Part shown: positions 1 through 64,000 of the stretch, one piece after another
Layout: every line of letters starts with the position of its first letter
How positions within the stretch are numbered: the stretch's first letter is position 1
Assembly: GCA_040357565.1 (NCBI GenBank)
Contig: JBDODJ010000004.1
DNA: 64,000 bases
Reading direction: 5' to 3' (one strand)
Source: Cercozoa sp. M6MM
Taxonomy: Eukaryota > Protista > Endomyxa: Ascetosporea
Program-made: the position numbers and the translations under genes
Notes under the pieces: model-generated
The model's input: only the letters and a program-made list of their open reading frames with translations
The model's database searches: none
What the model was told of the DNA's origin: nothing

Positions 1-66
1 GGAGGGGGGGGGGTAAACAGGGGGGTAAACAGGGGGGTAAACAGGGGGGTAAACAGGGGGGTAAAC
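1..66 (+). repeat. Intronic tandem repeat (GGGGGTAAACA)x~5
   Basis: Directly visible; lies in an intron of the coiled-coil gene. Confidence 0.85.
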
Positions 67-737
67 ACACCGCCTTGGCCGACACGAGTTCCTGCTGAAT
101 CTGTGTCAACTGGTGGTGCAAGTCCTCGCTCTCCTCCCTACACACACACCTTCTTTACCCCCCTCTTTACCCCCCCCCCCACCCCTTGACATCTGCACTC
201 TTGTACCGATCGTGGCTCTGAGTGCTTTCGAGTGTCGTCTCCAACTCCGACACCTGCAATACCAGTCATAATAACTAAATGATATTCTATATATCAATAT
301 AGAGATCAATATATACATATATATAGATATACCTATATCTATATCTATACAGTAACAATAAAAATACCCGTTCGCGCAGTTCGTTGCGCTCTTCTTCCAC
401 CTGAACGACGCCTTCCTTTAGGATCCTTGGGACACACAAGCAAAAATACCCCTGGTGATATGACAGACACCCCTCCCTTAAAATACGTAGCCTACTCGAC
501 TTGTTGTGACAGTTCGGAGCGCGACTTCTCCTTCTCCAGCAGCATGTCCTTGGCGCGAGCAATGTGCTTGTCCTTGTTTTTGAGGTTCTTGCTCAAACGC
601 TTGATCTAACCAGAACCGCACCATTATTTTCTGTCGGTGACAGGTCACCGAAAGATTCGAGTGTTTGAACGCACCATATCCAGCAGTTCAGGCTGACTCA
701 TTTCGGTGAGCTTTCGCTCACCCGACTGGCCCGACAT
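1..737 (-). CDS. Coiled-coil protein, 5' part (continues beyond window start), multi-exon
   Basis: Spliced GT-AG exons give MSGQSGERKLTEMSQPELLDM|IKRLSKNLKNKDKHIARAKDMLLEKEKSRSELSQQVE|ILKEGVVQVEEERNELRER|VSELETTLES..., heptad-like and E/K/Q/L-rich; no family assigned. Confidence 0.6.
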
Positions 738-1088
738 GTTGGCGCTGGCCCGGGCGTCACAAGCAAGCTCGGCAGAAGCCAATTTGTCAATTGATGACGA
801 AAGGATACGACTTTCACCTCTTTAGTACAGCCCACACGGCGTCAATCCGTACTGACACAACGCTACACACCAGGTTGACGGATGAGGCTCGCGCGCAAGA
901 TTCACTTGGCACAACCGGACACCGACCCCGCGATCATCGTTCTCCATGCACGCTTTAACTGTAGTTGCTAATGCAGGTGTGAAATGCGCTTTTCTGCGCT
1001 ACATCTAGATCTGTGTTAGTCTTCGGTTTGCACAGTACAATACGTTACATGACTGGGCGATTTGACGAAACCTCGGAAGTGGCTCGAC

Positions 1089-1174
1089 TTAGATCTCGGC
1101 GTCAAGGTGGTACAACAGGCCAGGCAGCGCACCGTAGCTATAGCAACGCCGGTAGACAGATCACACACATACAC

Positions 1175-1216
<42 letters not shown>

Positions 1217-2023
1217 CTATCTCTGTATATGCGAGTATGGACGTACGCCTCGCACTTGCCGATGATCGTACGGAGCTCTGTGGACACACAAAACACACAA
1301 ATGCTTTATTCCTGCGGTGTATGCTTTGAGGCAGACAGGTACCGTCGCCAGCATCGACCTGGGCCACGAGCATGTCCTGCGCGAAGCGCTGCGTGGCGGC
1401 GTCCTTGTTCTCGCCGGCCAGGTCGTACAGCGCCTGCAGGTTGTCGCTCACCTCGAGCTCGAGCTCCAGCGCCTTCTGGAACACCTCGAGCGCTGACTCG
1501 AAGTTAGCCTCGGGCGACGGGATGGCCTACGCACACATCAAGGTCAGTTCACAAGCAGGCAGTCCCACATGCAATTAATTTAACACACAGACAGACACAC
1601 ACACCTGGATGGACACGGTGGCATCGCGCTTGTTCAGGTAGGCAAAGATCTACGCAAGAAAGAACTCTGCTTCATTCAACTCAGCGAAAGGTAACTAAAC
1701 GGCACCATCTTGGCGTGCTCGCGCTCCTCGTCGGACTCCTTCATGCACCACCTGTACAAACATGCCAATACGAGTAGTCGGTGCCGGCCCACTCAGGGAC
1801 GAACTTACTTGGCCATGCCCGAGAAGTTCTGCGACTCGAAGTACATCGAGGCGGCCAGGTAGAACTGGCAAGCGTACAGCTCCTTATGCGCTTGCTGCAC
1901 AACACCATCAACACAGTCAACAGGACAATGTTCAGTTATCAATCCGCACAGAAGTAGTCGTTGTAATGTTTACGTTACCTGCACCAGGGCCTCAGCAAGC
2001 TCAGCGTTGATCTTGGCGCTCAT
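1089..2023 (-). CDS. Ferritin, non-heme prokaryotic (FtnA/Ftn) type, 7 exons
   Basis: Spliced: MSAKINAELAEALVQQAHKELYACQFYLAASMYFESQNFSGMAKWCMKESDEEREHAKMIFAYLNKRDATVSIQAIPSPEANFESALEVFQKALELELEVSDNLQALYDLAGENKDAATQRFAQDMLVAQVDAGDELRTIIGKCEAYGALPGLLYHLDAEI*; ferroxidase E..Y / EE..H / E / Q pattern. Confidence 0.9.
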
Positions 2024-2629
2024 CGTTTTTTTTTTGCTTTCTGGGCAAAAACACGTAAGGTGAGAAACGGCCAGTCTGTTGATTGGCTAGCCAGCGAAAA
2101 CAACTTTTCGCACACAAAGTCGAAAAAACTTGCAAAACCACGCACCGTAACGGACTAAAATCACCCTAGTTTTTGCAAATTCGGGACAGGTGCGGCGTGA
2201 GAAAGTTGGCGAGCATCACCTTCATATCGGAGCGCCGAGTTTTGGCAATAACTCGACTTGGACCAAATTTAAAACAACCTTTTGTTTAGTCGCGCCGCTG
2301 TCCCCTCCAGCTCCCTGTCCGCCAGCTTTGCAGTGGTATTAGCAAAAATAGTCTCTGAAAGCACTCCAGTGACACGTGACAGCAGGTTGTGCCCAAAACT
2401 GTGGAAATGTCGCGATCACGCTCCCGCAGCCCTAGCCCGGAAGGTGCACTCTCACGCAGTTACATTTGAAACTCTCCGAGCTCTGCGGAAGTTTGGAATG
2501 AATAACTTTGTCTTTTTTGGGAACGTTTTGGCATCCACACGCACACAGACAGAAACATTGTCACGCTGCTGCCTTGTGGTGTTGTTTTGAGACTTTGTGA
2601 TTGCCTCTTTGGCACCCCAAACACAAACA

Positions 2630-2874
2630 ATGAAATGCGCGCTGTTGCAACGTCACATTTTGACTGACCAGGCCTCACGAACGAAGCGAGCAGAGACAAC
2701 TACGTACAAACACGCACACAAACACACGCACACAAACACTCACACTGTACATTGTCTGGACGTTGAGCTATGCGGGGGTGTAGTACGACGAGCGCGAACA
2801 CCGCGCCGAGGATGCCAACGAGACAGGTAGACCCCCCCCCCCCCAGACACAGACAGAGCCACGCACAGACCAAC

Positions 2875-2908
<34 letters not shown>

Positions 2909-3783
2909 CCCTTGTATTGCTTGCTACTGTGTAGACAAGCCAAAGAACACTGAGCCGATCTGTACCGTCCTGCCATTACATGCGAGTCTGTTTCTACGGT
3001 GCTTGTCTCTTTACAGCGGTGGGCGTGTTCAATCTGACAACGCGACTCAACGAGTATTGCTGCCTTCAACTCAAATCAACTTAACTGCTTTTTTTTGTGT
3101 GTACTCTTGGAGTGTGCTCACCAGGGACGACGTGATCAAGTTCATTGAGGAACAGAGCGGCCTCAAGCCGACCCAGATGGTGATCATTCGGTACTTTCGA
3201 CCCTGTACATACCTTTGTCCCCTTGTACCACCCTTCTACCTTACGACTTGTTGGACCGGGCAGTAATCCCGACGGTCAGTCGCGTCGCTTCGGCTTTGCA
3301 AAATTCGCGTCGCAAGAGGATGCCCATGCGGCCATCTCCAAGTGCGACGGTACCCTCCTCATTCTGCTGTGTGCCTTGTGTGCCACACGCTGTGACTGAC
3401 TCCTGCCCACAGGACAGTTCTTTGACGGCCGACGCGTGTCGATGGCGCCTGCGCGAAGTCAGAAACCGCATGAGCGCACGCCTGGCAACTACGTCGTATG
3501 TGTCTTCTATCTACCGATCTATCTACCCTCTATCTACCTATTTATCTGCCTCTATCTATATCTGTCTGTCTGTATCTATCTAACTAGCTCTCTATTCTAT
3601 CTCTATTTCTGTTTCTAACCTTGTCTCTCCGTCTGGCTGTGCCTATATGTGTAGATGTAGATGTAGATGTATACCGTGTGTCACAGGGACGCAACCTGCA
3701 CCCGCGGCACCAAGTGAACCGCAGCGCCTTCCGTGGCAGCTATCGCGGCCGGCGTGGTACCTCGCTCTTGTCTCTATCTCTTG

Positions 3784-3839
<56 letters not shown>

Positions 3840-3850
3840 ATCTCTATCTA

Positions 3851-3884
<34 letters not shown>

Positions 3885-4536
3885 TATCTCTATCTCTATC
3901 TATCTCTCTTTGTCTACCCGCATACTGCATACAGGCGGCTCGCACGCTGCGCACTACGCCGGCGGCGGTCGGCGCGACTTTGAGGAGCACCGCCGCAGCG
4001 CCTACGACAGCGGCCGAGCCGGGCAGTCCGAGTACGCGCCGTACGAAGCTCCACGACACTCAGGTCCGCCCCGACGCGAGTACGTCCGTCGTGACGTCCG
4101 TCGAGACGACCGCGCACGCTACGAACGGCGTGACGAGCGACGTGACTACCCGCCCTACGGTAAGCTTGAACTGTGTGTGTGTTGATTGTAGACCAACTGT
4201 GCTCTGACTGACTGCCGGTTGTTGTTGGCACAGAGCGCCGTGAGCACGAGCACGGCCGACGCAGCGACTACGAGCGGCGGCCCTTCGAGTCGCGTCGCGA
4301 GCGCAGTCGCGACCGTGCGTACGACCGCGGTGCAGACCGGCGCGGTACCCCTGCCTCCTGCAGTCCTGCATGTCTCTACAGTGCTTCTTATCTGTGCTGG
4401 CGTAGGCTACGGTGACACCCACAGATCCGAGCGAGCGCCCTACAGACGCGATGCGTACAAACCTCGCGATGAGTACAGAGCGCCGCGCAATGAGTATGCT
4501 GGTCGCTCGCACCGGGATCATGCACACTCTTACTGA
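2630..4536 (+). CDS. Transformer-2/SR45a-like RRM splicing factor with R/D/E/Y-rich tail (start uncertain)
   Basis: Spliced exons: RNP2 VGVFNL, RNP1 SRRFGFAKF, post-RRM motif RSQKPHERTPGNY (cf. Tra2 TKRPHTPTPG.Y), then an Arg/Asp/Glu/Tyr-rich tail ending ...DHAHSY*. Confidence 0.75.
3785..3910 (+). repeat. (TC)n/(TCTA)n microsatellite in intron
   Basis: Visible simple repeat between GT and AG of a Tra2-like intron. Confidence 0.9.
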
Positions 4537-5199
4537 CCTGCCCCGCTCTAACAAGAAAGGTGCCTCTAGCTTTAAGGCGCTACCATATCCCATGGCGGGG
4601 TCAAATGCATTTTTACATAATTTTACAAGCCCGAGCAGCACCGATTTTCTCAGAAGACGACTAAGTTGGCCTATACGATTAGTCTGAAGTCGTGTGCTGA
4701 GTTCTAAGCTCTGCGCCGAGGCCGATTCGCGGTGGCAATGCCGCAATAATGTAACGCAGAAAAGACGATGCTTCATTTTGGCGAATGTAACTGGTCTGAG
4801 AATTGGTCTGTCAGGGTCTTCTTTCCCTGGTATAGATGCTGTGGATTAAGATCTCGACCATGTTTCACCTGCAACGCCCCTTTGTCGCTGTCGCGACTGT
4901 ACAGTTTCTGCATTCTCGATCAGTCGATCGGTCTGACTGCCTCTCGAAGAAATTGATCGATCAATCGCATGACCGCGCACTCACCGACTGATCGCTTCCA
5001 GTTCTGTGTTCCCGTCGCATTTGTTCTTTTGCTCTGCGTTCTGTTCATAATCGACTCGACATTTAGATTGTGCTCCGACGTTGCAAGGAAGACAGACAAG
5101 ACACTAGTAGTCACTAGTAGTCACTTGCGTCAAGTCAGTTTCTCACAAAACGACAGTTGCTGCCTGTGTATCCTATACTTCCTGCACCTGTGACTTTAG

Positions 5200-6062
5200 A
5201 TGGGCAACAAGCAGAGCACCACTGGGCTCGCTGACAAGCTAACAAGCACGTGCGTGATTAACGATGGGGTAAATTTACATGACCTTTGTAAATTTGGTTA
5301 AAAAGATGGTGATCCGGCTGTTCGTTTTCAGGGCCAGAAGCTCACAATTGTCCAGGTTGTCCAGGCCTTTTGGTTCGACGTTGTTGAGGAGAAGCGCTCG
5401 GTATCCACTATCATTCGGAGATGTAGGCCAAAAAATGTGTGGCTTGTGACCAGGACATTGCGTTGGGGCTGTACAATGGGCTGTTTTCGGCACACCCAGA
5501 GTATTTGTCGGTGTTTGGGACGGACGGGCAAAATCGACAACGAGCTGAAGCGCAAATGGTTCGAAATACTCACCCAGCGCTTTTTGTTCACTTTGATCGA
5601 CGATTTGTCAGAGTCGCCTCATTCACATGCTGTCGTCCTTTGTGCAAAACCTTACTGACTTGGAACACTTGGATGCTCGTATCAAGCAAGTAGGCCGCCT
5701 TCATGCCAATATCGGTCTTCCTGTGGCTGCTTACGGGCACCTTACAGAGGTATCGTTGCACTCAAGTAAAAAATCAACTTCTAGAATTTAGGTTTCTAAC
5801 ATTTAGGCTCTGTGTGAGGCACTCGAACTGACCGTGCCAGACCACTTCACGCCTAGCATTGCTTACTCACTGTACTTGAGACTGTCTTGTCACAATCTTT
5901 AGTTTATTTTCTCCGCACGGTTTGCAGAAAGGAAGTGCTCGATGTGTGCGGCAGCCTCATGGTGGAAGAGCAGGTTAAGCATGACAAAAAGGCCTCACGT
6001 CGTCAAAAAATCAAGGAGTAAATTACGCTTAGCTTGTGAGTGTTGAGCTCCGCTAAGGCTAG

Positions 6063-6113
<51 letters not shown>

Positions 6114-6806
6114 GATACAGTAGGTACTCGCCGGTGCAACGAATGCGAGCGCTGCGTAACTCACCGCGCAGCTCGCCAAGTTCAAACACGCGCCGACTGC
6201 CGCGCAAGGATTCTGGTCCCTTGAACATCTCGTCACCTTCCATGTCGTCGCGACGCGTGTCGCTCGCATCCACAATGTCCACTATGTCGGTAGCAAGCTC
6301 TTTTTGCATCAGTATCACTCACAGCACCGTATCTAACCTACTCACTCTTGCAGGTGAAAAGCGATCTTCCCGCCGCTCAAGCTGAGGTTTTAGTGCGCGA
6401 TGACCACTTCTTCGACTTCCTGCGCAACGCGCGCTGTCTCTCGTACTTTCAGTTGGTGCGGCATAATCAGCGCACACATGTAGCTCTGTTAGTCTGGCTC
6501 ATACCTGCGGTGTGCTTTGCGCTGTAGTTTCTGGCGCGCGAACTCGCGTCCGAGAACCTCATGTTCTATCGCGACGTGACTCGCTGGACCGCCTTAAAGG
6601 TACAATCACAATTGAAATGAAGTCATTTAATTCATGCCACTGCAAATAAAAATGTGTGTTACTTTCGCGATAGGAGCCGCGCCGTCGTGTTGAAGAGGCA
6701 CGGCGCATTTTTGACGAATACATTCCTCACGACGCGCGCTCGTACCGCAGCTTGTGTGTGTGCATGTGTGTACACGTGTGTGTATGCATGTGTGTGTGTG
6801 TGTGTG

Positions 6807-6858
<52 letters not shown>

Positions 6859-7456
6859 GACCGATCAACGTCTCGCATGCAACGCGCAACATTCTGATTC
6901 TTCGTTTCCAGGGCAACTCGCCGAGGTAAATATTCAATACCAATTCGCTTTCAATCCTGCCACAAACTCGACCATTCTGTTTTGCGCTCAGTTCCACACC
7001 TGACTTGGACCCTGCTCTCAGTTTCAGCAGCACCAACATGATCTCCAGGTATCCTGAGGGGGGCTGATCTTCAACAAAGTTTTGGTTGAGAAGCTTCAAG
7101 TAAACCATTGGTTGTGTTTAGTCCAGTAGTCTCGCCAATTAGATCAAGCAACAACAACACACTGACAGCGCGGCTCATGCACGACGACGCTTTCGAACCA
7201 GCGTTTTCAAAGGTAAATTCACTCTGAACCTCGTTGTGCGGATGCTCGATCAGCGTCTTAGGTCGTGCAAATCATGCAACATGACCTGTTCCCGCGTTTC
7301 CGCAAGTCGGAGGTTTGCACCGCTTTGTTGGAGTCACTGCAAGGTAAGCTATTTTGCTTCAGGTGCGTGCCTGTGCTGTAGTTGAAACTCGACGGATCGA
7401 GGTGTGCTTTTGTGCTTTTGTGGCCAGGGAGCGAAGACTTCGGAGCGGACTTTTGA
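5200..7456 (+). CDS. Putatively N-myristoylated globin-RGS fusion protein, ~15 exons
   Basis: MGNKQS start; globin VQAFWFDVVEEKRSDIALGLYNGLFSAHPEYLSVF...AQMSRLIHMLSSFVQNLTDLEHLDARIKQVGRLHANIGLPVAAYGHLTEALCEAL...FTPSIAYSLKEVLD; Ser/Arg linker; RGS FLRNARCLSYFQLFLARELASENLMFYRDV...ARRIFDEYIPHDARSPINVSHATR...AFEPAFSKVVQIMQHDLFPRFRKSE. All joins GT-AG and in frame. Confidence 0.85.
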
Positions 7457-7909
7457 TACCTGAGATTTGAGATCTTGCGAACGAATTCAAAGCTGTCTCA
7501 AGCTTAAACCCGGGCTGCCACTGGGAAAGCAGCAACTGATGGAGGGTGGTGATGTGGCCGATCTGCGCGGAAGCTCGGAATATGATGTTGTACTATAACA
7601 CTGAGGTGAGTCGTAAGATCAAATGTGTTACTGACGGTTGTCAGTGAAAAGAACTAAATAAAAAAAGTAAGTCGTCGATTAGACGAAGCGAGGGAATCAA
7701 ATGGTTCAGTTTGTAGAAGTGAATAATTACCACAAGTGGTTCAAGTAGACAGCTTACTTAGTCTTACGTCAAACTAAGTTTAGATTGTAGACGGAATCTG
7801 TCGTCGCGGAGAAAAAGACCCTTCTCTATAGCAGCACTCTTACTTGTAGAGGTGGATATCAGTACAAACTAAGAGTGCTTTGGTGTCAACAAGCACGGTA
7901 TCCTTTGAG

Positions 7910-7982
7910 CAACATGTACACCGGCCCCCAAAACTCCGGGGAGCCATAGCCTTCCAGCGAATATCGAAAGTTTGCATTAAGT
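7910..7982 (+). repeat. ~73-bp dispersed repeat, copy 1 (inverted relative to 15812-15886)
   Basis: caacatgtacaccggcccccaaaactccggggagccatagccttccagcgaatatcgaaagtttgcattaagt matches the reverse complement of 15812-15886 with 4 substitutions and a 2-nt indel. Confidence 0.9.
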
Positions 7983-8030
7983 TTGATGGTACGGTATGCA
8001 ACGCAACAGACTATAGCGTAGCGTGAACCG

Positions 8031-11000
8031 CTACTGATACAGAGTCTCGATGGCCTCGGCGTTCTCACGCAGGACGACCTTGCGCTTGAGCTTGAGCGTC
8101 GGCGTCAGGTGGCCGCCGCGCACCGAGAAGCAGTCGCGCAGGATGACGAACTTCTGCACACGCTGCGCTCGCGACTTGGCGTGTTCGTTGTAGGCGTCGA
8201 TGGCGCGCTGAACGTAGGCACGCCAGGCCGGATCCTCACGGGCCTGTGCCAGGGTCGTGCTGGCCACCGAGACTTCCGTGTCTGGGAGGCACACACACAC
8301 ATGGACGTACACACATGGACGTACACACATGAACACACGGCCAAACAGGAACAAGGTACCAGCGATCAGCGGCGACAGATCGGTCTCGTCGCGCTGCGTG
8401 CAGCCTTCCATTGGGTCGTAGTGCGCACAGCGCGGCACGACGAGCATCGACAGGAACTTGCGGCCTGAGGGTAGAGACATGAGCAGGGCAGAGGCAACGG
8501 AGAGGAGCACAAGAGGAATACGGTCGCCAACGAGCACGGCGTTCTGCAGTGCCGGTGCTTCACGCAGCACGTGCTCTTCGATTGGCACAGGGGCCACTAC
8601 GAAGGGCACAGAGGAAGTACAGAGGGGGGTAAAACGGGAGGGAGCAAGATGGTACCGTTCTCGCCACCGGCAGTGATGATGAGTTCCTTGATGCGTCCAG
8701 TGATACTGATGAAACCGTCCTCATCGGCACGTGCCAGGTCACCTGCTCAAGTGACCACCACCAATGACACACATGTACACTCGTGTGTGTGTCGGTACCA
8801 GTGTGAAGCCAGCCCTCCGAGTCGATACTTTCGGCACTCTTCTGCGTGTCGTGCAGGTAGCCCAGGAACACGTGGCGGCCTCGCAGGCCTGGGATAGGAT
8901 AGGATAGGAATAGGATAGGAATAGGACAAGTAGTAGAGGGGTATGTTACACAACTCGCCCTCGCCCTCGCGATCGCCACTGCATGGATGGCACACTTACC
9001 TTCTTACCCCCTCCCCTCCCCTCTCAGAAAAAGCATACCGCTCGCTATCGTGCACGATGCGTGTGTCGACACCGTCGATTGGCGGGCCCACCGAACCTGT
9101 TGCGGGAGGTAAAGAGGAGGATAAGGGGGGGGGGTTAAGCCAACTAGGAATAGAGCACCATGGCGTCGCGCGCGCAGTCGACTGACGCAGTGCGGACCCG
9201 TACACTCGCTCATGCCTGCAGACACACGAACACACGGGCCTGCAGTACTCACCCAAGCACGGGGCTAGCCTAGCTACCGAACACGTCGCCAACGACAATG
9301 CCGAGACTGCCAAAGTCTGCGGGGGGGGGGGGAGCGGGGGAGGGCCCCCCGGGGGGGGGGGAGGTAAAGAGGAGGGTACACAACTGAACCTCCTTGGAGA
9401 TGGGCGCAGCAGCCGACCAGACGCGCTTGATGCGGTCAAAGCCGAGCGCCTGCTTGACCTTGCTGAACACGAGTTTGTTGGCCAGCAGGTAGCTCTATGC
9501 ACAATACGCATACACGCACACATACGGACATACAGATAGGTACCTACATACAGATAGGTACCTATATACAGATAGGTACCGATATACAGATAGGTACCTA
9601 TATACAGATAGGTACCTATATACAGATAGGTACCTATATACAGATAGGTACCTATATACAGATAGGTACCGATATACAGACAGACATACAGACATCCAGA
9701 TAGGTACATATATAGAGACATACAGACATACAGACATACATGCGTACATACATACATACATACATACATACAAACATACAGACAGACATACATACACACA
9801 GAGATAAATAGGTAGGTGTATACAAGTAGCACAAGACAGAGGGTACCACGGGGACAGTCGGCGTGGTCAGACGTCCCTGAGTTGCCTGATCGGCCTCGCA
9901 GCCGACCGACTTAGCCCACGCGGCGAGACTCTTCACCAGCGCGGGTGCGTCCTTCGCTTTATCCTGGGGGGGGGGGGCAAGAAAGAGGGGGTGAGAAGAG
10001 GGTAACTAGGGAGGTAAAGGCTACCACCATGGCCGTCATCATTTTCTCAAACACACGCGGCACGCCAAAGAAGGCCTGAGCAACATAGACATACACATGT
10101 CAGACACATGTCTACACACACAAGTGTATATGTGTAGTGTATGTGTGTGGCTACGGTCGGTCTGGCCGTGCGCAGAGTCTGCACGAGCGAGCCCTTAAGT
10201 GCGTCCGGCCGAGCGAACCACACCTATGCCGGGGTGGGTCAAGAGGGTAGCGGTAGGGGGGGGTAAAGCTGGGGGGGGGGGGGGGAAAAGCTACCGTGAC
10301 AGCGTACGGCGCATGCGACGGCAGCATCAGCAGCGCGCCTTTAATTGTCCAACAATTGTCCAAATAGACCGACCGATAGATACAAGAAAACACGATGTAC
10401 AGTAGATGTCGGCCAGCTGTGCCGCCACGTGCGAGAAGGGCAGAAACGACACCAGATGCTCCTTTGTTGTTTCACCAAAGTCAAGGGGTAAAACGGCGAG
10501 AGGGTACACAGGAGGATAAGGTGGTGGGGGGGGGGGGGGTGGAGGGATAAAATGCGTCGAAAATTACAGTGTGCTCCGTGCAGAAATTCTGCAGCACCGA
10601 CTGACACATGGCCTACCAGAGAAGGGGGGGGGGGGGCAAAAGCTAGAGATGAGTAAATCTAGGGGAGATAACGCCAACAAGACAAAGCCAACAAGACGCA
10701 CCTTGGCCGTCCAGGTGGCGTTATCGTGCGACAGCATGACTCCCTTGGGCGGACCCGTCGTGCCCGACGTGTAAATCAGCTGACACGCCTGCTCCGGACA
10801 CAACTCCGCTACGCGCGCGCGCAGCTTGGTTTCCTCCACCGTGTCACTGCCGCAATTGGGGGGGGGGGGGNNNNNNNNNNNNNNNNNNNNNNNNNNNNNN
10901 NNNNNNNNNNNNNNNNNNNNNNNNNNNNNNNNNNNNNNNNNNNNNNNNNNNNNNNNNNNNNNNNNNNNNNGGGGGGGGGGGGGATGGGTAAAGGCTACCC

Positions 11001-12263
11001 GACAGACAAGGCGTCGCTGAAGGTGACAACGCCGGCGTCGCTGTCGTCGTCGCTCATGGCCGCAGTGGAAGCACCGGCCAAGGCGGGGTCCCACACCACG
11101 CGCGTCGTCACACTGCCTGCGTCGGCGAACTTTTCGATCTGCTTCATCGAGTCTACCCACCGGAGGATAAACGGGGAACAGAAGGGTACATTAGGGAAAC
11201 AGGGGAGCAAACAGGGGGGGGTAAACAGGGGGGGGGGGGTAAAACTACCAGCAACGACGACACGCGCCTCGCAGTGCTCGGCGATGTATTTGCACTCCTC
11301 CGTGCCGTTCGTCACGTACACGCCCGCCGACAGTCCGCCGGCCAAAATTGTGCCAATGTGTGCTACGGGGGGGGGGGGGTAACAGGAAATAAAGGGCGGC
11401 AACAAGGGATGGGATAATGGGGGAGGTAGTTAAGTTACCAATGACCCACTCGGGCGAGTTGAAGCCCATGATGCAAACCGACGCCGCACGCGGCAGGTCG
11501 ACTTCCTGTACCAGGTCACACGGCGTATGGGGTGCGTAAGGAAGGGGGGGGTAAAGGGGGTATAACAGTCCCTACCGGCGACAGGAGGAAACGCGCGAAA
11601 CGTCGGCAATCCTCCGCGAATTGCTGATCAAAGTTTCATCAGTATTTTGTCTTTTTTTGCCTCAGTTGTGTCAACACAAGACAAACAACAACAGAAAAGA
11701 AGGCACGCTATAGGTCCACTCCTTCCACTTGCCATCACTGTAACACACAACGTGGAAAGGGATCAGGGGGGGCAAGAGTAAAAGGTCAAGAGAATAGAGG
11801 GTAAAGGGGATGAGATGATAGTGGTAAAGGGCGGAGTAAAATAGAGTTGGAGAAGGGAAGAGAGAGAGAAAGGTACCGCTCCACCTTGAGCGCAATGGCG
11901 CTGCCGTTGCGCCGCTCGGCGCGTTCCAGCACCTGCGCGATCGTCTCTGGAGGCAGTGCACCCACGCCCGTCTGCCCAAGGGATGGGAATAATAGGGGAC
12001 AAAGGGGATAAAGGGGTGCGGATAAGGGAGGAACCTGTGCCAGCGGAATTTCGCGTCGCTGCAGCGGTTCTGTGACGAAAGTGGCCGCGTTCTCCGTACT
12101 GTCCACACACAACCACATAACATATACATATATATACATAAATATATCTATACATACACAGACAAACATCTATATACACACAACATATCAATTGTATCTG
12201 TAGACCTACGCTGATGTCGGCGGCGGCAGGTCGGACGCACGTTGTTCGGTAAAGTCGCTGCAT
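8031..12263 (-). CDS. Long-chain fatty-acid-CoA ligase, bubblegum (ACSBG)-like, multi-exon
   Basis: Motifs [108 protein letters not shown]; start codon approximate. Confidence 0.92.
9528..9680 (+). repeat. 18-bp intronic minisatellite (GATAGGTACCTATATACA)x~8
   Basis: Visible tandem array in an ACSBG intron, followed by (CATA/CAGA)n. Confidence 0.9.
10871..10970. other. Assembly gap (100 N) flanked by poly-G
   Basis: N run inside an ACSBG intron. Confidence 1.
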
Positions 12264-12805
12264 GCACACAGGAATGCCCCTCACACACAGGCAAGGGAAA
12301 GTGCTCTACGAGTTATCTAGTGTCCAGTGCGTCGAGTTCACGGCGGCACGCTGTAGCATGCCTTTCAGCTGTGCGCCAACGATGACGGCGCCGGTGACAC
12401 CTGCCGCAATTCCAGGTGCCATCAACCTCCGTCCCCATACATATGCGCAATACCACCAGCAATCCATGCCGACGTGTGAACCATGTTCGGACAATGATTT
12501 CGCGCGTGTTTGTGCTATCTGCTCAGAACAAGAAACGCTCGTCCGACCCGTTGACGCAAATGCGCAATCATTGAGATTGGGGGGTGCAGTAAGCACACCT
12601 GATGCCTGCTGCTGTGAAGGCGAAATGAGGCGCGAACAAATCTCTGGAACGCGAGAACAACTTGCAACCGAGTCCGCAAACTTAGAGGCTCGGCACTTGT
12701 CAGGCGATCGGCGTCACGAAGCTCACGCGGTGGCTAATGCCGCTCAGTGACCACACCCAATGACGCAGACTTAAGCACTACTCGACGCACATTTAAACAA
12801 ATGCA

Positions 12806-15572
12806 ATGGCCAAACCGAAAAAGCTAGCCACGGCAACGGCAGCCGCGAGCCGTGCTCTGGTGAGTTTGATGCAGGCTCTGCGTGTACGGCTGCACGGCGC
12901 GTTTGGTGCGCGTCGGACGTTCGCGCTGCGTGATGCGATCGTCCGCGCGGACGCAGCTGTGCGCGAGAACAGCTTCAGCGCGGAGAGGCACTCACTGCGC
13001 GCGGAGACGGGCACCGCGCCGATCGGCGAGGTGGCGGCCTTGTGTCAGAGTGTGCTGTCGGCGGTGCGACTGATGACGCCGGAGTTCTTCCAGCTGCGTT
13101 TCTCCATGTACGTTTCTCCATACACGCGGAGCGATGATCTCTTGTGTCTTGGTCGCAAAACCCGGTCCTACAGGGACGAGGTGTCCGATCCGGAGGCGCA
13201 GGAAGTGGCCGAGACGGCGTGGGAATCGCGCGCACTCGTGTCAGAGTACGAGCGTTAATACCCCCCCCCCCCCCACCCCATTCACCCCCTGTTGCTGTAG
13301 ACTGTTCGACAAGCTGGCGCACCTGGAGGTGCCGGAGAATGAGCAGTCCTACCGCGATGCATTGACAGCGACGGCATCGCTGGCTGCGGCCTACGTCTAT
13401 GTCGCCCAGGTAACCTCTATACTGTTTGTATGTGTGTGTATGTTATGCATGTTATGTAGTTGGAAGGCGAGGACAAGGAGGTAGTGTTGAGCCCCCTTAG
13501 TCACTTTACCCCCTTTACCCCCCTCTCCTACCCTTCAGATGGCGGTGAAGCGAGTGCTGCGGGAGCGCGTGCTGACGCGGAAGCGGCGCGAGCAGCGCCA
13601 AGGCGAGGGGCGGCCGGTGTCGCCGAGCGAGGAGGCGCTGCAGGCGGCGCTGTGTCTCTCGCTGGCCACGCACTGCCGCGGCGACAGTCAGTTGCGCACA
13701 CTGCTGCGTCCGCTGCTCTCGATGGTAGTCTCACCTCCGCCCTACTGTCCCACCCCGGTCTATCTTTGTACATGCTAGCAGAACACCCAGGACAGGTTCG
13801 GCACTCTGGTGCACCACTACGTGCAGGAGTACTTGAATGCCGAGACTTCTCAGGACACCAACACAGACACACTGGACACCAAGACACTGGATACCAAGAC
13901 ACTGGACACCAAGACACTGGACACCAAGACACTGGATACTAGGCTACCGGAGACTCACACTCAGAAGACTCACACTCAGAAGACTCACACCCAAAAGACT
14001 CACACTCAGGAGACTCACACTCAGGAGATTCCGACCTGTTCGGACGTCGGCAGCGTGGTCGACACTGCGCGCAATCTCGTGCTGCTGCATGACCTGCTGG
14101 ACAAGTGGAGGTGCGTCTCTCCTACCCCCCCCCCCTATCCTACCCCTACCCTCTTACCCTCCTATCCTACCCTACCCTCTTACCCCTAGTGGAGAAACCA
14201 GTCGCGTAGAACTCGAAGAGTTGCGACAAAAAGCTCTGGTACGTGTTTACCCCCCTCCCTTGTTACTTCCTCAATGTGTCAACAGGTGGCACTACAAGGC
14301 TCCCTGACGGACGTACTGTCGTCGGACAAGAAGAAGGAGGAGGAGGAGGGGCAAGTCGGTGTCACTGAGACAGTGAGTGAGACCTCGGCGAGCCAGAGTG
14401 CCAGCGTGTCGGACTTGTTGCGACTGCGCGCGCATCCGCAGCAGCTGCTGCCCGTGTATCAGAGACATGTCGGGTCCATCCTCAACAGGAGGTACCTTCT
14501 GTCCCTCCTTTAAGCACTCCTTGCCCTCAAGTACCCCGCCATCTGAGCAGTCGCAAGGTGTCGCCGACGGTGATGACGGAGTTCGCGACGGCGGCGTTGC
14601 GACTGCGGCGGCACGAGGAGGCACTCGCGCTGCTGAGACAACTGCCGCGCCGTCTGACCAGTCGCATCGAGGTCTCGGTGCTGGACAACCTGCTGCGACA
14701 GTTCGAACGCGCCGCCAAGAACCTTTCGTACTCTACGATGATTATGATGATCATGCTGACACACGTGTACACCCCATCTGGCAGAGCTGACCAGTCTGCG
14801 CAGCATTGTATGATCTCGATGGTTGGACCGTATCCTCTGCTCTTGTTGTTGTGTCTGTGTGTCTGTGTGGTACCTATCTTGAATGACTTATCTGCACAGT
14901 CTGCGTCGCATGATGTGGTACCAGGTACTGCCACCGCCGCGCACACTGGTACGCGACTGGTGGCCGCGCCTGCAACGACTGTACGGTCGTCTGGCACGCG
15001 GCCACCTGGCGCTGCTGCGGAAGGACGGGGCGCAGAAGGTCCTGTCGGCCCAGTCGGCGTGGCTGCGCAAACAGTGCGAGGACAGAACGACCACACTGCC
15101 GGTGTTGACACCACTCGTGCAGTTCTCGACCTACCTCAGGCTAGTGTACGTCGCATTTGACCTACCATCTGACCTACGTTCTTGCCCTTACGTTCTTGCT
15201 CCCCTCCCCCTTCCCCGCAGCAATGACGACGACCTCGCCAAGATCAAGGAAGAGGAACTGCAACAGACGTTGCAGTTGACGCTAGCCTTCTCGGAACGAC
15301 AGCACGAGCTGTCTCACGACGATACCGATGGACAAGAAGACGAGCACACCGACACCGACGCCAACTCCAGCAGCAGTCAGAGTTCGGCGCCTTCGAAGCA
15401 ACTCGTGCTGCTACGCTTGGCCGTGCAGCGATTGCAGCGAGCGCTCTCGTCGGCGCGCCGGCGGCAGACCTCTGCTTCACCAAGCACCTCGGACGTCGAC
15501 TCACCGACTGATGACGCCGATCAGTTTCTGGTTGACGCTGACGCTGCTAAGACCAGCCGTGCTGTCTTGTAG
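12806..15572 (+). CDS. Hypothetical alpha-helical protein, multi-exon
   Basis: Chain of GC3-rich exons joined by GT-AG introns (MAKPKKLATA...; ...LFDKLAHLEVPENEQSYRDAL...; ...LRRMMWYQVLPPPRTLVRDWWPRLQRLY...SRAVL*); no family recognised. Confidence 0.65.
13853..14026 (+). repeat. Coding 15-bp minisatellite giving (DTKTL)n and (E/KTHTQ)n pentapeptide repeats
   Basis: gacaccaagacactg x~5 then ag/aagactcacactcag x~5, in frame within exon 13809-14110. Confidence 0.8.
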
Positions 15573-15811
15573 TTCATAATTTATCAACGCTACTTCTCAA
15601 GGAAGCTACGGAAACCGAACCGCCTGCCGTCACAGGACTGGCTATGCGATGAGTAGAGCCGTGACTGTACGCGTACGGTGGGTGCGCTCACGTCAGGGCC
15701 CGCTACACCGCGACTGACGGAGTAGGTACATATATGTTTTGAACTTGTCTGGTGGCAAGCTTCTAACTCTGTGCATCTCATCCCACTTTACTGATGGTGG
15801 GTACTGGATGC

Positions 15812-15886
15812 ACTTAATGCAAACTTTCGATATTCGCTGGAGGGCTACGGCTCGCCGGAGTTTGTTGGGAGCCGGTGTACATGTTG
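15812..15886 (-). repeat. ~75-bp dispersed repeat, copy 2 = last codons and stop of the IQUB gene
   Basis: Reverse complement encodes NMYTGSQQTPASRSPPANIESLH*; ~92% identical to 7910-7982. Confidence 0.9.
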
Positions 15887-18800
15887 TGGAGCGAGCGGAC
15901 TTCGCTTTTACCGCTCTCGTCTGCAACCGGACGAAAACGCAGCGGCGCTTTGACCTTGCGCTTCGGCAGTCGTTCCAGTCGCGGATTGAAACGGAGATCG
16001 CTGGCCAGTTGTTCGAACAGCCAGTAGATACGCTCGCGCAGTCCGATGAACGCACTGTACGGCCGCTGTCTGGCCTGGGCGGAGAAAGTCCAGTAAATTC
16101 GATCCCAGCTCCCAGCACAGAAATTGCAAAACGTACTATTCCATCCAGCTCTTGCTCGCACAGCTCAACGAACTCTCGAGCACGATTCGCGTTTGCTCCA
16201 GTCCACGCTCCTAGAGACGGAGGCACGGATGAATCTGGTGTCACCTTGAGCAAAGTGTTTATGTGTACCAACTGCAGGATTGCGCAAACGTTTCCATGCC
16301 TTGTACTCGTCGGTGGTCAAGCACAGCGAGTGAGACTGCCAGTCCTTTGTCGACAACGACTTCAGCCGTTCGTCCTCTTCTGTGAGCTGTCTTTTGTCAA
16401 CGTTGTCATAGAATCGTTTCTCAAACGCGATCACGCTCCACCTGAATCCACAAAAATCGTCATGATAAAACAATCTGGGGGCATCGATCGCATTGTATCG
16501 ATGCGAAACATACTTTGCCTTCAGTAATGTGTCGGCTCGTTCTTGTGACGGTACTCTAGTTTTGAGAGAAGGACGTAGTTTACAGGCCAAGTCGTACAGG
16601 TAGCGTGCTCGACGAATGTCCTCATTCTCAACAAGCAGTCTGACTTGTTCCACCTCTCCGAGTGGGCCAGTTGTCTCGCACTCGATCACACGGTCATCAG
16701 CTATCGTGGACAGCTTTCGCATTTGCCGTTGTTTTGCTTGTCTCGTCATCTGCGCGTTCATCGCGTACTCTAGCCTTCTCACAAGCTCTGTTTGCTCAAG
16801 GCTTAGCCGTGTTTTTTCACTGTCGTTCGCGACCTTCACTCTTCTGTCGTTGAACGTCGTATCGATTTCTCGTCGCAGTTTTTTGAACACTTCACGCGGA
16901 ACAACTTCATTAGCATGTCGACGTTTTTCGAGGCGAGTCACTTTTTCTTCGACGGCGGCAAAAAGAAGTGACGCCTCGAGTGCGGCATGGTCGGCACATT
17001 GCTTGCGCAGACCGGCCCAGCGTTTCTCTTCTGCCGCACGGAGGTCTCTCTCATGACGCAGCTGTTTCACTTTGCGGAGCGCAAGTTGGCGTCGTCGCGC
17101 GCATTGAATGGTAACACACGCTTCTTCTCGCGCTCTCATGACTTTGCTTGCTGTGACGTAGTTTCGAGGGTCGACAACAACCTCCCTCTCGTCTACGGCG
17201 GGGTCTCTCAGGCAGACACCGCGCCTGACCATCTGGGTCGCGACTGTTTTCGTGCACAGTGTCGAGCGTGTCAGCGTATCAACGGTTTGAGCGTCCCGAG
17301 AGACGTTTTTGAACGAGTAGTCGCTTTGCACGCAAGGATGGAGTTGCTCGAAGCGGGCCCGAAGGAAAGATTCGTCGGTCTGCGCCTCTGCGTGATACCG
17401 GATTTCGCCGGTGCTAGGCCGTTTAATGCCGCGACGTCGTTGGCGAGACCTGAGGCTCGCCCCGCCTGCTGTTTTAGGACGCGACACCTCCACTTTCACT
17501 TCGTGCGATAGTCTTGCACTTTTGTAGATCGGCACCGTGCACGCAAAAGTCTCCGTGTCTTTGCCGGTTCTGGCCAAATCTCTGAAAAAAACGGCAGCAT
17601 CCGAGTTTTTGTAGAGCTCGAACTTTGACGATCCAAGCTCTTCCTCAAGTGTGCTTTCGAGGTGCGAAACTGCAGTGGCTTGAGCTCCCTCGACCAAGTA
17701 CGATACCACCGGAATTGATTCTAGCTTTTCGCGCACCTCGGGATCGAACTGAGATAGGTCCTCGGTCCATTGCAGAATTTGCTTTTGTCTTTGAGTCAGG
17801 CAGTTAAATGTGCCTGCAGCTGTTGATATCGATTGGGCCGAAAGCTGGGACAGCGAAGTCTCAAGAAAGTGCTGATCTGTCGCGTTGTGACTACGCAGGC
17901 TCACTACGAATGTGGTTCCTTCAGCTCCTTTAGTTTCAGGCAGCATCTGAAGCTTGTCTCCTGAGGTGGTGCGCAACTGTAAAATTATATTTCCGAATCA
18001 ATTTACTGCAGCGGGTACCTTTGAGGTCCTCAAAAAAGGTGCTTGCATCAGAGCGTTTGTATATTTCAAACTTCGACGACCCAAATTCGTTCTCCAGTTT
18101 GACTTCAAGATCAATGGCAGTGGTCTCATCGGTTCCATCAACCAGGTAGGAAACTACTGGTGTCAGCGCAAGCTTCTCACGAAGTTCGGGATCGAACTTT
18201 GCGAGATCCTCCGTCCATTGCAGGGCTTCCTTCTGGTGTTGAGTCAGACAATCGAATCTGCTTGCAGTTTTCGACAGCGATTTAGTCGAGAGCTGGAACA
18301 GAGCGTTCTCAAGGAAGTGTTGATCTGCCTCGCTGTGAGTGCGCAGACTCACAACGAATGTGACTTCATGCTTGCGTGCCCTGTGCTCGCTCCTTGGCCC
18401 TTGAGCCATAAGCGTTAGATATTAAATTCTGGGGCAAATTATCACGGGTATCCTGGTAACATTAGTTAGTACCTGTGAGGCCCGCGAAAAAGGCGCCAGC
18501 ATCAGAGCGTTTGTAGATTTTAAACTTTGACCGTCCGAATTCGTCCTGAAGTTTGCTTTTAAGCTCCGGAGCTGCAGTATTTCGAGCCCCCTTGACCAAG
18601 TACGACACCACCGGCATCGATTCAAGTTTCTCGCGAACCTCAGGGTCGAACTGGGAGAGATCTTCCGTCCACTCCAAAGCGTGCTTTTGTTCTTGAGTCA
18701 GGCAGTTGAATGTGCTCGACGCTTTTGACACCGACTGGGCCAGGAACTGCGACAGGGCGCTTTCAAGAAAGTGCTGATCTGTCCCATTGTGACTGCGCAG

Positions 18801-19635
18801 GCTCACTATGAATGTAGTTTCTTCTGTTGCCTTCACTTCATGCTGAGTCGCCTTGTCGTATCCTGAGGTTAGTGCACGCAACAAGTATCTAAATTTACAA
18901 GCAATACAGAATAGAGTGCAAAAGTAAATTCGGTTGACCTTTGAGGTCTTCGAAAAAGGTCTTGGCATCAGAACATTTGTAGATCTTAAACTTTGACGAC
19001 CCGAATTCAGCCTTCAGATTACTTTCGAGTTCAGTGACGGCGGTTCCATGCGTTCCATCGACCAAGTACGAGACTATTGGTGTCAACTCAAGCTTCTTGC
19101 GCACTTCGTGTTCAAACTGAGAGAGGTCTTCAGTCCACTGGAGCAACTGCTTTTGGTCTTGAGCCAGGGAACCGAAAACGGTGCACGAAGCTTCCGATAC
19201 AGTTCGAGCGGGCAACTGCGAGAGAGCCGTCTCAAGGAAGTTGCGATCTGCCGCATTGTGAGAACGCAAGCTGACCACAAATGTCTCTTTGCCCGGGGGT
19301 TCAAACTCGAGTTCCTCATCGTCGGAAAAGAAGCTCGCAACGTCAGCCGCCACAGCGACTTTGTAGTCACCAACTCTTGATTTGAGTAACGCGACAGCTT
19401 CTTGAAGCTTTGCATCCGTCTGGCACCGGTTTAATTCGACAGCGTAGACCGGAGCTGTAAGAAGCTCGCCGCTGCACCACTTCAACGCCTCAAGCTGCTT
19501 GGGGGTCAGGTCTCCGTATCTTCGTCGCACCGTCTTTGCAGTGGCGCCGCCGAATGCATCCACAATCAAAGTCCTGAATTCCGCAACATCGCTTCCTGAG
19601 GAAGAGCAGATCGCCACTACACACTGTCCCGGCAT
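15814..19635 (-). CDS. IQUB: IQUB-like (radial spoke) protein with N-terminal array of ~115-aa NDK-fold-like repeats, 7 exons
   Basis: C-terminal half has IQUB signatures: GIKRPSTGEIRYHAEAQT, RDAQT..TQM..GV, ACVTIQCARRRQLA (IQ), LLKAKWSV, REFVELCEQE, GLRERIYWLF..FNP. N-terminal half has 4 close repeats plus 1 degenerate repeat separated by phase-1 introns. Confidence 0.8.
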
Positions 19636-19988
19636 CTGATCCCCTGTAACGTGCGCGCGCCTTGTCAGTTGCTGTACCCACTGGCAGTTTCGCTGGCTCC
19701 GTCTATCAGTCTAAACCAGCGAAACGATTGCAGCGTTTTTCCACTAAAATCAACTGAAACCAGGCCGATGCAGCCGATCGAACCTGAAGTAAATTCCAAT
19801 GTTACTAGCGATTTCACGTCACGTCCGTCAGTTAAAACTTGCAATTGTCGATCGCGTACAGCGGTCCGCGACGCGGCAGCACGATATGATCAATTTGCCA
19901 GTTAGTTCAGTTTAAATGCACTAAGTTTAAACTTAACTTAAAAAACCCAATGACTATATAGCAGTACGTACCCCTGTACTAGTCTAAA

Positions 19989-20202
19989 GGGTGGATTACA
20001 AGCATGACCGTAGTCCACCGCCGCGCCTCTGGCCACCCGCTGACGGTAGGGTGGGTTGTGTTCAATGTCACTCTACGCATTCACAGTACCGAGGACGACG
20101 AATACCGCATGCGATAGGTTTACGACAAGTTTGAAGGGGACCACGCATCTCCTCAAAGCTCAGGTAGGCTTGTGTTAGCACACGCTATCCACCCACCCGT
20201 CA
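19989..20202 (+). ncRNA. Putative structured RNA/hairpin element, family unknown
   Basis: Stems GGTGGATTAC/GTAGTCCACC, TGACGG..GGGTGGGT/ATCCACCC..CCGTCA and TTTGAAGGGGA/TCTCCTCAAA; G.T wobbles work on + strand only; TATATA about 30 nt upstream. Confidence 0.3.
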
Positions 20203-20224
20203 CCCCACCCCCCCCCCCCCCCGC

Positions 20225-20593
20225 TCATTGGAACCAACGCTGTAACATGTCGCGAACGTCAATCTTGAAATCGCGCATGTCGACCTTGAAATCGCGCATG
20301 TCATTCTTGAAATCCAAGAAATCCGCACGAAGGTCTGCTCACGGATTTCAAGTTTAATAGTCCGAAGTGGTGGACACACGAAAAAGTAAAGAAACTGTAC
20401 CAGCGGCGATTTTTTGAGCAACACCATACGAAATGGCTAAACAAGCAAAACCAGCGCCTCCAATGTAAAGCTTGTGGTGGTGTTGGAAGAACTCAGTTGT
20501 TTTTCTGGACAAGTCGGCGAAATCCTTTGCCGCAGATGTGGACTGGCGCCGAAGCAACATTTGGCGGCCACAGCGCGCCGCTTTGATCATCAT
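20225..20593 (-). CDS. Small (~100 aa) putative mitochondrial single-pass membrane protein with heptad-repeat tail, 2 exons
   Basis: MMIKAARCGRQMLLRRQSTS (presequence-like)...LYIGGAGFACLAISYGVA (TM)|DLRADFLDFKNDMRDFKVDMRDFKIDVRDMLQRWFQ*; 21-bp DNA repeats at ~20264-20314. Confidence 0.6.
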
Positions 20594-21015
20594 GGCCACC
20601 CGAACGTTCTATTGCTTTCGGAAACATGATAATTATTTTTTGTGTGGTTTTTATTTTAAGTCCAGTTTACGAGTGTCGGTTTTGAGCGATCGAACTCGCT
20701 TTAACAGATTAGTTTATGCGTGACATGTCGTACAGCGCGCCACACATGGTGCGCTTAGCTTTGTTAGTTAAGTCCGTACGGAACCAACAACTCGGTTCCC
20801 CTGTGTATGACCTACAACAGAACAGGTGCCGTGAGTAGAACAGCCTGTCTAACCGTCAATCGTTGGTGTCAAACCGACTAAAAGGTAAACCGACTGGCCA
20901 ACGTCGATCGGCGTTTCGTTTCTTTTCTGCGCCTTGGGAAAAGAGGACAGCAAAAAGCAATGCAAGGCGCGCACGTTGGTGCCAGCAGTGTGCTAGTTGT
21001 GCGTCAGAATCATGG

Positions 21016-22630
<1,615 letters not shown>

Positions 22631-23261
22631 GTGCGGTGTCATCATTCGGCGCGACATGTTTGATCGCGCGTACCTTGGAATTAATGTATCAATATAGAGA
22701 TACGTAATTATATGTGCATATGTGCAGCAAGCAGCCTCGCTTCGAGTTGCCGATCGCGATCCACGACGACGGCACCGTGACCTGGCGCTCCTTTCGTCTC
22801 ATTGTGCAGCTGCCGTCTACATCGTCTTTTGCTGGCGTATGCGAAGCTTGACTTGTGTCACACCAACCGAACCAACCAAACCATTGAGCTCCCTCCTCAT
22901 GGACTACTGCAAGTGTAGGCCACTTCGCGCTCGGCAGGCGCCGTTCACTGAGTGTCGTCCATCTAAATTACAGGCCATGGGGACCATGCTAGCAGAGTGA
23001 ACGGAGCCGGCCACTGTTCCCGATTTGCCGCAGCCGATTTCCTGTTTTTGGCCTACAGTGGCTAGCGCCAATAATGCCGGGTGTAATGTTTTCTACGATG
23101 TAAAATTATGCTGAGCACGGATAAAATTGCCAATGCAGCTTAAATAAGCTGGGTTATCACGGTGTTCTACGGTGGATAGCCCGTCAGTACGGTGTGCGTA
23201 TGCATACAGAATCGGAACCGCACTATCAAAAGCTAGGTCACAGCGAGCACGCCAGGGTAGG

Positions 23262-28754
<5,493 letters not shown>

Positions 28755-28949
28755 CACAAACACCAAAACACACAGACGAAATAGCCTAGGTTACTCTGTC
28801 CCCAGGCAAATCAAAATTTGGCTGTGGTGTTATGCACACACACCCTAAGTGTGCACGAGCAGGCGCACGCGTGCCAGCGCTGCGTTGCACAACGCGTCCA
28901 CTACAGCAAGTGCCGTGTAATGCCCGCTGCGCTCTCGGGGGAGGATCAC

Positions 28950-30432
28950 TTTTGCTTTTGATGAAATCCCTTGGATCACTCGTGGCCGATCTGATCGACG
29001 TTGATCGTGGCATCATCTGTCATCATTTGTCGCAGGGTAGTATCGAACGACGTTACACTTGTGGCACAGCACGCTTAACTGATTTTAAACGCATAGCACA
29101 AAGTTGACGGTTGGGCGTTGCTCCAAGCGTTCGGTACGAGTCGACTTTAGTTGCCTGCTGCCCCTGGGTTAGTGTCGAATACTACTGTATCCCTTCACAG
29201 TAGGTCAAGTCGGAGTTCCGCTTGCGTGCGCGCCTCAGCGTGGATGCCAAAAAAGCGTTGCAGGCGAGCGGCCCTTCCGACCACGCGGATGGCCTCCTGA
29301 GGAACGTTTGAAACGTTGCAAAACACAGGCAGTACTTTAAAGGTAACTGTGTACCAGGTAAGCGTTCTTGGCGCAGTCGTGTTCGTTGTTGCGCTGCAGT
29401 GCCTCGCCGAGATGCAGCAGCGACGTGGCGCGCACTGTGGCCTGCGTGCGCGCGTGTACAATGCCGTGTAGTGTGATATGGTAGCACAGCGAGGGAAGGC
29501 TTACAGCGAAACGATCGCCCTGCCGTTCGGCCCAGTCGCTGGAGGGTCGAACATTAAATAGCACCTTCGGAAAATAAATACATGGGGGGGATACCAGTGC
29601 TCCAATGCAGCACGTGCGTGGTGGAGCGCAGCTTCGAATTCATTTTGTGGGACTTCCGTCTACATAATGCAGTACCTGTTTGGTGTCCAAGGGAGGAAGG
29701 GGAGGCTACCGATGCAGCAGGTGCCTTGAACAGCAGCAACGTCAGCGCACGTCGCACTATCCACGGCTGCGACGACAGCGTCAATGCAAAGCCTTTGTCC
29801 AATCAGACAAATCTCATCAGTTGAGGTGGCGTGAGGGTGCACTGCACAGTACCTGCAAGTGTCATGTGCGCCCAGGGAGCATACGTATCGTGCGCATTGG
29901 CGAGTTCCATCAGTGCCACTGCCGCGGCGTGGCACTTCTTGCCTTCATGGAAAGGACCCCGTCATATAAACTGATAGTGTAAATTACACGACTTGAAATA
30001 ACAGACACGAGTAGCATCCGCACCATGTCCAGCACGTTTGATGGGAGACACCACAAGTGCAGCACCGCCATGCACAAACATGGCCTGCCGAACTCTTAGG
30101 CTTGATACCTTGAGATCCACTGACTGGTGTAACGTACCGTGCGAAGTGTCAGCACGCGGCGTTCGAATTCTTCCTGAGACAAGACGGACTGGGAGCCGGC
30201 GGACGCTGTATCGACATGTTCGATACGAGTGTATACCCAACTGGATATCGGCGACAGGTACCCTCTTTGTTAGTAGAATGCATGAACGATAAGACTCCCT
30301 CATGCACAGCACTTTCGAACACCTGTTCAGTAAAGCACTCGAGTTTTGTACGATGGGCATAGTCTCAACTGAAGGTACCTGCAAGGCACAGAGTTTCATG
30401 CGACGCCGCTTGTCGGCACTGTGCCCGTCCAT
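28950..30432 (-). CDS. Possible hypothetical helical protein (or 3' continuation of the upstream secreted-protein gene)
   Basis: Spliceable segments MDGHSADKRRRMKLCALQ|VFESAVHEGVLSFMHSTNKE|ASAGSQSVLSQEEFERRVLTLRT|...LLHLGEALQRNNEHDCAKNAY; 3' end unresolved. Confidence 0.35.
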
Positions 30433-30463
30433 GTCCGTCAACAGCGTGATTGCAAGGGCACTA

Positions 30464-30538
<75 letters not shown>

Positions 30539-32097
30539 TTGAAAGGCTACCTGAGCACGCATCGAACTGGGACGACCCCACTGGTCCAGGAACTCAAACA
30601 TGGCCACGACCATGGAGTTAAAGCGCCAGTCGCGGCGGCGTACGAGCTTCTGCACGGCCTCGGAGATGTCGAGCTCGATGAGACCACCGTGGATCACCTT
30701 GTGCGCTGTGCTTTGACGCGCCATGACCTTGCCATTGGCTGTGCCGATACGTGCATCAATCATTACACGCACAATGCATTGAAGCGTGAGAGGGACTACC
30801 CAAGAGATCGCCGACGATGCCGACGACACCGCAGGCACCGCCCTGTAGGTCGCCAAAGAGTCGCAGCGTTTCCTTCTCCTGCACCAGGCCGAGCCACAAC
30901 TTGACGCCGCTCCCCTGCCAGATCTCGCAGTCGACGCCGACGCGAATGGCGGCACGCAGGTGTGTCGCATCACGCACGGCAGGCACCCGGTAGCCGGCCA
31001 CAATGGCGACCTGAGTACCAGCATCCGTACGTTGGTTTCACTTAACATAATTGCGAGAATGTTGGAGTGTCCTACCTGCTGCGGACGAGTGCGTTTGGAG
31101 GCCTTGCTGCGCATTCTCGAGAGCATGCTTCGCGCAGCGGCAGGCGGCATCGTTGAGCTAGCGGACTGGAGCAGCTCGGCCTCGTTCTGTTCCACCTGTG
31201 CAGCTGGACTGTCCTCGAGAAGATGGCTCCAGGAGAAGCTGCACTTGGCGTCAATGCCACCGAGTCGTTTGCCGTTCGGAGTGGCATCGGCTACGACGAG
31301 CGATATGGCCGGTGCACGAGCAATGCCCACACAGACCTAGGTACACACACACACACATCACACACACACACACCACACACACATACACACATACACACAT
31401 ACACACACAAACATATATAGTAGGACAGACAAGACAGTCAGTTTTATACCGTTGGACACAGGTGAGGAGCACCGGCGCGAATAGCCGACTGACACGAGGC
31501 GGCGCACCCGTCACCAGAGGACGGAGCCGCGCGGATTTGGCGCAACTAGTTTAAACAGAGGACAGTTTCAGAACCTTCAAAGACACGAGGGAGAAAGACT
31601 GTCCATTAATGTAAACTTACCTGACGAATGTCCTTGAGTGCGATAGCAAGCTGCTGCCACAGAGCGTCGACCGTCGTCGGCTGGTAGGCGTCGATGTTGC
31701 CGTTGGTACCGTAGCCATCCGAGTAGGCATCGACTCCGTAGGCGCCAGCAAAGTCGTCGTCCTTGAAGTACAGCCAGTCGTGAAGCCTGTTCAAGTGTTC
31801 ATTCAGAAACGACCAACGAAGGGTGAGACAGTTTCTGTGTCACCAATTGGAGTCTCTCGATGGGTTCCAATGAGAGTTGCCCTGTGAGTAGTAGCCCGAG
31901 CCCGTGTTGGTACCACTGCCATACGGATTCGAGGATGGACTTGGCGACTGGTAGGGAGACGAAGGTGCAGGCGTTGGGGCCTTGTACTGCGTCTGCGCTT
32001 GGAAGCGGTCGTAGCGCGGGTCGTAGGCAGGCGAACCACTCGTCGAGGTGGCTGCAACACTCGCTGTTGCCACCAGTGTCGCGAAGCACAACTTCAT
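30300..32097 (-). CDS. Secreted protein with signal peptide, S/P/Y/G-rich N-terminus and beta-rich C-terminal domain
   Basis: MKLCFATLVATASVAA signal; NW|LHDWLYFKDDDFAGAYG; ELDISEAVQKLVRRRDWRFNSMVVAMF; 3' end uncertain (30300 vs 30461). Confidence 0.6.
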
Positions 32098-32749
32098 GCC
32101 ACTGTCTTGTGTTCGGTTTCGGAGACGGTTTTTGGTCTTGAGAGCAACGAAATCTCTTCTGCTTGCGTGAGATGGAACTTAAACTAGCGTCCAGGCTATG
32201 AGAGCTGTTGCTACTGCTGGAAGCACTCTTTCAGGAAAACGCAAAACCTAGCTGCTCAAGCTGCATCTTGCACCACTGTTTCGGACCTAGCGGTCAAATC
32301 ACTCAGTTGCGAGCGCTTTTCTCCGAAATCGTGTTGACATCGCAGCTAAACACCGACGGAGGTTTGCCATATCGTCGAAACCAGTGATAACTAAGTCTGG
32401 GTTTGATAACGGAGAACCCTTTGAACTAAATTACAAACCGCACAAACACAGGCAAAAGTCAACTCAGTTATACAGCATGCAATTTTCTCCAAACACCGTG
32501 CCTCTAGCAGATCTGTCATTTTTAAGATTTGATAGCTTCTAAAACCCCGCTTGACACTGAAGCAGAGCCCAATTTATCAACTGTGCTGCACGCCGGGGGT
32601 TTTTTAGTTTAAAATTAAAAACAACCGAATTCTGAACTGATTCGTTAGGACAACTGTGTCGCCTGTTATTCCTGACTAACATCAACAAACGAAATTTGCT
32701 TAGTATGCGGTGATAGGTTACATTTAATCTCGCATGCGTCAAGTCTCCG

Positions 32750-33450
32750 ATGCCAAACAGATACCAATGGACTGCGTTAAAAAGGGCCAGCAACTGGTGC
32801 TTCGGATATAGCGCTGGCCTGCGTCAGTCTGCGAAAAGGTCACCGACGCTCTGCTTTGAACGACTCGCTTTACTTTCACTTTAGACCGGGGTGCACTAGC
32901 TGCACGTGTCGCATCCAGAAACCAAAGACCCTCGCGTTTCGAGCTTCCTCGCGGAACTGCCATTGAAGAGACCCCAGTCACAACTGAAGGCGGATTGACT
33001 GCTCGAAACGAATGAACGCTAAGACTACGACACTGCGGCAAGGTGTGCCTGAGTCGGAATGGCTCCTAACTGACTCGAGCAAAGTCACCTCTTTCTCCTG
33101 CTCAGATGAGAACGATCGCGCTCGCATTCTACAGTATGCCCGCGTTCATGCAAATGCATTGGCTCTAGTATGTGAGTGTATCTTGTGAACATAAAAAATA
33201 GGTGGCGACGACTTGACTCGAAAGCCTGCGGAGAGGTATACAATCTGTAAAGTATTGACGTAAAGAGTGGGCTGCACTTGAGATACTGCAGGAACTGGCA
33301 TCAGCCGCGGCCAACGGGCGGACACATCAAGTGGAACTGATGCTGAAGCACACAAACGTCAGCGCAGACTATGTGTGTGAAGGCGTCGCTGACGGGTGGA
33401 CGCCGTTGCTTTGCGCAGCAGGTGTGTGTGTGTGCGCGTGCGTGTGTGTA

Positions 33451-33517
<67 letters not shown>

Positions 33518-34885
33518 TCTTGCCTCTTGTGTTTATATGCGTCTCCAACGTACAGCGGCAGGTGACTTCAAGAGTGTGCGTATGCTGGCTAAGAGAGGTG
33601 CGAACGTGCACGCATGCACGCGCGAGGGCTGCAACTGTTTGCACTACGCGGCACAGAACAACAGCGTGCAGATGCTGCGCTTCCTACTGTCACACGGCGT
33701 GGTACCCACCGAGAGTCGGCACGGCGTGCGGCCAGAACACTGTGTCAACGATACTCTGCCCTGTGCTGCCGACACTCTCGCCTTTCTCGTACACACGCAT
33801 ACATACACACATACACATACACACATACACTCATACACACATAAACACACACACAACGCAGGTAGCCCTCGGCAACGGCGCACGTGACGGCGCGTTTGAT
33901 GACTGCGCTGACGTTTTTGACGTACCGCACGGCAGACCACAGGTGCCTTCTGTCGCTGCGCGTGCCGTCGGGAACCGCGAGCTGTGTGCCGCGGTCAAAC
34001 GCGGACTGACTGGTACTTTAGCTTTTTCGTTTCTGCAAGAGTGAACGAACTTGTCGAGTTGGATCCTCGATGCAGCACGAGCAGAACGTCGTCGCTTGCG
34101 TGAACTACTTCGGGTATCTTTTCCTTGTTCGAACTGTTCAGCGTTACTATCATGTCGGATTTGTCTTTGAAATGCAGGATGATCCTCGTTTCAAGAATTT
34201 GCCGGTTGAAGCACTTAACAAGGCTATTGCACTCTTGCCTGTTGGGGAGCATGAAGAGTCACATGTACCGACTGCGATAGATACCTGTGTGCTGTGTTAG
34301 TTTTTTCGTTGAGGATACGATAACATGCGCAGTCGCGACTGAGCACACGTCGCAACGGAATCGTTGACGTAAAGACACAGCAAGCACTCATACCTCATGT
34401 CTGTGAACAGTCAGTACTGTTGTACCACACATGTGTCGCCTTGCGCAGAGAGACGACACCGGGGTCAGTGTTGCCACGCTTCTGCGTCGGCAAAACTGTG
34501 GTATCCATTCGGCCATTGTGTTCCCTCAACTTGTTGTTCCATGAGAGTGAGACATGTGCTTCACAAGGCAACTCGACACCTCAAACGCCTCCGCGCTGCA
34601 ACGACGCAGTGCGTTTGCTCCTTCAACAGCACCAGGTATCACGATCCCCGTACCTAGTACCGACACGATGTGTCAGACTGCTATTGGTTTATACAGGACG
34701 TCGATGAGGAAGCTGTGCGCGAAACTGATGACACGGATGAGGATATGTCACGCTGTCTGCATACCAACGACGAGAATCATGTAAACATCGCCAAGTCACT
34801 TCTAGTGCTGCTTGAGCGTGGTGACGGCTACGACATGATCTTGGATTCTGAGAGTAACGAAGACATGGGCATTATCGCCGCCTGA
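32750..34885 (+). CDS. Ankyrin-repeat protein, multi-exon
   Basis: ELASAAANGRTHQVELML; GWTPLLCAA|AAGDFKSVRMLAKRGANVHACTREGCNCLHYAAQNNSVQMLRFLLSHG; ends approximate. Confidence 0.7.
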
Positions 34886-34931
34886 GTTGACGGACATCTT
34901 TTAACATAAACGACTATAAGATATTCAACGA

Positions 34932-36170
<1,239 letters not shown>

Positions 36171-36385
36171 GGATGATGCGCGATAATGCATATTGCGCTG
36201 GACAGAGAGGCTTTTTCCAGTGCACGTCAGTGCTTTCATGACAGATGATTGATCGTGATTATGCAAACGAACACGTTCTTTAGTATCCTAGTGACTCAAA
36301 TCGAACGGCGCACATTTGACTCAGGTCGAGACTACCGACTACAGTAGTGTGACAGCACGGCTACGCTACTGGGAGTCGCGACACT

Positions 36386-38183
36386 TTACTGCTCCTCGAC
36401 CATCTCGTCCTCAGGGTACTCTGCAAATCACGCAAAACACACAGACTACATAGGACAGACAGACAGACAGACACAAGAGAACTACCCTCGTACATGGCGT
36501 CATCGGCCTCCTCAACGACCTCATCGTCGGCCGTGGCCTCCTGGTACTGCTGGTACTCGCTGATGAGGTCCGTCATGTTGGCCTCGCTCTCGGAGAACTC
36601 CATGTCGTCCATGCCCTCGGCAATGTACCAGTGCGTGAAAGCCTTGCGGCGGTACATGGCCGAGAACTGCTGGTTGATGCGGCTAAACATGTCCTGGATG
36701 GCGGTGCTGTTGCCGATGAAGGTGCCCGACATGGGCACGCCCGGCATCGACACGTTGCACAGCGAGGACTTGACGTTGTTCGGGATCCAGTCGACAAAGT
36801 GCTGCGTGTTGCGCTTCTGCACCAGCAGCATCTGCTCCTCGACCTCCTTGCTCAGCATGTTGCCGCGGAAGAGCGCCGCCGCCGTCAGGTACCGGCCGTC
36901 GCGCGGGTCGGCGGCACACATGATGTTCTGCCATTCCACAAACAGTACCTCACAGACACAGACACAGAAGGCAAGAGAAGCAAAGTACGTTGACCGAGAA
37001 CATTTGCTGCACCAGCTCGGGCACAGTGATGTTCTGGTAGGCGTTCGACGCAGCCGACGTGAGCGGCGCGTACGAGATCATGAAGAAGTGCAGACGCGGG
37101 AACGGAATAAGGTTGACGGCGAGCTTGCGCAGGTCCGAGTTCAGCTGGCCCGGGAATCGCAGCGACACCTGTACTCACAGACAGACACACAAACATGCAC
37201 ATGCACATGCACAGACACATGCACACAGAGTGCACGTACCGTGGTGCCCGACATGGCGCACGACACGAGGTGGTTCAGGTCGCCGTACGTCGGCATCTTC
37301 AACTTGAGCGTGTTGAGGCAGATATCGTACAGGGCCTCGTTGTCAATCACCATGACCTATCGAGGAAAGGATGTAACAGGGCGGATAAAGGGAATGCCAA
37401 AGGGAAGCAAGGCACCTCGTCGGAGTTCTCCACAAGCTGGTGGATCGAGAGCGTGGCGTTGTAGGGCTCGACGACGACGTTGGACACCTTGGGCGACGGG
37501 AACACCGAGAACGTCAGCATCATGCGGTCCGGGTACTCCTCGCGCAGACGCTGGATCAGCAGCGTGCCCATGCCGGAGCCCGTACCGCCACCGAGCGAGT
37601 GCGACACCTGGAAGCCCTGCAGCAGGTCACAGCCCTCGCTCTCCTTGCGCACGGCGTCGAGCACCTTGTCGATCAGCTCGGCACCCTCGGTGTAGTGACC
37701 CTTGGCCCAGTTGTTACCGGCGCCGTTGTCACCCTGCGCATGTATCACAGTGTACAGAGAGAGTACACCAGAAAGTCGCGCTGAGATAGAGGGGCAGCTA
37801 CGTGGATCTGCGAGTCCGGCTTGTACAGCTTGCCGTAGGGACCAGCACGCACGGCATCAATCACACCCGGCTCCAGGTCCATGAGGATTGTGCGCGGCAC
37901 GTAGCGACCACCGTGCGCCTCCGTGAAGTACACGTTGGCACGCTCGAGCTGCCTGTCGTCATTGCCGACGTACTGGCCGTCCGGGTTGATTCCGTGCTCG
38001 TGGCAGATCGTCTCCCAGAACTTGGCTGCACACGTGGGACATTCATACGCATACACAAAGGGAGAGCAACCTGTGCATATGAACTGCGCGTACCGCCGAT
38101 CTGGTTGCCACACTGGCCGGCCTGGATGGCAAGGATCTCACGCACTGCGCACCACAGAAACACAGATACCTTGTTTTGACACT
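36386..38183 (-). CDS. TUBB: Beta-tubulin, divergent, 8 exons
   Basis: [74 protein letters not shown], acidic tail ...[12 protein letters not shown]; start codon assembled A|TG across intron 38182-38145. Confidence 0.97.
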
Positions 38184-38677
38184 TTTTAATTGTGTGATCC
38201 ACCAAAAAACAATGAGAAAAGTGAGCAAAAGCGCGACACAAGCCAAATGCCAAAACGCACACGGCCAGCACACACAGCAGTATCCACAACACGCACTGGC
38301 ACGCTGGCAGGGCGCCTGGGCGCCAACCACTCGAAAAAGGCACAAAACAGCGCCCGGCGCTGCCAACGACAGCGCCTGTCACTGTCGCACGTGCAGTTGA
38401 GTTTGGTGGGGAACTCACTGCTGAACAGTCACACTAACACGAACAAGCAGTATTTGGAGGTTGCTCGTTCCTGAAAAGCTGCTTTTGGACGAGAAAACTG
38501 TGGTTGTAGCCATCTGTCATAGACACCGAAAGCGCCCGATTTCGGGTCTCTAACACGCATTTTTGGAGTGAAAACTATACTTAAACTACTCTAATGTGCA
38601 CAGTAGGTTTATTGCTCGTTCTGCTGTCGGAGCTGCACAGAACCAAGGGGAGTGTGTAGAGTGATACAAGTGTCTAC

Positions 38678-41600
38678 TCAGTACTCAGTTGTTGCTTGAC
38701 GTACCACCACATGCACCAGCGGATCGTCATTGAGTATAGACGTTGCGTAAGCAAGGAGTGCAGCGCGAACTTCGTTGTCGTCGCGGTCCTGTGTCCCGAA
38801 TGACATGCAGACACAGGCAGACGCAAGCACATGCTGAGAGGAGAGGTAACGTACCACGGCAAGAGTGAGCCACTTCTGCCATTCACGACCTTGGATTGGC
38901 GGCACGCCTGGCGTCTGTATAGCACAGCAAAAATGCCAGTGCGCATCCAGTACAGGGAGAGAGAAGGGAGAGTAAAGACTACAGCCAGAGCGGCAGTGCA
39001 GACGTGCTGGATGATCTTGAGATCGCCAGTGTCCCTGGCACGCTGCAGCAGACGCTTCAACGAGGCGCCTGTACGGCTCTCGTCCGTTTTGTCCTTGCTG
39101 CTGGGAACTATACAGAGGGTAGCACACATTACTGGACCTAGGTTGACACACAGGCAAGTGGAGGCACCGATGGAGTCGGCAAACACGAGAGCCTGACGAC
39201 AGGTGCGACTGCACACGGGTGCGCTCATGCACATGACCCGCAGCGCACGTGGCACGCCGTCAGTGTCACTGTCAGTGGCAGTGCTGTCCTCGTGGTGATC
39301 AGAGAGCCATGCCGTGTGGACACGTGCGCAGCGTGCCAGCGACGGTTCCAGCAGCGCACGCAGGGACAGGTGCCACGGTTGCGTGTGCGGCGCCAGTGGC
39401 GACATGCCTGCGAGTGTCACAGGGAATGCAACCAAACACATCACCAGAGACATGTACACTGGTACCGAGACACGTGGCCATCAGGTAGTCATGCGGTCCC
39501 TTGGTTTCCAGAAGTTGTTTCATCTCCCTGCACGTCCATATCACAGGCAGACATGCGAAGGGAAGGAAGGGAAGGAAGGAAGGGAAGGAAGGAAAGAACG
39601 AAAGCCAGAAATACGCGAGCTGCGGCAGTTGCAAGGCGCTGCTGGTGTCGTCAGCTACGTGCATCAGTGCGAGTGCGAGAGCGATTTGCGTGACACGCGA
39701 CTGCGGGAGCGTCAGAACGGGCAGCGTCGACTCCAGCACGCGCGTGTCGCCGAGTCGAGCCAGCAGCCAGTACGCTGCCGCCACCGACAGTGCCGTGTGC
39801 GGATGCGACTGCAGCCACGTCGCCCACGACGGTCGTGTCAGTGCACGTGCCCACTGCAGGGCGAACTGGTGCGTGCCACTACCCACAAACCAGTCACTCG
39901 TACGCCATAAATCTAATAAATATGGGTGTGTACCGGGACAGGGCAGAGGCAGAGGCAAGTGCAGCACAAGCTGCCAAGAAGACCTCGCCGTTGCCACCTC
40001 GATGCTCGCTTGGTGCTGCTAGACAACGCTGTTGTCGCACCTGCACAGCTCATACAACATAGTACACAGGTAGAAATTGGCATGTGCGATATCGACAGTC
40101 CGCGTAAACAGTACATATGGACAGGGACACTACCTGAATGCCGGCCAAAGAAAGTGCACGAAGTGTCGCATGAGGCAACACGGCCAGAAGGTCATTCTGT
40201 ACAGACACAGTTGTGTACACAGACAGACATACGGGACAACAGTACGGTACCAATCCACTGAGAACACGTGTCAGTGACGGTGTCAGGTGCGACAGCAGCA
40301 CCGATGCACACAGCAGGTACACCGTCAACTGCTCAGTCACACTGTCACTGTCGTCATCAGTGACGTTCTCCTCTGACACTGTTTCGAGAATCACACGTGT
40401 CAGTGCCGCAATCAGTACAGCCAGTGCCTCTTGTGACTGCGGGAGACCACCTCAGACACAGTGAATCACAGATGACATTTTCGAAAAGCCTGATACCTCA
40501 GTGTGCTGCCAGTACGGCACCAGTGCAACGCCACGTGCCACGGCAGCGAAAACAGTCACACCGCGGCTCTGCGTGGCTGTCCACATGGCCTGTAGCCACC
40601 ATACAACACACATTTTTAGGATCGCCGGTGTCGACATAACTGGTGCATGTCGTGAGAGAACTAACCCGACGGAGTGGACAGATTATGGCGCGTGCATCAG
40701 CGGTGCACTGATTCGCTACCAGCTTGAGCAACTGCCCAAGCACGTGAGTCTGAGTGTGAGCAGTCATATGTACAAGGTGTACCGCATGAGACATTGTGAG
40801 TGCCGCTGCGTCGCAACACGCCAGTAGCAGCTGCGACTGCGCCTCGCCACCGCACGTGGCGGCAAACTCGCGCACGCACGCGAGCGTTTCTGCCAGCGCA
40901 CCGTCGTCACCGTTGCCGGCGAAGGTGCCACGCAGCGCATGCAGTAGCACAGGTGCGTACAACTGCCACGTGTACAGACAAAGCGCACGATCAGTGATCG
41001 GACTGACCACCGCAGTGGCCTGTGACGGTGTCCAGGCCAAGTCAGTGACCCAAGCACGTGTCTGGCGCAGCACGTTCACGCGAGTGTGCAGGGCAGCATC
41101 GTCATCACCGCCTTTGGCCGCGAAGTTCGCACCATCCAGTGCGCACGTGCTCAGCACCTGCGTCAGTGCCGTAGCAGACCGTCTCGACGGTGGCACCTCA
41201 TGTGTCGGCACCGTGAGTAACTCACGAGCACGTCGCAGGAACCGTCGCTGTGCCAGAGAGACACGTGACACATCACTGAGTGAGACGTCGGGCGTGCCAT
41301 CAGGCGCACTCGCGGTCACCGTGCCACGTGGCTTGTCGCTGAGTGCGCCACGTGCGCGCGTGTGCCACTGTTCCAATCGAGACAGTGCGGCCAGCAGGTC
41401 GCCCGTGAGAGCGCCGGTGTGCGCACGTGCCAGCACCGTCAGCAACAGGTCAGTCAGCGGCGCCAATGAAGAGTGCCAGGCGCGGCCGTAGAGATCACGT
41501 GCCACGCGAGTCACGTAGTGCGCACTCGCATGTGCCAGCAGTCGCTTACTTGCGTTGTCTGGGCAACAACACCTGCCAGGAGGGGAAGGGAGGGTAGAAA

Positions 41601-43669
41601 ACATGCCATACCAGGGGCAAAGTCAACAAGATGTGTGACGCAAAGTTGCATGTGCTTGGTCAATGATTGTCCCACGCACGTGACGTCACTCAGAGTGTCG
41701 ACATCGAAGGTGGCTTCCTCACTGGTATCAGCCTCGTCGGTGGTCACTCTGAGTGCACAGGCACACACGTGCAGCAGTGCTGCCGACCGGCGCGACCAGT
41801 CGGAGTCGTCTTGTTCCAGCGCAGGCCAGAGAGAGTCCGGGAGTGCCTGCAGCACTGTTGGCGCGTCAAAGTGGCCGCTCGCGACGTGCTTCTGCAGCGT
41901 CATCAGACACAAGGCGGCACACGCGTCAGCAGTGTCAGTGTCTCCGTCCGTGTCCATGTCACCGTTCGTGTCCATGTCAGTGCGTGACCACTCCAGCAGA
42001 GGCAGCAGAAGACAGCCGGCGAACTCGGTCACGATGTCCTCGTGTGCCGTGTGCAGCGCCAACGCTGCCGCCAACTGCAAGGCTCCGCGTTGCTCAAGCG
42101 GCAGGAGCGATAACACGTGTCGCAGCGGCTGTTCGGCACGTCGGTCTTGCGCCGCTATGCCATATATTCGAGTCATCAAAGTGACAGCAACCACGACAGG
42201 ACCAAAGAGTACCCTTGGCACAGAGTGTAATAACCGCAGGTGTGATTTCTTCTTCAACCTGTTGAAACACGGGAGTATCTTTTCAAGTATCACTGTAGAA
42301 AAGTGATAGACCAAAGCGATACAGCAGAGAAAAGGCGGCGAACGACAGCATCGATCACAAATGACGATGCATTCGTCAGTGACGGTAGCATCAGGAGCGA
42401 CTCGCACTGCAGGGCACGTGCCAGTGGCATTAACTGGAAGGCACGTGTGCCAGTCACATGTGCACTCAGCTTGCTGTCGGCGCTGTCGCTGGCTCCAAAG
42501 ATACAGTGCACGACGAGACGTGCATCGCGCAGCATTTCGTTCGTTTGACGGTCGGCAGCGACATCGACATCGGTACCGCCAAGTGCCTCCTTCGACACTT
42601 CACCCTGTGGCAGCGATCGAACCCGGTCGGACATGTGTGAGACTAGTTGAGCCACTGAGTTGGCGCTTTCCTCAGTGCGCTCACTGATGTTGCCCAGTGT
42701 GCATGTGAGCACGGTGAGAAGATCAACACATGTCAGACTGAGCTGCGACACGTGTGGCAGTAGCACACCTGCCAAGTGCTCGCGCTGGCCACTCAGTGCG
42801 ATACGCGCGCACATTGGCCACACTGCTGCCGCTTCGCTTGTTTCGAACATGCGTTGCACCCTGCAGTACACTATTAGGACAGGAATAGCAAACAATACAG
42901 AGTAAAACTACCACTGCGCGACCACTTTGGCGTCATAATGCCGGCACAACGCAGGCAACACCGTCCCAACGAGGTCACTGGAGTCTTTTGATGTGACAAA
43001 AGTTTGAGCAGCGTAAATTGAAAGCGTTCTGCTGTGCAGCGCGGTTTTTGCTAGTCGCTTCAGCACATCTCGATCCTTCTGCAAGATGCAAAATTTGCAT
43101 GGCAAGCACCAGTGGTGAAACAAGGGCATACCACGAGAGTGAACACATGCTCCCACTGTGCTGACACTGGTCGCGAGAACGCAAAGTGCAGCACGTCTTC
43201 AAGTCCACAGGGATCCTTGAACGGCGCGTCTTGCTGTTGCAACACAGGTAGCATCGCGAAAGTAACGGAAAGGAAAGGAAGGAAAGGAAAGGAAAGGAAA
43301 GGCAAAGGAAAGGAAAGGAAAGGAAGGTGGCAAAACACAACGCACCTTGAGGAGGTCCAAAACGAGCTCGCAGACAGGAGCATCGAGAGGAATGCCGACA
43401 CGTGACCAAAGCTGAGTGATAAGATTGCCGCTGAGACGCTTCTTGCCCTTGCTTGCGCCCATGAGAGCACGCGCCAGACGCAAGGTCACGGTCAGTGTGT
43501 CCTGTGACACGGTGCGGGACAATGTACCCTGTTCCCGCAACCGGCCGAGCGACGAAAGCAAGGCATTGGCCACCCAGTCAACTGGAAGCACACTCAACAC
43601 ACTTGCGAGTGAAACATGCTCTCGCGACTCCTGACCAACACAAGTCGCATCATTTCCGAGCAACAGCAT
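38678..43669 (-). CDS. Large alpha-solenoid-like hypothetical protein, multi-exon
   Basis: Long L/A/V-rich open exons on the - strand (43669-43345, 42860-42330, 42230-41610, 41550-40690 etc.) joined by GT-AG; weak resemblance to Urb2-type C-terminus, not established. Confidence 0.55.
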
Positions 43670-44125
43670 GAAAGAAAGCGCAAAAATACCAAGAAACGCG
43701 ACACGAGTTCGCCGACCTCTGCGCGGCTGCAGTCACGCGACCTTTCTGTTTAAATCGTAAAGATTGGTTTCAAATTTTGGGCTCGAGACAGCTCATAAGC
43801 AGGGAGGGGCAGTCAGTGTACGAGCCAGGAATTGCAGCACGGCTTGGCGCGTCACGTGCGCTGAACCGCCCAGCAACTCCAGGAGGTCCTGCATCCTGGA
43901 GGGCGTCTAAATAGTAAATAGAAGCCTTTCGCGTAGGTCTTGTGCCTAAGAAACGCCTCTTCTGCCAACAACGGCCTGAGGCGGGAGTCTTTTTGTTAAA
44001 CGTACAAATTATCCTTCTCTTTCACAACCCTTGGGCTTTAATGGTGATGTTCTTGATCCGCGGCAGTTCCGGTCTCTGTCTCAGCACCGTCTCGACGAAG
44101 TCGGCCGACGCGGTAGTCCCCGCGT

Positions 44126-45132
44126 TCAGTGACTTGCGCAGCTGCGCGATACACACTCACACACACTTACGCAAACTCTCACACAACCACATTACAGTCT
44201 AAGAGTCGCAGTCACGCATCATAAAACAACCGAACGTACCAAGAATCGTCTGCGTGAAGTCGACCGGATGGCGGTAGCCAAAACTTTCTCACATTGAACA
44301 AGTAGTGGCCAGTCGCAGCACCGACCATAAGTGCCCAGAAGAATGCAACGTTGTAGCTCATCGCCGCTAACATGACGAAATAGCCGAGACTAAAGGAGAC
44401 GAAGAAGAGAAATGAATCAGCCACCGTTGCCTCCTTTTGCGCTTGTGAACGCGCTGTTCGATACGCGCTAAGCCACATGTGCACAACGGCGAGCAGAAAC
44501 AACGCCAACATGCTTCCCTGAGACGGGAAAATGAAGACAGGAACAACGTAACTTCGACAGCATCCCAATCCTCCGCTGCAACGTCGATACCACAAAAGGC
44601 AGGTAGCTGGTGGGTCGCCAGAAGTGAAACAAGACGTATTCTTTCACACTGCAGGTTCAGACCAGTGCGTATAAACGTCTTTGGTAACTAAAATGGCTTG
44701 ACCAAAGAAGCTCACCGTTGAGTGAAAAACGACGACATTCCCATGCTGCACATTGGGCAGGCGTCGTGCGGAACAAATGTCCCTGACGAACGACAAATAG
44801 ATGGGTCTTTGCGTGCAAACACTGCACTCGGCGGGCGTTTTGCGAAACAAATGTAGTTTACCTGCCACCATAAGTGCCATTACCGCGCAACTTAGTCCGA
44901 GCATAGCTTTCACAGAGAGCTTGTCTCGTGCCACAAGCTCATCACTCGGCGTTGTTCCGGCAGCAACTTCAAGCGAAGTGTCTTGCTTTTTCTCCGCCTC
45001 ATACTCGCTGGTCACTAACGCTTGGAGAGACGGGCGACCACAGCATGTACTCGACATTGTTCGCAGGATTTTGCCTCTGTGAAGCTCGTTGGTTGGAGAA
45101 TCCTTGTTTGGTGTTGACCTGTCTTCGGACAT
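44126..45132 (-). CDS. Ctr/SLC31 copper transporter
   Basis: CPMCSMGMSSFF..VLFHFWRPTS; TM2 GYFVMLAAMSYN (MxxxM); TM3 VGAATGHYLF (GxxxG); C-terminus DDSCCASH*; start 45132 or 45057. Confidence 0.85.
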
Positions 45133-45430
45133 TCGGCGTTTTGCCGGCGTACGGAGGCACGTAGCGCTCAGGCTTTTGTTTGTATGTTGCAAACTGAGAG
45201 GTACTGGTATTTGAACGAAAAACTCGAAGCAACTTAGATACCGATACAGGCAGCGTCGAAACTGTATTTTATTTGAGTCAGTTCCAGTTCCGTTTCGATG
45301 CGTTTCTTCGATCATGCCGCCAACTGCGCAACTGGGCAACGTTTCCCGGACTCATGTAGCCAGTGTTTCGCTGGAGATACGAAGCGCTGGGCCTTGTTGC
45401 GTTGCTTAAGGCGGTCCTACTCCGTTGATC

Positions 45431-47220
45431 ATGGAGTCGTTGAGCGATTTTGAAGTGAAGCGATCGCTTGGCGCAGGAGCGTAAACTGCGCACAGTTCCT
45501 GTTTGATTGTGCTTGAAAAGATTCACCATTGTCTATGGGCGTAGTTCGGGACGCGTGATAGCAGCGGTGAATCGACACGATGGACGCACTTACGCAATCA
45601 AGCAAGTGCCGATCACGGATGCGACGTCGTGTAAACTAAACGCGTTGTTAAACGAGGTTCGCTTGCTTGCATCGGTTCGTGATGCTCACGTGCTCGAGTA
45701 CTATGCAAGCTTCGTGCATGAAGAAGAGATCATTGTCAGGAGTAAAGGAAAGAACACAAAGCCGACAAGCAGCAAATCAAGCGAAATCAGCAAGACACTG
45801 TGCATGGTGTTTGAGCTCGCAGCAGGGTCGCTTGAGGACGTGTGGACTGAACTGCTATCGCGCAAACAGCGGCTTGACGAAGCATGTGTGTGGCGCGTGC
45901 TGGCGCACACACTGCGCGGATTGCGCGCACTGCATCAGCATAACATCGCGCATCGGGACCTCAAGCCTGCCAACATCTTGTTCTCCGTGAGTGACGATGC
46001 AGATGAGTCTGCTGACCTGCAAGCTGTTACATTCAAGCTGGCTGATCTCGGCACTGCCACACGCCGTCGCGACATCAACAGCCGCACTCGCAGGCTCGTT
46101 GGCACGCCATACTTCATCGCACCCGAGATCTGGAGACACGAACCTCCAACGCTAGCGTCTGACATTTGGTCATTGGTAACTCACATCCTTTGCGCGGTGA
46201 CTTCTTTCGTACATAACACTTTACCTTATGTCAATCTTGCATACAGGGAGTCATGGCATGGCAGCTCGTGTTCTGTCGTATGCCATTCGACCTGCGCAGT
46301 GCCGATCGTGCCAAGTGTCGTAGCCGGCGCGAGCGCATCTATGCCGTGGGTGAGCTGATTCGAGACGAGTCCTATCACCTGCGAATGCCTAGTGAGGTGG
46401 CACGCAATGTCAGCGAGCCGCTCAAGCAGCTGCTGACGACATGCTTGCAGCGCGACAAAACGAAGCGACCGACCGTCGATGAGCTGCTGCGCACTCCCGA
46501 GATTGCACGTATCAATCAAGTCGTTGTTGAGGGTACACCACGATTTGTTCTCGGTGGCACTTTCCCTTTCGCCGTTACCGTATTTTGTGCCCAGAAAAAC
46601 CTCGACCAAGTCTGCCAAATCTCCACAAGCTCGAGCAGCTGCTGACGCGACGACGTGGCGTCGCGAAGCAGCCAAGTGCAGCGGATCCAAGCGCCTCCAG
46701 CTTGTTGCAGGTCCCAGTGCCCAATAATTTCGGGCAACAACGCTCGCGACTCATCGGCAGCATCGTGGTGAACTCAGTGAGGGACCTACACGACCTCGAG
46801 CTGCCACAACGACTACCGCGCTCACTGGCGACCCTAAACGCGCACATTATCGAAGAGGAAGACGAAGCCCAAGAAAACGATACTTACGACTGCTCTGAAC
46901 CCGAAAGCTCGCAGCACTCTCGCAAGCACTGCAGTGACAAATCAACCTTTCAGACAAGTCAGCAGCGCACTCCTGCCAGCGACAGTTCCACAAAGCAAAG
47001 TGGTTCCGATAAAAAACGAAGCAGTTCTCGCCGCCAACTCGCCGCGAGACGGCGTTTCTACTCGCCCGATGCTACGCCTGCCACCAGTCAACTAAACACC
47101 AACGATAGGGACAATGTCGGTATTCCTGTCGGCAACTGCAACGTGCAAACTCACCGCCGGCGCTCGCCTTTCCTGCTAGTGCGAATATGGCGCAAACTCA
47201 AGGGCAACGTCAGTTCTTAG
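45431..47220 (+). CDS. Ser/Thr protein kinase, NEK-like
   Basis: MESLSDFEVKRSLGAGA|SGRV, YAIK, ALLNEVRLLASV, HRDLKPANIL, KLADLG, GTPYFIAPEIW, SDIWSL|G, KRPTVDELL. Confidence 0.9.
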
Positions 47221-47642
47221 TTCCTTACTCTCGTATTCTCTTCCAGGTCTAAATCTCGCTCGTGTAGAAATATCTCCAAATACGAGGCTCATTCCTATCG
47301 TCGATACTGAAAAATGGAAACTCGTATGCATCATGTCAGTCGAGTCTGGCTGAGTGAGATAGGATCGGATGATTGGAGAGCTCGGCTATTTCTAGTCCCG
47401 TCTAAAGCGAAAGAGTAGAGACAACAACTGAACTAACCAGATGCAAACTGAATAACACTGAAACCCGACCGTACGGACCATCGGACGCGACGTGAACATT
47501 TAAAATCACTGGCAAGCGAACTGAAGTTCGGGCGGGTGTCTGGGGGGCTTCAGTTCAGATCGCCATGGGGAATATTTCTTTGATTTTTAGAGCGTGTGCC
47601 GTAAGAGTGTGTGCGTGCGTGACTGTGACTGTGATTGTGTGT

Positions 47643-47692
<50 letters not shown>

Positions 47693-47709
47693 GGCGTGAC
47701 TTTGCGCAC

Positions 47710-48121
47710 TCAGTTGTTGCGCGAGGCGGTGTCCTGCGTGTTGTACAGCAGCAGCTTGTCGATGAGATCGACGTGCGTCAGCAGCATTCGGCGGCAACAG
47801 TAGCGACGCATCTTCATCTCGTCGAGCGCCTCACTGCGACAATCAAAGGCCAGTAACACAGTGACCAAAGTTATATATACATATATACACATCACATGCA
47901 CGCACGAACACAGCGCATAAGCACAACACAGTCTGGAGTGAGTCCCAATTGGTACCCAGCAGACAGGCCTTCCTGCATCAACTTTTCGTAGGCCTCCCAC
48001 TTATCGCCGACGAGCTTGCCGCACGTGAAACCTGTCATCGGTAACACAAAATCGTGATTGACGAATGTCGACAAAAAGTCCGGTAGAATAATCACAACAT
48101 ACAGCGGACGGGAATGATCAT
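47710..48121 (-). CDS. RPB10: RNA polymerase I/II/III subunit RPABC5 (RPB10), 3 exons
   Basis: MIIPVRC|[21 protein letters not shown]...[31 protein letters not shown]. Confidence 0.97.
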
Positions 48122-48270
48122 GTTGACGTGTTCTGGTACGTGTTCGGTATTCTACACGGGCACACGAGTACAACAGGGGTCACCGCAAGCGTGACGAGGA
48201 GCGTTATTTTGACTCGGCGCTCCGGCCACCTGCATAGTGGCTACGAACGCCCAAAATCAGAGCGCGCACG

Positions 48271-51216
<2,946 letters not shown>

Positions 51217-51479
51217 AGCGGTTTAACCTGCGCCGTACCGTGCACGTGACTATCCAAACGGCCCCGGATGGCGTTGCACGGCGGGTTCAAGTCGCGTCGC
51301 GTCTATCAAGTCCGCATTGGTACTAGGTTACGTTAACGTTCGTTACTTATGTTAAAATTATCCTAGTTCGGTTTCATTTCGTTTCAAAGTTCAGTTAACG
51401 TCAGGTAGATGATCGGTATTAACCAACTCACTACAATTTGGACTTGCGTCCGAATTACACCCCATCGGGCAGACTCGGA

Positions 51480-53403
51480 TCAGGTAGGGTCCATCCGGAC
51501 AAAAGGCGGTGGTCGGGGCAGGAGAGTGTTGATCTTGCGCAAATCGTCAAGCACGGCGTCGATGGCAGCGTCGAGTAGCGCGACGTTGGCGCCGTGACCT
51601 GCGATGTGATGCCGGCGGTGCGCCCATTCGGCTTTGGTGACCTGGACCACGACACGCTTTTTGGCGAGGCCTGTACAAGCAAGTAGAAGGTGTGTGAAAG
51701 GCGAAAGTGATGTGCGAAAGAATCAAACAAGAAAGGCACCATGTTTCTCATGCACAGAGAAGGAGATGGGCCAATCGAGCGATGCCATCGGTCGCGTTCG
51801 CAGCATTGGTGACATGGCATCGTGCATCATCACACTCACCTGGTCACAGGGAGGAGGGACTGAACAGGGAGAACTAAAGCAAGATGGGAAACTACTTTGC
51901 TGAAAGGTAGAGTCGGTGGCTCGACAAAGAAATGCAGATGCAGTTCCGTGAAGCCGTGTTTTTCCAGCGATGATTTTAGTTGTTCCGCGACCTTTCCACG
52001 CAGAGATAGATGCAGATACTAATCGAAGGAAGGAGTAAGAATATAAGATACCAGCGCGATGCAGGAGGTGCAGTCAAACACAACATCCTCAATACCTTCT
52101 ACAGGTGGTTGATCGTTGACGTTGCGCGAGTTTGCCGGCGGTGGTACAACGAGACTGTCGTTTTCAACATTCGCCATGTGCGACAAAGGCGGGTACCCAG
52201 CAATGTCTTTGGCCAAGCCGAGCATCATTTTCTAGACACATACCACGCATAGACTTCCCTCAATACATAAAACACAGGGACAGTGTACTCCAATGGCCGA
52301 GTAGGCCGAGGTATACTCTGAATGGTGCCGTTTCTGCATCCAGGAAGTGTCGAAAATGGCCACCTGCACCTTGCGGAACTGCTTGTCACGTGTCACTGCA
52401 ATCCGCTGAGGCAGCTCGCTGCACTCACACCACACACTCATATTTTGTTGTTAGGCACTCCTTCACACAGACGACGATACACCAGCACCGACTGCCGATC
52501 CAGGATAAGTTGCCGCGTCGTTGGTCCAGCAAATCTGCACGCCACACCATCAGTCAGAAACGAAAAATGAGTAGTCACACACAACGAAAGCAGAAGGAAA
52601 ACTCACTTGACGTAGGCTACTGTGGCCAGAACGGTTCCATCGAAGGAATCTCTGGCCGCGATCGACAGCGAGTGACTTGACTATACACACAGTTCAATCA
52701 GTCAGCTAGACAGCTACTGGGAGATGCAACTATTAACAGTCAGCTTGTGCACCAAAAAACTGGACCGTTCGAGTATTTGCTGCATGCGTGTCACGGTTTC
52801 GTCGAATGTATACAATGAGTCGAGTACAACGACACCGTCGCTGTGTATTCTTGTCTGCACAATCGCAGTGCGATATAATTGCTTGATGACAGACGTTCAA
52901 TTTTTACCACTTCAGACGGCAGTAGTGACACCAAAATAATGACAAAGATTGAAGTGGCAAACACGTAGGCCAGCACACGGCCAGTTCTCATCTGCACAGA
53001 CCTTGTTGAAACCACACAGACACGACACAGCGATACACAGACATCTGGAATCATCAGCACCCAGGGAAAAGAAACACCAACACACTGACCAAATGGTAGC
53101 CGCAAGAGATTTAAAGCTTTCCTACATAACAGGTGGTTTCTTTCTTTTTTATTTTTCTTCGTTGGCGCCTTCGCGTGTCACCATAAATGTCCTTGTGGTT
53201 ATCATCGCTGAATATTCTCAGCTCGGAGGCGCCTGCGCGATTGATACTGTAGCTGTGCCCAGTGTCATCCTGCAGTAGCGGCCAACTTGGTGATCGATGC
53301 TTCTTCCTTGGACCGTTGCTGCCCTCCTGGACAAGGCAAAGCAGTGAACTCGCACATTCAGTCAATCTAAAATTGCTAATACCTCGGGTGCCAAGCGACC
53401 CAT
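51480..53403 (-). CDS. Membrane-anchored protein with two DUF302-like domains, multi-exon
   Basis: TM VLAYVFATSIFVIILVSLL; domain 1 LDSLYTFDETVTRMQQILE...ELPQRIAVTRDKQFRKVQVAIFDTSWMQKRH; domain 2 VAEQLKSSLEKHGF...SPMLRTRPMASLDWPISFSVHE...VVVQVTKAEWAHRRHHI...LDAAIDAVL. Confidence 0.65.
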
Positions 53404-53665
53404 GTGTGCGTGCACACGTGCCAGTCTCTTCGCACTGTCAGGGGTGGTGCTGAATGTTTAAGAAGCGCGAAAGCAAGTTCGGGTGATTGGAGTGAACTTG
53501 ACCTCCTTGATCATTGTCAAAAATTAAACTGACCCGTTTCAAACCGATCAAAACAGAATTTTTATTTATCAACCAAAAAAAGACGATGACGTTTTGTGCC
53601 ACCTTTAGAGTAGCACTACCCTATCCATAATTGAGTTTGAATATCGTCTGGCGCGCGTCAGTGTC

Positions 53666-56265
53666 ATGGCAGGTCGGGGCCCTAGAGCGAAGAAACGCAC
53701 GAAATCGCAACGTCATCGCAAGCATCGCGCCGACTGCTGCACTACAGGCGTTGGACAGCAGATCGGTCACTGCAAAGTTGTTCTGACGGATGACGCAGGT
53801 CGGTGAGTGCTTCTCAATGCCGTATGACCGATTGACCCATCAGAAAAAAATGACGTGCCGGTGTTGTGTTTCGATCAATCCAGAGGCTGCATTGCATCGA
53901 AAGATTTCGGGGCTGGGGAAATCGTCTTTGAAGATACACCGTACGTCGTAGTCGTGCGCCGCCAATTTGCATTACGAGCTTGCGCACGCTGCCTAGAATG
54001 GTTGCCTTCCGATAAGCACACTTCCTCTGAACAAGCCTGTTTGCACTCTGTTGCACAGGTAAAATTCACTTTTCTCTGTTCAGTTGTGGGCAGCGTTATG
54101 TGTTGCAGTGCAGTATTATGTGTTGCGAGGTTGCAGGAAGCAGCGCTGCGGTTCAAAGGCGAAGCCACGGAAACACTCGCACGCCTACTTTGTGACGGCT
54201 TTGTACACTAATCGATTCCGTATAGGTGTTCCAGGAGGCAATGGATGGTTGTGCTGCTACACAGAGGTACTGCGCGGGGTGCCTGCAACACCCCGAGAGC
54301 GAAACACGCTGTCGGTTTTTGACAATGTTCTGCATCATCCTTGGAATTCGGCACGGCCTCGTTTTGAGTGGGTTTTCCTTAGGCTTTTGTTATTTGTTTT
54401 TGCTGTGTTGTTTTTTGTTGTTGTTGACAATGTGTGTGTGTGTCGTTGCCTCGTGTTGAGTGGTGTTTCCTCCATGTCGGGTTTCCCTCAGTTGTGTTGT
54501 AAACCGAGAATACGTAGACTCAAGTACCAATGACGACAAGTACACTGGAATCATTTCACTGGACGAAGCACTGCTGCTCGCCTTGGCGCAGTACTGCTCG
54601 CAGCCCAATAACGAGCAGATTGACACACTGCAGACACACCAAGAAGGGGTACTAGTAGACACAGTCATACACTTCGTGCTTGTTCGCCGATTTTGCTACG
54701 TGCAGGTGGACAAGGCGTTGTTGGATGTGCTTAAAGCAACTCAATGCGACTTTGCACGCGTCTTTTCGCTCAAGGAAAATAAGAGCGTTGTGCGTTTCGT
54801 CTTGCAGGTAAGTAAACTTACGCTTTTTCGTTGACGTGTGTTCAGTTGTTTCTTTTCCACTCGGAGGCGTTTGTGTAAGTAGATGAACGTGAACGCGCAC
54901 GGAATGATGCCGCGTGCACCGCTCGATGCCGAAAACTACGACATGCCAAGGAACGTCGACGTTGCCGTTGGCTTGTTTCCTTTCGTTCCGCTGCTCAACC
55001 ATTCCTGTGGTACCACCGCACCTTGTTTGTTTCTGTGTGTGTGCGCGCGCACGCGCGTGTGTGTCTGTATGCAACAAGCGTATGCACCCGCGCGTGCTTA
55101 GCACCCAATGCCGTCTTCCAGAACACGGGTGGTCGCAAGATGCAGGTGCGTACGGTGCGACATGTGTCCACTGGCACTCCTGTTTGTGTGAGTTACATCG
55201 ACACTGCTCGCAGAAAGCGCACAAGACAGTAGGGTTCATTTACCAAAAGGATGGGGGAGGGAGTATGGAGACCCTATGTGGTGCAGGAAGGACCTGAAAC
55301 AAACCAAGTTCTTCAACTGCCATTGCGAGCGTTGCCGCTTGTCGTTCTCGCACGCCGATTTGTCATTTGTGCCACCTAAGAAGGTATCTTCCCTTTTACA
55401 CAACAGGATATCTTCATGTACTTCATCCTCTTGTGTACAGAGCTTTAACGAAACCAGTTCGGACACTGTCCGCGCGTGTCTGCGCAGTGCCGATGCCTGT
55501 CTGTCCAGTGTGCGGTGCCCGCACTGCAGTGCCTCCATGCTGCCTCCGTCGCCCCAACGCAAACCTGTCGTACGCACTATAGCATACCTTTCAGTTTCGG
55601 GGTGGCTTCCTTGAGTGCTACAACAAAACCTGTCCCTGTCTTAGTGTCCCACCTGCCGCAAAAAAATCGACACCAAGAAGATCTTGAGCGACATCACGCT
55701 GGCTGAGCAGCTGGTGGATCAGGGTATCGTTTCACATATTCAACAAATGTACCCGGGTCTCGCTCAAGTCAGGTGATGATGCGCATGTCTTGACTAGGCG
55801 AAAGGTACTACGCGATGCGACAGCTGCAGGCGTCGATCGATACCTTTGAAGCTGTGATGGCACGAACCTGTTTGGATCCGCTCCACGAACTTTCGATGTA
55901 CACCTCCATACCGAGATCAGTTCGAGAGTGATTTCTCATGTTGCTGCAGTGCCGCGAGTGCGCGTCTCGTGAATTTGTACGCCGCTGCTGATCGCAAGAC
56001 CGACGAGCTTCGTGCTGCTTTGTAAATTTTATACACTCGACCTACAACTGACTCTGCCCGACTTCGGAATCATCGGGATGTCTGGATCGTTGATTGATTT
56101 AGGCACCTGATGCACGCATTGCGCCGTGTCCATGCGCCTTGCGCTTCGGCCGAAGTTGCACTCTTTGCAGAGCACGCACTTTCCCTGTTGGACAAAGTCA
56201 GCGCCGACGACCCTGTGCGTGCCGAGTGCGAAGCCGTTCGCGCCGAGTGGGAAACGAGAAATTGA
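53666..56265 (+). CDS. SMYD-type SET/MYND lysine methyltransferase, multi-exon
   Basis: GRGCIASKDFGAGEIVFEDTPY, CARC zinc knuckle, GLFPFVPLLNHSC|APNA, VCVSYID, FFNCHCERC post-SET. Confidence 0.88.
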
Positions 56266-56582
56266 CCCCGATGACATTGAGATTGGTCAGATGTCTAGTT
56301 AGATAGCAATCAGTGCTCAGGGCTGTGAAATCAGTGTTTTTAGTCGTAGCATCGTGAACGCGCCAGAACGGCCCAGTGGGCGTTGGTGGCAATGGCGAGA
56401 CATCTTTTGTGTTTTGAGCTTTTTGCAGCCGAAGAAATCTCCATACATTACAATAGTTTTGTACTTACAAATGACGTTACGTTAGTCGGTTCTAAGCCAC
56501 TCGGAATGAATCAACCCATCAACTGGAGAAGACGAGACCCCCGAGTCAAGCCGAGTCGAGCCGAGCCGCGAGTCATGATCAT

Positions 56583-58617
56583 TTAGTGAAAGACGAGCGA
56601 TCCATCAGAAGCGACGTGGCACAGTACAGTGTCACTGTCGACCTGCACTGTCATGACGGGCGCCTGTGTGCCACTCACCAGCACATCGGCCTGGCCGCGG
56701 AACTGGAGACCGTCCAGCTGGCGCACACACGGCAGCACAGTACCCCGGTTGAACAGGAGTTGCTTGTCCTCACCCAGACGCAGCGATACACTGACCGGCA
56801 AGGTCGGCACAGTCGCCGTCTCGGTCGTCTTGCTGGCAGCTACCGAGGAGTGACGCGACAACCACTCGCCCAGCACGGCAGCGCCGCGTGCCGCCGTTTC
56901 TTCGGCGTCGTTTTGCACCATGACATTCTGCAAATCAAGGCATGGACAAACACACAGAGACAAATATGGCAGGGGTACGGCATCCATGAAGTGCTGCTGC
57001 AGCGCACGCTTCACGGACGGCAAGTTGGCGGCACCGCCGGCCAGGAGCACACTACGCCCAGAAAACAAGGATGATAGACACTGTATACCCACAAGAATCC
57101 TACCGGTCAGGTGAGATGCCATGCTTGGACAGCAAAGCGTCAGCACCTCGACGGACCTTGACGACGTAGTCCGACACCATGTTCTGCACATATCAACAGT
57201 GTGTTAACTGCTTCTCATTGACTCAAACATTGATTCTATCATGAGAAAAAAAGCAACTGACATCGAAACGACCGCCAGAAATACGACACTGGAACGGCAC
57301 ACCATCGGCCAGCGAGTCCACCTAAAAGAGTTTCAGATAAACACACGTGCTCACACGAATAGTCACACCATGATACCGAAACCAGCGACTCGGCCGAACG
57401 TGCGAGAGCATGGCGTGCCCTGCGGGCCTCTTTCCTCAACTGCAAAGATACTCCAGTGTCCTCGCCAAAGGCCGAAGGTTAACAGAGAGCAGAGAGTACC
57501 AAAGCGAGCGAGCGCGGACGGTCGTCGATGTCAGCGATGCGCGACGGTGCCTGGCGTGCCTTGCGTGCCATGAAACGCACCAGCGCATCGTCCAGATCGC
57601 TGTCGATGCTGACGTCCAACGTTGTGGAATCCTACACATCACCGATATCTGTACAATACCCTTCCCAGATAGGACACAAGCAGAGGAGGTACAATGTGAC
57701 GCAATGTGCCGGCAGGAAAACGCGACAAGAGTGAAACACAAGTACGCGAGTGTGCCATGTCTATCACGAGGCAGTGCTCCTGCTGCCGGCCTTCGCTCTG
57801 GTCGAGACCATGTGCCACGCAAATGGCGACACTGTCGCGCACCGTGTGACGCACGTCCCATCTGCACACGTACAGTGTACACAGGTGAGCAACTCTCCTG
57901 TATCGACAGTGTGGTGCGGTACCCTGCCTCGTTGGCAGCCTCCAGCAGCAGCTGCCGCCGAGTCGAGCACTCGCTCACATAGGTCGGCAGCACGAGCACA
58001 CAGGCACGCGGCGGCGACAGGTGCAGGAACTCGTCGGTGTAGGAGCGCACGTGCTGCAGCAAATGGCATGCGGCTTGACGCATCGTCAGCGTCGTCGTGA
58101 CGCCTAAGTGGGTAGGTTTAGTCAGTGCACACATACCACAAACACAAGAATAGTACAGAGATACCGTTGGGTTGCCTGAGACCCACTTGCAGATCACCGT
58201 CACTTTCTTCCAGTTGAACCTAGTGTGGCGCAGTACTTGTATAAGGACTGACATTGCAAAATGTGTGCGTGCGAGTACCTTCATGCCACGACGCCACCTG
58301 GGATGCACATCCGACACTGAGGACGTTCCCAGCAGCGGCAAAACGTGGCGCAGCGTGTTGCGCAAATTCTTGTGCGATCGCTGTTCGGCACTCTCCGCCA
58401 GCAACTAAAAGCAACGAAAGGTAAACCTTTCGCGGCCAAGGTGGCAGCACGACAGTACCAAGTGGTCAGAGCCCTCGTGCGTCGGCGTAGCCACGGCAAG
58501 TACGGTGCTACGCATGCCCGTCTTGTTCGCAATCACAAGCGGCGTCGGCCGCTGCGGCTGCAGAACAGCCACCTTGGCGGCGAAGGCACCAAAGTCCAGA
58601 CCAACGATCTGTTCCAT
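56583..58617 (-). CDS. Atypical Hsp70, HSPA14/Ssz1-like, lacking the C-terminal lid
   Basis: IVGLDFGAFAAKVAV, IANKTGMRST, LLEAANEAGY, AICVAHGLDQ..CLVIDMA, EARRARHAL, VLLAGGAANLPSVK, EETAARGAAV, LFNRGTVLP. Confidence 0.75.
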
Positions 58618-58897
58618 AACGATGTCGCGACCTGCCATCAAGGAAAAAATGTACTGTGGCCACAAACTAATTCAATATGTTGTATTTCTGCAGCCCTTTA
58701 CCTAAAATATGCACAATACACAAGTGTGCGCACACTCGCAGACTGGAAAGCCGTTTTATATTGTCCAAACATGTACAGGACGGGTCAAACCGGTGCTCAT
58801 CAATACAATATTAAGTAAATGCCGTCCGGATGGACAAAGCAACAAAGCAAGGAGCGCGCGCGCTGCATCACGTTTATTGGTGCTGTGTGCATTGGGT

Positions 58898-60784
58898 ATG
58901 ACAGACGAAGAGAGTGCTGCAAGCAACGAGCCAGACAATGTGCAGAAGCGTCAATCCTCTTCCCGGATTGTGGCTGCGAGCCTTGAGGTACGGAGAACTC
59001 GTTTTCAGGCTGTGTGGACCTGTTGCTTTGGGCAGTTGTTGTTTTTTTCTGGAGTTTTTGCGTTGTTTCGTGTATTGCGTGTCCGATCACTTTCGATGGC
59101 TCGTTTTCGCCAACTTGCAAATTGTTGGGTGATCGATCAAAATCTTTGGCCAGCTCGCGTGCTGTTTGTTCAACCTGTTGCATTGTTCAACCTGTTGCAT
59201 TGCCTCCAGCCCTGATGTTGTCGTGGCATTTCAGTGATTTCCTTTTGCGATAGTTGTTGTTTTTTTGTCCCGACCTGCTCAATTTCTGTTACTTTGTGCA
59301 GATGAAGAACCAGATGGAGCTTGACCAGCGCAAGCCGGAGAAGTCCAAGTCTGCCGATGCCGAAGAGAGCAAGACGCGTGCCTACGACACGAACGCTCAT
59401 CGCATGACGCTCGACGAGCTAGCCGAGGAGTACCAGTGCAACCTGACCGACGGTCTCGACGAGAAGAAGGTCGAGGAGGTCCGCGCCATTTGGGGTGAGA
59501 ACCGTCTCACGCCCAAGGCCGGCAAGAACGCCTTCATCAAGTGGGCCGAGCAGGTGCACCCTCTGTCTTGCCTTCAGTATCCCTCTGTAGTCGTGTTGTT
59601 TCACAGGTGTTTGGTGGTTTCTTCAACGTGCTGCTCTGGGTGGGCTCCGTGATCTCGATCGTGGCCTACATCATTGACGAGAACAAGGACAAGTCGAACC
59701 TCTACATCGGTATCGTGCTGGCGATCGTGGTGCTCATCACGGGCACCTTCTCGTACTTCCAAGAGTCCAAGTCGGATGCTATCATGGAGTCGTTCAAGGC
59801 CATGGCCCCTGAGGCCGTGTCGGTCATTCGTGACAACGGCACGCAGAAGCTCATGGACCCGTCGTGCCTGGTGCCTGGTGACCTCGTCGAGATCAAGGCC
59901 GGTGACCGCCTGCCTGCTGACATGCGTGTTATCGAGTCGTACGACATGAAGGTGCCTGCCCCCCCCCCCCCCCCCAACAATACATGGACCAACCCTTGCA
60001 TCGGTTTGTATGTGTGTGTGCGCTGACAGGTGAACAACTCGTCGCTCACGGGCGAGCCGGACGCGCTGCTGCGCACTGTCGAGATGACGGACGAGCTGCC
60101 GATGGAGACGGGCAACCTCGCCTTCTTCGGTACCACGTGCGAGAATGGCCGCGGCCGCGGTATCATCATCAACACGGGTGACAACACGCTCATGGGCCGC
60201 ATCGCCAAGTTCGCCGACGACGCCCAGGCCGCTGAGACGCCGATCAACCGCGAGATTCGTCTGTTCGTGCTGCGTATTTCGGGTGTCGCTATCTTCCTCG
60301 GTGTGCTGTTCCTCATCATCGGCTTCGCCATCGGCAACTCGTGGATCGACAACATCATCTTCATCATCGGTATCATTGTGGCCAACGTGCCCGAGGGTCT
60401 GCTGGCCACGGTGACGGTGTCGCTCACGCTGACGGCACAGCGCATGGCGCACAAGCAGGTGCTCGTGAAGAACCTCGAGGCCGTCGAGACGCTCGGCTCG
60501 ACGTCGGTGATCTGCTCGGACAAGACGGGCACGCTCACGCGCAACGTCATGACGGTGGCGCACTGCTTCTACAACGTGACGCCCTTCGAGTGCGACACGA
60601 GCGGTGGTGACAAGGGCACCTTCGACACGAGCGACGAGTCCTTCCGCCGCCTGGTGCGCGTCTCATCGCTGTGCAACAACGCCAAGTACACAGACGAGGG
60701 CAAGATCGTCGGCGACGCCTCCGAGACGGCGCTGCTCAAGTTCTCTACGCCGCAGCTCAACAACGACGTGCAGGGTGCTTCATC

Positions 60785-60821
<37 letters not shown>

Positions 60822-63148
60822 GTGTGTGTGTCACACATTGGGTGTATGTGTGTGCATGCGCAGGCTACCGTGCCCGTCACCCGGAGCTGCACAGCATTCC
60901 GTTTAACTCGCGCAACAAGTGGCAGATCTCGGTGCACGTCAACCCGGACGCGGAGAACGCGCCGCTCATCGTGTGCAAGGGCGCTCCCGACAAGGTGCTG
61001 GACTACTGCGATCGCTACCTGCTGAACGGCGAGTACGTGCCGATCACGGAGGAGATCAAGGAGCAGGTGCGCGCCGGTATCCTCGGCTTTGGCGCACAGG
61101 GCGAGCGCGTGCTCGGCATGTGCGAGCTGCAGCTCTCCAAGGACGAGTACCCGGAGGACTACGTCTTCTCGGGCGCTGAGCGTGATGAGGTGAACTTCCC
61201 GTTCGGTCGCGACGGCGAGGCCGGTCTCGTGTTCGTTGGCCTGATGGCCATGATCGACCCGCCGCGTCCCGGTGTGCCCGAGGCTGTGCGCAAGTGCCAG
61301 ACGGCCGGTATCAAGGTGTTCATGGTGACGGGCGACCATCCGGTGACGGCCAAGGCCATCGCTCGCCAGGTCGGTATCATCCGCCACAAGACGGCCGACG
61401 ACATTGCTCAGGAGCGTGGCATCGCCCTCGAGGAGGTCGACGACGATGAGGTCGAGGCCGTGGTGCTGCACGGTCAGACCGATCTGGACCCGGTGTTCGA
61501 CAAGACGCCGGACGAGATCACCGAGTTCTGGAACCGCGTGCTCAACAAGCAGTCGGTCGTGTTCGCGCGTACGTCGCCGCAGCAGAAGCTGCTCATCGTG
61601 CAGGCCTGTCAGCTGCGTGGCGGTGTTGTCGCTGTGACTGGTAGTCTTTCCTCCTTCCTTCCTGCCGACGCAGCTATGGTATCTACCGGTGTTGGTGTGT
61701 CTGCGCAGGTGACGGTGTCAACGACTCACCGGCCCTGAAGAAGGCGCACATCGGTGTTGCCATGGGCAAGGTCGGTACCGCTGTTGCCAAGGACGCCGCC
61801 GATATGATCCTGCTGGACGACAACTTCGCGTCGATCGTGAACGGTGTCGAGGAAGGCCGCATCATCTTCGACAACCTCAAGAAGTCGATCGCGTACACGC
61901 TGTCGTCGAACATTCCGGAGATCATCCCGTTCCTGCTGTTCGTTGTGATGGGCATCCCGCTGCCGCTGACGACGGTCATGATCCTCATGGTCGATCTCGG
62001 TACGGATCTCGTGCCGGCCATCTCGTTCGCGCACGAGAAGAAGGAGGCCGACATCATGAAGCGTGCGCCGCGCAACAAGGACACGGACAACCTCGTGACG
62101 TGGCGCCTCATCTCGTTCTCGTACCTCCAGATCGGTGTGATTCAGGCCCTGGCCGGTCTCTTCACCTACATGGTCGTGCTGTTCGACGAGATGCGTCTGC
62201 GTCCGTCGCAGCTTACGGGTCTCGTGTCGTCGGACAACTGGTACCCCCTGCCCTCCCCATCTGACCTGTCTGTCTATGTGCTGGTGTGTCCCTTAACAGG
62301 TCGCCGCCGGGTCTCTCGGAGCGCAGCGAGTTCACGTGGCTCATGTGCTACAAGGACTCGGGTGTGCTGCCCAAAAAGTTCACGCAGGCCGAGCTGTACG
62401 GCGGTATCGACCTGGCCACGACGCCGATCACGCTGGGCGATTTCTCGTTCCGCGCGGACGTCGATGGTGACGGCAACGTCAAGTACGCCTCGCCGGGTGG
62501 TGACGCTGAGGGCAACTCGTACTGCACCTACGTGCCGTTCGCCATGCGCTGCGAGGGCGACTACGCCGAGTTCGGCTGCAAGACCGGCGAGCTCATCGAC
62601 GTCGACGACGAGGACGTCGTAGAGAAGATGCAGGACCTGCTGGCGCCGTCGCTCATGGAGCATTACCGCGCCAACATCGTGGACGTCGACATGGAGAAGC
62701 TGCTGGACCGCGACGACTTTGTGATCGCCAACTGGTGGGAGCGCGACGAGAAGCTCGCCAAGGCTAACACGGCGTACTTCCTGTCGATCATTGTGGTGCA
62801 GTGGGCCGACCTGCTGATCTGCAAGACGCGCTCGCGCTCGCTGCTGCACCAGGGCATGAAGAACCGCTTCATGAACTTTGGCCTGCTGTTCGAAACGGTG
62901 CTTGGCATCCTGTTGATCTACACGCCGGCCAACGTGCTGTTCGGCACTCGTCCCGTCAAGTTCATCCACTGGTTCCCGGGCATGCCGTTCTCGATGTTCA
63001 TCTTCCTGTACGACGAATTCCGCAAGTGGTGGATCCGCGACCACCCGGGTCAGTGGTTGCACGCTACCACGGTAACTTTCCCGTCTCCACACACCTTTGT
63101 TGATTGCCTTGTTCCTGTCACACCTCTGTGTGTCTGTAGTACTGGTAA
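58898..63148 (+). CDS. Na+/K+-ATPase alpha subunit (P2C-type ATPase), 8 exons
   Basis: [118 protein letters not shown]-terminus TTYW*; first exon (58898-58987) inferred. Confidence 0.96.
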
Positions 63149-64000
63149 GTGCCGTACACGTCGATCGTGTGTCGACAAACCCTTCGCTTGCTGTGCGTCT
63201 CCAAGTGTGTGCCAGCGTGTTGTTGTTGCTTTACGCCAACATCGCTCTCCATCGACAGGAGGCAATGCGCCGAGAATAAGTCTGTCTTCTCTCGCTTGGG
63301 CCTCTGTTTGCTTAGTCCTGCTATCTTAGGACTCTTGTAACCTACCTCGCTTTAGCGCAGGAAAGCAACTATCTGAACTGAAAACTGAATGCCAGTTCTG
63401 TCAGCTCCCATCCACCGGTTTACTTCGGATCTTTCGGTTGCGTCTGTCGTGTCCGGTCATAGTGAGTCCGCTTTATATAGGCCGAGCTCACACCGCCATG
63501 AACAGCACGAAAAGAAGGTTGTAAATCAGGTGCACTGCACAGCGCAGCAAATACAGCGAGTCAGGGAACAGGAGCTGACTCGGAGAACTAAACTGCTCGT
63601 ACCAATTGCGAAGGCACTCGCCGACACCGAGTGCTGCCATGTAGCCCTTCCTGCGCTTCCCAGAAGCGAGATACCGACGGGTACATCAAGTAAGTATGCC
63701 AGTCTTACGACTGCTTGATCTGTGTGGCCGCAGGGACTCCACGGCAAACCCTATGTGTAGTCGGGAGAGATAGCACCTGGATTCAACTTTAGATCTTTGG
63801 ATTCTTCGTATTTGATTTTTTACAAGGCACGTAGACGCACACGAGGAGGAACACGGTTGCACCTTTCAGCATAACGCGTCGTGTACGACTTCGCTTCGCT
63901 GAAAGAGAACCAAACCAGTGGTAGGTTAATTTAAACAAACCGAACTTGCAATAGGAACATTAGATACGCTTGCAGGAGAAAGCGCATGCGCAGCGCTGGT

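Follow-up and report, generated by a model that had tools for sequence, protein, structure and literature searches.

A globin–RGS fusion gene in the amoeba Lemnamoeba sinaloensis, a candidate haem-based regulator of G-protein signalling

Gene structure

The window analysed here is a 64,000-nucleotide stretch of contig JBDODJ010000004.1 (assembly GCA_040357565.1) from Cercozoa sp. M6MM, a marine amoeba now named Lemnamoeba sinaloensis and available in culture (PMC13746701). The genome of this strain is small and assembled to near chromosome level. At positions 5200–7456 of the plus strand, which carries all the exons described below, 15 exons joined across GT–AG introns of 49–118 nt yield an open frame of 1269 nt encoding 422 aa (throughout, residue 1 is the Met of MGNKQS). 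This single frame holds a globin (residues 24–165) at its N-terminal side and an RGS domain (residues 250–412) at its C-terminal side. An earlier note, made from the sequence alone, had proposed about 15 short exons spliced in frame into an MGxxxS start, a globin, a Ser/Arg linker and an RGS box. The exon count and frame are borne out by the open GT–AG model and its agreement with a public protein from residue 50 of the latter, and the order of the parts by the model together with Pfam analysis of that protein.

The public counterpart, NCBI MES1907241.1 (471 aa, 'hypothetical protein' of Cercozoa sp. M6MM), was retrieved from 1.84 billion proteins with exon 4 alone as the query. Direct comparison revealed that its residues 50–471 equal the 422-aa spliced model in every letter. 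The protein is unnamed in public databases, where both Pfam domains are already precomputed, and the annotation pipeline behind the public M6MM gene models drew on transcriptome reads (PMC11069148). The locus was searched exon by exon, full-length searches used MES1907241.1 as the query, and the exons were joined by script only for the frame check, the codon map and the equality with the public protein. In the full-length profile check that the earlier note had called for, both domains of MES1907241.1 scored above their cut-offs, Globin (PF00042) with an E-value of 2.6e-11 and 44.5 bits (cut-off 22) and RGS (PF00615) with 5e-15 and 56.4 bits (cut-off 23.9). Genome scans with the same two profiles missed the locus at 5200–7456 because its exons are short; in exon-wise Pfam searches only exon 4 scored, all other exons being blank, and exon 9 alone found no match in the PDB.

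A paralogue with identical architecture and exon order lies on contig C23. The globin–RGS junction of the present copy is supported by annotation and by comparison with this paralogue. The locus is confirmed as one real, conserved gene with two genuine domains, the key residues of which are conserved.

Exon 1 (5200..5268; residues 1–23) begins with M-G-N-K-Q-S-T, which fits the N-myristoylation pattern; MGNKQS is identical in the C23 paralogue, the main isoform of which begins with it. The public model starts 49 codons upstream, at the ATG at 4768, and adds 49 aa encoded by three small exons (4768..5136), so that the motif Met-Gly-x-x-x-Ser/Thr becomes internal. Were this public start right, Gly2 would be buried and myristoylation thereby prevented. 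The upstream extension has no counterpart in the C23 isoforms, and its pLDDT is 25–37. Given that it is not conserved in the paralogue, we favour the MGNKQS start over the ATG at 4768, and the three upstream exons are probably 5' UTR. The protein has no transmembrane segment, and N-myristoylation at MGNKQS appears somewhat favoured by the motif.

The globin domain

The globin is encoded by exons 2 to 6. Exon 2 (5332..5400; residues 24–46; 87% amino-acid identity to C23) encodes helix A with Trp37, which sits in the first globin helix of the AlphaFold2 (AF2) model, as the earlier note had expected of a helix-A Trp. Exon 3 (5454..5558; residues 47–81; 91% identity to C23) covers helices B to E and, by the codon map and the alignment with E. 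coli Hmp, carries Tyr53 B10 (5472–5474), Pro61 C2, Phe67 CD1 (5514–5516) and Gln80 E7 (5553–5555). Exon 4 (5612..5749; residues 82–127), which by itself matches Pfam Globin with an E-value of 0.004, spans helices E to G and, in the same alignment, contains Leu84 E11, the proximal His112 F8 (5702–5704) and Tyr122 G5 (5732–5734). From the gene model and the comparison with C23, exon 5 (5807..5871; residues 128–149) runs from helix G into helix H, and exon 6 (5928..6017; residues 149–179) encodes helix H and the basic start of the linker. In the BLASTP alignment with Hmp, Y53, F67, Q80, L84, H112 and Y122 pair with Y29, F43, Q53, L57, H85 and Y95, respectively. The Tyr B10, Pro C2, Phe CD1, Gln E7 and His F8 named in the earlier note are thus found at residues 53, 61, 67, 80 and 112. 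His F8, Phe CD1, Tyr B10 and Gln E7 are moreover invariant between this gene and its paralogue.

The AF2 model, in which the globin and RGS domains each have pLDDT values of around 70–90, predicts a helical sandwich of the myoglobin type. Foldseek TM scores (target-normalised) of the globin are 0.78–0.81 for neuroglobin and Hell's Gate globin, and 0.73–0.81 with Vitreoscilla haemoglobin included. In sequence searches of the PDB, the flavohaemoprotein 1cqx came first (2.8e-5), followed by neuroglobin and Vitreoscilla haemoglobin. A globin of the sensor family (protoglobin-like) was also considered and is ruled out; Pfam Protoglobin reaches 12–17 bits, under its cut-off of 25, PF00042 passes, and the nearest solved relatives are F/M globins.

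The best globin matches, E. coli Hmp, R. eutropha FHP and Vitreoscilla haemoglobin, have Tyr B10, Phe CD1, Gln E7, Leu E11, His F8 and Tyr G5 in common with the M6MM protein. Identity to flavohaemoglobins is about 23%, and the RGS domain stands where their reductase would be. A C-terminal FAD/NAD(P)H reductase domain is absent by Pfam, which gives Globin and RGS alone, so the globin classifies by sequence as an F-type 3-on-3 module (flavohaemoglobin/single-domain F type) and not as a flavohaemoglobin. The residues of the haem pocket are all in place, and the domain probably binds haem. Enzymes that act as NO dioxygenases typically have a pocket with Tyr B10 and Gln E7, and by this analogy the globin may work catalytically and not as a switch.

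The interdomain linker

The linker comprises 84 aa (residues 166–249; 5977..6398, a span that takes in introns 6 and 7). Most of it is encoded by exon 7 (6124..6289; residues 179–234), which is rich in Ser and Arg and contains R-K-D-S and the conserved R-R-V-S-L-A-S-T. Both R-K-D-S and R-R-V-S are basophilic-kinase sites, the serines in question being Ser209 and Ser225, and R-R-V-S and R-K-x-S are conserved in the paralogue. Ser, Thr, Arg, Lys and Pro make up 56% of the low-complexity linker, and its pLDDT below 50 in the AF2 model predicts disorder. Compared with C23, it shows a pN of 0.34 and a dN/dS of about 0.4, while being open and in frame in both copies. A rigid allosteric relay of the kind found in bacterial globin-coupled sensors is unlikely here, since the linker is 84–96 aa long, of low complexity, fast-evolving and predicted to be disordered. 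Intron 6 holds a perfect (TG)23.5 microsatellite at 6064..6110.

The RGS domain

Exon 8 (6354..6455; residues 235–268) encodes the end of the linker and RGS helices 1–2, aligned to RGS5 from residue 22. Helices 3–4 lie in exon 9 (6528..6599; residues 269–292), with Ser276-Glu277-Asn278 at 6549–6557, and helix 5 in exon 10 (6674..6741; residues 293–315). Intron 10, which follows, is filled by an imperfect (TG)52 microsatellite (6753..6856). Exon 11 (6860..6925; residues 315–337) contains the helix 5–6 loop with Asn318 (6867–6869), helix 6 and the start of an insert of about 46 aa rich in Ser, Pro and Thr (residues 333–378; 6912..7188). This insert is made of exon 12 (6992..7048; residues 337–356; 44% amino-acid identity to C23) and parts of exons 11 and 13, of which exon 13 (7122..7212; residues 356–386) also encodes the start of helix 7. 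Helices 7–9 are encoded by exon 14 (7262..7343; residues 387–414), with Asp394 at 7283–7285 and Arg398 at 7295–7297, and exon 15 (7428..7456) adds residues 414–422 and the TGA stop (7454–7456).

A profile built on Pfam-verified RGS exons of the M6MM genome matches exons 8, 9, 10, 11, 13 and 14 in collinear order. Its top three scores are 17.5 (exon 9), 11.5 (exon 10) and 7.3 bits, against a best score of 6.7 bits among 3000 shuffled exon peptides. The closest PDB sequences are RGS5 (3.5e-9), RGS16 and RGS2, and Foldseek TM scores (target-normalised) of the modelled domain, which is predicted to have the nine-helix fold, are 0.87–0.89 for RGS16 and RGS8 taken from their G-alpha complexes. The S-E-N, I-N-V and D-x-x-P-R-F motifs that the earlier note reported as kept do align with RGS5, RGS16 and RGS2: S-E-N of exon 9 with S-E-E-N in all three, and Asn318 with the Asn of V-N-I/L-D in RGS5 and RGS16. 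The G-alpha contact residues Glu277, Asn278, Asn318, Asp394 and Arg398 occupy the matching columns of RGS5, RGS16 and RGS2, which correspond to RGS4 Glu87, Asn88, Asn128, Asp163 and Arg167. Two further positions differ from RGS4, with Ala in place of Ser85 and Leu in place of Ser164.

The insert appears as a gap in every PDB RGS alignment (between query positions 378–383 and 427–428) and has a pLDDT below 50. Lying between helices 6 and 7, it is present in the C23 paralogue too, where it is less conserved. By the topology of RGS4 bound to G-alpha-i1, this loop is at the end of the bundle distant from G-alpha. By its sequence, the domain is R4-like with a G-alpha-binding face that reads as intact, and it is likely to be competent as a GAP.

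Paralogue comparison and search for relatives

Synonymous differences between this gene and its C23 paralogue are near saturation (pS 0.65–0.72), and their introns are no more alike than shuffled sequence. In the two domains, pN is only 0.11 (globin) and 0.13 (RGS), corresponding to dN/dS values of about 0.05 and 0.09. Pfam detects the globin of the paralogue with 42.5 bits and, in its uninterrupted equivalent of exon 14, RGS positions 80–113 with an E-value of 0.0016. Intron 13 is absent from C23, where exons 13 and 14 are fused, and the equivalent of exon 7 is split there by an extra intron. One intron lost and one gained between the copies prove two exon joins, and exon 7 is read as coding in C23 too, since the extra intron splits it there. 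An allelic (haplotype) origin of the C23 copy was considered and rejected, given a pS of about 0.7 and unalignable introns. The comparison indicates that the paralogue is old and that strong purifying selection has kept globin and RGS joined in both copies; this points to a functional link between the domains rather than to chance tethering.

No paper on a globin–RGS architecture was found, in agreement with the earlier note, which knew of no description. Whole-protein, globin-region and RGS-region searches and the ESM Atlas gave no homologue of this architecture outside M6MM, the word-limited searches among them being weak evidence of absence; there is therefore no comparative support for the coupling. 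Within the genome, no globin is present in the long open frames that precede other RGS exons (on C1223, C21, C3 and C25). Downstream of the kinase-linked globins on C2 and C385, the best RGS match reaches 6.2 bits (E-value 0.48), which does not confirm an RGS domain at either locus.

Comparison with known systems

On the RGS side, the best matches in both sequence and fold are R4 proteins (RGS4, 5, 8, 16 and 2), with which the M6MM domain has in common the Glu-Asn pair, the switch-I Asn and the helix 7–8 Asp and Arg. R4 proteins are small and carry only an amphipathic N-terminal helix, whereas the M6MM protein adds a globin, a long linker and the 46-aa insert. Plant AtRGS1 (7TM-RGS) likewise joins a sensor to an RGS box, and its signal modulates GAP activity rather than nucleotide exchange; its sensor is a seven-transmembrane domain, in contrast to the soluble haem domain here.

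On the globin side, bacterial and archaeal globin-coupled sensors (HemAT, EcDosC/BpeGReg and AfGcHK) also combine an N-terminal haem globin with a C-terminal output domain, and haem ligand binding controls their output (PMC7475203). Their globin, however, is of the sensor family, not of the F/M type; they signal through MCP, GGDEF, kinase or STAS domains and are not known to use RGS; and their linkers are short and helical, unlike the disordered Ser/Arg linker of 84 aa in M6MM. Among protists, the oxygen-sensing adenylate cyclases of trypanosomatids (Leishmania HemAC) fuse a globin to a second-messenger enzyme (PMC7719234). The likeness to HemAC is one of architecture; its cyclase makes cAMP directly, whereas the M6MM output would lie one level higher, at the GTPase cycle of G-alpha. 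Two animal globins are also relevant: neuroglobin ties haem redox state to a heterotrimeric G-alpha (PMC4842972), and in globin X the myristoylated Gly2 serves as membrane anchor (PMC7475203). Both are single-domain globins without RGS, whereas the M6MM protein has a covalently fused RGS (GAP-type) domain.

Proposed mechanism and alternatives

The features above enable us to propose a putative model, a haem-based sensor-effector in which changes in haem ligation or oxidation would tune the GAP activity of the RGS domain toward G-alpha at the membrane. We put the probability of this reading at roughly 45%. The earlier note had read the protein as a lipid-anchored O2/NO/CO receptor that turns G-alpha off through ligand-gated GAP activity; this is borne out in part, for the single gene, the order of its parts and the residues named, whereas haem binding, the gating and the lipid anchor are predictions. 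In this model the protein consists of four parts, namely the probable myristoylation signal MGNKQS, a haem-binding globin, a disordered linker and an R4-like RGS domain. The haem state (O2, NO, CO, ferric versus ferrous) would set the availability or activity of the RGS domain as a GAP, and its targets at the membrane would be one or several of the numerous G-alpha subunits that the amoeba has. G-alpha genes are plentiful, with 63 G-alpha exon matches in the M6MM genome. A linker this long and flexible makes a rigid helical relay less likely as the means of control than reversible globin–RGS docking, oligomerisation or phosphorylation of the linker. Ligand dependence of the GAP activity falls a little short of even odds. 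A more far-reaching claim, that this is the first haem gas receptor acting directly on the heterotrimeric G-protein cycle, with a membrane-anchored globin toggling its fused RGS GAP by O2, NO or redox, is put forward only tentatively.

In the strongest competing explanation, which we consider unlikely, the GAP activity of the RGS domain would be constitutive, and the globin, tethered to the membrane, would work as an NO dioxygenase, a nitrite reductase or an O2 store. The fusion would then do no more than co-localise the globin with G-protein signalling, and any regulation would come from linker phosphorylation, not gas. The nearest globins are indeed flavohaemoglobins, Vitreoscilla haemoglobin and neuroglobin; Tyr B10, Gln E7 and Tyr G5 match those of Hmp, an NO dioxygenase; and the disordered linker carries the conserved R-R-V-S and R-K-x-S sites. 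An enzyme cycle would nevertheless need a partner, there being no reductase domain, and both old paralogues keep the domain pair under strong purifying selection. It is improbable that one or both domains have lost the ancestral activity, leaving a scaffold with a haem-free globin fold or an RGS domain that binds something other than G-alpha. Globins without haem do exist, RsbR and photoglobin among them (PMC8717448), and both the two Ser replacements and the 46-aa insert inside the RGS box would fit a loss of function. Against it, the globin retains His F8, Phe CD1, Tyr B10 and Gln E7, none of which varies between the paralogues, and the RGS domain retains the Glu-Asn pair, Asn318, Asp394 and Arg398. 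The insert, moreover, falls in the helix 6–7 loop, which in the RGS4/G-alpha-i1 structure faces away from G-alpha.

Still less probable is a globin that acts as a second, haem-redox-dependent G-alpha-binding module and would hold G-alpha-GDP after the RGS domain has speeded hydrolysis. In both sequence and fold, neuroglobin ranks among the best matches, its ferric human form is reported as a GDI for G-alpha-i/o, and GDI activity on G-alpha-i1 is documented (PMC4842972). The identity to neuroglobin is merely 17–20%, however, and zebrafish neuroglobin is without GDI activity (PMC4842972), so that the property is not general to globins. We regard as very improbable an annotation artefact that merged a globin gene ending at the TAA past exon 6 with a separate RGS gene. 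If exon 6 is left unspliced, an in-frame TAA does follow directly after the donor, an immediate stop occurs likewise in the C23 paralogue, and exon 7 contains Met codons. Such a stop is, however, expected of any phase-2 GTAA or GTAG donor. The intergenic gap would be only about 100 nt, half of it (TG)n repeat; the linker is open and in frame, with motifs common to both copies despite saturated synonymous sites; and every isoform annotated for the paralogue, four in all, runs across the junction.

Implications

Known outputs of haem-globin sensors are chemotaxis receptors, cyclases for c-di-GMP and cAMP, and kinases, and the modules known to steer RGS proteins include 7TM, DEP, PDZ and PX. The fusion of globin and RGS bridges these two well-studied fields, which had no direct bridge before; the GDI activity of neuroglobin, itself debated, comes nearest as a precedent. 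Should the state of the haem govern GAP activity, the protein would represent a new eukaryotic coupling of O2, NO or redox to G-protein signalling, a one-protein route from ambient oxygen to G-alpha that might serve, for example, aerotaxis or adaptation to a fish-gill habitat. To our knowledge, the oxygen sensor of amoeboid aerotaxis, as studied in Dictyostelium, is still unidentified, and under the same condition the M6MM protein would be a concrete candidate for it. The hypothesis is directly testable, as the organism is in culture and both domains are small, soluble and easily assayed. Even if the two domains are only co-localised, conservation of the fusion in both paralogues shows that it is under selection.

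Between 5200 and 7456 on the plus strand, three-frame translation reveals no long open reading frame; short coding pieces lie instead between AG and GT. Fifteen of them (exons 1 to 15: 5200-5268, 5332-5400, 5454-5558, 5612-5749, 5807-5871, 5928-6017, 6124-6289, 6354-6455, 6528-6599, 6674-6741, 6860-6925, 6992-7048, 7122-7212, 7262-7343 and 7428-7456) join into a frame open over 422 codons, with a TGA stop at 7454-7456. Each of the 14 introns has GT-AG ends and a length of 49-118 nt. Searching exon 4 (46 aa) against 1.84 billion proteins yielded two strong matches, P0001 (471 aa, 100% identity across the exon) and P0002 (386 aa, 87% identity). P0001 is NCBI MES1907241.1, 'hypothetical protein MHM6MM_000401 [Cercozoa sp. 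M6MM]', and the 422-aa model exactly equals its residues 50-471. Thus, the earlier note was right to read about 15 short in-frame exons here without a visible ORF, and the globin-RGS gene is real. Gene calls for strain M6MM, now placed in Apofilosa (Rhizaria) under the recent name Lemnamoeba sinaloensis (PMC11069148, PMC13746701), came from funannotate train/predict/update with transcriptome reads (PMC11069148). Most of introns 6 and 10 consist of (TG)n microsatellites, in agreement with the unusually SSR-rich genome of this species (PMC13746701). These repeats comprise 23.5 perfect TG copies at 6064-6110 and 52 imperfect ones at 6753-6856, respectively.

The M6MM genome holds two intact members of the globin-RGS subfamily, the present gene on contig C4 and a paralogue, MHM6MM_001505, on contig C23 (C23:12000-18000, local 4497-2237, minus strand), plus one fragment with stops on contig C133. 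This fragment, a copy of exons 4-5 (C133:3500-10500, local ~4151-3972, minus strand; 71% amino-acid identity, in-frame stops) without recognisable neighbouring exons, is probably a pseudogene fragment of the family. The C23 model has 439 residues, equals the public isoform P0007 and contains all exons in the order of the C4 gene. Given synonymous differences of 0.65-0.72 (proportion) and introns that align no better than shuffled sequence, the duplication is old. Non-synonymous differences, by contrast, amount to only 0.11 for the globin (dN/dS ~0.05) and 0.13 for the RGS domain (dN/dS ~0.09). The Ser/Arg-rich linker between them, which both copies keep open and in frame, is under weaker constraint (dN/dS ~0.4); these ratios are rough, with dS close to saturation.

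This comparison bears on whether globin and RGS might be two separate genes, one after the other. A stop codon directly after the exon 6 donor speaks for such an arrangement, but any phase-2 GTAA or GTAG donor gives such a stop, and it is present in both copies. Intron 13 is missing from C23, where exons 13 and 14 are contiguous, and an additional intron divides exon 7 of C23; two exon joins are thereby proved by intron turnover. A motif directly before the RGS box, R-R-V-S-L-A-S-T, is kept in both copies. Moreover, all four annotated C23 isoforms extend from globin into RGS; the differences among them, in retained introns or in the 5' end chosen, are of the kind that transcript-based updating would produce. 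Annotation, together with the exon order, isoforms, intron turnover and in-frame linker of the paralogue, argues for one gene, as had been proposed, whose C4 transcript would span the globin-RGS junction. Two of the four isoforms, P0002 and P0009, retain intron 10 and end within the RGS box, which would leave the globin with an RGS that is truncated and presumably inactive; this retention may be regulated, or noise.

Both Pfam domains exceed their curated cut-offs on P0001 (Globin, 44.5 bits, E 2.6e-11; RGS, 56.4 bits, E 5e-15), which places them on one protein as anticipated. Exon 4 alone matches Pfam Globin (E 0.004), and Protoglobin scores under its cut-off on the exons and P0001. The nearest PDB sequences to the globin part are flavohaemoproteins (1cqx, E 2.8e-5), followed by neuroglobin, a globin fused to NO synthase, Hell's Gate globins and Vitreoscilla Hb. 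An AlphaFold2 model of P0001 has a mean pLDDT of 63.6: both domains reach ~70-90, whereas the N-terminal extension, the linker and an insert in the RGS box stay <50; in Foldseek its globin part resembles neuroglobin, Hell's Gate globin and Vitreoscilla Hb (target-normalised TM 0.73-0.81). With residues counted from the Met of MGNKQS, BLASTP against the E. coli K-12 flavohaemoglobin Hmp pairs Tyr53 with Tyr29 (B10), Pro61 with Pro37 (C2), Phe67 with Phe43 (CD1), Gln80 with Gln53 (E7), Leu84 with Leu57 (E11), His112 with His85 (F8) and Tyr122 with Tyr95 (G5). Five of these (B10, C2, CD1, E7 and F8) had been named in the earlier note, and all seven are identical in the paralogue; Glu H23 of Hmp has no alignable counterpart position. 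The domain is an F/M-type module with the pocket of an NO-dioxygenase enzyme, outside the sensor family, and would be expected to bind haem.

The RGS part is nearest to the R4-type RGS5, 16, 2, 8 and 4 among PDB sequences (best E 3.5e-9), and Foldseek matches it to RGS16, RGS8 and RGS4 from G-alpha complexes (target-normalised TM 0.81-0.89). The uninterrupted C23 exon 13+14 matches Pfam RGS positions 80-113 (E 0.0016). When Pfam-verified RGS exons of the same genome were combined into a profile, it gave collinear matches to exons 8, 9, 10, 11, 13 and 14; the top three reached 17.5, 11.5 and 7.3 bits, whereas none of 3000 shuffled exon peptides exceeded 6.7 bits. Alignment with RGS5, 16 and 2 lines up Glu277-Asn278 with the E-N pair in the S-E-E-N loop and Asn318 with the Asn that binds the switch, while Asp394 and Arg398 match D-S-x-x-R of helix 7-8, so the GAP-critical SEN, INV Asn and D..PRF motifs read from the DNA are indeed kept; RGS4 Ser85 and Ser164 are replaced by Ala and Leu. 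Helices 6 and 7 are separated by a 46-aa Ser/Pro/Thr-rich insert (residues 333-378), predicted to be disordered. In the RGS4 topology, the helix 6-7 loop lies at the bundle end away from G-alpha. These features point to a putative GAP. The genome has 33 RGS exon matches and at least 63 exon-level Pfam matches to G-alpha on ~25 contigs; candidate substrates are therefore plentiful. For a genome of 23.6 Mb, this is a very large G-alpha repertoire.

The linker is long (84 aa in C4, 96 in C23), Ser/Arg-rich (Ser+Thr+Arg+Lys+Pro, 56%), weakly conserved between the copies and of low pLDDT, which makes a rigid relay unlikely. Any coupling of haem binding to GAP activity by docking, oligomerisation, or phosphorylation at the R-K-x-S and R-R-V-S sites, both conserved between the copies, would be likelier. 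The ligand-gated GAP mechanism suggested earlier is a well-posed and testable hypothesis, to be treated with caution because of the NO-dioxygenase-like pocket, the long, disordered-type linker and a public model that starts 49 codons upstream.

From that public start, an ATG at 4768, the model runs through three tiny exons (4768-5136) that encode a Cys/Trp/Phe-rich extension. Since the 49-aa extension has no counterpart among the four C23 isoforms and MGNKQST is identical in both genes, the extension is probably 5' UTR and the public C4 start over-extended; the predicted N-myristoylation signal MGNKQS is, on this sequence comparison, somewhat more probably real than spurious. The public model has an acceptor immediately before the ATG at 5200, and in the paralogue an intron likewise precedes the ATG by a few bases. 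A 5'-UTR intron is probably conserved in both genes.

Full-text literature searches returned no paper joining globin and RGS domains. RGS is unmentioned in a large globin-diversity review (PMC7475203) and in a protist globin paper, as are globin and RGS in the M6MM genome papers (PMC11069148, PMC13746701). Neither word-indexed protein searches nor the ESM Atlas, which are insensitive to distant relatives, gave any such architecture outside M6MM. Within the literature and word-indexed searches, the claim of an undescribed architecture holds. What is new is a haem-globin input joined to an RGS output. It would work like globin-coupled sensors, which also fuse an output to a haem-globin input, although its globin lies outside their classical family, or like receptor-type RGS proteins, in which a sensory input is fused to RGS; it does not belong to the flavohaemoglobins.

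Elsewhere in the genome, a divergent globin in one 129-aa exon (C2:79000-87000, local 4556-4170, minus strand; Pfam Globin 15.9 bits, below cut-off) lies just downstream of response-regulator (receiver)-like sequence and has a paralogue at C385:5929-6427; no significant RGS match follows either (within 4 kb for C2). The next-best database match to exon 4 (31% identity) is P0003, a 1029-aa protein of seven tandem globin domains, unrelated to the fusion.
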